NCBI GenBank assembly: GCA_051294905.1 | Contig: CM119372.1 | Coordinates: 37,016,001 to 37,080,000, forward strand | Source: Botryllus schlosseri | Taxonomy: Eukaryota | DNA length: 64,000 bases | Direction of reading: 5' to 3' | Shown: one piece after another, positions 1 through 64,000 of the stretch | Layout of the letters: every line of letters starts with the position of its first letter | Position numbering within the stretch: position 1 is the first letter of the stretch | Program-made: the position numbers and the translations under genes | The notes under the pieces: generated by a model | What the model was told of the DNA's origin: nothing | Databases searched by the model: none | Seen by the model: the letters and a program-made list of their open reading frames with translations, nothing else

Positions 1-17
1 AAATGCAAGCTGTAAAG

Positions 18-937
18 CAGGGCTGGCCAACCTTTTCAGCCAAAGGGCCACATTTGATTGACGAACTGATGCGCGGGCCATTAGCCGCGCGAAGCGCGAA
101 AAACTCTAGAAGTTCATAGTTCAATAATATTGTCACTTGACTATATTGCGGGCCTGCTGTATATCGCTGCGCTCAGTTTGCAAGGAATGGACTATTCGGC
201 GACTGGACATATATCGATATCGGAAGCTTCGACCAACATGCGTCAATCATTTTGTGACTAGGTTTCATATCACTGTAATTTCAAGACGTGCAGTTAGACA
301 CCACATTTAAACATATTTTACGTGTTCCCAATATTGTGTGTGCAAATGCATAATGTAGTATCTACCCAACACCTCTAATTCAGAATCAGACACCACATTA
401 TGCATTTTATACACAATATTGAGAACACATAAAATATGTTGACATGTGGTGTCTGACTGCTCGCCTCGAATTTAGAGTGATAGTCGACGGTCTTTCTGCG
501 AGCGCAAACGCAAGGTCGCATATGTTGAACGACACTTTGTCTCGTAATCGCGAATATAGTTAGACTCAATCTGATACATTAGGCGTTCTTTCATTTTCAC
601 AAAGGCGTAACAATATCAAAAGCAAGAAATCGAGTGACAACATGTTGCGCGAAGCGTGTAGAAGTTTATACTTTTGATAAATCTATCGCAAATTATTCTC
701 CTTGATTGTAGTGTACGAAGATCTACCAAAATGTGACTGGCTCATGAATCTGCTAATGCGTCGGAACTGATATTTTAGTCATCACATCTCAAGTGTGGCG
801 GCCGGACTAATCAAATTTTTGGTTGGCCTTGCAAGTTCACAATCTTTGCAATCCATTTTTGATAATATTACTAATTTCGGAAATTACCTCGCGGGCCACT
901 CAAAACCTTCCTGCGGGCCACGGGTTGGCCGGCCCTG
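18..937. mobile_element. Non-autonomous hAT (Buster-type) MITE with an internal palindrome
   Basis: TIRs CAGGGCTGGCCAACC / GGTTGGCCGGCCCTG. Perfect 8-bp TSD CTGTAAAG at 10-17 and 938-945. Subterminal GCGGGCC motifs. Internal inverted repeat ~290-357 vs ~395-459. Confidence 0.9.
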
Positions 938-1196
938 CTGTAAAGCGACAGCGGTTGAATAATATTCGTTTTTCTGATATTTATATTGGAAATATTATCA
1001 TTGATAGTTTTTTTGCTTCGTATGCTAGTTGCACAATTTTTTTGTCCTAAAATAGATGTCGACCGGGGTGGGTGAGACTGAGTCGCACTTTGAAATGTGA
1101 ACATAAACCTGTCAGTGAACCATTTTCTGAGGTATGCAATCTATTCGACAAATCGATAGTTGGATCATTGTCAATATTCTGGCAAAATTACCGCAA

Positions 1197-1335
1197 AGTA
1201 TGGAATGTATGGAAAAAAATTCCACAACATACTTGGAAATTTCCATACCATACTATACTTGCACATTTCCATATTCCATACCGCAATTTCGTTCCATAGC
1301 ATACCATACTTCCATACCATACCATACCCTGCCTG
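1197..1335. repeat. CCATA-motif array, probable MITE end remnant
   Basis: Repeated CCATAC/TATGG motifs ending in CCATACCCTGCCTG. No partner TIR found. Confidence 0.5.
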
Positions 1336-2163
1336 TATAACGACAACTGAACACATTTTCGCAGGTTTTACCTATGTGTCTTGTCATCAGTCATTTTGCG
1401 TTAACGTGAAATTTCGAAAGTAGCCATCTCCGCATGCTAAAAGTATCCAACCCGTGGACCGATGCTACTTTTGACACGACTTACTTGAGTGCTTTTTATA
1501 CTTTTCATTTTCTATAGGCAGGAGAAGAAGTTCTAACATGTCTGAGAAATTCCTACTTCTCTTCCTAATAGTAAAAATAATTATAGTGGTAATTACGTAG
1601 CATAAAATTTCCGGCGTTTCTTCCGCATACGCATGAGTAGCAACGTAGACTAGTTTGACCATATTGTCCTATATGGTGTGGGAGGACACAAGCAAATCTC
1701 ACGGCTCAGTGAAATTGGTTACGTCGCAATTTCCATTTTATCAAAGGCAATTTGACGGTGATTTTTGACCGGCTTGCCGAGCATTAAATTTGGTAAAATG
1801 GGTGTCAATCGAAAGCTACCGCAATACTAATTGCGAAATAGAAATTTTATTCTGTTCGTGGTCCTGGAACCTCGCAAAATCAGCCTCGAATGTTGCATTA
1901 TAACGGAGTTTTGTATTGTGACGCAACAATGCCGACTGGGTGCAGTTAAGGAGCAACGCAAACCACAAGCGTGTTGGCCATTGTTGCGCAACAGATTGAG
2001 CATTCACACTCTCACTCTCGTGCGCACTTGCTCCTGAGCTGCTAAGACCAGAGTAGACGGACATCGTGTGTTCACGGTCGCAGGTTGAACACGCCTTTTA
2101 TAGTTGACAATTACCACTGTTCATAAGATAAGCCATGATTACGATTCGTACGCGCAAACTCAC

Positions 2164-2313
2164 CTCCATTTCGATTGCGTCACCGTCATCCCTCCATTGC
2201 AATAGAAACCCTGGACCTAATGCCCTAGCATTGGACCACTCTTCGGACATAGCGCTGCCTGACAGCGCAAGAAAAACGATGAATATTGAACAATACATAC
2301 CTGTAACATACAT
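2164..2313 (-). CDS. DOMON-domain protein, paralog A, first coding exon (remaining exons presumably left of the window)
   Basis: ATG at 2313. Encodes MYVTGMYCSIFIVFLALSGSAMSEEWSNARALGPGFLLQWRDDGDAIEME (signal peptide plus first DOMON strands). Phase-0 donor GAG|GTGAGT. 14/150 nt differences from paralog B exon 1. Confidence 0.8.
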
Positions 2314-3032
2314 ATAGTTCGATTCCAATCTAATTATGCAGTCAGAACTAATCAAACGTCAATTTGCACTGTATTGACCAACTTAGATATTATGTATTTC
2401 GATCAACAAAACACCATACACCTCTCGGAAATCGCAATGTAAAATTACGATAACGAATACAGCTATTCATTACCCTTAAAATGTTGTTGTTCTGAAATCT
2501 CACGAAGCACCAAGTACAATTTGCCCGGGGCCTTGTACATAGTTATTTTAAATCATACGATATCGAATGATTCCATTCCCACTGAAGTGACGTCGAAAAT
2601 TTTAAGTGTGTATAAACTACCATAGATCTATATTTAGGCAATTTCGGAAGAACAAGTTTTTTATATTGGATCTGCGACTGCGGTGCAACACATGTGGAGC
2701 ACACGGTTGTTCAAACTTCGTATGACTCGCGAATCATGCCCTAAAGTTTAGGGTCAAAACAAACCGGCAATGTAAGTTACGCCTGAATTATATGCTTCTG
2801 TGACTGTTTGTTCTAAAGAAAATTCTGTGTACTTGTTTTGGTGGTTTTCAGCTATTTGGCTATTTATGCATTTTCGGCGCGTGCTGGACGTAAGGAGACC
2901 TGTTTATAATTTATTGAAATTTTACGCCTTCTGAAACCTTTGTTTGAAACTAATGTACGATTGTATTCGTTGCACCAGGTAAACCTAATATCGACAGCGT
3001 GTTGGCGATACGACTGCGCTACTTGACATGGT

Positions 3033-4670
3033 CAATCAATCAATCAATCAGGTTTATTCATATTTTCATCGTTTCAAAACATCACAAGACCGCGAAAGAA
3101 TGAAAAGATAGGAAGGTGTCGAAACAACTTGGAGTAGCCTTTAAGATCAGACACCCACCTTAGCCTGAGCCAGTGGTTCCCAACCGAGGGGGAGAATTCC
3201 CCCCTTGGGGGGCATTTTGAAATTTTTAGGGGAAATCCGGCTTTCGCATTGTATCGGAAGATACACTGCGTTCACAAGGTTTTTAGATTTTTATGGGATG
3301 GAACTGTTAAGTAGAAATTAGTTCTTTACAATTGTATGTTTCTTTGGCGGATTTCAAGCTACGAGTATGTTTAAATGCCTTCCGTATATATTACACACCC
3401 TGATAAAGTGAGGCTCACGAGACGATTTCGTTGGGTCCGCGACAGCCTCTCGACCAAATTTCTGCTAAGCAGGAAAACGTCAAGCCGAATTCAGCACAAG
3501 GCCGCTAGTGAAATTGTTCAACTTTTTAGGCCAATATATGAGCTAACGTGAAAAACATACCGTACCAAATTCATCGATTTAACTCAAGTCCATAGCAAGA
3601 GGACTTGGTGATTTATCTTTCGTCAGCGGCTACCCGACCGGTCAAAAAACAGGTCAAATTTGACTGTACTTTACCTAAGTTTAGTGCGGTCCGCATTGGC
3701 CATAGTTCGGACATATCTGAATATGTTTGGCCAAGGGGGGCACGAGACGAAAAAGGTTGGGAACCACTGGCCTACGCGAAGTAAATAAGAGGCATGCACA
3801 CTGAATGAAAAGTAATCAAGAGAATATAAGACGCAAGCGATAAAATGGGGTGGTATGTGGCGGAGGGCGAGGTCGACGTTAGGTCGTGGTTCGCTAATCC
3901 TGAAGACTGGCTAGTATTGATTTAGAAGAAATTGCTTGTATTTCGACTTGAATACGAACATGCTCGACGACTGTCGGATAGCCGGCGAGATGCTGTTCCA
4001 CGATTGGGGTCCGGCATACTTGATAGAGCAATGCATTTTCTTGTATTCAGTCCTGATCATATGGTAGTTGTTCTTCGTTGACGCGCGTATGCTGTACTTG
4101 TGCGCTTTTGTCTCCGAGGTAAAGTAGTCGTTGAAATTTGAGGGACATTGACCGCAAAGGAACTGATACATAGACTTAGCAATTTCTAGCTTCCTCATAT
4201 CTTCTAAGTTTAATTAGAACACCAAATCGTTGGAGAAGCGATTTATCAGTTGCACATCCAGGCCCTCGTGGGGCTTTGGCAGTGATACGGATGATCCGAG
4301 GTTGAAGTTTTTGCAGTGGGTCAATTGTATTCTTGCAGGCAGCACCCCAACAAAGAATAGTAACTTTGATAGAAATAGAGTGTTGAAGAGTATCAACAGC
4401 ACGCAGACTGGCAGAGTGTATCTAAGGCAGCGAAATAGACCACATATCTTCGATAGTTGTGGTTTGAGTGATTGTATGTGACTCTTCCAGGACATGTCCG
4501 AATCCAGTAAAACGCTAAGGTATTTGGCATTTTTAGTGATGGAAATTGGTTGACCAGCGATGTCAACGGTTAGGTTATCGCAGGAGTTCACGACCAATAA
4601 TTGGGATTTCGCAGCGTTAACACGAAGGCTATTATGGGACGTCCACTCATGCACTTTGGGCATTTGATCA
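3033..4670 (-). mobile_element. 5'-truncated CR1/L2-group LINE (RT C-terminus, 3' UTR, (TTGA)n tail)
   Basis: Frameshifted ORFs 4214-4732 (W..N.LRVNAAKS..KYLSVLLDSDMSWKSHI) and 3911-4198 (YAGPQSWNSI..FKSKYKQFLL*). AATAAA-(TGAT)n tail at the 3033 end. Absent from the paralogous site at ~22500. Confidence 0.85.
3171..3769. mobile_element. hAT MITE nested in the LINE 3' UTR (same family as 47764-48451)
   Basis: TIR CAGTGGTTCCCAACC / GGTTGGGAACCACTG. TSD GCCTGAGC/GCCTACGC. Confidence 0.85.
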
Positions 4671-5239
4671 CGGGTCATCAAGTCTACCGACACTAAGTGG
4701 TTGAGTTCTGATTGAATATATACATTATACACACAAGCATAGCAAAGACAATAAAAGAAAATTTGTAGTTTGGAACAACGGAAACTTTATGAATTAAACC
4801 AATGTCTAGTTAAGAACACAATCAGTCAAGTCATTTTAAGTATAATATTTGCGTATGCAAGCCAGTACAACTTGAAAACGTAACTATCATATCATGTTCA
4901 TATTTATAAAAAAAATTAATATATATCTTGCTCACATATAAATATAGTACATAGATAGATCTGTGACGACAATACTATTTATATAATACATACATATCAC
5001 ATATAGCTCTTTCAATAAAGTGAGGCTCTCATGAAAATAGAGGAGCTTCATGAACGTACAGACCATCAATATACAACTGAAGAGTATGTACCAGGGGTGG
5101 GCAAACTTGCTTCATGCGCGAACCGCATATCAAAACCTTGGTTCTAAAATAGCCACAGCACAGAAATTCAAAATGTCGGCCTTCGAATTAAGTCTAATAT
5201 TGTCATTGTGTCGTGATATGGTTCGTCCCTACCTAGGCT

Positions 5240-6525
5240 CAGACGTGGTCAAAGTAGTCAAGAAATCTACTCAAGTAGAAGTAGAAGTAGCGACGAAAAT
5301 ATCTACTCAAATACGAGTAGAAGTACTTCCTCCATAAGCAACCTAAAACTACTTGAAGTAGAAGTAGAATTGACTGACTTTAAAAGTACTCAAGTAAGTA
5401 AGTAGTTCTGAAAACGATCCTAATTCGTTCACATGGATTGTAAAAAGGTGCCAATGGAGCTATGCGATAGGTGACGAGCTTGATTCATATTGATGCATAC
5501 CAGCAGGTATCCAATTTTCGATAGCGAAAGTATTCGTCCACATCATGGGATGAAAATGATAGTATTGATATGGAAATGCGATGCTAATCCTCTGTTTTCT
5601 CGAACAGCACGTTCTAGAAAATAGCATGGTATGGCGCCATTCCCCATATTATAAGGCCCGTAGTTTAGTCGAAGAGCATTACGGAGACGTTGTATAGGAT
5701 ACGGTGTAAACACTTTGCGCGATAAGTACACGTTAATATAAAATATGGTGGACCATAAAAATGCCATATTGTGTAGCTTTATTTCCAGAAATTAAAGGCA
5801 TTACTACTCCTGCGTTTATGCTTCAACATGTATGTTATCCAGACAAAAGAACTGATAATAATTATAACTCAAAGTATATGATACTGGAAAATGAGAGTGA
5901 AAGATAAATACTACTTCAAAAAGCAGAACATGTATTTCATGTTTTTAGTCCAGAAAGTTTCAAAGGTGGTATGCTAAAACAGCTCTTAAACTAAAAAAAA
6001 GTCAGAGTCCACTTTTCCTGATTTGGACACGCCATGGACATGCTAGATTACAATATGACAAGTAAATGCTAGATTGCGAAACATCAGTTTCAAACGTTAT
6101 GATGAGCCATATATACTGTGATGAAATATTTGATATGGACGAAGGGCGACAATTTGGTGTAAACGGAACCACGCCAACCAGAATTATATTCATCGATATT
6201 TTCGTGAAATCATACTGGTCACTCCGTATCCAGGACTGCGCGCGAAGCGCGACGAAAATTCTGGGCTTTACTAAACTTTTATGAAAATTTAATGTTGATA
6301 CACCGTGAAAACAGCCCCCAAATTCCTCAGGTTATCTTCCTGATTGGAAGATTGAACTACTTCTACTTGACAAACTGAAAATAGCGAAAAGTAAGTAAGT
6401 AGATAACAAAATATTACGAAGTAGAAGTAGCGAAAATCAGATCTACTTGAGTAAGTACCAGAAGTAGAGGAAAACTACTTGAGTACTTCGAAAAAGTAGA
6501 AGTACTTCGTTACTGACCACCTCTG
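5240..6525. mobile_element. hAT MITE with AGTAG/AGTA subterminal arrays, nested in 5092-7304
   Basis: TIR CAGA(C/G)GTGGTCA / TGACCACCTCTG. Perfect TSD CCTAGGCT. Inverted sister copy at 29755-31315. Confidence 0.9.
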
Positions 6526-6609
6526 CCTAGGCTTCGTGGTGATTGAAATCAGACTGATACGACGTGCGGAGCAGTTCCTTCAATTGCTGCTGAGCATTCA
6601 AGGAAAATT

Positions 6610-6840
6610 TCAGCGCAGTAATCCTATTACTCCGTAAATCTGTCTTCCCGTTGGGTAACTAGTGGCGAAGTTTTGATAGTTAGTTTTGTAGTGAAGTTTC
6701 AAGTTACTGGTATTGTAATTATTTAGCGAATCATGACATATCAGGCACGGTGGCTCACCTCCATTATTCCTGAATGCAAACTCTTCTCCAATTCTGTTCT
6801 CTTTTTCCTGTTCATACTTTAATACTTTCAATTCTTTCAA
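6610..6840 (-). pseudogene. hAT transposase N-terminal (zinc-finger) fragment
   Basis: ENR..EEFAF..GGEPPCLICHDSL....SNLKLHYKTN resembles the N-terminal CxxC..H region of GTF2IRD2/Buster-like transposases. Confidence 0.75.
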
Positions 6841-7566
6841 TTATCGCTCAACAACATGTTTTAGGCCAAACTCTGCATTTATTGCTACCCTTTACAATAC
6901 AAATGGGAAGACCCGTATTCACCATTGTTAGCCAGGAAATGATCATGACCTGAACTCCCATGACTAATTATATATCAAATTCATTGTTCAACTTTTAACA
7001 CAATGATTTATGATTGATTGATGGTAATTGACCATGCACCCTTGTTGCGGGTGTCACGTTTATGTGAGCTTGATTCTAGATTTCAATTGTAAAGCTCCGA
7101 CCCTGTATTGCCACCTTCCCCTGAATTTTACAAGGTTTTACGTAAACCATAAGGAAAGAAACAACACGAAAACAATACACATGTGGACGATACATGATAG
7201 AATGCATCAATTTATAACTACGTTAAACCTCTGGCAATACGCATTTGCAACCAATAAAGAGCCGCACTCAAATGCTCGAAGAGCCGCAGTTTGCCCATCT
7301 TTTGGTATATACAATTCAGTACACGATTCAATTGTATATCGAAAAATAGAAGTAATCAATTACCCAGTAGCATCTGTCTTAACTGTGTTAAACGTGTGCA
7401 ATCTGACTCCGCAAGGTTACTATAGGATTCGCTGCGTAAATCTTCCTATCGATGGACCGGCATCCAAGGCAGTGAACGGCTTTGACTGACGTATACGACA
7501 GAGCCTGGCTCGTACACACGTACATCAAAATCACGCGAAAAACTTTCTTTGTTCTGTCTCCACTAC

Positions 7567-8875
7567 CAGACTTGGACAACTAGAAAATTTTCAGCTTTTC
7601 CAAATTAGATTAAAATTAGAATTAGAGCCTCACAGATTTCTCCAAATTAGATTAGAATTAGAATTCGAGCTACACACTTTTTCCAAATTAGATTAGAATT
7701 AGAATTAGAATTATTACTGAATTCGCAAAAACCTGGAATAGAATAAAATTGCGAATGAGAAATGAATACAGCCAAACGTTCAGTTCATATCACATCACTG
7801 TGCATTCCCATAACCATGACAATAGTTATGACAATGGTTATCGTCTGTTCACCAAGCTTGGCTCGTTTTGCTCTGCACCAGGGGCCATCAACACGAGGTC
7901 ATATTTTGCAGCCGAATATCTTATTTTTGATTCTGGAAGAATCGGAAATGAAGCATTTTGAAGTGATGAAATTGATTTCAGTCTCAAATTATTGTTGTTG
8001 TTTCAAAAATAAGCTATTTGCCCGTGCCCAACAACACTAATCCTCACTAGCTGAAATGGCTTCGGCGATGGCAACAGCATTCCATAGATGGAGAGTCAGC
8101 TGATATTAATAAGCATATTTCCTTGACGTGCGATTACTCGGACACTGCTCAAACCGAGAAGCTTAGAAAACGGCCTAGGGTCATGCCTACAAGTCTATAG
8201 TCATTAGTCATGGCTACGAGTTCTCGAGCAGCAGCAGCCTTGAGATGAGGAAAACGATGATCTCTTTTCCAGTAACTCAAAACATCACGCAGTCCATGCT
8301 CTCACTCTATGCTGCGAAATATCTTGCCACCTCGTCCTCTAATGTATTTTCCCTGGTTAGATCTGAAGTAATCATCCTCTTTTTTGTTGGTGTAGTTGAG
8401 AGCATGAAAGTGACCAAGCTTGTGATAGCTATATATATTTATTTGCTGTTGTTCTGTTTGTAATCGAAACTAGAATGTTGCTCGCATAGCCTACTACAAG
8501 CTACCATGCCAGCATGGCTATCATTCGTCGCACAATACCTACTATGACCATACGGTGTAAGTAATGCGATGGCGACTTGTCACTAGATTTCCCTGTGCGA
8601 GAGGGATATACTTGTTAACTCGCTGCAAAATGCCGCGGAAAAATTGGCATTTTCAGGACAACAATAAATTAGATTATAATTAAAATTAGAGCCTAGAAAC
8701 ATTTCACAAATTGGATAAGAATTAGAATTAGAGCACAAGAACAAATCGTAAATTAGATTCAAATTAGAATTAGAGCGTCGAAACATTTCGCAAATTAGAT
8801 TAGAATTAGATTAGTGGCATTTCGCTCTAATTTAGTGAAATTAGACAACTAGAATTATTTAGTTGTCCAAGTCTG
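7567..8875. mobile_element. MITE with AATTAG subterminal arrays
   Basis: TIR CAGACTTGGACAACTA / TAGTTGTCCAAGTCTG. TSD TCCACTAC/TCCAACAC. AATTAG repeats near both ends. Confidence 0.85.
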
Positions 8876-9253
8876 TCCAACACTTGTAAATTAATTGAAT
8901 CGTTCCAAAATCACGATGAATGAATATGACCGAATTATTGAATGAATATTTACGTTGCATCAAACAAATATATATATACATATTTTCCCCTAAACATATT
9001 ATATCACATAACATGTCCTGTTGGGTTGATCATTTCCTGTAACACGTTTCGAGATGCTACATGATAAGCATAACACAGCGTTACCAACATATTTCATTTC
9101 CTGTCATGTTTCAAAATATTTCACTGACTTTATTCTACTTAGTATTACCAAATTAATTACCAAGATATATACTGTAAAAGTTATCACATCAAAATCTATT
9201 ATCATCATCTGCATGGTATTTCGGAAGAAACATACATTGTTGATGGTCTTTAC

Positions 9254-9510
9254 CAGACTTGCACAAACTACTGATCTAGTTAGTTTGCGATCAACAAACT
9301 ACTGTTTTTTTTTAGTAGTCCTAGTTCTAGTTCTATAGTTGCAGATTTTAAAAATTGAGTACTTCTAGTTCTATCTCTAGTTGCGGATTTAAAAAATTGA
9401 GTATTTCTAGTTCTAGTTCTAGTTGCGGACATTGAAAAGCGCGCAGCTCTAGTTTCTAGTTATATATATAGTTGCACATCTGAACAAAATATTAGTTGTC
9501 AAACTAGTAA
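9254..9510. mobile_element. Left end of a related MITE with a TTCTAG array
   Basis: Starts CAGACTTGCACAAACTA, followed by (TTCTAG)n. Right end not located. Confidence 0.55.
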
Positions 9511-10064
9511 GAGGCATGTGTGGTCGGTTTGCGTGAATCGAGATAACGGTTTTCTGTTGAGTGACGTTTGTGCAGCCATTGCTAGCTCAGAGTCATCACT
9601 GCCAACAGTGGCGTAGCAAGCAGGCGGATTTTGAGTCGAAATCTCACCCATTTCAAACTCGAAACCTCATCCTATTGAAATGTCCATTCTATGTCTGATA
9701 TTTCATATAAAATAATATTATTGCCTAGCCTCGTAGAATGAAATCCAGTTCAGCACGATTCCTAACATTTACTAACTTGAGAACCCCCATATGCCAGAGG
9801 TGGCAAATATTTTTCTTAGAATCTGAAGCAGGAAATACGTTGGTGGGCTAAACCAAAAGCTTACACTGCATTCTGCGGTATAAATTCTATTCATTTCTAA
9901 ATTGAAAGCACTGAGTGGATGTGTTACTGTTAGACAATTCGGAAGTTAGAGTTAATGTACAAAAAGAATATTTATCCCTCGTAATTATTCAAGCAACTGT
10001 AAACAAGAAACACTGTTATCTCATTTTAATCACACCAACGCCCAGTTACGCCCTTCTATTAGAT

Positions 10065-11621
10065 CAGGGATCACCAGCCTTTTTGCAACCCCTTTAACCC
10101 ATACCAGACTTAATTCCACTTTTGTATTCATAGCACTGAGCAGGAATCACATTGTGTGAATGTGGAAGACCTCCTAATATAGTCGATGTAAAGAGATTCA
10201 CAATAGTTTTTAGACAGCTTTATTTTTGCGTCCTCAAGACAGCCAGTTCAGACAAGAGAGAGGCATGCATTGTCATCGCTCCACCAAGTGGCGGCCCTAG
10301 AAATAACATTATTATCACAATAGTAACTAACAATCATCGCATACACCCTTAATGGGTGGGCTGTCACATGAAGACTTCTAAGACAGTCTTGTAAAATCAA
10401 AACATCCGAATTCCACTAGCTAAACACAAGCATTTTTAAGAAACCATGAATCACTTCGCACCATGTCTGTATAAATTATGCAACAACAGTGAACTTTAAC
10501 TTGTAAATGAATACTATCACACTTTTGAATGGACATCATGTTATCTGTTTCTATAATAGTCCGTGGAAAGCCTTGCATTGCATGCTATCAACTAGTACGC
10601 TGTACTCTGACACCAATGATCCCTTTAATTTTTCACGAGTTTGCACGCACTGACCAACTCACTGCGCGGTCCCTTGAAAAAAAAAAGGTCATCCCTTCGG
10701 CTTTCTTGTGGGCGGCACACGTTTTTCTGTGCGCGGCGACTTTAAATGCAGTGCGCGGCCGCGCACGCACGCAGCTGAGAGGGAACAGTGCTTGACACTG
10801 CAACTGTGAGTGAATCTTCCTGATATGCATCATGGAGGCTGTTCTGTGTTTGTTTTTGATGAATTGCATGTCAGAAAAAGCTGATTCACAACGATAAGTT
10901 GAACCAAACTTGCTTGCAACCTTTGTAGCTGCTACGCATACACCACTGTACTATTCCGTGTCAACAAGGAACCAAAAGTTTGGTGCAGCCTGTTGGGCTA
11001 TGAGGTGGAGGTCATTTTGCAGTGTTACAATTTTAATATCTAACTGTTCAGCATACAGGCTCCATATATTTCGTTTTACAGGACAGCAGCAATGATTACC
11101 GAAAGTTAGAAACATGGGACTAAACTGCTTTAAGTGTACGAGAAACAAGCTGTGTCACAAGATGCAATACGTAATGGGCATACAGCTATTGAAAATCTGC
11201 TAGTGCATCACGGCTATCTGCTACCGAATAGTAATGTTGTTTGCTCATTTGGCATTGTCCTGGACGTCAAGCCACCATAACGGAACCCATCGCCATTTCA
11301 AGAAGACCTTGGATGGCATTCCGTCATGTCGCCTGCATAGGCAGTGTGCCGTCTTCTCAATCTTGTGATTCGATTACATGTTGTTATATTACTAATTGTA
11401 ATTGAAAATATTTGATATAATCATTTAAGTGTTAATGTATATGTATTGTCATTTGCAAGTGATATGTTAGTATGATTTAAAAAAGAATAGCTAAATCAAT
11501 CAATCAATCAGCTCACTGGTCAGTGCTGCTATTCGATTTATTTTTAGAACAGCCTCGCGGGCTACTCATCTGGTCCTAACGGGCTACCTGGGGCTCGCGG
11601 GCACCGCGTTGTTGACCCATG
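10065..11621 (-). mobile_element. Degenerate hAT element with a transposase C-terminal remnant
   Basis: Ends CAGGGATCACCA / GTTGACCCATG. TSD-like TATTAGAT/TATTAATT. GCGGGC subterminal motifs. Confidence 0.65.
10800..11148 (-). pseudogene. hAT transposase C-terminal dimerization-domain fragment
   Basis: Minus-strand translation ..LQNDLHL..NFWFLVDTE*YSGVCVAATKVASKFGSTYRCESAFSDMQFIKNKHR contains the FGSTYxCExxFS hATC motif, with an in-frame stop. Confidence 0.8.
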
Positions 11622-11773
11622 TATTAATTAGATCATCAAAAAGTACGGGATATTACAACCCGAGCAGTGTGTAGTTTGGTGAAATGGCCTTGTTGTGTTG
11701 ATAGTTTCGCAGCCAGGTTTGCCGAAATTCGCCTTTTCGAAATCTCAGTCAAGTGACAATTAAGGCACAAGAA

Positions 11774-13124
11774 CAGGGGTGGGCAATTATTTTCCTCCGC
11801 GGGCCAAATGAGAAGTAGAAAATACGTTGGCGGGCCGAGTGAAAATTATAGCTATATTTTCCAGCGTATTTTAATTTTATTTCTAAACTATATTGTTTTT
11901 AATGCTGCTCAGTGAATGTGTTGATGTTAGGTAACGAGAAAGTGGTGGTTAATTAAAAAAATATGTATCTGTCGTCATGACTCGAAACAATGTTAAACAT
12001 GATACATTTTTAACTCTAATTAAACCCCTATCCACGTTCTTCTACCAAGACACTAAAACAGTGGTTCTCAAACTTTTTTGGACACCATTCCATTTATGAT
12101 AGTGAAACATTTCGCCCCCCTCCTATCATGATATCACAAAATATTAAAAAGAGCAAAGAGGATTCTAGCATCCCAACGGATGGTTTGGTGGCATGAAAGT
12201 TATGGCTGATGATGACATAATTCTGAAATATCAAAGTCGGACAATACGCAGAACAATAACTTATACCCCATAATTCACGGGGTAAATCGCGCCGAGCGCG
12301 AAAAAAAAGTCATTCAACTTCGACTTCGCGCCCCTCTTCAGATGCTTTCACGCCCTCCAGCTCGAGAACCACTGCACTGAAATGTATATGGCATAGTACA
12401 AAGTTTATTGTCTCGGTCGCTGCCTTCCGAGCAGTGTTCACCTCAAATAGCCTTGATGTTGAGCAAAGCCTGCAGTTTTTCTGAAATTCGCCCTCCCTTG
12501 ACCGAGTGTTTCGTGTTTTTGCCATAACTAAAATTCTTAATCTCGGCGACATGTTCGGCAAAAACTAAAAGGACGGGTTTACTCCTAACTCCAGTATACA
12601 AATATTTAGTGCTCTAACCTTCTTTGAATTTTAGCTTTCGGCTTATTTTTTGACATGCCCGTTCATCCTTTATGGGTGATATATATGATGAGTCATAGTA
12701 ATGACGAGCACTGATTGACTTGTTTCACGAATTAGCGATTTGGAAACGCCTCACGTAGCAATTCGAAACACATACGGTATAATGCGTAATGCGACATTGG
12801 CAAGAAAGAAGGTTTGACCTAAACTACTTGGAAAAGGTGATTTCTTATGACATTAATTCCTACTCATGCTTTTCCACATTGCCTTTATTTAGAATCTGAA
12901 TTATGCATGCGAGGTACGTAGGCAGCGTAATAGTAGCATATTAATGAACAACCTTCGAAGTAAACGAATTTCCCGTATAGTTGGTACAGCCTATGGTTTG
13001 AGTGCACGCGTCAACATTAGAAAAGCAGGTTTTATGTTATGAATTCCAAACAACCTTTCGCGGGCCGCACAGAATGGCTTCGCGGGCCGCATTTGTCCCG
13101 CGGGCCGCACTTTGCCCAGGTCTG
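11774..13124. mobile_element. hAT MITE
   Basis: TIR CAGGGGTGGGCAA / TTGCCCAGGTCTG. TSD CACAAGAA/CACTAGAA. GCGGGCC arrays. Inserted at the 5' edge of the Dong-like LINE relic. Confidence 0.85.
12059..12374. mobile_element. Small hAT MITE nested in 11774-13124 (same family as 28983-29268)
   Basis: TIR CAGTGGTTCTC / GAGAACCACTG. TSD CACTAAAA/CACTGAAA. Confidence 0.85.
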
Positions 13125-14780
13125 CACTAGAACTTAAATTCGGCCAAGATGACCTGAATCCGCAACAACCACTTGACGACCCGAACATCGCAGAAGTAAA
13201 ATTACAAAACACCACCGGGCATCCGAATGAATCAAGAACACCTAAGAATAAGGACATAGACACAGAATTAAAATTTAGGATCAAAAATCAAATCATCGAC
13301 CGAATGAACTCCACATTGGGTATAAATGACAGAAAGAAATTACCTGACCTACAAACTACAAAGAAACTGAAAACTGATATTGCAGTAGCGAACAAATTTT
13401 GACAGAAACCATACTACCTGTAATGCTAAATGAAAAACAAGAAGAAAGGCAACAATGTTCCTTAACAACAATCAGCAACCTCATTTACAGCACTGCAGCA
13501 GTTATCTCAGAAAGGCACTGCAAAATACATGTACCTGTCAAGAAAAAAAGAGGAAGTCATATGCCAGCTTGGCAACGTTTAATTGAAAACCAAATCGCAA
13601 AACTAATATGCGACGTTGCGATACTCTCAGAACTCAAAAAAGAAAATGTTTCCCATAAAATAAAAAACAACGTAAAAAGGACAGCACTGGAGCACCAAAT
13701 CAAAGTGACAATGTTGCAAGAAGAATTAAAAATGAGAATATGCGCCAAAGCACAAAGGTTGAGACGTTATAAAATACGAGAAACACAATAAAGCCAAAAC
13801 GTGTTATTTGCTCGCAAACCTGGTCATTTTTTCCAAATGATGAAACGGAAGTCAAACCACAAAATCGCAAGCAGTACAATACCAGCCACCGCAGATGTGG
13901 AATCATTGTGGAAGAAAATATGAGAAACCAAAAAATCGCACAACTCAAATGCAAATTGGATGAAAGATCTCCACGGTGACCATCTTTAAACACCAGAACA
14001 ACAATGGTCAGAAATCACAAAACAAGAAATCAAGTAGACCCTAAGATGTTCACTGAACTGGAAAGCAGCTATGGTCCTGACCAGATCGAAAACTTTTGGC
14101 TAAAAACTAACTGCAACACATAAATACCTAGCGGCAACCCACAATGAGCTATTATCCTCAACCAACTCGCACGAGATCCCAACCTGGTTCACAAAAGATA
14201 TCACTTATCTTATCCCAAAAAATGAAAACACCAGGGACCCCAAGAACTACAGGCCGATAACATGTCTGACAACCATGTATAAAACACTGACAAAAATCCT
14301 GGCAAAACGAAGCTAAACACCTATAAAACCTTCTTCCATCGCAGCAAAAAGGATGCAGGGAAGCCACCCTTGGTCGTAGCCTAAGGATCACCTGCTCCTT
14401 GACAAAACCATTCTTGAAACCTGCAACAGAAGACACACTAACCTCAGCATGGCATGGATAGACTACAAAACAGCTTTCGATTCTGTCCCTCACACATGGA
14501 TTCTGAAAATGAAAATGAATCCGATCATCAGATTCATTGAGAACTCAATGAAAAATTGGCAAACAAAACTGTTGATTAAACATGGCCAAGGTGAAAAATG
14601 AACCTGTAAAATTCACATCCGCAGTGGCATCTTTCAAGGCGACTCATTTTCGCCACTTCTATTCTGCCTCCGCTTAACTCTTCTCATGATCCACTTGAAT
14701 AAATGCTCAAAACTTACCATACGACGTGGCAGAGCCACCAGCACTGGCAACAGGAATTTCAAAATGGATGAACCATAACC
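13125..14780 (+). mobile_element. Degenerate R4/Dong-like non-LTR retrotransposon fragment
   Basis: Colinear with 49165-50730, then jumps to sequence matching ~58360. Contains RT motifs NYRPITCL and [11 protein letters not shown], many stops and frameshifts, and a deletion of the RT active-site region. Confidence 0.85.
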
Positions 14781-15100
14781 AGTGTCATGACTCGACTCGA
14801 GTCACCTTCTTCGTATCGCTTGACCTGACTCGAGTCACGTTACAAAAATGACTTAACTTGACTCGAAGTTTCAGAAAAACGGATTGACTCGCGACTCGAA
14901 GCAAAATTTACCAGTCAATTTCAATTCATCAAGTCGTCGATGTCGATTAAATCTTGTATAACTTCAAATTGTTAACGATACACTGGCGTGATCTGTGAGA
15001 GCAACCAATTACCCAATGATTGTGCGTTTGACCGAGCCTCCATTGTTATATCACAAATACATTGATCGCAAAGGAAGTTGTTGTCGTTGTTGATGGTTAA
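14780..15100. mobile_element. Left portion of a GACTC/GACTT-array MITE (family of 44711-45672)
   Basis: GACTCGACTCGAGTCA array and following sequence match ~44740-45050. Confidence 0.7.
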
Positions 15101-15545
15101 GGCTGCTGCACACTGGCTTTGCGACACGACTAAAACAGGTAATTCCCCGATCGTGTCGCGCTCACGATCGTGGTAGTTGCGTTCTGCTGCACACTGGGAC
15201 ACCGAGTCGTAACGTAGGCCTATCTGTTCTGTACCAGCTTTATGATTTCGTAACAGTATAGGTTCTTGGTTATTACTATTGAAGAGCATATCAAGATACT
15301 TCCTACACATCTGTGTTTTATATGTGTACTGACAGCATTCTGCCGATGCTCCGACTTTTGATAGGAAATACACCATGATGCCACTAACATATTATAAAAT
15401 TCGAAGACTCAGTTTATTATTTCAACTCAAGACGCAGATGCACAATATACAGTACCGATGATACAAAGAATATAAACAAGAAGGTGTGTAATAATTGAAA
15501 CTCCCTGACATAGTCCATCAATCAGATATCTTTATAATATATAGG

Positions 15546-16770
15546 CAGGCCGTGTTATTTTTGGCATATGCCAAAACTGCCAAAAATAACTTATTTTTGG
15601 CATTTTTTGATTTTTATTTTTGGCAGTTTTGGCATTGTCATCTAAATAGATAGTTTCAACCTTGAATTCGTCACAAAAACGCTTTATTTGGGCTAGTTTG
15701 TCAAAAGACACCACAAAATGTGCATGTGCAGCATCCACGTATAATCAGTGCTAACAAACAATAATAATAAGAAAAAACCTAACGATTTCATAGGTTAATA
15801 ATATCAAACGAAACCACAAAATGTGCAGTATCCATCGGAATCGGTACCAATAAGCAAAAAAAAAGAAAGAAAAGCCTAACAAACACGCTCAACAGCTGAT
15901 TGTTACAGCTGTCGAATAGACTTGAATCGTTTGCACTGTAACAGTGCTTCCAAACTCAGGTCAGCTTAGTTTCTCATATATTCATTTCTCGCCCAGCGAG
16001 TCTGGGAAATATCGGCTTCAACAGTAGCCGTTGCGGGAAAGAATGTTGCCAGTCATCCACAAAAGGTTTTCAGAGCTTCATTTAGTAGCCCGACTATCAT
16101 TTCTCCTTCGGTCATACCGATATATTTTCGGAGGACTTTTGTCACTTCAGGTGGCTTTAATATTACCAACTCGCATGGAAGAGTCCTGGGAAGGTTAGCT
16201 TGTTAAGAACATTGACGGAACAAGACTGTCTGGCAAAACGAGACTATGCAGCTCAGAAATAGCCAGACAGTTTGTTGCGTCACAATGTTCAACTCGATCA
16301 CATGCAAAAATCGTGGTTGATTTTGGGGGTTCCAGTTCCATGAGCAGAATATAATATATATTTTAATAATCAGTACGGCGGCAGCTTCTCATTGATACCC
16401 GTTTTATCAAATTTAGCGCTCGACAAGCCGGTCAAAAATGGTCGTAAAATTGCCTTTTGACAAATGGAAAGTATGACGTAAACCAAATGCACTCAGCCGT
16501 TCAATCTCGCTGTGCCCACACCATTTAGGACACCATGCTTTCACCCCTAATGGGTGGGCTGGAACCAGATTAAGAAACCTGCCTTTCACAAACGCTCTTC
16601 TCGCTCGTAACGCGGTCCTGTTAACACAACACCATGATCGAAATACACTATTTGGCAGGCCGTGTTATTTTTGGCACATGCCAAAAATTACTTATTTTTG
16701 GCATTTTCAAATTTTTATTTTTGGCAGTTTTGGCATCTGGCTCCTGAAATGCCAAAAATAACACGGCCTG
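15546..16770. mobile_element. Composite hAT-like element with a duplicated left end
   Basis: TIR CAGGCCGTGTTATTTTTGGCA at 15546 and again at 16656. Single right TIR TGCCAAAAATAACACGGCCTG ending at 16770. Perfect TSD TATATAGG flanks the outer pair. Confidence 0.8.
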
Positions 16771-17270
16771 TATATAGGCCTACTCTTCTTGGCCTACCGG
16801 TACTTTCGTAATGTCAAGCATGTCAGTGGCATTGGCTGGCTAGCGGTCATGTTCTCTGTTATTCATCTTGTATTGTGAACATATAGTAATTTAATTATCA
16901 AATATATCTTCATTTCGTTCATCCATCTTCAAGTTATCAACTTGAGGTTGAATCATTCTTTTTCTGGGCTTGTTGGATATCATACAGCGCCCTGAGTCAA
17001 TCCCAAGATAAATTACGCATCTGGTACACGAGAATGTTACATTAGGAAGTTGAACGATTAGAAAAGATTGCAACAGCACCGTCGAAATAAAAGCGCATGC
17101 TTATTTTCTACTGCGACTGAGCCCGCAACTCGCGACAAAGTTGGAATTTTTCAACTTTGTCGGCGAGCTGCGCAGCCCGCTCGCCGACGCTTTGTTGCGT
17201 AGTCTGGCGACGCGGTGTGCATGGTTTTGTCACAGACAGGCGCGATTCTCTCGTTTTGTCGTGTCGCGAG

Positions 17271-17786
17271 TAGGGCTGGGCAAAATCGAGTACCTGAGTG
17301 ATTCGATTCTGAATCACGTAATATGCTTCGAGTCGAGTCGAGTAATCGAGTATCACTCGTTATGACGTCATAATAGAATGTAATGTGTCAAAGCTCTATT
17401 ATGTACCTGTTATGCGATCTCAAAGAATGTAATGCCTGTTATCCATCACATTAAAGATACTTTGGTATTATTCGACCATACCGATTTCATTGCACTTGGT
17501 GACAATGTTGTGGGATGATCATGACTTCAGAAACATGCTATTCCCAGTAACGTTGGTAGCTTTGTACTACATGTTACGTATGGTACCATACGGACAATCA
17601 ATGTTCCAAGGCTCCAACAGTGAAAATTAGTATCGAAACTATAATTCTCGTTGATAAATAATCTTTCAGTGGCGAGAAACGTATAATTTCAGTACTCGAA
17701 AAAATCGACTTTTACTACTCGACTCGAATCATTAGAATTAATACTCGATTCAGATTCGAGTACTCGAATCATTGTGCCCAGCCCTA
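17271..17786. mobile_element. hAT MITE with CTCGA/TCGAG arrays
   Basis: TIR TAGGGCTGGGCA / TGCCCAGCCCTA. Perfect TSD GTCGCGAG. Confidence 0.9.
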
Positions 17787-18679
17787 GTCGCGAGAGCCAG
17801 TGTGCAGCAGCCTTCATTTGATTGGCGATTATAACGTAAGTGGTTTTGTTCGCAATATCCGAAAAAGCATTTAACATCTAGGGGTGAACATTATATTACA
17901 AATTTATACTCAAATGTATGGCTTCGTATCGAGAACAAATTCCACAACGTGTGGAAAAATATTCGCGTCAGTCAGCAAGTTTTACCGAGTCTCCAATGTT
18001 ATATAACAAATACATTGATCGCAAAGGCAGTGATCGGAGCATATACAATACAGCTTCCGTTGTCGCACAGTAATATATTAGCAATGAATCTCCGTTCTAT
18101 AAACTGCTCACAGTACCAACTACCCACCGTTCTTTTTAATCAACCCTATTGTATTATTTAAGTCGAACGAATATCGTTCATAATTGCATATTATATGTAT
18201 ATCGTAGAAACACGAGGACGTACACGATGTATCTTACATGTTTTCCTTCCTATCGATATTTCACACGACCCACATATAGTATCTATCACACATGTCCTAT
18301 CGTGTTTTAACTTCCTGAATAACATTTCAAGATAATATATGAGATTTTACCTATGGCATTAATAAAAAGCGTTACCAAGATATATTCCGTTATAACAATT
18401 TACTGTATAATAGATTTATATCTGTGATCTCTTTGATTGCACTCCGTACTGCATATTGTATTAGAGAATATAGAATAATGCGGCAGGGATTAATAAAAGT
18501 AGAGTGTATACTGTATATATAAAACGTATTCCAACGCAGAGGAGAATATTGTGCTTGGCAAAGTCTACAGGCGCCGGAATAATGACAGTAACTTCGCTAT
18601 GAACTCTATTATCGAGAACACTATACGTAGGTCCTTCAAACGGTACGGCTTAATCGCAACTATAATAATGCATATTTAC

Positions 18680-21600
18680 AGTAATGGTCCTGTCGAAATT
18701 GTTATCCAATGTGAGCGACCTTGCCACGATAAGCGACGTATGTGTAGAGTTTTCCCTCGCGCTTATGATACCAACATTTTGTTCCTGATCTATGGACGGT
18801 GGCCCGTTGTATTGTGCGTGACAATCCTTAACAACTCATAGATTAGTAAGAATTTCCTTTGAAATATATTATACTTATTCGTGCCAACACGAAAACCTGG
18901 TTTGGACATGAAAATAGTCATGGTGCGGACATAACTTCTACAGATCTAAAATATCAGAAGAACTAAAGAATGTAAGTTGTGACAATAGGGCGTTGCTGTT
19001 TTATTCTCATGGTGGTAGACTACCACAGTCCTTTATACCAGTTCCATAACTTTTCTCCACTTACTACCACTAACTTTCCATCTTGGCCCATACGTAACAC
19101 ACTATCTGCGCATATGGCGTGAGCCTGGATAAACCGCCAATACTTGCAGAATATAGGAATCCTGGTATGGCCTTAATATCGGTCAAACTCGAACACACGG
19201 TGCGATTGCATTGCGGCCGTTCATAAACCATTATGCATATTTGAAGGTAATATTGAGAACATTTGATTACTTATTGGAATAATGGAGTGGCGTTTGTATG
19301 ATTATAGTAACAAATTAGATTTGAAGGCGAGAAACAACGTACAACACTGCAATCACCAATCAGTGATAGTGAAAATATATTTTCATAATAGAAAAGTGTG
19401 CAACTCAGTTTCAATTCAATTGCAATTCAACCACTTTAAGTGAATATAAATCCTAAAATATCAACTTACTCGAACGTACGGTTCCCCATTACGCATACCG
19501 CCGATAATCAAATCCGCATTAGCCATGATCTTCCCGGCTCCAAATCCGATACCAACCCATCCCACAGTAGGCGCTGTAATCTGCAACGATGACGATTGAG
19601 GAATGTAAAATGAGTTTATACTGAAGCGGCGTTTGTGGACGATTTAGTGACTGCGCAGTATTTGAAACTGAATTTATATCACTGCCAACACTCATCTTGA
19701 AGGCGTTCATTCGTTATACCGTGCATTTTGAACGAAGAAAATGAACTTAACTGACTTTCATCATAGCTGTAAGCCTAAATAAGGTTATAGATTGTCGAGA
19801 CGATTTAGTACAACATTCAGCTCGCAATCGAGATGAGAACGGCCGTTCAGAGAGTGTATCAATTCCCGTATTGGTCAGTAACGAGGTAATTCCACATTTT
19901 CAGAATAAATCCAATAAGTTTTGTTCAATCGCACTACTTACGAAAGTGTTTATGTTTTTTGACTACTGCCATTTCCACTTGTACATTTTATGTTCATAGT
20001 TTAAGGTTGCCATACGTCCGAAATCTCTCGGAAATGTCCGCAATTTCACTCTAAAATCTGCGTCCGGTAGGAAATTCCAAAATATGCCTAAATGAATTTT
20101 GAAGGCTTGAAATAGGCTCAAAATTTATTCGTGAATGCACATTAGCAATTTATTTATTAAGCAGATTTATGCTATTTGAAATTTAAATTGACGCTGCTCG
20201 TGATTTAGTTCAACGTATATTGTTATTAATATGAGGACCACGCACCGCCGTCGCAAAAAAAATGGAATCAAAATCAATAAATATAACCATCATATACTGA
20301 AATAAGTCTAATGGCGATCGAAATTATAAGATAACGGTGTATTCCTAGAGTTGGTTAAGGACGTTGTTCTAAACCTACGGGTCGTTCACCTTTATTGTGG
20401 GGATCGCAAAGATGTTGGGCGTTATCAGCTTCCAGAATAAGTCGTTAGTATGGGCAGGCTGATTTTATTTAGTAATCAGCCTATCGGTTTTTGAGATGAA
20501 CCACGGGACATTTTCATATTATAATTTACCAGCCACATACACATAGTAAGCCCCTAAGAAGTTGCATCGATTATGATGGCTTCAAGATTAGGGTATTATC
20601 TTGGGCGGACAGGAGCTGGAAAAATGTTGTTTCGGGTAAGGTTACAACGCACAACCATGTAACCGCACCGACCCAACAGTGACGCAGGGCTGTCAAACAC
20701 ACGACCGTTGGGCGAAGCTATGCTCCACTCCTGTATACTATCGATAGGCAAGGCTTTGCTGATGTGACGTCATATTGACTGGCAATGTGTTCATACCTCA
20801 TTGTAAAAACCGCGCAAGTTGGTGCTGAAGACTATCCGGAATTTGAGGCACAAAAATATGGTAACCCTAGCATAGTTATTTACTTTTTCCATGTTAATTT
20901 CAAGAGTAGTTCTAATGTAAGTTTGCATCACTTCTATGAAGGTAATCGCCACAGAAACCGCGTGGAATTGCCCTGTAGAACGACAACTGAATATATTTCG
21001 GCAGGTTATACCTATATGCTGTGTCATTTGTCATTTTTCCTTAGTCGCGAAACATCGAAAGTGGCCATCTTCGCATGCTAGAAGTAAGCGACCGGTGGAC
21101 CAAGGCTACTTTTTACACGACTTATTTGATTAGTTTTTAGACTATTCATTTTCTATTTACAGGTGGAGTAGTTTTAGCATGTCTTTAGAATTCCTACTTC
21201 TACTTCTAATTGTAGAAATTATGGTAATAATTTACGTAGTATAAATTCATGGCGTTTCTTCTGCCTACGCTTGAGTGGCAGTGTTGACTAGTTTGACCGA
21301 CGTGATCAATTCACTGTCAAGACGTATGTTCTCTCGGCAAGGTGTCCTAAATTTAGTGCACACCTTGCGAACAAGGTGACCCTACCATTCAAAACATCTA
21401 AAAATAAAGCCGGATAGATGCAGAAATAACAGCCACAACAGGAATAACCAGCTTTGCCACATGGCGTGTTCACGTTCGCTAGTTGAACACTTGTTAGAAT
21501 TGAACCAAATTTGGTGTGCAGCGTGTTTTAGGGTAACCTGACAATTTTATCAGTGAATGGCTGGAATTCGGGAAAAAAGTTATTTTTGAACATCCCTACT

Positions 21601-21778
21601 GTTCATAAGTTCGTACGCTCAAACTCACCTCCATTTCGATTGCGTCGCCGTCATCCCTACATTGCAATAAAAATCCTGGACCTAATGCCCTAGCATTTGG
21701 CCACTGTTCGGACATAGCGCTGCCTGAAAGCGCCAGACAAACGACGAGTATTGAACAACACATACCTGTGACATACAT
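18680..21778 (-). CDS. DOMON-domain protein, paralog B (3 exons found, 3' exon(s) not found, possibly a pseudogene)
   Basis: Exon 21778-21629: MYVTGMCC..LLQCRDDGDAIEME. Exon 19580-19470: ITAPTVGWVGIGFGAGKIMANADLIIGGMRNGEPYVR. Exon 18826-18680: DCHAQYNGPPSIDQEQNVGIISARENSTHTSLIVARSLTLDNNFDRTIT. All introns GT-AG and phase 0. Exons 2 and 3 (111 and 147 nt) are the same size as in the plus-strand paralog. Confidence 0.85.
21489..21598. mobile_element. Solo right end of the foldback MITE family (cf. 26498-27113)
   Basis: Near-identical to ~27003-27113. Lies ~30 bp into intron 1 of paralog B. Confidence 0.8.
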
Positions 21779-22892
21779 ATAGCTCGATTGCAATCTAATG
21801 ATTAAGTCAGAACTAATCCAGCGTCAATTTGCACTGCATTGACCAACTGCGATATTATGCATTTCGATCAACTGAACATCATGAGCCTCTCGAAAATCGT
21901 TATGTTAAATTATGATAATGAATTAGGCTATTTATTACCCTCAAAATGTGGTTGCTCTAAAATGTCACGATGCAGGACGTACGATTGGCCCGAGGCCTCA
22001 GTTTACATCTACATAGTCATCTTAAATCAGCGAACGATTTCATTCCAAGTGTAGTGGCGTCGGAAATTTGAAGTATGTATAAACGAACATGGCTCTATAT
22101 TTAGGCCAATTCGAAAGTATACCGTTATTTTATTATGGATCTGCGACTGCGGTGCTGCATATGTGGAGTACACGGTTGTTCAAACCTCGTATGACTTGTG
22201 AAAAATGCCCTATAGTTTGGGGTCAAAACAAATCGGCTATGTAAATTGCGGTTGAATGATGTGCTTTTGTGATTTTTCGTTCTAAAGAATTCCGCGTCCT
22301 TGTTTTGGTGGTATTCAGCTATTTAGCTATTTATGCATTTTCAGAGCGTGCTGAACGCAAAGAGGCTTGCTTATAATTTATTGAAATTTTACACCCTTTG
22401 AAATCTTCTTTTGACACAAAGGTACAAATATATTCGTCGCATCAGGTAAACCTAATATCGACAGCGTGTTGGCGATACGACTGCGCTACTTGAGATGGTC
22501 TGGTCATCGAGTCTACCGACACCAAGTGGTTGAGTTCAAGTAAAGTAAAGACAATAAAGGAAATTTGTAGTTTGGAACAACAGTAACATAAGGAATTAAA
22601 CCAATGTCTCGTTAACAACATAATCAATCAAGTCGGTTTATTAATAATATTAGCATATACAAGCCAGTGCAATCTTGAAAGCGTAAATGTTATATCATGT
22701 TAAAATTTAAAAAAAATATATATATCACTTACACGTTTATACATATAGTACATACATAGATCTGTGTCGACAGTATTATTTATATAATACATACATATCA
22801 CATATGTCACGTTTGATAAAGGGTGGTTCTCACAAAAATAGAGGAGCTTTTTGAACGTACCAAACTGCAATAAACAATTGAATGGTATATAC

Positions 22893-23359
22893 CAGGGGTG
22901 GACAGACCTGCTTCAGGTGCGAGCCGCATTTCAAAAATCTTGGTTTCAAAAGAGCCAATACAAAAGAACTCAGAATGCAGGCTATCGAATTAGGTTTATT
23001 GCTGTCATTTTTTTGTGAGCTCTCATGACTAATTATATTTCAAGTCCATTGGTAAACTTTTAGCACAATGATTTATGACAGATTGATGACCATTGGCCAT
23101 GCACCATTGTTGCGGGTGTACTCGATTCGATTCGAGATTTCAATTGCAAAACTCAAACACTGTATTGCCATCTTCCCCCAAATTTTACAAGTGTTACGTA
23201 AGCCATAAGGAGAGAAACAACACGAAAGCAATACACATGTTGTTAATATGTGATAGAATGGATTTATTTATAATCAGGTTAAACCTTTAGCGAAACGCAT
23301 TTGAATTCATTGAAGAGCCGCAATCAAAGGTTCAAAGAGCCGTAGTTTGCCCACCGCTG
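22893..23359. mobile_element. hAT element, deleted paralog of 5092-7304
   Basis: CAGGGGTGG...TTTGCCCACCGCTG. Perfect TSD GTATATAC. Same insertion site as in copy A. Confidence 0.85.
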
Positions 23360-24555
23360 GTATATACAATTCAATACACGATGCAATTGCATATCGAAAA
23401 ATAGAAGTTATCAATTACCAAGCAGCATCGTTATCACATATCAAAATCCATTCTCATCATCTGCATGATTTTGCGAATCTTGATGGTCTCTACACGATAT
23501 ACATTATGACATAACTATAACGTTACGGCTGGTGAAAGGTCGGGGGTCGGGACTCCCTACATTTGTGTTATTGGTGGTTAGGTTAGCGTGAATTACCAAA
23601 AATTTTCTCTTTATTTTGGAGTTACGAAAGTGGTAACAGTTGATCAAAAATTTAGGTCTGTAAATTGAGATATTTCCAAGGGATTTAATCAACTCGCGAT
23701 TTCGTGAATTCGAACATATTCAATATTTCATTAAAACTGACATCTGTTATCGCGGCAAACTAACCGGTGTAACTGGCATATGGCATTTTTATTTTTATTT
23801 CATCCTTTGAATATCAGCCATATCATTTGCTGGATTGACAAGCACCTACGTCCCAGAGATGATTTAATTCGTTAGTATATTTAATATACAATTCCATATC
23901 ACTAAGAGGCAGCGATGTAAACAAATTTAAATGATACGAATACCTTATAGAATCTCTTATAGAGGGACGTGAAACACGATGATAAGATAGGCACCACTAT
24001 CACTATCATAATAAAACTGCTGGTGATAATAACTCGAATTAGTAATGAGATCGCTGTTTTGAGATCATAAGGACCGAATTTCAAGGCGTTCGTTATTTCT
24101 GGGAAAGTGGATTTGTGACCATCAGGTTATCGAAATGTTCTGACCGTTCGGCGCCACGACATCACCAATCTAGGGAACATTTATCAAGGCTGCTGTTTGC
24201 GACAGTAAAGTTTTATGCTCGCTTGGACAGATTGTGGTCACTTTACCGCATAAACATCATACATACAAAGTCATTAATTTTTTTATGCATTTGAGATTAC
24301 TGTATATTACTTTTTTCGAATTCCGGAAAATCCGAAATTTCACCAACTTTACTTGTGAATAATTCCAAATAGGCTATACTTCACTCGCATACACGGAATT
24401 AAATATCACATGAAAAGTAAAACCTTTGAAAAATGGAATACAGTTTACTATATGTAGTATATCGTTTTTTTTTTTGTTATTTGTTATTTCGATTTTTCAT
24501 CCGATTATACGAGGGTCGTTTAGTAATTTACAATAGGCGGCTGATCAGCTTCGAC

Positions 24556-24964
24556 CAGTGATGAGCGGATATTGATTTCTGAGAATCCGAATCCATCCGA
24601 AAGCTCGAGTCTCTGAGGAGGTATCCGTTCGAATCCGAACAATCTCATCCAAATATCCATGCGAATCCGAAAGATCTCGTCCAGAATCCGGAAAATCCGC
24701 AGAATCCCAATAATCCCAGCTGAGCTAAGAGACATAGGACGTAGCCTTTACAAACGCTAAGCCTAGAGTTGGCTGGTTTACATTTGCTTGGACCTTTGAC
24801 AGACCAATTTTAGGGTGCTACCAATCAAAAATCACTTCAGGTCAAAACTATACAAAAACATCGGAAACAAAATCAGCAATAGAATCTGAATCCCATCTGA
24901 CTGTCTCAAAATTGTGCAAAATCTTCTCCGAATCACATCCGAATTCGTCCGATGCTCATCACTG
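24556..24964. mobile_element. MITE with ATCCGA arrays
   Basis: TIR CAGTGATGAGC / GCTCATCACTG. TSD GCTTCGAC/GTTCCGAC. A solo related end lies at ~31945-32021. Confidence 0.8.
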
Positions 24965-25781
24965 GTTCCGACAGTTGTAGGTCCATAGAAGTGTCGGAGG
25001 TCTATCTGGGTTTCTTCTCCACTACGTCGGAGTTTTTACGGTGGCTATACAATAAAAAGGCCACCTGTTGGATGATGTATGCACAGAAAGCGAATAAGAG
25101 TGCGAAGGAGAGGTAAAAAAGAGAGGCAACCGAACAGTGTTACTTCGGGCATTAGGCCTAGCTGGGCGATTGAAAGACCGTTCTTGCTCGTTCCAACATC
25201 CTCCTCTTTGTTCATGACATCGCTTTGTGTCTTACCTGTCAATGTGTAGCATTGTCTTTCGCGGATGGAAATACTAGAACTATTTACTACGTTTATGATT
25301 TTGGTGAATGTTACAAATACATATTCGGCAGAAGTTGTGGTATACGAAGGGCATTGTTGGATGCCGGACATTCGCCTACAACGTTTGATGTGTAGCTCGA
25401 AGACTATAGTAAGCGACATGTTCAGTATTCTACACATCCTCACTGGCTATTGTCATCACCCAACAATATATCGTGCCCACTATTTGTGAATGAAAACATT
25501 TAGTGGTGCTTTTCACGTCAAAGGTTTTTTGCACCACGGCAATTGAGATATTTTGACCAGTATGATTGAAGAAATTTCCAGAATGTGATTTTTACACATT
25601 ATGAGTCAGTATAGTCAAATCTGACACTTTAATTCCCGTATAAATTCCGATTATTCGGCGATAATTTGTGGAAGTTAAAAGAGAATATAGTTGGAAAGGA
25701 ACGTCCCTTCTCTGGGAGACGCGTTGTAACTTTCTTCTTGTCTCTGTCAGATGTGACGAAGGCATAATGTAGTGTTCGATC

Positions 25782-26143
25782 TAGGGTTGCATTTAAACCA
25801 TACGGTGTTTTAAACAATTTTTTTACCAAAGGCCTTTAAAAAAAAATTTTTTTCAAGTTGTATACGTATGCCATAATTGCGTAAATACTTTCCAAAAATC
25901 ATGTTGTAGGAGGTTACGGACAATTAACACCCGATATAGCTGACGTGTATCGATATGGGATTGTTGGAACCCTCAAAATAGTCGGTTCAGTAGCAATAAT
26001 ACAGATATTTCTTCAAATGAGCCATATTTACCCTATAATTTCAATTGTCAATGTCAATCCACTATTACGTCACAATTGAATGTTCGTGACGTCATGGCTT
26101 AAAAAACATTTTGAACAATGGCCTTGTTTTAAATGCTACCCTA
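25782..26143. mobile_element. TAGGG-ended (hATm-like) MITE
   Basis: TIR TAGGGTTGCATTTAAA / TTTAAATGCTACCCTA. TSD GTTCGATC/GATCGACC. Confidence 0.7.
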
Positions 26144-26497
26144 GATCGACCGTTTCTATTCGCCACAATGTCCGCTCAACGGTGAAGTCGAGCAACCAAT
26201 GTAATGGACATGGGCGGTGTGTAGTCGAAACATTTAGGTAGCTTCGTGGTAAGACTGATGGTAGTTTCACCTCCAGGTTTGGTAAAGATTTTGTAATGTC
26301 TTTCAGCCTCCAAATCAAGATATGCCTGGTTTCAAGTAGTTTTGCATTTCTGTAAGGCGCTTTTCTTTGCATCGTCAATATGAACCGTAAAACATCATAC
26401 TCGTGCTTTTTTAAATACGCCCCTTATGAATGTCATGTAGAAGCGTATTCTAAAATATAGCTTCCCATTCAGGAGATGCTGGTGTGGACCTAGACAC

Positions 26498-27113
26498 TAG
26501 GGCTGTTCAAAAATAACTTTTTTTCTGGATTCGAGCCATTCAGTGATTAAATTGTCAGGTTACCCTAAAAAACGCTGCACACCAAATTTGGTTCAATTCC
26601 AACAAGTATAAAACTCCGCAGACCTAATTAAAAATTTTAATTTATTAGGGAAAATTGAAAAAAAAAAATTTCAAATTTTTTTGTCAACCTCATACAATTG
26701 TTGTGCTGTCTTCAGAGACGATGCAAAACAAATTTGACTCAATTCCAACTAGTAGAAGCGGAGTTATTGGAGTTTTTCGTTGATAATCCTCGAATTATCC
26801 ACTAATCAATGATAATCCGAGAATTATCAACGAAAAACTCAAATAACTCCACTTCTACTAATTGGAATTCACTCAAATTTGTTTTGTATCGTCTTTGAAG
26901 ACAGCTCAACTATTTTATGAGGTTGACAAAAAAATTTGAAAAATATTTTTTTCAACTTTCCCTAATAAATTAAAATTTTTAATTAGGTCTGCGGAATTTT
27001 ATACTTGTTGGAATTGAACCAAATTTGGTGTGCAGCGTTTTTTAGGGTAACCTGACAATTTAATCACTGAATGGCTGGAATCCGGGAAAAAAAGTTATTT
27101 TTGAACAGCCCTA
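26498..27113. mobile_element. Fully palindromic foldback MITE (TAGGG ends)
   Basis: Two ~300-bp arms are near-perfect reverse complements around ~26805. Perfect TSD CTAGACAC. Confidence 0.92.
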
Positions 27114-28271
27114 CTAGACACGAAACTGTAAACAATATGTGTGAAGGCCCCGGTACGCAGCAAATTCAAGTTTACCTTCGTGCAAAATAATCATCATCTC
27201 CCACATGTTGAATTGAAAGATATTTCCGCAATTACAGTATACTTGCACACTATGACAGGCGCAAGTACGGAAATCATGTTCTGTTAACCGATTAACTTGA
27301 TATGCCGTTCACAGGCGTCAATCAAATGTATGCATGATTTCCTGTATGCGGAGAAATTCAGGCCAAGCATGACGCTCAGCAGTAAGCTGTACTTAGAAAA
27401 TGATGAGTCGATAAAATCTATCACTCCATCGGATCAAACTAATTTAAACAAAATCATGATTATTGTTCGTGTTTATGAAGAGATTTTATAATATACACGA
27501 TGTGTTTGTAGTAAATATGTCATCACTGTCTGAATTTCATCATCGATTTTCAATCGAGATATCTTCTTATTTTCAGTATCGCTTACAGGCTTTAATACAC
27601 TACAGTCTGTTCCTTGAAACAATAAACAGTGATAAATTAGAATTCGGCATGACATCAGATGTACACCGCTTCGTACTGATCGCGTGTGCGCAGCTATTTT
27701 TGACGTCAATGCCTTGAAGACCAGAGGAGTGTAATGTAGTGCATGCGCTACTGTATGATGTTTAGTGACAGATATTATATTCAAAATTCTTATATATGCT
27801 CGCTCGTCTTTTCGAAATAAGAATTGTATCACAACGATGCCACGTTTATCGCTAAAACCGCAGCAGGCAAATAGAACTGAACTCCACGAATCACGATAAC
27901 TGGTGGGGCCGGAAAAATCGAGTCAAATCCGAATCAAATCAACTTCAAATCGGATAAATATATTTAATTAATATTATTAACAGCTGAAATTTATACTAAG
28001 GGTATAGAACTTCAAACCAGACATGGGGTAATCGTGATTAGTAATCACAAGTAGGCCTATTAGGTTTGTTCGTCAATGCATAACGAATTATCCACGCGTA
28101 GTAAATAGATTTTTAGTTCTTATTGACACACACTCATACATATGGTTTCTGATGCATACATTTTTAATACTCATACATGTGATTTTAATGCAACTCATAA
28201 ATATGATTTGTGATGACACGGCCGTCTTAGCCATTGTTGGCTGCAATCCAAATAAGGAGTCGACTCTAGAC

Positions 28272-29446
28272 CAGGGGTGGGCAAACTTTTGAGCTCGCGG
28301 GCCGCATTCGACATCTGAATCCATTCGCGGGCCGCACTATATAAAATGCGATTATAAACCAAAAAATGCAATATTGGTATTTGATTATATAGTGAGGACA
28401 TGGAGATAATATATGTGCTACAAAACAAACATTGCTTTGATGATATCGTACACGTGTCAGAAAGATAGTGGCGAGATTTCATAGGCTGGTCGACCTCAAT
28501 AACCAATTTGTTAAAACTATAGAGATGAAAGTCGGTTGTCCCGATTCTTAGAACAGTATTGAAATTTAAATCGGTGAGCAGCGATCTGTTCATAGATTTA
28601 CTAATTCCACTTTTGGTTCAGTTCCAGGACACACAATGCTCACAGAATCCAGGGATATATCCCTGACAGAATCATAACCCTGTCAGCTTCAAACACGCTT
28701 CTACTATGTGTAGATAAAATAAAAATGCCCCAATTCTACGCATAAAGAGAACGAATCTACCTAAGACACGCGCGAATCGGTTTTTATAAGCACATCACTG
28801 AAATAATTAAAACTGGAGTGGTCAATCTGAAATCACACTCGCGATCCGAATTATGTCAATCTCGTTTAGGATTTCTGTGATGCTTAGCAGTTGAAACGTG
28901 TCAAACTGTGTGGGCCTTGCGATCGGGCTGCCGCCCCAGTAATTAAACATAAAAAATAAAATAGGAAGTATTTTCCTTAGAACAGTGGCTCTCAAACTTT
29001 TTAAGACACGCTCACCCTCTTATGATGGTGGAAGATTTCGCACCCCCTTATCGTCATATCACAAAACGCAACCAGGTTGTTAGCAACCTAACGGATAGTT
29101 TGATGGCATGGAAGGTTACGACTATGGATGAGAGGTTTTTAAATGTGACATTCAGACTAAATACAGAGCAACAATTACGGAACTGTTGGTAAAAATTTTT
29201 TTTTACTTGAGCTCAGCTTCGCGCCCCACTTCTGATACTTTCACGCACCCCCAGTTTGAGAACCACTGTCTTAGAATATCATGGTGAAATATACCAAGAA
29301 ATAGTTTAATCAAGTCCCTGCATTATTTGGATTTTTTGTACGCATTTTATCAATCTTTTTAAAAAGTTTCTTTAGACTCTCGCGGGCCGCACAGAACGGT
29401 GTGGCGGGCCGCATGCGGCCCGCGGGCCGTAGTTTGCCCACCCCTG
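28272..29446. mobile_element. hAT MITE
   Basis: TIR CAGGGGTGGGCAAACT / AGTTTGCCCACCCCTG. Perfect TSD CTCTAGAC. Confidence 0.92.
28983..29268. mobile_element. Small hAT MITE nested in 28272-29446
   Basis: TIR CAGTGGCTCTCAAACT / AGTTTGAGAACCACTG. TSD CCTTAGAA/TCTTAGAA. Confidence 0.85.
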
Positions 29447-29754
29447 CTCTAGACTGTTGTGGTGGCACGCCGTATGAAGTGGAACACGCAGGAGAGGTTG
29501 GGGTTCGACTTCAAAACCCTGTTCTTTTGAAATGCCCATCCTATCTGTACTACTAAAATCTCGTTTGTTATTAAGCAATTGGTGTCACGCTGTTGCGCTT
29601 CGACCGAACAATAGCCTACACACTTTCAAGACGAAGCTTCGCATTTATGAACCGGTATCTGAAAGGAAGCAGCAGACGTCAAACATATTTGCAATAAATG
29701 TTTATTCAAATATTTTGCTTTCAGTGGAAATCATATTTTAATGGTTCTTTTAAC

Positions 29755-31315
29755 CAGAGGTGGTCAGTAACGAAGTACTTCTACTTTTTCGAAGTACTCA
29801 AGTAGTTTTCCTCTACTTCTGGTACTTACTCAAGTATATCTGAATTTCACTACTTCTACTTCTACTTCATAATATTTAATGATCTACTTACTTACTTTTC
29901 ATTATTTTCAGTTTATCAAGTGGAAGTAGTTTCATCCTCCAATCAAGAAGAAAGCCTGAGAAATTTCGGAACTGTTTTCACGGAGTATCGACATTTAATT
30001 TTCATCAAAGTTGAGTTAAGCCCAGTATTTTCGTCGCGCTTCGCGCGCAGTGAATGCAGAGTATCCAGTATTATTATTATTATTATAACAAACATGAGTG
30101 GTGCTTTTCGCCATTTATGGCCTTGTGCGCCACGGTCGTCAGGAAATTCAAATCAAGCAGTAACTAAATGAACTTATTACAACATATCACGAACTCGGCG
30201 ACGGCGGTGGACAATTGCGATGACGAGAGTAGGTTGCGTATGGTGAACGGTACATGTAACTGATGGCAATAGGTTATTAAAAATGATTGATGAAAGTCGT
30301 ATTTAATGCACGATATCAAAAAGTGTTTGACTGTATCCAGTATGATATCACGAAAGCATCGGTGAATATAATTTGGGTAGCGGGTTGGCGTGGTTCCGTT
30401 CACACCGCATTGTCGCCCTTCGCCATATCAAATATTTCACCACAGTATATATAGCTTATCATAACGTTTGAAACTGATGTTTCGCAATCTAGCATTTACT
30501 TATCATACCGTAATCTAGCTGTCCATGGCGTGTCCTAATCTGGAAAAGTGGACTCTGACTTTTTTTTATAGTTTTAGAGCTGTTTTAGCATACCAACCTT
30601 CGAAACTTTTTGGACTAAAGACATAAATATATGTTCCGTTTTTAGATTTATCTTTCACTTTCAATTCCCAGTGCCATATATTTTGATTTCTAATTAATAT
30701 CAGTTCTTTTTTCTGGATAACGTACATCTTGAAGTATAAAAACAAGTGTAGTATTGCCTTCAATTTCCAGAAATAAAGCAACACAATGTAGCATTTTTAC
30801 GGTCCACCATATTTTTTATTAACGTTTACTAATCGCACAAAGTGTTTACACCGCACCCAACACAACATCTCCGTATTGCTCTTCGACTAAACTACAGGCC
30901 TTTTAATATGGGGGAGTGCGCAATACCATGATATTTTCTAAAACGTGCTGTTTGAGTAAACAGAGGATTAGTATCGCATTTCCATTTCAATACTATCATT
31001 TTCATCCCATGATGTGAACGATGCTTATGCTATCGAAAATTGGATACCTGCTGGTATGCATCAATATGAATCGAGCTCGTCACCTTTCGCATAGCTCAAT
31101 TTGCACCTTTTTAAAATCCATGTGAACGAATTAGGATCGTTTTCACAACTACTTACTTACTTGAGTACTTTTAAAGTCCGTCAATTCTACTTCTACTTCA
31201 AGTAGTTTTAGGTTGCTCATGGAAGAAGTACTTCTACTCGTACTTGAGTAGATTTTTTTCGTCGCTACTTTTACTTCTACTTGAGTAGCTTTCTTGACTA
31301 CTTTGACCACCTCTG
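29755..31315. mobile_element. hAT MITE with AGTAG arrays (inverted sister of 5240-6525)
   Basis: TIR CAGAGGTGGTCA / TGACCACCTCTG. Perfect TSD CTTTTAAC. Confidence 0.92.
30072..30332 (-). mobile_element. Short retroposed insert (LINE/SINE 3' end) with a (TAA)n tail
   Basis: Absent from the sister MITE. Flanked by the 11-bp direct repeat GTATCCAGTAT (30061-30071 and 30333-30343). (TTA)n tract at the left end. Confidence 0.75.
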
Positions 31316-32130
31316 CTTTTAACACTCTGTTGGTTCACAGTTAATTTTGTGCCCCAGGAAATTTATAGTATTTTAAGAGCTTTTTGAAGGTACAGAACTT
31401 TACTATACAATTGAATAATGTGTCCTTATATTGTCGGCTGACAATCGTCAGGGGTAATCGTCAGCAACTAGTAGATAATTAGAAGTAACATTGTATATCA
31501 AAAACCGTGTCACAGAATATGACGTCGCCGTAAATAATTTCCAATAATCCACTCGAAGAAATCGCTTACTGAACTATTTTAGATGGTATACGAGCTCCTT
31601 CTGCTGGTACAAACTAGGTTGGCATATTTTTATAAAATTCGACTCCGAGGCACACAAATGAAAGTGTGAACGGCCTCTCTCGACGACGCGAAATCTGTCG
31701 TCTCGATACTTTTTCGCTCAAACAGAATTATCTAATAAATATTTGCCAATAAGAGAATTCATGGCCTTTGCCTTTTCTGATTCAACCTTCAGGGATGAGC
31801 TTTTCTCCGAGCGTGGTGCGCGTGTTCTAATGAATCTAGGGATATGCCGTCATTCAAACGGTGTGTCGTATTTATATTTGCTTGAACCATTGACAAACAT
31901 TTCAGAGTGCTACCAGTCATACCGTAAAGTGAATTGATGACTTATGTCCGGAAAAATCCGTGAAAATATCCGAATCATATCCAGACCAAATGCGATCCGA
32001 GTCCGTCCAATGCTCATCACTGGAAGTAATCACGCCAGATCTGCTTCAAACAATCATTATATTGTACGTACGTATGTACAGTGCCGACATAATTGTTCGT
32101 ATATTTCCTGGCATTCGCCATGGCGTAAAG

Positions 32131-33324
32131 CAGAGGTCTCAAACACGCGGCCCGCGACGGCATTTTGAAATTTCAAGTATTCACAAAATATTCAAGTGCT
32201 GTATATCTTTTTCAGATACAAGAACCAGAAGTTCACCCTTAAACTACTGTAAAAATCACTGAAATCTCAACAAACTTCACTATCACATCACTTTTAAAAG
32301 CTACCATGCGGTAGAAGTTCAGCTATTACGTCACATTTCTAGTTCATGATGATAAAACATTACCCCTTGATGATTCCTGACTGAAAATTGTGATTTGGTT
32401 TGGTGCGACCTTTCGTAAAATTATACTCACTATCAGATTGACTGGGGGAATAAATAAAAACGACTCGAGTTGAGTTGGGTTAAGCGTTAAAATCAGAGAA
32501 GGACTTGCGACTCGCAACGGGGACTTGGTAATCCTATGGACGCAACAATGTATAAAACTGTCATGGGGAATAGTAATACATCAAAAGGTCGTAGCTTGCG
32601 TTGCGTAGGGTATATAGATAGCTATCTAATCAAGCCAGTCTGGCAACCATTGGCATTCCGTGACCCCCCGTAACGTATAGTTGGTTACATGCTGGGTGTT
32701 TTTGATCTCTTTGTCTATGTTATTATCGGTGGCGAGTAAGATAGTAGTACGCTCCACAGTTGTAACACCAATGCATTCTTTGGTGATTGGACATTTCTGT
32801 TCCAGGGGTTCTTAACCAGGGTCCGTAGACCCCATCGGGGCACGAAGAACCACATCAGAGGGTACGAGATGCATTGTGGAATTAGGCCTATATGCTGTGG
32901 AATGTTATCTTGGCCAATTTATTCTGATATCAGATCAATTTTCAGTAGATTTAAAAATATTCTACATAAAATCGTGGCACGTCAAAGGTCCAATAGCTGC
33001 AATATTATTACCCGACAGTTTTACGATGTCATGATCAATCGCCTCACATGATGTCTATAACTCATTATTTTAACAAATTATGCCCGGCACAAAAACAATT
33101 TTATTCAAATATTTGAAAATGTGATTTTTTCTGTATCAAGCGTGAATAGTACAATTGTGAATTACATTTCCACGATATTTGTGGAATGCCTGTCTGCAAG
33201 ATCCCGTTAAATAAGGCCTACTTGGAAATCATACATTGAATATCCATATTATTGATGCTGCGGCTCGCGGCGTCATCAATAGTAGGAAATTGACCCGCGA
33301 GCATATTTGAGTTTGAGGCCTCTG
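32131..33324. mobile_element. hAT MITE
   Basis: TIR CAGAGGTCTCAAAC / GTTTGAGGCCTCTG. Perfect TSD GCGTAAAG. Confidence 0.88.
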
Positions 33325-34210
33325 GCGTAAAGTTTTAGAGGATATCGAACCTCCTGACGAAGGACTTGTACTTTTCTGGAGTAGTGAAGTATGTTTTGTC
33401 TATTTCATTACTTAACCAAGTGGTTAAGATTGCACACTACTTCCACTTCTATAGTTAACTGTTTTGACGCGAAGCTAATCACTTCGACACACTTAAATAC
33501 TTAAAAGCACTTTACACTTTGGCTATAGAGAAGAATAAATTGGCTCTTGTATGCAATGAAACTATTAAAACCGGTAAACTAGCCCATGCACCATTGTGAC
33601 AGTACTTGTTTTCCTAAGTCTTCATATTAGTAGTGTCATCAATCACTTTGTTTTGTCGCGATGATTCTTCTGATTCCTCTGTTCTATTACTGAAAATATA
33701 CAACACCTCAACCAAAATTACCTTAGTCTTAGTCATATTCATATTCGTCATATTATATTTACGTCTGAACAAGACACTCACTATGTACAATGCGATAAGA
33801 CACAATGCAATGTAATGCACAGATAGTAAAATGCCGAACGACCAGTTGAGGTTACAGTTGCGGACTCCTAAACTGGCATCCACCTTGGCCTGGTGCCCGA
33901 TGTCACAGTTCCTTTTCTTCGATGTTGGTCTCTATTCCACGGCTCTTTCTTGCTCTTTCCATTTTTTGTGGGTGCGATCTTTCATCGGGTCTTTTTCTGT
34001 TTGTTTGTTTTTTGCCGTAAGAACAGCGATGCAGGGGAATCGCCTGTGGGGGGGGGGGTAGGTGCTTATCGTCACCACTACGGCTATCTCCTCCGCTTAG
34101 TACTGTTCAGCGAAGCGGTCTTTCATATCTGATTTGCCCAATGACATGACGGTTCCCGCAATATGGCTGAACCAGTCGATTGGCTTCGTTACATCTGATA
34201 CCACATATAT

Positions 34211-35055
34211 GAGGAGTGGCCAACCTTTTCGCTATTCACGGCCGTATTTTAATTACTTATGTAGCCTATGGCCGCATTCCAGGACATAGTCGTAATGAAC
34301 TGACTGGACTCCGAATACCCGTGTTAAAATGTCCATGTCCGTTTCTCCGACTTCGGACTCATCTACTTTTTCATATCGGCCAACTATACGCACCGTAATG
34401 GCGAGTGGTCACTGGTCATGTTATAAATAGCTATACGAGAGCGCCCGACGCTCGCGCCGAGCGCGTAATTTCTTGCAGATTGACGATAAAATTTCGTCAT
34501 TAATATTATAGTAGTGTCACATATCAAATATTCATCCTTTCTCAGCCCATGTTATTGGATTCACGGTTAGAGTTTATGGAAGGGGTGGTTTGGATAATTT
34601 AGGGCTCGTTATAAATGATGATGCATCTTCGGGTTGACCAATTGTTATTAGTCACTTTGTTGCGTGCTGTTATTTCTTGACCTCCCTTCGGGATTGTCAG
34701 TATAGTGAAAAGATATTGGAATCGCCCAAACGTACCAGAAACAAATTTCTTTCGTGAGGAGCACACGATTCCAAGATGGTATTTCTACATGGGGCGCATC
34801 ATTTTCCTCTGCTGTTGGCATCTGTACTGTGAGGCTCTGATTTCAGAGAGCATACCATATTAAAATAGAGAAATGAAGACGCTTTGAATCGCGCCCGGCG
34901 CGAAGAAAATTTCAAAATTAATTGAAATCATTCAAAAATCCGGTAGTCAATTATTAAACGCAATTTGCATGCCGACGGCTGTCAACACATATTAATTGAG
35001 TTGCGGTCGACGGCCGCACAAATTTCGTTCTATGGTCCCAGGTTGGCCACCACTG
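34211..35055. mobile_element. Degenerate hAT MITE
   Basis: Ends GAGGAGTGGCCAACC / GGTTGGCCACCACTG. AT-rich, imperfect TSD. CGGCCGC subterminal motifs. Confidence 0.7.
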
Positions 35056-38000
35056 ATATATAGCATCCGAATCCTTCGACATTATATATTTCTAATCAGC
35101 GATTATATTACCAATTTTAAGTGATGACATTACTCTTTAAAGTCTGTATACGCACCATGTTTTTTCGATGGTCAGCTATCTTTAATTTAGGTTGGTTTTG
35201 TGGTGTGTCAAGTAGAAAAGTTCTTGATATGAAGATCCTTATTAGGTGATTTCCTGTCACAGAATTGCATTGCATATATTTTGGTATACTTTGTAATTGA
35301 TTAAATATAGCATGATTATAATTATTGTGGAATTAAACGAGGATTTCCAATTGGGAGGCATGACCACAGGTGCCTAACCCGAAATACCGCAACGTACACG
35401 ATAATTCCTTGCTTCAGGTGAATCCTATAGTTAGGAGAATTTTACATCGAACGCAAGCTTAGGCGGCATGTCAAATTTAGAAATGGCGACATTCCAATTG
35501 TTTTATGAATCCATCGAATTGCGTTGGAAAAACGGTAAATTTCCAAACCGCTTTTGTGCTGGATTATCATCGATTTCCATATATCGATGACGAATATTTT
35601 GGTCAGATTTCTCATTCGTAGCTCTGTAGGGAAATTAACAGTGTCCGGGACGTTTTGCAGCTTAATGGCCGTCGTCGGCTACTTGTCAAGGAAATTAGGA
35701 ATTATGTTTGGCGAATGGAATGCAACAACCCAAGCAGCCAAACATTCGTTTACGCAAATGTAATCCAGTTCTTTTAAACATTTAATAGGCCTACCTCTTG
35801 CACGCCTGACTAACAACGATATGCGAGGGCGTATAGCCAAGAAGGGATTAGGTAAATCTGACGGGTTCAGGAAATATAAAGTAACGACTATATATCACGT
35901 TGTCGATCTTATCTCCGAATTCAAATGACGTCGCGCTGATCACAATCACAATGTTATCACGCGTCCGCTGTGTTAGGACAATACACAGAAGCTTTTGCGG
36001 CTATGTAAAAACGTATTATTCTGGTCCAATCACGTGTAATTTGCAGAGTGCATCGCTCTGATAAGCGGGAAATCGTGTCACTATCAACGGGCTTAGAAGT
36101 CACTAAACCGACAATAAATGCTTCAACTAACCAATATTTGTATTAATTCCCACAAGTATGCCGGAACGAATTTTATCAGAAGCCAACGACAGTTAAAAAG
36201 TGCGATGTGAAATTTCAAACTCGAGAAGTATCAATTTTGACGTGAAATACTACAAAATCAGTTTAATTATTGTACTGATCAAACAGATTTAAAAAGAGGC
36301 TACAATTCAAGTACGTCGTTCAGAGCCATTATACGTCGATTGTACCGCACTCCAATGAGCCGTCGGAACTGTAGAGTCAAGAGTCCGTATTTGGTTTGCG
36401 TGCATGGAGAGTGTCTTGATTCCTTACATAATTTTAATGTGTTCACAGATAACCACACGATTGCCACTTTATAATAGATTATCGAATGACGTGACACCGA
36501 TCAAAATTCAGATCAAACTCCATTGCGTGTAAATGTGAATGGTGTCCGAATGTAGTCATTTACTTACATGCTGATGCTGATAGCCGAATAATGAATATTC
36601 CTGTTTGGATTAGGCTGTATCCGTATTGGTTGAAGCAGCATGGTTCATCGTGTACAATAATTTTCAAGTTTTAAAACCAGCATTCCCGGTGGTGAGTATA
36701 CCCGATAAGGCGTGGTGTTACATGATTGCAACACCAGCAAGTTGCTAGTTCGATTCTAACAACTGTCGATTCCAGGATGTCTTCGTATTGGAAATTTATC
36801 TTTAGGTTCCTGCTCGCCCCCAATGTCCATAAGCGGTAACTTACAAAAAGTATAGCACGGAAATTGGACAGAGCCATAAGTTGGCATCTCAGGAATCTTT
36901 AATAAGCAATATCGTGATTGGTGTACACCGTAAAGTAACCATATATACCGATAACATGAATCAATACTATACAAAAAAAACACTCACTTATACAATGTGA
37001 GGTATAGCGACTCGCTACTGACCTACTGTCGAACTGACTTCAGAATTAGAACACAGCTGATCTTCAGCTGATCCAATCGACATCGTCACCTGCGATTCAG
37101 AAAATAATATCGATTTTATGAACAGATAACAATGAATTCAAAATATTGTGACTTTTGTATTAGCGGTCACTTGGTTGGTATTTTATGATGAGTTTCAAGT
37201 AAGGATCAATTTTGTTGTTTGTCTATAAAGCCCGAGTGAAATGATAAAAGAACATATATGTAGTTGTTTTCTGTGATCGGTACAAAACAAAGATATATAC
37301 AAAACACAAAATTAGTCATACGCATACGACAAAGGAAGTATATTAACTGCAATAGACAAGCCGTACCAAAGATGTACTAGGATTTCTGTAACTGGCCACG
37401 GGCCTTGCCATACTGCGCAAAATCCGTAATCATACAGTTTTCTTGGGATGCCTCCAACATTGATTAAAATTATAGGTATGTACATGGGGATAGTGATACT
37501 ATACAAGGTTGTCACCTGGGAATTGCATGACGCGACACATTTCAAAGTCATTATTGATTATGACAAGCTACTGGCACGCCGCTGCAGATCAAATGAATTT
37601 ACGTCAGGAGTCGGAACAATGACATTGTGCTGCGTAATTACAATAACACGGGAAGGGACTATATCTATATTCTATATCGGGATGTGACGCTCTAAATTTC
37701 CGGGAAATTATCTGATATATTCATAAAATATCAAGTCGAAACTATTCACTCGATCAAACTGTCGATATATATATTGACAGACATGTCGAATCCGCGACAA
37801 CATATGTTTCATACGACGCCTGCGAATGTAGTATTGTCGGAAATATACATGCAGGGCTGTTAGTTATTCCGGGAAGCGTTCGGGAATGACTTAGAATAAA
37901 ATGACAAGAGTAGATTCTCACGGAAAACTACTGCGCCTAAATTCAGAGGAGAGGGTGCTCTGCACGAGTAAATCATATGCTTCATCTACTACATATTTAT

Positions 38001-40503
38001 CTAATGCCTTTTCCAGACGCTACAAGTTATCTTGAATCTTACGTGTAAGTTATTTTAAGCGTGTGCTGAATTAATCCTTTGCGACAATAAATTGGAGGGA
38101 TTCAATTTTAGTTTTACAGTCTCATCAAAGTTGTTGCCGGGAGAAGGCGACCATCTATAAAATGCTTTGGTCGAAGCTCGTGTCAACGCAGAGCTACGTT
38201 AGTTCAATAGATAACGGCTGATGGCTAGGGGTTGATACCTTCAATGATCGGAAAAACCGGTGGTCGTGTATCTCAGGAATTATACCAGTTGGAATCTCAA
38301 ATTTGCTGTCATGCCCTGGTCACTTAGTAAGTATGCGTACAGTTCATGCAAAGGTTATGGAGATAACTCATCAGTAGCGCCTTGCGTTTCCTAACATAGC
38401 AAGTCACGCGTCGTGACTCATCATTTTCGAATCGATCATTGTGTAATTAACCTCTAGTATCGGGGATATTTCTACATTAACTATAGCAACAATGCGTGAT
38501 TACTATTTTTCTGAACACCTATTTTATGAGTGCGCGCACATTCCACTACACGGCTATGTGGACTGTGATTGATCCACTCAGTAAGTACAAGAAATACTGT
38601 TACTGTATACGCAAATTACAATAACACGTTATCATGACTGGCATGCTTGTTTGAATCTACATATCTCCTCGAAGCGGGCGTTATTTCGTATCTTCACAAT
38701 TTAACGTACGTCCAATAGGTTAACTGGCCATACAGGTTCGCTTCAGTGTATGTCTTAAGATCGAGGAATGGCTGTCAAGTGTTCTAACGCGTACCCAGTT
38801 CAAGTTTGACAAGCCACGTAATAATAATGACTATGCCCAAATATAAACCATGTAATTATACCATCCAAAATTCCCTTTCCCGAGTACTTTCTTAGTAATC
38901 GCTTAGTGTCAAATCGACTGCAGTTCTAATTGACAATTAAGTGGGTGCAAATTAATATCCTGAGTACAGCTGGCGCATCATTCATTAACGTATTGGATTT
39001 GGAGCGTCTTTACATCACCTTGTGAAGTTACCGATTATGGTCACATTATCAGCTGAAATGATCTAGCACAGATCTTTCGTCAGTATGAATGATGTAGCAA
39101 TTCTACGTCGTAATACAAAATAAGGTAAATCTTCCTTAAATCTCACCGCGAATCGAACCGCAGCGTGAGAAGAAAGAGATAATGATTTACTCGAATATTT
39201 ATTCTTTGGTGTCATGGCCCGCTTTCCTTTTTTCAAAATCAGTTTGCAGGAATCAGGATTCATGTTGACATCTCATTCAGCTGTAGTGTAAAACCTTTTA
39301 GCACTGTGATCAGGTCAACCAAATGAAAATAATCTGTTTGAATTACTGATAATAAAGCTGCGGTATCATGTCGGAATTATGTTTTACCTGATGTTGTTGT
39401 TTGTGGTATTCGTGGTGTTTGTCGACTACTATGGGCATGGACATTTATACCAGGCCAATTTTTGTCATTTTTATTCCGTAGCTGTCGACTTGTAGGCCAG
39501 GCCATTGCTAGGCTTTTATAGGAAACCGCTTACACGGATGAGATGGCAATGAGGAACCGAGATAAACCTCCCACTTCGTGGTATCAAACTATGAGATGAG
39601 GTTAGATGCAGTGTTGATCATCTTACGGATTCTATGTTTGAGAATCGTACTCAAAACTCCAAATATATATTATGTTATAAGCAGTCATATTGTACAACAT
39701 CATTCTATCCATAGCTGCTATACCGGAGTATAGCAATCGGTAAAAGATGAGAAACTCTCAAAACTACTCCATCGAGTTTATCATGTGCATAGTTTTAGGT
39801 GTAAGTAGGAAGCAAATTTGGAATGAGTGAATTTCTTTACCAATGACGTGACATCACAGATTACCTGTGACGTAGTGAATATGGACGACGCCACGATCTT
39901 CGTTCTTCGAGTAGAAACATTGGGATGGGCATTAGGGAATTTCATCCCTTCTGGTTACGTCAATGTGCAAGTGTGCATAAATGCAATTTTACTAATTTTT
40001 GCATGTATAATTTCCGTGAGGTAATAGTTTCATGCTATCACGTCAGTCGAACATCACAAACATGATAAATTTCTCACTTACCTATAATATCGAGAATAGA
40101 TTTGTACTCGAAAAGAAATTCTAAAATTTTGAATCTCCGCTGTGTAGCAAGATCATCAAAATTCGGAATCAAAATTCGGAATCCAATTTTATATTGACAT
40201 TGCCAGGAATTAAATTCACTTGAATTGTTGAAATTCCGGCTTTTCTCATGTCAATGCAATAACCTTGACCGGTGACCTGATAATTAGAAGTAAATATTTA
40301 CCCATTCAATAATTTACGTTATTTTAGTATTTTAGAATCAGGATATTATCGAATTCGGATTACAAAATTATATCAATCGTTCCTACCGATCGAATATTGA
40401 AATTACAACGTGAGCCGAAATCTCTGCGTGATAATCGTTTTGTGTATGAATCGTAACCTGCATAGAATTGCAATTTTAGATGTCGTCTATAATTACCGGC
40501 AAA

Positions 40504-43150
40504 ATGATGAAGCTATTTATGAATGTGGTGTTATTCATACATACGTGCCACTGCGTGGTGAATCATCCGTTGGACAACGAACCGCTATCACAACGCAGAG
40601 AGGTCTCTGAAGAAGTGACCGTTGAATGGAAATTCGTGGAAGACATCATTATATTTCGAGTGAGTCTTCAGAAATGTGAATATTATCCTGCATATACTTC
40701 CGATACTCTCCTCCCACAATATTTTACCGTCGTTAGCCTAAAATACTATGTAACGAAACCTTGTATGACTGCTTTGCCGGTATGGACTTAGATTAGACCA
40801 GTTTTTTTCCATCGAGGCTCTCATAGCGCATGCGGCTCTGATTGACCTCTATATATGCCACAAAAATAGAGTAGACGACAGTTGTTGTTTGTTTCTATGA
40901 ATAGTCGTAGTCAATTTCTGTTTATGAATGCTAAAATGAGGGATATTAGTTGTGTCTAAAGCCATCCGAGGCCGCTTCCGAAAACCAGGAGAGGGAATTA
41001 TCGCAGACTAACGTCAACGCATGGACGAATGCCCGTCAGACGAGGATATATTTTGAGTTCGGCTGGTCAAAGACCTTTATACATCGTCTCTGCGAAGAGT
41101 AAATTTCGAGATAATTTCACTAACATCAAAATAACGACTCATAATCCAGTACAAATTGCAATAAGTCCAATATTGCTTAGCATATAATCCTCCGGGAAGT
41201 TCAACATTAGGTGCTGCAATGTATGAAGACTGAAGAGCTATCACGTAACGAAACAACAGTATGTTGCAGTATTGATATGCATTTTCAGTTTATTTCAATG
41301 TATAGCACTCGCCAATGTGCGTCTATCAATGCTAAAATAACCGAAGTAGAATATATAGATATCTATATGCATGCTTTGGAATTAGCTGGATGGTGAGAAT
41401 CTGAGTAGGTTTAAATTTAAATTTTATGTAGCCTACTCGACTGTTTTAATGCGGATCCATAATGACTCTAATGTTTAAAATGCGGCTCCGACATCCAAAA
41501 CGGTTGGAAACAGCTGGCTTAGAATATACAAATAAAATTTTGATTGGTGTGATGTATGATCCACAATACCAATCGCGATATCGAGACTCCTATATGTAAT
41601 GCACATTTGTGAGACCGGCATCGAACGCAACAACAAAGTCACTACATATATATATTCTCCATCCATACGCAACAAGCCATTGTGGCGAGATTTTAACAAG
41701 CCAAGAAACGCGGGTTTTCATAGGGACATCCTATCATTATGAATACGGCGATTACCGCCGAGCACTGACATAGGCCTATGCAAGGCAGGCGGAATTGACG
41801 AGAGATAACCCACTCCGAATTTCTAGCTAGACGATGACGGGAGTTTCATTTCATGTATAGACCTACCGCCACTATAAAGATTTTCAGCTTGGGAGAGACT
41901 AAATAGTACCCCCGGGGGTATTACTGCATTGTTTTTGTCGTTACTGTAACGAAGTTCATATCTTAATACTTTTTGTCATAATGGTTCCGTGATCTCTTCA
42001 TAAGACACGATTTAAAATGTTATAATTTATAAGCAACAATTGGGCGTTTTGGTTAACGAGCATTGTCGGATATAAAAATAATTTGGTCTCATACAGATAA
42101 CGGCCGCGACTACTGGATGGATTGGCGTTGGAATTTCCGAGAGTCCGTCGATGGAGGATGCTGATTTGATTATTGCGGGCGTACGAGACGGAGGTGTCTA
42201 CGTGCTGGTATGCTATCGCTTACGCTGTGTCGATTAAGTGTGTCATGGAGCGATCTCATGTTGTAATTTCACAGGATGCGTACTCAAGCACAAACGGACT
42301 GCCATCCCTTGACCGTGAACAGTACGTGGATATTCTTAGCGGTCGGGAAAACGACACGCATACGACTGTCACGGTTCTGCGTAAGAAGAACACTCTAGAC
42401 ACGGAAGATCTTAGTGTTGAGGTATGGATTGAATTTAAACTTTTTGTCTGCCGCGGAAGTTTGGGATAGTATATGGCATGCCAGCTAAGTTAAATCACAA
42501 TTTCACTGTAAACTGCGCTCGCATATTTAGCCGGTTTCCACCATAAGTATAGGGTAAAAATCTGGTTAAATGGCAATTTATTGATGCTGTATGATGGTAT
42601 GGAACACACTATAGACCGGTGTCCTCATCTTCCTATTTCACATAGCGTCGTTTTGTAGGACGGGAAAACTTACTACTTATTGTGGGCGTTTGGAAAGACA
42701 GACATACAAGGCTCGCGATTTTCGTACCGTTACTACCATGGCAACAAAAGAGGTAATATTCCTAACGTATATAGCTCAAAGAGTGAGTGTGTGTTCAATA
42801 ATGGAAATATTTCCCATGCAGGATTTATCCCTGGATTTTCAAGTAGCACTGACGCGGAAACTACATTGCAAGAAACTACATCTCGTGAGGAAACCATACG
42901 GACGACGTACCAGTCCTCCACAGGAGAGAGTGTGTCGAATGCAACGTCGGCATACATGACGGAGACCTTAACACAGCCAAATATGGCGACGGATACATCA
43001 AGATCCGAAAATGGGACCGTAATCAATAACGACACTGAGGTCGGAGATGGCACAAACTCAACTGTTAAATACAGTGCTGCGCTTTTATTGACGTTGCTCG
43101 CAGTTTTATTGGTGGCCGCTAAAAGCCGATTAGCGAAATTAAATTCTTGA
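40504..43150 (+). CDS. Secreted/membrane-anchored single-DOMON-domain protein with a Ser/Thr-rich stalk (paralog C, complete, ~278 aa)
   Basis: Exons: 40504-40659 (signal peptide..VTVEWKFVEDIIIFR); 42097-42207 (ITAATTGWIGVGISESPSMEDADLIIAG..); 42275-42421 (DAYSSTNGLPSLD..RKKNTLDTED..); 42659-42752 (DGKTYYLLWAFG..YYHGNKRG); 42822-43150 (S/T-rich, then YSAALLLTLLAVLLVAA..*). All introns GT-AG, with no internal stop. Confidence 0.9.
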
Positions 43151-43481
43151 TATGGAATAAGCTCGCCCAACAAGTGCGCACATATCCACTTTCATTCCAA
43201 ACCCTGATGGAAAGTAAAATCCTGATCATTTCCCCGCTAATGAGAGCTTGTCGACTTAACCAGCTCAACCTTTCTTCAATCGTGTTGCTGTCTTCATATA
43301 CTTGTCAATCGCCGAAGCATTGTTCTATATAACTTGGGCAATGCGTAAGTGTAGGCCGTAATGAACTCTCCGAGTGAATCTCGCTAGATCAAGCAATTGA
43401 TGTATGCGTTATGTAATTTCTTCAATTTGTCAATATACCGCCATCATATGCTATAATCTGCCCACTGTATAAGACTGCAGA

Positions 43482-43487
43482 AATAAA
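43482..43487 (+). promoter_or_regulatory. Candidate polyadenylation signal of DOMON paralog C
   Basis: First AATAAA found after the stop codon, ~330 nt downstream. Confidence 0.45.
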
Positions 43488-44710
43488 GCGTGAATCCGAG
43501 ATCTCTGGTAAACCATCTGGCGACATTGCGGTAGTTACGTTTGAATAGTACGTCGCGTGTGCAAAATAGAGTATTTCGCCACTATGTCATCATCTCTCAG
43601 TTTTCCACCTACATCTCTACTGCGCATTACTTGGAGAACGTGGCGCAAGCCTATGTATGTGATCCGCATAGCTGGGATATGGATGCATAACTATTTCGGA
43701 TATTGAAAAAAAAATTTTAACAATTACAAGCTATTAACTTTTTGAAAATGATCGAACTGAACATCTTTTGCCACAGTTTATGATGCATGCATACTTTTTC
43801 ATAATTGTTAGTTTTTAATAAATATTACGGGAATTTCGACTACGTACCATACTGTCGTGCGTATTGTGAACCGTGTCACTATTCATTGCTCTTTATGACG
43901 CTTTAACGTATGCGATACATTGAGTCAGGAGAATTGTTTAATTGAGCGAGTTAGTGACGTGTACATGTCCGATTCAGGGAAATACGGAATATTGCTCTAT
44001 GCTGGTAGTCTAATTGATAGCATTGATTTCGAAATACGTAACGGCGTCGACCATTGACCGAAAGTAAGCAGGTATGTAGTTATGTTTTGTACATTGCCTA
44101 AAGGTCATGCAGTACAGGGGTTATCGCAAGGCCTGCGCTGATGAAATATTCTATAATCAATATTGAAATCTTGAGTAGTTGTTCGGTCGTTGATCTATCT
44201 ATTTAATGTCGGAAGATGAGGAATGCTTTCCTTTGAATTTAACTAAAGGGATACTCGTGCATCTTCGACCATTTCAATTGCAACTCATGCAACGACACAT
44301 TATACATTATACAGCAACCGCTTCAAGCTAAACAGCATAATATCTCATTTCCATGCACACGGCTGTACACTAGAGTTGTTCAAAAATTACTTTTCTGCCC
44401 AAATCTCACTTGTTCGGTGATATTTCGATAACTTATTGAAATAATAGTATGCATGGTGGCTTCAATATGACAAAACATCGTGTTCACAGCATGCCTGAAG
44501 GCGAAGTGATGCTTTTTTCACTCGTTTTACACCTTGATACGGGCCTGTGATAGAGTTTGGGTAGTGAGTGACATGCAAATTAATTGAAATATGTAGAAAA
44601 TCTGGTAATTGCTTGCATTCTGATATTGATATCATTTTTGGAAATTGAAATCCGTCCGAAATCTTAGAATCTGGTATCTTCACATCTTAATCCATCTATG
44701 GTATGTACGC

Positions 44711-45672
44711 CAGTGTTGGGATGACTCGAGTCATGACTTGACTCGAGTCAGACTCGAGTCACCTTTTTCGTATGACTTGACTTGACTCGAGTCACTTTGC
44801 TAAAATGACTTGACTTGACTTGACTCGGCGTATCAGAAAAGCGGATTGACTCGTGACTCGAAGCAAAATTCACCAGTCAATTTCAAGTCATCAAGCAATC
44901 GATGTCGATAAAATCACTCAATCTTGCATATGGTCGGATTGTTCGCGAAACGCTGGTGTAACCCGTCAACGCGACCTATCATTCAATGATCGCGCGTTTT
45001 ACTGAAACTCCATTGTTCTCTCACAAATAAATTGACCACAAATGAAGTGATCAGAGCATACAGCTTACGCTGTCGTAAACTAGTATAGTAGAGTAATTCA
45101 ATAGCAAAATGTATAATTCTGTTCTCTGTTCATATACCTTAGCTAAACCTCTTGTTTCGTTGAAATTGAATTCGAATATAGTTAATATAGTCATCAACCA
45201 TTGGCGCAGACTCGAATAGTATCATATCGATTTGTAAATTGGTAATGCATTGCATCTTATTAATTCGTTTCTATAGTCTCTATTTTGGCTGGTAACTAAA
45301 TTGAGGCTATGTAATTACTTCCGTGGTTTAGCATTTCTATGTAAATGTGAACGATGTAGCACCTTCTTGCTTGTATATTTAACTCTAAATTCGTTCAAAG
45401 GTTCAGAATCAATGACCACGCAATCTGTATTTTAGACAGCTAGCAAAATGCAATGACGTAATCATGCCTCATATTTCGAAAAGGCAACCTAACCTGACTT
45501 GAATTGTGACTTGACTTGACTCGACTTGACTCGAGTCACCTACAAAAATCGAGTGACTTGACTTGACTTGAGTCACCTTCGAAAATCGATTGACTTGACT
45601 TGACTCGAGTCAAAATCTGCGATGACTCGAAATGACTCGTGACTCGAAGGTAGTGACTTGATTCCAACACTG
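44711..45672. mobile_element. hAT MITE with GACTT/GACTC arrays
   Basis: TIR CAGTGTTGG / CCAACACTG. Perfect TSD ATGTACGC. Confidence 0.92.
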
Positions 45673-46786
45673 ATGTACGCTTATATGAAAATCATGCTGC
45701 TTCGCAGTTGCCTTGGGCGAGATCTGTATGGTCGCTATTCCAATCAGTTGTGGAGCTTGATTCCGCCAATACAGCAATGACGCGGGTTGCAGGGAGATTT
45801 GTGATCAAATAAAAGATTTGAAAAAATACAAAAAACTCTCGATTCTACTACTCCCCGGCGTTGAAGGAATTCACTATTTTTACATTCAAGTCCCAGACGA
45901 AATTCTGAAATCATTTCGAATCGCGTGCAAGTCAAACTCTGCTAATAGCTTGAATTTGTTGAAAAGTAGCATCAACAGTCACCACTGCAATTATCATAAA
46001 TGTCGTGTCGAGTGTACACTAGGGCTGTTATCAAGTATCTTGTTTATCTTACTCCGATTCAAATTCATCCTAAATTTATATTTTGTTCTCAAATCAAAAC
46101 CCATGCTCATATAATCAAGGTACCATTCCACGACTTCATTGACAGAAAATGAGAAAAAAGACTACTTGATGGCATTGGATTGTCTTCATGATAGGTCACT
46201 AACTCGTGGTTGCCCTATCTCAATAGTGGCCCGTAGGCTACATTCCCTCTTCGACGCCTACCCACCAGCATATAACCTCTGCAAATACGTATTACTGTCG
46301 CCGAGTTCATAAATAGCCGAAATCTCAGACTTCTTAGATCAGGGGCGGGCAACTTTTCCGGTCGGCGGGCCTTATATGGAAAAATTATTGACTTGGCGGG
46401 CTGGATTACAAAATTGATACTTTAATCGCGTATTTATTCAACTAGACAGGTGATCAATCGTATTAATGTTAAGTTTAAGTTTGAAACATAGAGACCAAAA
46501 ACCGCATTTACTGAATATAATAACCTAATGTACTTCGATAGCTGTTGAAGTGAATCAGACATACATCGTCGATCAAAATTGTCAACAAGTTCTTTGAAAT
46601 CTGGCTGCATGTTGGATGTTAAAACCCCTATTGAAACGCAGCCTTGTCTTGTTAAAGTTCATGGTCGAAAGTTTTGCTCCCAAATGTATGTAGTTGTAGA
46701 CCCGAAAAGGATGAGTAGTTTCGTGACCACCTTTCTCATATTGGCAATCTAGCATTCAATCCGTGACGCATAAAATATGTCAACAA

Positions 46787-47752
46787 TAGGGGAGATGTGG
46801 TACCGATGGATCAAAAATTTGAAAATGATCGCTGGCCCCAAAATGTTTCACCGAAAACAGCAGATCTTTTGCTGGCTCAGCACTTTGATACAAGCTCTAC
46901 CTATCGCGCACATATACATGAATATCCGTCTTTTCGAAAAATATTTATGGACGTTTAAAATTTGTTGCTCGAACGTGTCATCGGTCCCCACCCGGTGGGT
47001 CCAATGGCACACGACCCGGGGACCTATGGCACATACACCCTAAAAAACTCAGATGTGACAACTTTTCTTGCTCAGTATTATAATCTCAGCTACAGCAAGC
47101 CAAAGAAGAATTTTCGGTCACAACCGTCAAAAAATAGATTAAATATTAACTCAGATGTTGTCATAAAATCACGTTTCGATTTAGGCTCGGACTTATAAAT
47201 TTAAGGGTACATACATATTGCCCGAAAATCGACAGTGTGACTTCCAAATACCTCGTTATAGCGATAAAACATCATATGCAATTATTACATAATGATTTTC
47301 TGTACGTAGTCATGTTTCATTTGTTTCATGATTAGTATGCTTGATTATTTGGCTTGATTTGGCTATTGTATCATCGGTCCTCACCCTACTAATTTTGTAC
47401 ATGAATCGAAAAAAATTCCACTCAAGGAAAGTACTGGAAAAAATAATAGGTTCCATTATATAGCCTGATACAAGCCCTAGACTTCACAATAAAAATGATT
47501 GCTGGTTTGTTCGTGTTGAAGGTTACAAAGAAAAATGTATATGTCGATCTCAATTTAGTTTACACCCCCCAAAACAAAAAACATCTGTGAGAGACCCCAT
47601 AGTTCGCGCACGTCGACTTTTTTTGTATGTGAGGAAAGATGTTGCCAGCATGCAATTGTAGACGAGTTCACGGAGTGTAATCATGGAATTATCATAGAGA
47701 ATTTTCAAAGTATTTTCGGTCCCAGTGATCCATCGGTACCACATCTCCCCTA
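46787..47752. mobile_element. MITE with 27-bp perfect TIRs (superfamily uncertain, possible TA TSD)
   Basis: TAGGGGAGATGTGGTACCGATGGATCA ... TGATCCATCGGTACCACATCTCCCCTA. Confidence 0.85.
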
Positions 47753-47763
47753 CCACATTAGAA

Positions 47764-48451
47764 CAGTGGTTCCCAACCGGCAGGGAATTCCCCCCTTGGG
47801 GGTAATTGGAAGTTTTTAGGGTGGAATCTGGCTTTAGGATTGTATGAGAAGATACAAAGGCTCACAACGTTTTTAGATTTTTCTGGTAGAACTGTCGAGT
47901 ATGAAACTAGTTCTTTACAATTGTATGTTTCTTTGGCGGATTTTAGGCTAGGCATAAGTTTAAACACTTTCCGTAGATATGACATCCCCTGATAAAGTGA
48001 GGCTCGCGAGACGATTTCGTTGAGCACGTGACAGCCTCTCGACCAAATTGCTACTAAGCAGGAAAAAGTCAAGCCGAATTCAGGACAAGGTCGCTGGTGA
48101 AAATGTTTACCTTTTTAAGCCAACATATGAGCTAGCGTGAAAATCATACCAAATTCATCGATTCAACTCAGAGCCATAGCAAGCGGACTTGGTGATTTAT
48201 TTTTCGTCAGCCGCTACACGATCAGTAGACAACAGGTTAAATTTTGCTGTTCTTTAGCAAAGTGAAGTGCGGTCCGCATTCGAAAAGTTCGGATATATCT
48301 GAATATCTTTGGCCATATGTTACTGAGTTAATAAATAGTTGTGCGGTACAAAGTACAATTTTTTAGTCACAGGCAGCTTTTTCATAGGGGGGAATTTTAG
48401 TTCAAATATCGGCCAAGGGGTCCACGAGACGAAGAAGGTTGGGAACCACTG
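47764..48451. mobile_element. hAT MITE (same family as 3171-3769)
   Basis: TIR CAGTGGTTCCCAACC / GGTTGGGAACCACTG. TSD CATTAGAA/CAATAGAA. Confidence 0.9.
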
Positions 48452-51109
48452 CAATAGAATTTCACTTTCATTGGCTTTTCCAAGTATAGAACTTCAATAT
48501 TGCAGCAAACAATACGTTCATATTGCCAAATTTATTCCAATAGAAGCTTTTCGACTGGCTCTCTTCAGCATTGAACGCCAGTAAATGAGGTTAACGAAGT
48601 TCGAAATTTAGAAATAATTTTGTCGTTGTGACGTAATGATAATAATAATGGTTGCATTAGGAAATTAATAAATAATTAATTAATTGCTCCAACCTAACCT
48701 AACTTCTGAACAGACGCATCACTGCTGTGGATACCTGCCGAACGATTTGGATATATCGCACCTGGACGAACCCGCCGTAGGACCAGGCGGATGACCCCAG
48801 AGGACTCGTCAACTCCGACCACACAGGAACATCAAAGAGAAGATATTTCTCAACATGGCGCCTGTGCAACATCGAACTGTGGCTCACAAAACAGCTCTGC
48901 TGCAAAAGAAAAAAAGAGACACAGATGGAGTAAAGAAGAGTATAAAGAAATAATGAGATGTTACTTCTCGGCCAAACTTGAAAACTCTGCAGGAGTAGCC
49001 GAAGGAACTTTTCACACTTGGAAAAAGAGAACAAACAACTCTCCAGCCATGACTGCCAATACCCTGGCAAATATGAGACGCTGTGTAATCAAAAAATTAT
49101 CAGAACAAGAACTCGCAGAAATCGAGAGCGAAATTTGCAACAACAAAAATAGAAAATTTCGAGGCACTAGAACTTCAATTCGGAGAAGATGACCTGTATC
49201 CGCAACAACCACTTGACGACCTGAACATCACAGAGGTAGAATTACAAAATAACATCGGGCACCCGAATGAACCTACAACACCTAACGATGATGACATGTG
49301 CACGGAATTGAAATTGGAGATCAAAAATCAAATTATCGACCGAATGAACTCCACATTCGATATAAATGACAGAGTGGATTTACGTAACCGACAAATTACA
49401 AAGAAACTGAAAACTGATATTGCAGTAGCGAACAGATTTTTGACAGAAACCATACTACCTGCAATTCTAAATGAAAAACAAGGAGAAAGGCCACAATGTC
49501 ACTTAACAACTATCAACAACCTCATTTACAGAACTGCAGCAGTTATCTCAGAAAGGCACTGCAAAATACCAAGGCCTGTCAACAAAAAAAGGGAAGCCAA
49601 TGTAGAATTGAAAACAAAATCGCAAAACTAAGGTGTGACGTTGCGATACTCTCAGAACTCAAAAAAGGAAATGTTTCCCGCAAAGTAAAAAATATAGCAA
49701 AAAGAATAGAACTGGAGCACCAAACCAAACTGCAGTCAACAGAAAAAGTGACAATGTTGCAAGAAGAATTAAAAATGAGAATATGCGCCAAAGCAAAACG
49801 ATTGAAACGATATAAAAAACAAGAAACACAATATCGCCAAAACTTGCTATTTGCTTGCAAACCTGGACAATTTTTCCGAATGATGAAACAGAAGTCAAAC
49901 CACAAAATTACCAGCAGTACAATATCAGCCACTGTAGATGTGGAATCATTTTGGAAGAAAATATAGGAAGCCAAAAAATTGCACAACTCAAATGCAAATT
50001 GGATAAAAGACCTCTACACTGACCACCTACAAACACCAGAACAACAATGGTCAGAAATCACAAAACAAGAAATCAAGGAGGCCCTAAAAAGTTCACTGAA
50101 CCGGAAAGCGGCTGGCCCTGACCGGATCAAAAACTTTTGGCTAAAAAAAACTAACTACAACACATAAATACCTAGCGGCAACCAACTATGAGCTATTATC
50201 CTCAACCAAATCACACGAGATCCCAACCTGATTCACCCAAGGGATCATCTATCTTATTGCAAAAAATGAGAACACCAGGGACCCCAAAAACTACAGGCCG
50301 ATGACATGCCTGACAACCATGTACAAAATACTGACCAAAATCCTGGCAAAACGAAACGACAAACACCTAGAAAACCTTCTTCCGCCTGAGCAGAAAGGAT
50401 GCAAGGAATGCGCCCTTGGCTGTAAGGATCACCTGCTCCTTGACAAAACCATTCTTGAAAACTGCAAGAGAAGGCATACTAACCTCAGTTTGGCGCGGAT
50501 AGACTACAAAAAAGCTTTCGATTCAGTCCCTCACACATGGATACTGAACACAATCCGTAGGTACGAAATGGATCAAATCACCATCAGATTTATTGAAGGC
50601 TCAATGAAAAATTGGCATACAAAACTGCAGATCAAACATGAACAAGGTGAAACAGAAACTTGTACAATTCATATCCACAATGGTCTCTTTCAAGGCGACT
50701 CAATCTCGCCACTTCTATTCTGCCTCAGCTTAGCTCCACTCAGTGAGTTGCTGAGAAAAAATGAAACAGGATACGAGATGAAAAAACCAACAAACTCTGA
50801 AGGTCAAAAGATTCATCATCTTTTGTTCAAGGATGATCTGAAACTATACGCGAAATCCGATTCGGATAGGAATAGGATAGGACGTAGTTTATTTTTGTCC
50901 TTGATGATTTTGCGGCATATACACCGACTCATGATACACATACACACGATCTGTGCATATGCATACCATGAGTGCATGATGTGCATATGCCACTGGACAA
51001 GGAAGTGCAGATATAGCTTTTATGGCTTTCTAAGTCATGCACCCCCCCCCCCCTCCATGCTATCCCAGTAATGCATGAGCGCCAAGCAGGGAAGTCATGG
51101 ATACCAGTG

Positions 51110-51312
51110 TGTGGTGATCCGCAATTAGGCAATAATTACTTTCATCTGATTAGTTACGTTGTACAGTACAGTGTCCCCTTATCGTTACCGTGTCATTCTA
51201 TTCTCTTCTGTTCGGCTGTCAGTTGTGTTCTATGTTGCTTAAAGCCACATTGGTTACCTTTGCTTTAATAAAGCTTCAGTTAGTTATTCAACGCAATAGT
51301 CAGTTTACGACA
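51110..51312 (+). repeat. 5' LTR
   Basis: TGTGG..GACA. Inr-like TCAGTT at 51219-51224. AATAAA at 51267-51272. Confidence 0.97.
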
Positions 51313-51313
51313 A

Positions 51314-51329
51314 TTTAAGCAACATAGAA
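51314..51329 (+). other. Non-tRNA primer-binding site complementary to the element's own LTR
   Basis: TTTAAGCAACATAGAA is the exact reverse complement of TTCTATGTTGCTTAAA (51228-51243). No TGG start as expected for tRNA priming. Confidence 0.85.
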
Positions 51330-51331
51330 TT

Positions 51332-52900
51332 ATGGCAGAAAGGATTCTGAAACCAGACAAGCTCGATATCAGTCCGGACTCCGCCTCTGCTGAAAAACAG
51401 TATCAGCATTGGTAGAAGACCTTCGATAATTTTCTTTCATCATTTGATCAAGATACATTAGGCTTACCAAACGTCCTCTTTCAAGAGGATTTATCCTCTT
51501 TTTTGACTTTTTTGAAAGTGTCCTCGGAGGACGCCCTTTTGTCCTCTTTTTTGAGATTTTGTCCTCATTTTTGAAAATTTAGGTCAAATTTAGAGGAAAT
51601 TGCGAGTGATATGCCGCAAATTAGCGCAGAAGTGAAGCTCCGGCGGGTATTTCGGAGGGAAAAGCGGTGATTTCAGCTCTGAGCGAAAAGAAGACCTTTT
51701 TTTTTTTTAGTCATCCACCTGGCAATGTGGAGTAAAAAACGTGATTTTGAGATCTGAGCGGAAGTGATGACCTTTTTTTTTTTAGTCCACCGATCATGAA
51801 GTGGGGAAAATTTACGGTTTTTGAGAATTCTTCTCCAGTTTGCATGTCTGAAATTTATGAAAAAGTGTCCTCTTTTTTCATTACCAAAATATGGTAAGCC
51901 TAAGATACATAGATCGACAAGCTGAAGATCTTAACGAATTTCGTGTCGTCGTCTGTCTATTCCTATTTTGAAGAAAGTTCGACTTACGATACCGCAATAG
52001 AACTTCTCGACAAAATTTATATCAAGCAAAAGAACGAAATCTTCGTCCGCCACATGCTAGTAACTCGTATTCAGAAGCCCGAAGAGACGATCGAGGAATT
52101 TTCCCGCGTCTTGGCAGATCTAGCAAAAGATTGCATATTCAAGACTCTCTCGGCGGAAGATCAAACGTTATCAGACAGATTATTAGAAAGTGACGGGGCT
52201 GTAACCCTCGAAATGGCGATCTCAAAAGCCCGCTCATTAGAATTCGCCCAGCGAAGCTCTAGTATCTATTGCAGCACTCCATGTTCATCTGTCGGCGTCG
52301 AACCGCTGGCAAAATCTTTGAATCCTGAAGTCGAACTATCATTCGCAGAAACTCACAGTCGACTCAACGCAATGAGCAAAACAATCAAACCTGATCGGAA
52401 GTGCTTTTTTTGCGGTCAGTCATTCCACTCCCGATATAAATGTCCAGCGAAACGGAGCGAGTGTGGCTATTGTGGAGTCCTAGGTCATTATGAAGTGGTT
52501 TGCAGGAGAAAGGCCACCGACAACAGGAAAACAGTAACTGCAATGATCTCATACTTCAGCGCCATCGGAGTACCCAAATGTCTCATAAAAGCAAGAATCG
52601 TGGTTAAGATCGGCTGCCACATAACATTTGCTTTAATCGACTCCGGTTCCGCGGAAAGCTTCATAAGCACTGGATACGCCAACGAAATTGACCTGAAATC
52701 CACTCCGTACTCCTCTACGGTTACATTTGCTTCTAAATCCCATTCCCGCAAGATTGAAGAACTCACAGACCGGACATTCTTGTAAACGAAACGAAATATA
52801 CGGAATTTCCTCTTAAAGGAATGGAAGATTTATGCGCTGATGTGGTGCTTGGTCTCGATTTCATGAACTTGCATAAACGAGTCATTTTCAATATGGACGG
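51332..52900 (+). pseudogene. gag: Gypsy gag plus aspartic protease (disrupted)
   Basis: MAERILKPDKLDISPDSASAEKQYQHW*KTFDNF, interrupted by a MITE. Zinc knuckles CFFCGQSFHSRYKC and CGYCGVLGHYEVVC. Protease motif ALIDSGS. Confidence 0.9.
51459..51902. mobile_element. hAT MITE inserted in gag
   Basis: TIR TAGGCTTACCA / TGGTAAGCCTA. Perfect TSD AGATACAT. GTCCTC arrays. Confidence 0.93.
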
Positions 52901-53156
52901 AGATAAAGATACCTTGGAACTCCCTCGAGATCAGAAGTACAGTGTATGTCGAAGCACCGCAAATTTTCAAGTTTATGACACCGAATTGTAAACCGATTGC
53001 CACTAAATCCAGAAGATACAGCGAAGCCGATCTGAATTTCATTAAAGCGGAAGTTGCAAAACTCGAGAAGGAAGGAATCACCGAGCCGTCCTCATCGCCT
53101 TGGCGAGCACAGGTTCTTGTTGTAAATGACGGTCGACACAAGAAGCGCATGGTCAT

Positions 53157-55707
53157 TAGGGTTGTCCAAAATTTGGAAAATCTTAAAAATACCCCGTGAT
53201 TGTGTCTCATTCCATAGATTATTGATAAAAAATAACAATGAGCCTGAAAGAAGCTCACGGGAAAGCCGTCAAGATTTCGGCCAAAGCGTTTGAAAGTAGC
53301 TGCCCAAGAATGGGCGTGCCACCGACCATAGAACGGCGAGAAGACTAGTAATCAAATAACCACGGCCCTTGATTGGCTAATTGGCTATGCTTCAATGATC
53401 ACCACAGCAACAGCTTTTTGATTATGTGCTCAAGGAGTCTGCTAACGGTGGGATTCTGAAATCGCGTTCTTGGTAGGTTGGCAGATGATGATTTAAGATT
53501 AATTCAGGACTTGTTAAGGTACGAAATACATGATGAACAATCAACAGCTGCTTCACAGAAACTTCTACAGCATGACTGCTTTATTGGAAGGAAACGGCTG
53601 TAGCCTACATGCCGTGTTTTCATCGAGAGAAAGCAAAGGCGCTTATGCAAGCGGTAAACGAATTCCCCGTTTGGAAAGGATCCATCATCAGTGAACACAA
53701 ATATAAAGCTTAACAATGACACGATACCGTAATTTGTGTGATCTTATTAGGCTCAAGCTGTAATATATAGGTGAGGTTTTGAATGATATTGGAATCGGCT
53801 GAATCAGCGGGTTATGCTTGGCACTCATCAGATGCTTACAGTAAATTGAATTCACTTGTAAGTGTTGCTAAAGTCCCTAATGATAACGCACACTCGCACA
53901 GGCTATGCCCAATGTGGTATGTCAAAGTCCCTATTGATCCCGCAGAAAATAGGTGTAAAGATAATCACAGACTATACTGCATAGTATCCAGCATAGTTTG
54001 GACATGATATCCAGCATTGTGCTTACTTTACACCTCTTTTCTGCAGCATCATTAAGGACTTTGACAACACTTACATGTGAATTCAATTTGCTGTGAGTAT
54101 AACTGCCAAGCACAACCGGCTGATTCAGTCAATCCCTAGAGCAGTGGTCGGGAACCTATGGCTCGCGAGCCATATATGGCTCTTTTGGGTATAAGCTATG
54201 GCTCTTTGCCAAATGTTTATTTTTGTACTGAATTGATCAATATTGCAGCGACTTGTAGGTAAATTTCATCACGGCCAAAATAATTATTCTCGTGGCAGTA
54301 TAAACATGTCTTGAGAGGTAAAGACAATGCTGTCTTCATGTTTAGGGGATCGGACCCCCTCTTTTCAGAATCATCAGATTTATGTTACTGTCACGTCGGC
54401 GGCCAATATCCGTCGCGAATTCTATGTACCCAACTCGAAATCTTGAATTGTGCGATATGTTGATTAATCAAAGAGCATATAGCAGACATGGCGACGCTCA
54501 TTTCAAAACGCAGTTTTCAAATACACATTATCTTTCTGATCTACGGCGCGAAATGAACTGTTGTGGATTTGACATTCACAATTACAAACTCGAATTACAA
54601 ACAACGCCGTAGCTATCCACGTTCTAGATTGGTAAGTATAACTCTGTTTAGTACCGGCAATAAATTGCATGCGCGTGGCGCAACGTTATGTTACTGCCGA
54701 ATACTTTGAGAATAGAGAGGTCAATAAGTATTTAGATTTTCGGAATCAGTGTGACAGTCACACTCGATTAATATCAGTTACAATAAATTATAAGCTACTT
54801 ACGGTGAATCGCGTTATTAATGGTGAGGCTTGGCCCGTCTGTGCCTTACCTCTCGTTTCGAGCTGTATTTTCGAACAGTAAATACCAGTTTTTACAGAGA
54901 AAATATGGCACACACGAGGAATCCCATAGTGAGTTCGAATGAGTGCTACCATGACGTCACGAATTTTCAATTATGACGTAACAGTTGATTAACATGTATG
55001 GCTCTTTGGGAGTTGAGATAGAAAAAATAGGGCCAATATGGCTCTTCGGACAAAAAAGGTTCCCGACCACTGCCCTAGAGCATTCAAAATATCAACTATA
55101 TACTACAACTAGAGTCCAATAAGCTCACACAAAGTATAGTGTCATGGTCAAGCTTTATATTTGTATTCACTGATGATGGATCCCTTCTGAAACGGGGAAT
55201 TCGTTCACTACTTGCATAAGCGTCTCTGCTTTCCCTCGATGAAAACACTGCATGTAGGCTACAGCCGTTTCCTTCACAATAAAGCAGTCATGCTGTAGAA
55301 GTTTTTGTGAAGCAGCTGTTGATTGTTCATCATGTATTTCGTACCTTAACATGTCCTGAATTAATCTTAAATCATCATCTGCCAACCTACCAACAACGCG
55401 ATTTCAGAATCCCCGCCGGTAGCAGACCCCTTGAGCACATAATCAGCAAGTTGTTGCTGTGGTGATCATTGAAGCATAGCCAATTAGCCAATCAGGAGCC
55501 GTGGTTATTTGATTACTAGTCTTCTCGCCGTTCTATGGTCGGTGGCACGCCCATTCCTGGGCAGCTACTTTAAAACGCTTTGGCCGAAATCTTAACGGCT
55601 TTCCCGTGAGCTTCTTTTGGGCTCATTGTTATTTTTTATCAATAATCTATGGAATGAGACACAATCACGGGGTATTTTTAAGATTTTCCAAATTTTGGAC
55701 AACCCTA
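53157..55707. mobile_element. hATm-like foldback element with ~0.7-kb inverted arms, inserted in the Gypsy RT
   Basis: TIR TAGGGTTGTCCAAAATTTGG.. extends as long inverted arms. Perfect TSD ATGGTCAT. Both arms encode transposase-like remnants (..KVLNDAAEKR / ..KVPNDNA). Confidence 0.92.
54142..55072. mobile_element. hAT MITE nested in the foldback element
   Basis: TIR CAGTGGTCGGGAACC / GGTTCCCGACCACTG. Perfect TSD CCCTAGAG. ATGGCTC arrays. Confidence 0.93.
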
Positions 55708-57993
55708 ATGGTCATTGACTTCTCTCAGACGGTCAACAGGTATACCTTACTAGACGCCTATCCTTTACCAAGGATCGATCACCAAGTCAACAACATCGCC
55801 CGTTTCAAAGTTTTCAGTACGTTAGATCTGAAGTCCGCGTATTATCAAGTGGCACTATCACCTGATGATCGTCCGTATACGGCATTCGAAGCCGCTGGCA
55901 ATCTTTACCAATACCGTCGATTACCATTTGGAGTCACCAACGGAGTTTCGGCATTTCAAAGAATAATAGACAACGTCATAAAAGACAACAAGCTCACCGG
56001 CACCTAAGCTTATCTGGATAATATTACTGTTTGCGGTATGGATAAGGACGACCACGATCGAAATCTCGACGCGTTTCTCAATGCCGCTCAGCGATTCAGC
56101 CTCACTTTCAATCATTCGAAGTCGATCATCCGTTCTACGGAAATAGACTTGCTGGGTTATCGCGTGTCGCATGGCGTGATCAAACCGGACCCATAAAGAC
56201 TAAACCCGTTAATCGATTTATCGCCGCCACGCAACAACCCAGAACTAAAACGAGTGTGTGGCATGTTTGCCTACTATGCCAAATGGTTGCCCATCTTTTC
56301 CGACAAAATCCGTCCTTTGTATTCAGTCGAAAAATTTCCGCTTTCCGAAAATGCATCTATCGCATTTAACGATTTAAAACGCGAGTTAGTTGACGCGTCT
56401 CTTGGTAGGATCGACGACACAGGTCCGTTCACAATAGAGTGTGATGCTTCTACTGCAGCCATTGCAGCTATCCTTAGTCAAAACGGTCGACCGGTCGCGT
56501 TCATGTCAAAAGCACTATCGCCAAGTGAAATACGCTACTCCTCTGTTGAGAAAGAAGCGTCCTCAATTATCGCGGCAGTTCGTAAATGGGCTCATTTTTT
56601 ACATGGCTGACATTTTACTCTTGTTACTGACCAGAGATCTGTCGCGTTCATGTTTGACGGCAAATCTCAAGGTAAAATCAAAAATACCAAAATCCAGCTG
56701 TGGCGTGTCGAACTTGGTCAATTTTCGTATGATATCGTACACAAACCGGGGGCACTGAATGTTGCGGCTGATATGTTTTCGCGGACCCCATCTTCGTATT
56801 GCGCATCGATTTCGCCCTGTGAGTTGGGTTCTAATCTAAGTCGCATACACGACACTCAGGGTCATCCAGGAGTCACAAGGCTGCATCATTTCGTTCGTTC
56901 GAAAAATCTCTCGTTCTCGCTAAATGACGTTCGTGAGACCTGCGCTCGTTGCCGCATTTGTGCTCAAATCAAACCAAATTTTCACATGTGCAATCCGCAA
57001 GTGCTTGTGAAAGCAACGAAACCTGGGGAAAGAATCATCGTAGACTTCAAAGGGCCTTTGAAATCTAACAAATCCCCTTTCATATTCGTTGTCATAGACG
57101 AATATAGTCGTTTTCCGTTCGCCTTTCCATGTCGCAACACTTCCGCGCTAACCGTCATTTCGTGTTTGTCGACACTATTCGCTGTTTTTGGACTTCCGGG
57201 ATACGTACACAGTGACCGAGGCACCGCTTTCGTGTCCAAGGAAGTCAAGGATTATTTACATTCTCGCGGGGTTGCAACTAGCTTCACTGCGCCTTACCAT
57301 CCAACAGGAAATTCGCAGTGCGAACGCCTTTATCAAACATTATGGCGAACTATCAAACTCATTTTGAAATCAACCGGAGTCTCAAAATCATGTTGGGCTG
57401 ACGCCCTTCCTCATGCGCAACATTCAGTTCGATCGCTACTTTGCACGTCAACTAATTCAACACCACATGACCGATTTTTTCCTCTCCAAGAAAAAGTATA
57501 GTGGGGAATAGCGTGCCATCCTGGCTATTGACTCCTGGGCCAGTTTTCTTACGCAAATTCGTCAGAAACAAGGGCGACGAACTATGTTCTGAGGTCGAAC
57601 TTCTTGAAGCCAACCCGACTTACGCACGTGTTCGTTTTCCTAACGGCCCCGAGTCCAACGTCTCACTCAACGATTTGGCCCGTTTTCCTACTGGAGAAGA
57701 AACACCGTCGACTAATCCTGAAACGAAACAAGCTGAACCTTGTTCTGTTGATATCGATGGCCACGAGCCAAGTCGCGAAGTTTCTAACGTTGAGTTGAAG
57801 TCATCTGATGAAGAGCCTCAAGAATCTAACCATTCAGAGGATGTACCAGATGATTCGAGTAGAAATCTAGACGTCGAGCTTCGGCGTTCAACTAGAGTTA
57901 GGCGCCAGCCGGATCGGTATGGTAATTTTGTTAGTCATTGATGTTTTTGTGTCATTTTTATATGTGAATTTACAAAATGCAAGGGAGGTGGAA

Positions 57994-58196
57994 TGTGGTG
58001 ATCCGCAATTAGGCAATAATTACTTTCATCTGATTAGTTACGTTGTACAGTACAGTGTCGCCTTATCGTTACCATGTCATTCTATTCTCTTCTGTTCTGC
58101 TGTCAGTTGTGTTCTATGTTGCTTAAAGCCACATTGGTTACCTTTGCTTTAATAAAGCTTCAGTTAGTTATTCAACGCAATAGTCAGTTTACGACA
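57994..58196 (+). repeat. 3' LTR
   Basis: 200/203 identical to the 5' LTR. Preceded by a polypurine tract. Confidence 0.97.
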
Positions 58197-59585
58197 AAGT
58201 GTTACTAATCAGGTCTTTGGTCTGACCCGGCCGGGGATCGAACCCACGACCTACCGATCAAGAAGCCGGACGCTTCACCATTACGCCATCTTGTCGGTGT
58301 CAATAACCAAATGAAAATTGTTCATGAGTTTTTGTAAGATATAAAAATGAAATTTGGCTTGGATAAATGCTCAAAACTTACCATACGACGCGGAAGAGGA
58401 CCAGCACAGGCGATATGAACTTCAGAATGGGTGAAACCATAACATAATTGGATGCTGAAGGTCATTATAAATATCTAGGGATCTGTGAAAGCGACAACAA
58501 TAAACATGCTGCAATGAAATCATGTCTAAAAAAAGAATACATTAGCAAGCTCAAATCCGTCCTCAAAACTGAACTCAATTCCTAAAACAAAATCAATGCC
58601 ATAAACAGTCTTGCAGTGCCAGTCTTTGGTGTGGTGAACTGGCGCGAATATGAAATTAAAAAATTGGACACAAAGACGAGAACACTGATGACAATGCACC
58701 ACATGCATCACCCAAAATCTGATACACGAAGACTGTACATCTCCAGAAAAAAGGTGGTCCAGGACTACAAGAAATTAACAAACTTTCAAAACAGAAATCA
58801 TCGGCTTGTCACAATACATCAACAACAGCGATAACATTTACTGCAAACTCATTGCACAGTTAGACAAACAGCGCAAAACAAAATCTCTGAGCTATCGTCA
58901 CGACAAGTACGTCAGAGAAGTCAACATGGAAACAGCTAACCTGTACACTGCTGAAAACACTGAGGTTGCCGAACTCACAACAACAGCAAAAGCAGCACGA
59001 GTTCAACACAAAAATGCAACGCTCAAAATGAGAGAAACGAGATGGGAGTCGATGCCTCATCAGTCTTCATGGACATTGGACAGCACTAGAAGTTAACTTC
59101 ACAGCCCCATGTAGACGGGCTTTCATGGACCCGGCTCTCCAGCTCTGGCCTGAAACCGGCAAGCGAAGTATTCATTTTCGCAGCACAAGACCAATCGCTC
59201 CCTACAAAATACTATCGCAAAAGAATTCTGAAGCAAAACACGGACGGCAAATGCAGAATGTGCCACAACCAAAATGGAACTTTAGCTCATCTCATGTCCG
59301 GCTGTGGTGCACTTGCAGCTACCGAATACACATGGAGACACAATAGAATTGGTCACTACATTCATCTTGAATTATGCAAACATATTAACAGCAACACTTC
59401 AACAAAAAATTAGTATGATTACAGCCCAGCACCAGTGACAAAAAACGACCAAGTAAAAATTCTGTGGGATGTACCAGTTATAACTGACCGCGAAATCAGG
59501 AGCAACCTCAGGGATATGATAATCAAACTAAAAAAGAAAATAGAATGCTTGTTCATTGAACTGGCTGTCCATCTGATCACAATCT

Positions 59586-59851
59586 ACCGAGCGAGATACT
59601 GTAATGGCTGTGCGTCCGGCTTCTCGATCGGTTGGTCGTGGGTTCGATCCCCGGCCGGGTCAGACCAAAGACTCGAAAACTGGTATCCGCGGCTATCCTG
59701 CTAGGCGCTCGGCAATCGCGAATAGCATGGAGGAGAAAAAAGCTGGGGCTACAGACTAGATGACCTTACTAAAAAGGCCGTATCGCATCTCCGTCGTCAA
59801 ATCATCTCGTTGGTGCAGGCGAAAAAGAATACCATCTCTCTCTCTCTCTCT
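59586..59851 (+). mobile_element. tRNA-derived SINE with a (TC)n tail, inserted in the LINE endonuclease region
   Basis: ACCGAG..GTAATGG, B box GGTTCGATCCC, GGGTCAGACCAAAGAC..CTGGTATCC..CCTGCTAGGCGCTC core, (TC)n end. Confidence 0.85.
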
Positions 59852-61508
59852 ACTGCAAAAACAATCGAAATACGCAGAGCTCAAAATGGGATGTGAGAAA
59901 ATGTGGCGATGCAAAGAATCATTGTACCGATAGTCATTGACGCTACAGGTGTCGTAAGCAAAAAACTCATGAGACATATCCAACAGATTCCGGGTAACGT
60001 TCGATTCGACATGATCCAAAAAATGATCCAAAAGATTGGGCACTGTGCGTATTCTTCGGAATGCCTTGAATGCTGCACTAAAATTACATTTGTGGATCAC
60101 AGCGTAATTTCGATTCTTCATTTTCAATCATCTCTACCTCTGCTCTGTATCTGTAAACCTTGCTAACTCTTCATCTACTGCAATTCTGTAATCTGACCTC
60201 TTCATGTATTGCATAGGAATAACAATTTGACTATATTACTGAAATTTTAAAAATATACTCCAGTCTCGCCATTTTCCTTTGGGGGCAGGTTCCTCCCCGG
60301 ATTATGCGTGCATTTACCAGTTTTACTGTGAATAAAGAATATAATAAAAATGATGTTCACTGCTGAAGAGAGCCAGTCGAAAAGCTTCCAGGGGAATAAA
60401 TTTGGCAATATGAACGTATTGTTTGCTGCAAAATTTCACTTTCGGGGCAAATACTCTGTGCGGGCCGCTCAAAATCCTGTCGCGGCTCAGATCCGGCCCG
60501 CGGGCCGTATGTTGCCTGCTCCTTGCCTGAGAGCGAAAGTAGGCCCTGATAAATTTTGACATCTCCGGACTCATATGAAGCTTACCGGCCTGGTGTCAAA
60601 AGGCCAATGAATGAACCATTGATGCCGTCAGACCACGAATACTGAACAGCAACTACATTACAATCACCTCCAGACGCAAATGTGACGCAATAATCTGGTA
60701 AGGGGCCGTTCTGATAACGCATGTCTAGTTTGATTAATTAGAAGTCGAGTCGGAAGTCAAATTTTAATTTACTCGTGAAAAGTTTCCATGCTCTAATTTC
60801 AATTATAATCTAATTTCCAGTTTTCATGAACATACTACTGGAAAACTGTATTGTGCTAAACGAGTCAAGCTTAGCGTACAGAAATTTGTCTTTTTCATTA
60901 TTATGAGGATGAATTCTTATTCGACATGGACCAAACCTGATTTTTGTCCTAATCCTTACTAAATCGGTATTTAATCGACCTTTCAAACAGTATCACTAAT
61001 TTTGATTTAATTTGGAAAAGCTTAAAAAATTTCAATTGCTTCGACCTCAAATTCGGTGAATCAATTGAATCAATGAAATATGCAAGCTACGACTTGCCGA
61101 TCCGCCGTTTTGCAAGTCTTTCACGGCATTTTCTCTCGCAGAGGCAATAACCAGCTTCTGCTTGTTATTGTAATATATTTTCACAATTATTCTGCTCGCC
61201 CATTCTAAAGCTTGATCTTGCTGACTACATTGTGCGAAACTTAAAAGGAATGCCCAAAACGCTGAAAAACATATTTGGCAGCTTCTCTCACTGAGACTTG
61301 AGGGTGAGACCAGAAGAGAGTATCAAAACTAAACTAGTTATCAGGAGTAACATGATTTTAATCTTGTTAGTAAACAATAAAATTAATAGACTGTGCTGAT
61401 GGTGTTCTTCCTCTTCTGTATGGCATTAGTAAAAGTGCAATATTGGTGTATCTCATGTATTTGTTTGCAACCCATCGTAAGGCTGTATGTAGACTAGGCT
61501 AGGCTACA

Positions 61509-61980
61509 ATACGGTTGCCATACGTCCAGCATTTCACGGAGATATCCGGAATTTCACGGTTCAAACTGCATCCGGGAGAAAAAGCTGAAATATGTCCAAA
61601 TGTCTGGAATTTTGAAGGCTTGAAGGAAGCTGAAATTTTTTTCGAAAATCAACATAAACAGTATCTTATTTTGGGAAGATTTATGGCACTCGAAATTTTT
61701 TCGCGCTGCGCTGTGTTTTTACTAGTTTTATTATGAGTATCCTTGTCCAGAGTTGGCTTAAGTGTTGTTTTGGTCCTGGCTACAACATACGATCACATAA
61801 AAATCAAAATAAACAATATCTTATTTTGGAGAAGATTTATGGCACTCGAAATTTTTTTCGCGCTGCGCGCAATTTCGTGTCGCCTATACTCGTTTTTTAC
61901 TAGTTTTACTATGAGTACGCTTGTCCAGAGTTGGCTTAAGTGTTGTTTCGGTCCTGGATACAACATACGATCACATATCT
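61509..61980. mobile_element. hAT-like left end with an internal ~150-bp tandem duplication
   Basis: TACGGTTGCCATACGTCC resembles 20022 TAAGGTTGCCATACGTCC. ~61650-61800 is repeated at ~61805-61976. Confidence 0.55.
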
Positions 61981-63301
61981 GCACCGATCTAACAGTAAAG
62001 CAGGGCTATCAGACAATTTCATCCGACCCGTGAAGAAGTCTGTTGCAGATCAAATGATAATACCGACCCTAGCAATCACCAGAGCTCAAATTCTAGATAG
62101 CCCAATAGCCTTGTTTATTCACGACCTATGTTTAAAAAAACAATTCCTGCACAAATTCGATGCAGGCACACATTGCTAGTGGGAAGTCATATCTTCATAC
62201 CTTATTTTAAAACCCGCTAGGGGCGCAAAAGAGTGGTTCAAGAAAATATAGTAACCCTAGAGTACAATAACCAGGGTTGCCATCCACATGGATAAAAGGA
62301 TAGATAATACCACCTGTTCAGTTCATTGCCTTTTTGATAGGCTGATGACTTTCGTCCATAGGTAATGACGGTCAAGAATAAAAACAAATGTTAGACAGAA
62401 CAATAAAGTTTCTTAGACATCGCCTTTCAAAATAAGGAGAATCTTAGGCAGCCGTCACAATAACACTAGGCTTAATCAGTTGATCACTTCAGTTTAAGAA
62501 TAGACGAAGCATGTGGATTATGTCACATCTAATTCAATAGCAACGATGAATCTCGCAAATGGATTCTCCGTTTCAAGCGCTCAATTTGCGCCGGAAATAT
62601 TGCCTACTGAATGCGCACATTAACTTGATACTGAATTGGAATTACCTCATTACGGAAGTGGAGTTTTGCCGACTATACTGCAATACAGAGCATTTCCATC
62701 ATGAGCAATATTTCATTAGTTGCATCAATCGAAGCCGCCTGAAATATAATTAGTCAACATCGATTCCCATATAGCCGAGGGTTAATTTGCTGTATAGAGT
62801 CCAATGGAAGAAAGCAATTCCACTCGCAAAAATTCACTTTTTTGCTCGCTGTACGCATACCTGGATGCGGAAGTAGCTAAATTTATCGTATCAAAGGAAA
62901 ATACGACAATTCGACATTTACCACCACGACTCATTTTTATTAGCGTAAAAGCGCCTGTGGCAGGGTATGATGTCGCGAAAGCATATTTAAGCTTACTGTG
63001 CACGTGCGCTACGAATATGACCATCACATCCCGTTGTTTTAGGGTTGCTAGAACTCATCAGATGTCTGGGGCATATTTACAATCCTAAACCGCTAACTAC
63101 AAATTGTTCCTGAGTAATCTATTTGAAGCTTTTCCCGCGTATGTGTCACTAAGCTTTATGACATCAGTAACGCAAATCCGTGTTTGAACTCTATTCATCA
63201 CTCTATTATCCCACTAGTAGAATGACATTTATATACATGGGATATTTTGGGCATGCCCAGTAAGATTCAATGTTTCCTAGGGCTGTGTTTATGATCTAAG
63301 G

Positions 63302-64000
63302 CAGTGTTTTTCAACTTTTTTTGAGCTCCATTCGCAATTTTGTTGGACAATCAATTTCATTCGCACAAATCAATTGAAAATTGTTATACAAAAATAAGAT
63401 GAATATACTTAATGATATTTTGCTCAGATGTGCAACAAAATTGTCTGCTATAGCTTAGGGCCTTAGGCCATCCAGGGTCTCATTAATGAGGCAACTCTTT
63501 TCCCTCTTTTAAACTATTTCACTGACACCCTTCTCGGCCAAACAGATTTTTCGGTTTTATACAAAAACGTCTACTAGTGCTTGGATGGCCAGGACTTCAG
63601 AACGGTTCTGCACAACTATTCAAAATACAGCATATTTTCTGCGAGTGAAAAATGCATGCTTGCTAACAGAAGTCGTTTCTGAGAGATGAAACAAAGGTCT
63701 CGGAGGCTCCAGTGTGTCTAGAGCACTGGTTCCCAACCTTTTTGTCTGCATTCCCCACTTCAAATTTATTCCGAGCCTTCATTCCCCACCAAGACCGTAA
63801 CAGCCCCCCAGAACCCCCTCAGCCCCGCTGAGCCTGTACGCTTTTCCCCTGCAACTTATCAGATACATTGGGTCCACTATTAAGTGCGTTGCCTTACTCC
63901 GACTAAACGCGCGAAGCGCGAAAAATTTATATAATTCGTGTTTGAATCGGCCAATATGATCGGGAATTGCATATATTTTGCTATCACTTTTTTTGATACC
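63302..64000. mobile_element. Left ends of two hAT MITEs (63302 and ~63724) running off the window
   Basis: CAGTGTTTTTCAAC after ATCTAAGG, and CACTGGTTCCCAACC after TCTAGAG. Confidence 0.55.

Follow-up and report, generated by a model that had tools for sequence, protein, structure and literature searches.

Predicted self-primed reverse transcription in a clade of animal Ty3/Gypsy retrotransposons without a detectable chromodomain

To our knowledge, self-priming of reverse transcription has bench proof only for the fission-yeast elements Tf1 and Tf2, and elsewhere it has been inferred, mostly for chromoviruses and some Copia lineages; the vertebrate members of the Tf1/sushi group are reportedly the subject of Butler et al. 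2001. Tf1 combines a single gag-pol ORF with target-site duplications of 5 bp. According to passages of PMC7175516, the Tf1 RNA's first 11 bases pair with the primer site, and RNase H cleaves between bases 11 and 12. On the basis of complementarity between LTR and primer site, self-priming has been described or predicted for the vertebrate Tf1/sushi group and for the Tcn1 clade of fungi and non-seed plants (parts of PMC6317226 and PMC7175516), and it is predicted from the same architecture for the TAR/Houba elements of plants (part of PMC6317226). The Tf1/sushi and Tcn1 elements are chromoviruses; in the clade described here we found no chromodomain. TAR/Houba belong to another superfamily, Ty1/Copia, with a different domain order.

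In its short LTRs, similar termini, units of ~4.1 kb and single ORF, the present clade resembles, and may belong to, the Mag C (SURL) or Cigr-1 elements. The excerpted Table 3 of PMC3601003 gives the Mag C clade LTRs that average 174 nt and the att motifs TGTNATRT and AYANAACA; Cigr-1 appears in passages of PMC6238403 as a described Ciona Gypsy clade, and a Ciona intestinalis protein is 57% identical to the present one over the region from RT to integrase. The literature searched, which lay outside the original SURL and Cigr-1 papers, yielded no statement on the priming mode of either clade, and the excerpted parts of a Culex survey (PMC3286476) report tRNA primer sites only. None of the terms looked up occurs in Llorens 2009 (PMC2774666). 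A self-priming layout appears not to have been described previously for this animal Gypsy clade.

The window analyzed here is a stretch of 64,000 nucleotides from Botryllus schlosseri (contig CM119372.1), to which all coordinates refer. Within it lies a compact Ty3/Gypsy retrotransposon, present as a decayed copy with the following features.

51105..51109, unstranded: 5' target-site duplication CAGTG, identical at 4/5 positions to the 3' copy AAGTG
51110..51312, + strand: 5' LTR, 203 nt, with TGTGGT...ACGACA termini; 3 mismatches to the 3' LTR
51219..51224, + strand: initiator-like TCAGTT, candidate transcript start, 4 nt 5' of the target; A51221 lies 7 nt before the target
51228..51243, + strand: target of the primer site and proposed self-primer, TTCTATGTTGCTTAAA; ends in AAA, followed by GCC
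51259..51274, + strand: second, diverged copy of the target region, TTGCTTTAATAAAGCT; contains the only AATAAA of the LTR (51267-51272)
51313..51313, + strand: spacer A, one base between the LTR end and the primer site
51314..51329, + strand: primer-binding site, TTTAAGCAACATAGAA, perfect complement of 51228-51243, without TGG
51332..51415, + strand: gag-pol start, from ATG 51332 to a premature in-frame TAG (51413-51415), read by eye
51458..51901, unstranded: nested insertion 1, ~444 bp, MITE-like; terminal inverted repeats short, duplication of 8 bp
51902..53156, + strand: remnant of the internal gag-protease region; 93% identity to an intact copy, 69 gapped positions
53157..55707, unstranded: nested insertion 2, ~2.55 kb, with inverted arms of >300 nt and an 8-bp duplication
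55708..57982, + strand: RT, RNase H and integrase remnant, split by stops into several ORFs
57983..57993, + strand: polypurine tract, GGGAGGTGGAA; relatives have similar tracts
57994..58196, + strand: 3' LTR
58197..58201, unstranded: 3' target-site duplication AAGTG

As aligned, the LTR pair spans 51110-51313 and 57994-58197 with 3 mismatches; because relatives show 5-bp target-site duplications and TGT..ACA termini, we set the LTR proper at 51110-51312, treated base 51313 (A) as a spacer and let the primer site begin at 51314. With its early stop and two nested insertions the copy is defunct, and it is itself incapable now of any of the steps proposed below; an intact family copy has a lysine codon at the position of the TAG.

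The family represented by this copy is young and has a 4146-bp unit, 203-nt LTRs and a single gag-pol ORF of ~1222 aa, with perfect 5-bp target-site duplications in 8/8 in-register copies. Gag comes first in the ORF and is followed by protease, RT, RNase H and integrase (Pfam, protein P0001), and the closest solved relative is the Ty3 Gag-Pol (E 6.6e-62). The domain order and the Ty3-type RT both fit the Ty3/Gypsy group (Metaviridae), to which the element belongs. The sequence-only reading had described a Zn-knuckle gag and no visible chromodomain, and both descriptions held: two CCHC knuckles are seen by eye in the intact copy, neither a chromodomain (PF00385) nor a Tf2-type SH3 domain was matched at E up to 1 in the 6 proteins searched, and PF00385 is carried by none of the best 120 database relatives. 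Judged by the missing chromodomain, the clade would fall outside the Tf1 group. The likeness to Tf1 and Tf2 of Schizosaccharomyces pombe lies in the lack of a tRNA primer site and in a sequence beside the 5' LTR that complements the element's own LTR, to which the single gag-pol ORF and the 5-bp duplications can be added for Tf1. In contrast to Tf1, the hosts are animals, no chromodomain was found, the proposed primer usually includes a poly(A) hexamer, the U5-IR-like second stem is weak (see below), and self-priming is predicted from the sequence.

The primer site of the window copy reads TTTAAGC... and, as its first bases are not TGG, is not of the tRNA 3'-end type. Instead, 51314-51329 is the perfect 16-nt reverse complement of LTR positions 51228-51243, and since the ATG follows 2 nt after this site, there is no space for an alternative primer site. 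The positions proposed earlier for TCAGTT (51219-51224), the target (51228-51243), AATAAA (51267-51272), the primer site (51314-51329) and the ATG (51332) were all right. Between 51100 and 51345, a repeat search with a minimum length of 9 nt returned this duplex as the sole inverted repeat, its 16-nt arms being 100% complementary and separated by 70 nt. For a fixed 16-mer at an offset of 0-2 with a perfect complement within the 203-nt LTR, the chance expectation is ~1e-7 (~190 x 3 x 4^-16), and a chance origin was rejected. The minimum-energy structure of the RNA from 51221 to 51335 includes the duplex (-28.2 kcal/mol, z -3.4), which dominates the fold, with 0/200 shuffles equally stable. The 5' LTR, the primer site and the start of gag are all present in 18 family copies; both 16-mers are unaltered in 15 of these, and the remaining three (L008, L015 and L016) carry 1-2 substitutions. 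The proposal of a duplex longer than that of Tf1 was borne out, with 16 nt in the window and 11-19 nt in the clade versus the 11 given for Tf1 in the consulted part of PMC7175516.

Protein searches recovered sister families in the same genome at 44-61% protein identity, as well as relatives in tunicate, mollusc, crustacean and nematode records; in viral contigs, 53 pattern matches contained no relatives. Perfect duplexes of 12-19 nt with a family-specific sequence are present at 21/26 sister-family loci, the others being one locus with a 9-nt duplex and four decayed copies with a single substitution. Differences between families, such as TTTAGTGAATAAAA versus TTTTAGTCAATAAAA, are each matched by the family's own primer site. 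In a pair count over 17 of 21 alignment rows, from which the window family was excluded because MAFFT matched its second AATAAA copy to the target of the relatives, helix 1 is 86.5% paired and 12/19 pairs have changed on both sides. The covariation score is 0.322 versus 0.128 in shuffles, with 0/500 shuffles as high; shifting the partners by 1-3 columns lowers the pairing to 31-54%, and RNAalifold independently predicted a 12-pair core with 7 compensatory pairs. In other organisms, 19 of 80 metagenome loci were testable in that a gag-type ORF start is preceded by 150 nt or more; the best stem measures 10-18 nt in 18 of them and 9 nt in the other. In control windows it averages 6.2-7.9 nt and does not exceed 13 nt. 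Compensatory changes are seen in these relatives between L076 and L077 and between L093 and L094. The predicted conservation of complementarity was found both in sister families of the same genome and in relatives from other organisms, and the pairing covaries across the clade.

A script listed 36 pairs, of which 3 are artefacts of sequence ends and 1-2 doubtful. In the ~31 rows kept, the last target base pairs with base 1 of the primer site, and the latter lies one base past the terminal CA of the LTR, as a primer would require; the script demanded this placement, which is hence built into the listing. No primer site listed for the relatives begins with TGG. Most relatives have A as the spacer base and a few have T, the LTRs are ~90-300 nt long with termini TGTGGTGA or TGTTGTAT and YCANAACA, and the gap between LTR and ATG is 2-54 nt, without an alternative primer site. 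The ~4-kb metagenome contigs, considered as transcripts, proved to be circularly permuted assemblies of the DNA type, and their ends were not used as RNA ends. Contig L080 of this set ends at the junction of target and loop.

Analysis of the target itself revealed AATAAA, ATTAAA or AGTAAA in most families and a conserved AGT at -11 to -9, i.e., exactly 11-9 nt before the proposed cut, a position that recalls the 11-base primer of Tf1. The conservation of the hexamer and the AGT shows that part of the target is constrained beyond pairing, a point against the self-priming reading. Sister families have CAGTT, TAGTT or AAGTT within the target. The targets of the window family and L045 are without a canonical hexamer, with duplexes still of 16 and 13 nt, respectively. 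A local duplication seems to have separated the role of primer from that of poly(A) signal in the window family. A second helix, GCCU:AGGU, a candidate counterpart of the U5-IR, is weak (70.6% paired, with 1/4 pairs changed on both sides) and in this form is absent from the window family.

We consider it probable, and the most likely reading, that the clade primes minus-strand DNA with a piece of its own LTR transcript and not with a tRNA. Two of the refuting conditions named by the sequence-only reading were tried, and self-priming came through both: the primer site is not of the tRNA 3'-end type, and its pairing covaries. The transcript start at the target is retained as a candidate. We infer that the genomic RNA would start at the target (51228-51243) or a few bases upstream and that its 5' end would fold in cis onto the primer site (51314-51329), closing a 70-nt loop with the rest of R and U5. 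The element's RNase H, a domain present in its proteins, would then cut after the terminal AAA of the target (between 51243 and 51244), cleavage of the RNA duplex being an assumption carried over from Tf1. Base-paired with position 1 of the primer site, the resulting 3'-OH would be elongated across the spacer A, U5 and what remains of R, after which strand transfer would use the portion of R between the cut and the poly(A) site. In most relatives, where AATAAA or ATTAAA lies in the target, one short element would act as the primer as well as the poly(A) signal, whose 5' copy would be masked by the pairing.

In the RNA runs used, the element is barely expressed, too little for a transcript start to be mapped. 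Read depth over the internal region is 0-3, bulk RNA contributes only 16 reads, and the single-cell reads in the LTR come mostly from LTRs embedded in other transcripts; the contigs of X1 and X2 are interrupted where repeats or variants occur, include the LTR start and are uninformative on RNA ends. Four reads joined to the template-switch oligo supply the only 5'-end signal, which maps to the counterpart of 51270 and so lies 27 nt to the downstream side of the target. They hint at an alternative in which the target lies in U3, overlapping the poly(A) hexamer and/or a TATA-like box, with a transcription start further downstream (~51270 in the window family). The genomic RNA would then have the target in its 3' U3 only, and the primer site would pair with this copy or with another LTR transcript in trans, so that the primer would still be element derived but would not arise by a fold-back of the Tf1 type. 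Some 30 nt upstream of ~51270, at TATA-box spacing, the target ends in CTTAAAG (in relatives, TAATAAAAG), and with the AATAAA at 51267-51272 this gives a coherent order of U3, an R of ~20 nt and a U5 of ~20 nt. However, the 4 reads derive from LTRs that run into foreign flank and not into primer site and gag, and a cut in the 3' U3 would, by our reasoning, leave strong-stop DNA without a continuous template. Further, because the loops are only 21-24 nt long in families L116 and L082, there is little room for R downstream of the target, and throughout the families with loops of 21-40 nt a start ~30 nt past the TATA-like motif would coincide with the LTR end, lie beyond it or reduce R to a few bases. 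The covarying pairing reaches 12-19 nt upstream, as expected if these bases sit in the folded RNA. Against a start at the target, a TATA-like motif ~30 nt upstream of the target start is found in only 3 of the ~12 families of the same genome; in its favor, one sister family only (L047/L048) has a TATAAAA box 28-31 nt upstream of the target start. On balance, we regard a target in U3 as unlikely.

The duplex could also be a leader hairpin with another job, such as masking of the poly(A) hexamer, packaging or dimerization, the primer being something unrecognized. The HIV-1 poly(A) hairpin masks the promoter-proximal poly(A) hexamer, and the hexamer within the target of most families fits such a role, as does the location of the primer site downstream of the 5' copy only, such that pairing would silence the 5' signal alone. 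Yet, the window family and L045 keep their duplexes without a canonical hexamer, the hairpin gives no reason why the duplex should, in every family, lie exactly 1 nt past the LTR end, and there is no other primer site in the 2-54 nt between LTR and ATG; masking is moreover compatible with priming and does not exclude it. A hairpin devoid of a priming role is thus quite unlikely. As some Copia elements use internal tRNA fragments (according to a part of PMC6317226), the site might instead bind a host tRNA, a tRNA fragment or another small RNA, its match to the LTR being secondary. Against this stand the missing TGG and the finding that ~30 distinct primer-site sequences, of which a single genome has at least 10, all match their own LTRs. 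ARAGORN detected no tRNA in the window, and among the 71 matches listed, which were not each inspected, the exact genomic copies of the 16-mer are target/primer-site pairs ~86 nt apart on opposite strands or singles. We give this explanation hardly any credence.

Returning to self-priming by an LTR-derived RNA, a broader generalization is conceivable, although we hold it only tentatively: a metazoan-wide Ty3/Gypsy clade with neither chromodomain nor tRNA primers, in which T-A-G-T...A(A/T)TAAA, followed past the cut by GCC, would unite the transcript start region, the poly(A) signal and a self-primer and mask of 11-19 nt. If this is true, self-priming is either ancestral in Ty3/Gypsy or arose anew outside the Tf1/sushi chromoviruses. 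The families that covary in nature supply ready-made matched pairs for a test of priming. Annotation pipelines that seek tRNA primer sites would miss or mislabel such elements. They would also evade host defenses that use 3'-tRNA fragments against tRNA primer sites, a strategy named in the abstract of PMC7472051. More generally, a large, young and widespread clade of animal Gypsy elements with a Tf1-like layout would broaden the range of tRNA-independent priming, and the layout would be relevant to the idea, found in the consulted part of PMC3601003, that LTR elements were primed by hairpins in their more ancient state.

Two LTRs, 51110-51313 and 57994-58197, bound the element and show three mismatches to each other; as the sequence-only reading had claimed, the 16 nt that follow the 5' LTR (TTTAAGCAACATAGAA, 51314-51329; the primer site) are the exact reverse complement of LTR bases 51228-51243 (the target). 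Its other landmarks, TCAGTT at 51219-51224, AATAAA at 51267-51272 and an ATG at 51332, were found at those positions. A repeat search recovered this pair as the sole inverted repeat of at least 9 nt within 51100-51345, and by our own arithmetic the chance expectation of a 16-nt match is about 1e-7. The RNA from 51221 to 51335 is predicted to adopt a fold that includes the duplex (-28.2 kcal/mol), with none of 200 shuffles equally stable. On the basis of the TGT..ACA termini and 5-bp target-site duplications of its relatives, the LTR proper spans 51110-51312, and 51313 is a one-base spacer (A), with the primer site beginning at 51314. The window copy, 7088 bp long, is dead, with an in-frame stop, two nested insertions and further stops.

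Features of the window copy
Target-site duplication, CAGTG/AAGTG
51413-51415, premature in-frame TAG
~51458-51901, first nested insertion, with an 8-bp duplication
~53157-55707, second nested insertion, with an 8-bp duplication

The first insertion (444 bp, within gag) has terminal inverted repeats (TAGGCTTACCA...), internal T-rich repeats and the duplication AAGATACA, and looks like a MITE. The second (2.55 kb) has inverted arms of 312 nt (94%) and 137 nt (98%) as well as further arms; it returned zero protein family matches and resembles a DNA transposon of the foldback or long-TIR type. Immediately 5' of the LTR element, a 279-aa open frame (50232-51071) matching RVT_1 (E 2e-23) is probably a fragment of a non-LTR retrotransposon; a 14-C run at ~51044-51057 was noted after this frame. 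On the 3' side of the element is an 84-nt direct repeat (61716-61799 and 61894-61977, 94% identical, 178 nt apart).

In the searched Botryllus schlosseri genome (495 Mb, 219 contigs), the LTR and leader have at least 41 matches, 18 of which include LTR, primer site and gag start, and the standard unit of the family is 4146 bp. An uninterrupted ORF of ~1240 codons is present in 2 of the 12 full copies fetched, and a protein search gave four full-length, stop-free proteins among the matches listed. All eight in-register copies have perfect target-site duplications, and their LTR pairs differ at none of 203 positions in five cases, at one in one and at four in two; the family has been active in the recent past. 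Both 16-mers are intact in 15 of the 18 5' copies, and three others (L008, L015 and L016) have one or two substitutions, as expected of decay after insertion; the 18 copies are too uniform for covariation testing. Exact copies of the 16-mer also recur on the same strand of one contig (C14:17180717, 17190636 and 17200555) at a spacing of 9919 bp, which suggests a tandem array containing the family's LTR. At the flank of another family copy (L032:1-101), contigs from two sequencing runs (X1 and X2) extend beyond position 101 into sequence that lacks the element, with deep coverage; the explanation is either a polymorphic insertion or a repetitive flank.

The sequence-only reading had further described a Zn-knuckle gag and no chromodomain, and both descriptions hold. 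P0001, the 1222-aa product of an unaltered ORF, has two CCHC knuckles by eye, together with protease, RVT_1, RNase H, integrase zinc-binding and integrase core domains, and among solved structures its best match is Ty3 Gag-Pol (E 6.6e-62). Six proteins of the clade gave zero matches to a chromodomain or a Tf2-type SH3 domain at E values up to 1, and PF00385 is found in none of the 120 best database relatives.

Protein searches recovered many elements from the same genome with 44-61% identity, equal size and a single ORF. Among the 26 such loci sampled (20 whole and the ends of 6), LTR length is 158-260 nt, and the two LTRs of most pairs are 99-100% identical. In 21 of these loci, the primer site, which begins after the LTR's ACA plus one A, is a perfect 12- to 19-nt complement to a site 35-65 nt before it; L071 has a duplex of 9 nt, and L049, L050, L051 and L057 each have one substitution in an otherwise matching pair. 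Target and primer-site sequences are family-specific, e.g., a G/C difference between the targets of L065 and L069 is matched by a C/G difference between their primer sites. In an alignment of 17 relatives (window family excluded), an imposed 19-pair helix is 86.5% paired, with 12 pairs changed on both sides, and its covariation score is 0.322 versus 0.128 +/- 0.017 in shuffles, with 0 of 500 as high; with partners shifted by 1-3 columns, 31-54% are paired. Unaided, RNAalifold returned a 12-pair core with seven compensatory pairs. A second helix beside the duplex is weak in the same pair count, a point against the Tf1-like reading. The z-scores of predicted folds for 12 family leaders range from -1.2 to -5.5.

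Of 8000 candidates from database searches with the RT-to-integrase region, 1385 were relatives, and the best 120 of these are 52-79% identical, most being ~1200 aa long and from ~4-kb contigs; named records include Ciona, Biomphalaria, Mytilus, Palaemon, Armadillidium and Trichuris. Scanning metagenome contigs provided 80 loci, of which 39 combine a long ORF with an upstream stretch of at least 150 nt. Stems were counted in the 19 with a gag-type N terminus, the remaining 20 rows, which begin at internal methionines (including L088, with a 14-nt stem), being excluded. The best stem within 300 nt 5' of the ATG is 9-18 nt long, reaching at least 10 nt in 18 of the 19, and its 3' arm comes after CA plus one or two bases; in 30 coding-sequence control windows per locus, stem means are 6.2-7.9 nt, with a maximum of 13 nt. 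Compensatory differences distinguish L076 from L077 and L093 from L094, such that the covariation proposed earlier as a check is found both in sister families and in other organisms. The feature is real and its pairing strongly conserved. Permuted contigs, L082, L112 and L120 among them, share the layout of target and primer site. L115, a relative from a metagenome contig (42% identity), has an LTR of ~90 nt, a 12-nt duplex between primer site and LTR and a target lacking a poly(A)-like hexamer. One contig, L080, has its ends exactly at the junction of target and loop, the proposed cut site; we judged this coincidental, since other contigs are permuted at arbitrary points.

Pooling of all loci, with the CA+1 placement required by the script, gave 36 distinct target/primer-site pairs, including three sequence-end artefacts (L075, L080 and L099) and the doubtful L137 and perhaps L084. 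With artefact rows included, the target has A at -1 in 36, at -2 in 33 and at -3 in 32 of the 36 rows, has GCC or ACC after it in most cases and carries A, G and T at -11, -10 and -9 in 27, 31 and 27 rows, respectively. AATAAA, ATTAAA or AGTAAA lies within most targets. In the MAFFT alignment, the relatives' target falls on a second site of the window family, TTGCTTTAATAAAGC (51259-51274), rather than on the pairing site TTGCTTAAAGCC (51234-51246), which is why this family was kept out of the pair count. These two sites resemble the products of a local duplication, in which the first duplicate appears to have retained pairing and lost the hexamer and the second to have retained AATAAA. A comparable case is L045, where a separate AATAAA follows the target by 9 nt; the target of L103, which comes from another organism, closely resembles that of the window but has ATTAAA intact.

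We propose that the target would act as a self-primer, cut after AAA, with R formed by the target and the stretch to the poly(A) site and U5 by the remainder. The AGT conserved at exactly 11-9 nt ahead of the cut is initiator-like; if transcription began mainly at its A, the primer would have the Tf1 length of 11 nt. Because the covarying pairing reaches further upstream, earlier starts are expected for at least some transcripts. A subfamily pair is consistent with this: the duplex is 19 nt in L048 versus 16 nt in L047, and the two differ by a 3-base block at the distal end of the primer site, as might be expected if plus-strand synthesis recopies the site from the primer. The duplex could instead be a masking or packaging hairpin, but this would not need the register found in all kept families, where the last target base pairs with the first primer-site base, one base past the LTR (the CA+1 placement being script-required). 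This is where minus-strand synthesis must start to yield the observed LTR end, and the geometry therefore decides for priming. The ATG follows the primer site by 2-54 nt, leaving no space for an alternative one.

RNA ends bear on a further alternative, that the target is located in U3. Reads were mapped onto the first 760 bases of one copy, the element-bearing runs being listed as presumed RNA. Bulk RNA contributed 16 reads and a single-cell run 213, nearly all on the LTR; of the latter, 32 enter from foreign flank, 16 enter from the polypurine side and 54 exit into foreign flank, and depth past the LTR is 0-3. Four reads have the template-switch oligonucleotide attached at the position equivalent to 51270, within AATAAA and 27 nt past the target, so that the target ends ~30 nt upstream, at a spacing like that of a TATA box, which supports the U3 placement. 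However, four reads are a small number and none of them runs on into the primer site; in families with 21- to 40-nt loops, R would be all but eliminated by such a start; and cutting the primer from the 3' U3 would deprive synthesis of a continuous template. L047 and L048 have a TATAAAA box 28-31 nt 5' of the target start, and L065 and L069 have weaker TATA-like motifs there; no such motif was seen in the other sister families examined from this genome. We consider it probable that priming is self-derived, through a 5' fold-back.

Tf1 and Tf2 are established cases of self-priming, and the layout of Tf1 is matched by the present clade. According to PMC7175516, Tf1 RNA anneals to the primer site through its first 11 bases, the RNase H cut falls between bases 11 and 12, and priming is assisted by a U5-IR-like structure. 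PMC6317226 and PMC7175516 describe or predict self-priming in Tf1/sushi elements of yeast and vertebrates, Tcn1 and TAR/Houba Copia elements, and PMC6934838 lists fungal cases. Full-text literature, older primary papers and Repbase being beyond its reach, gave no link of self-priming to Mag, SURL, Cigr-1 or other chromodomain-less animal Gypsy elements. The clade resembles Mag C or Cigr-1 in LTR length, termini and unit size. The mechanism is already known; the lineage and the overlap of primer and poly(A) signal appear to be new. The feature is best read as a Tf1-like self-priming site of a widespread, chromodomain-less clade of animal Gypsy elements.
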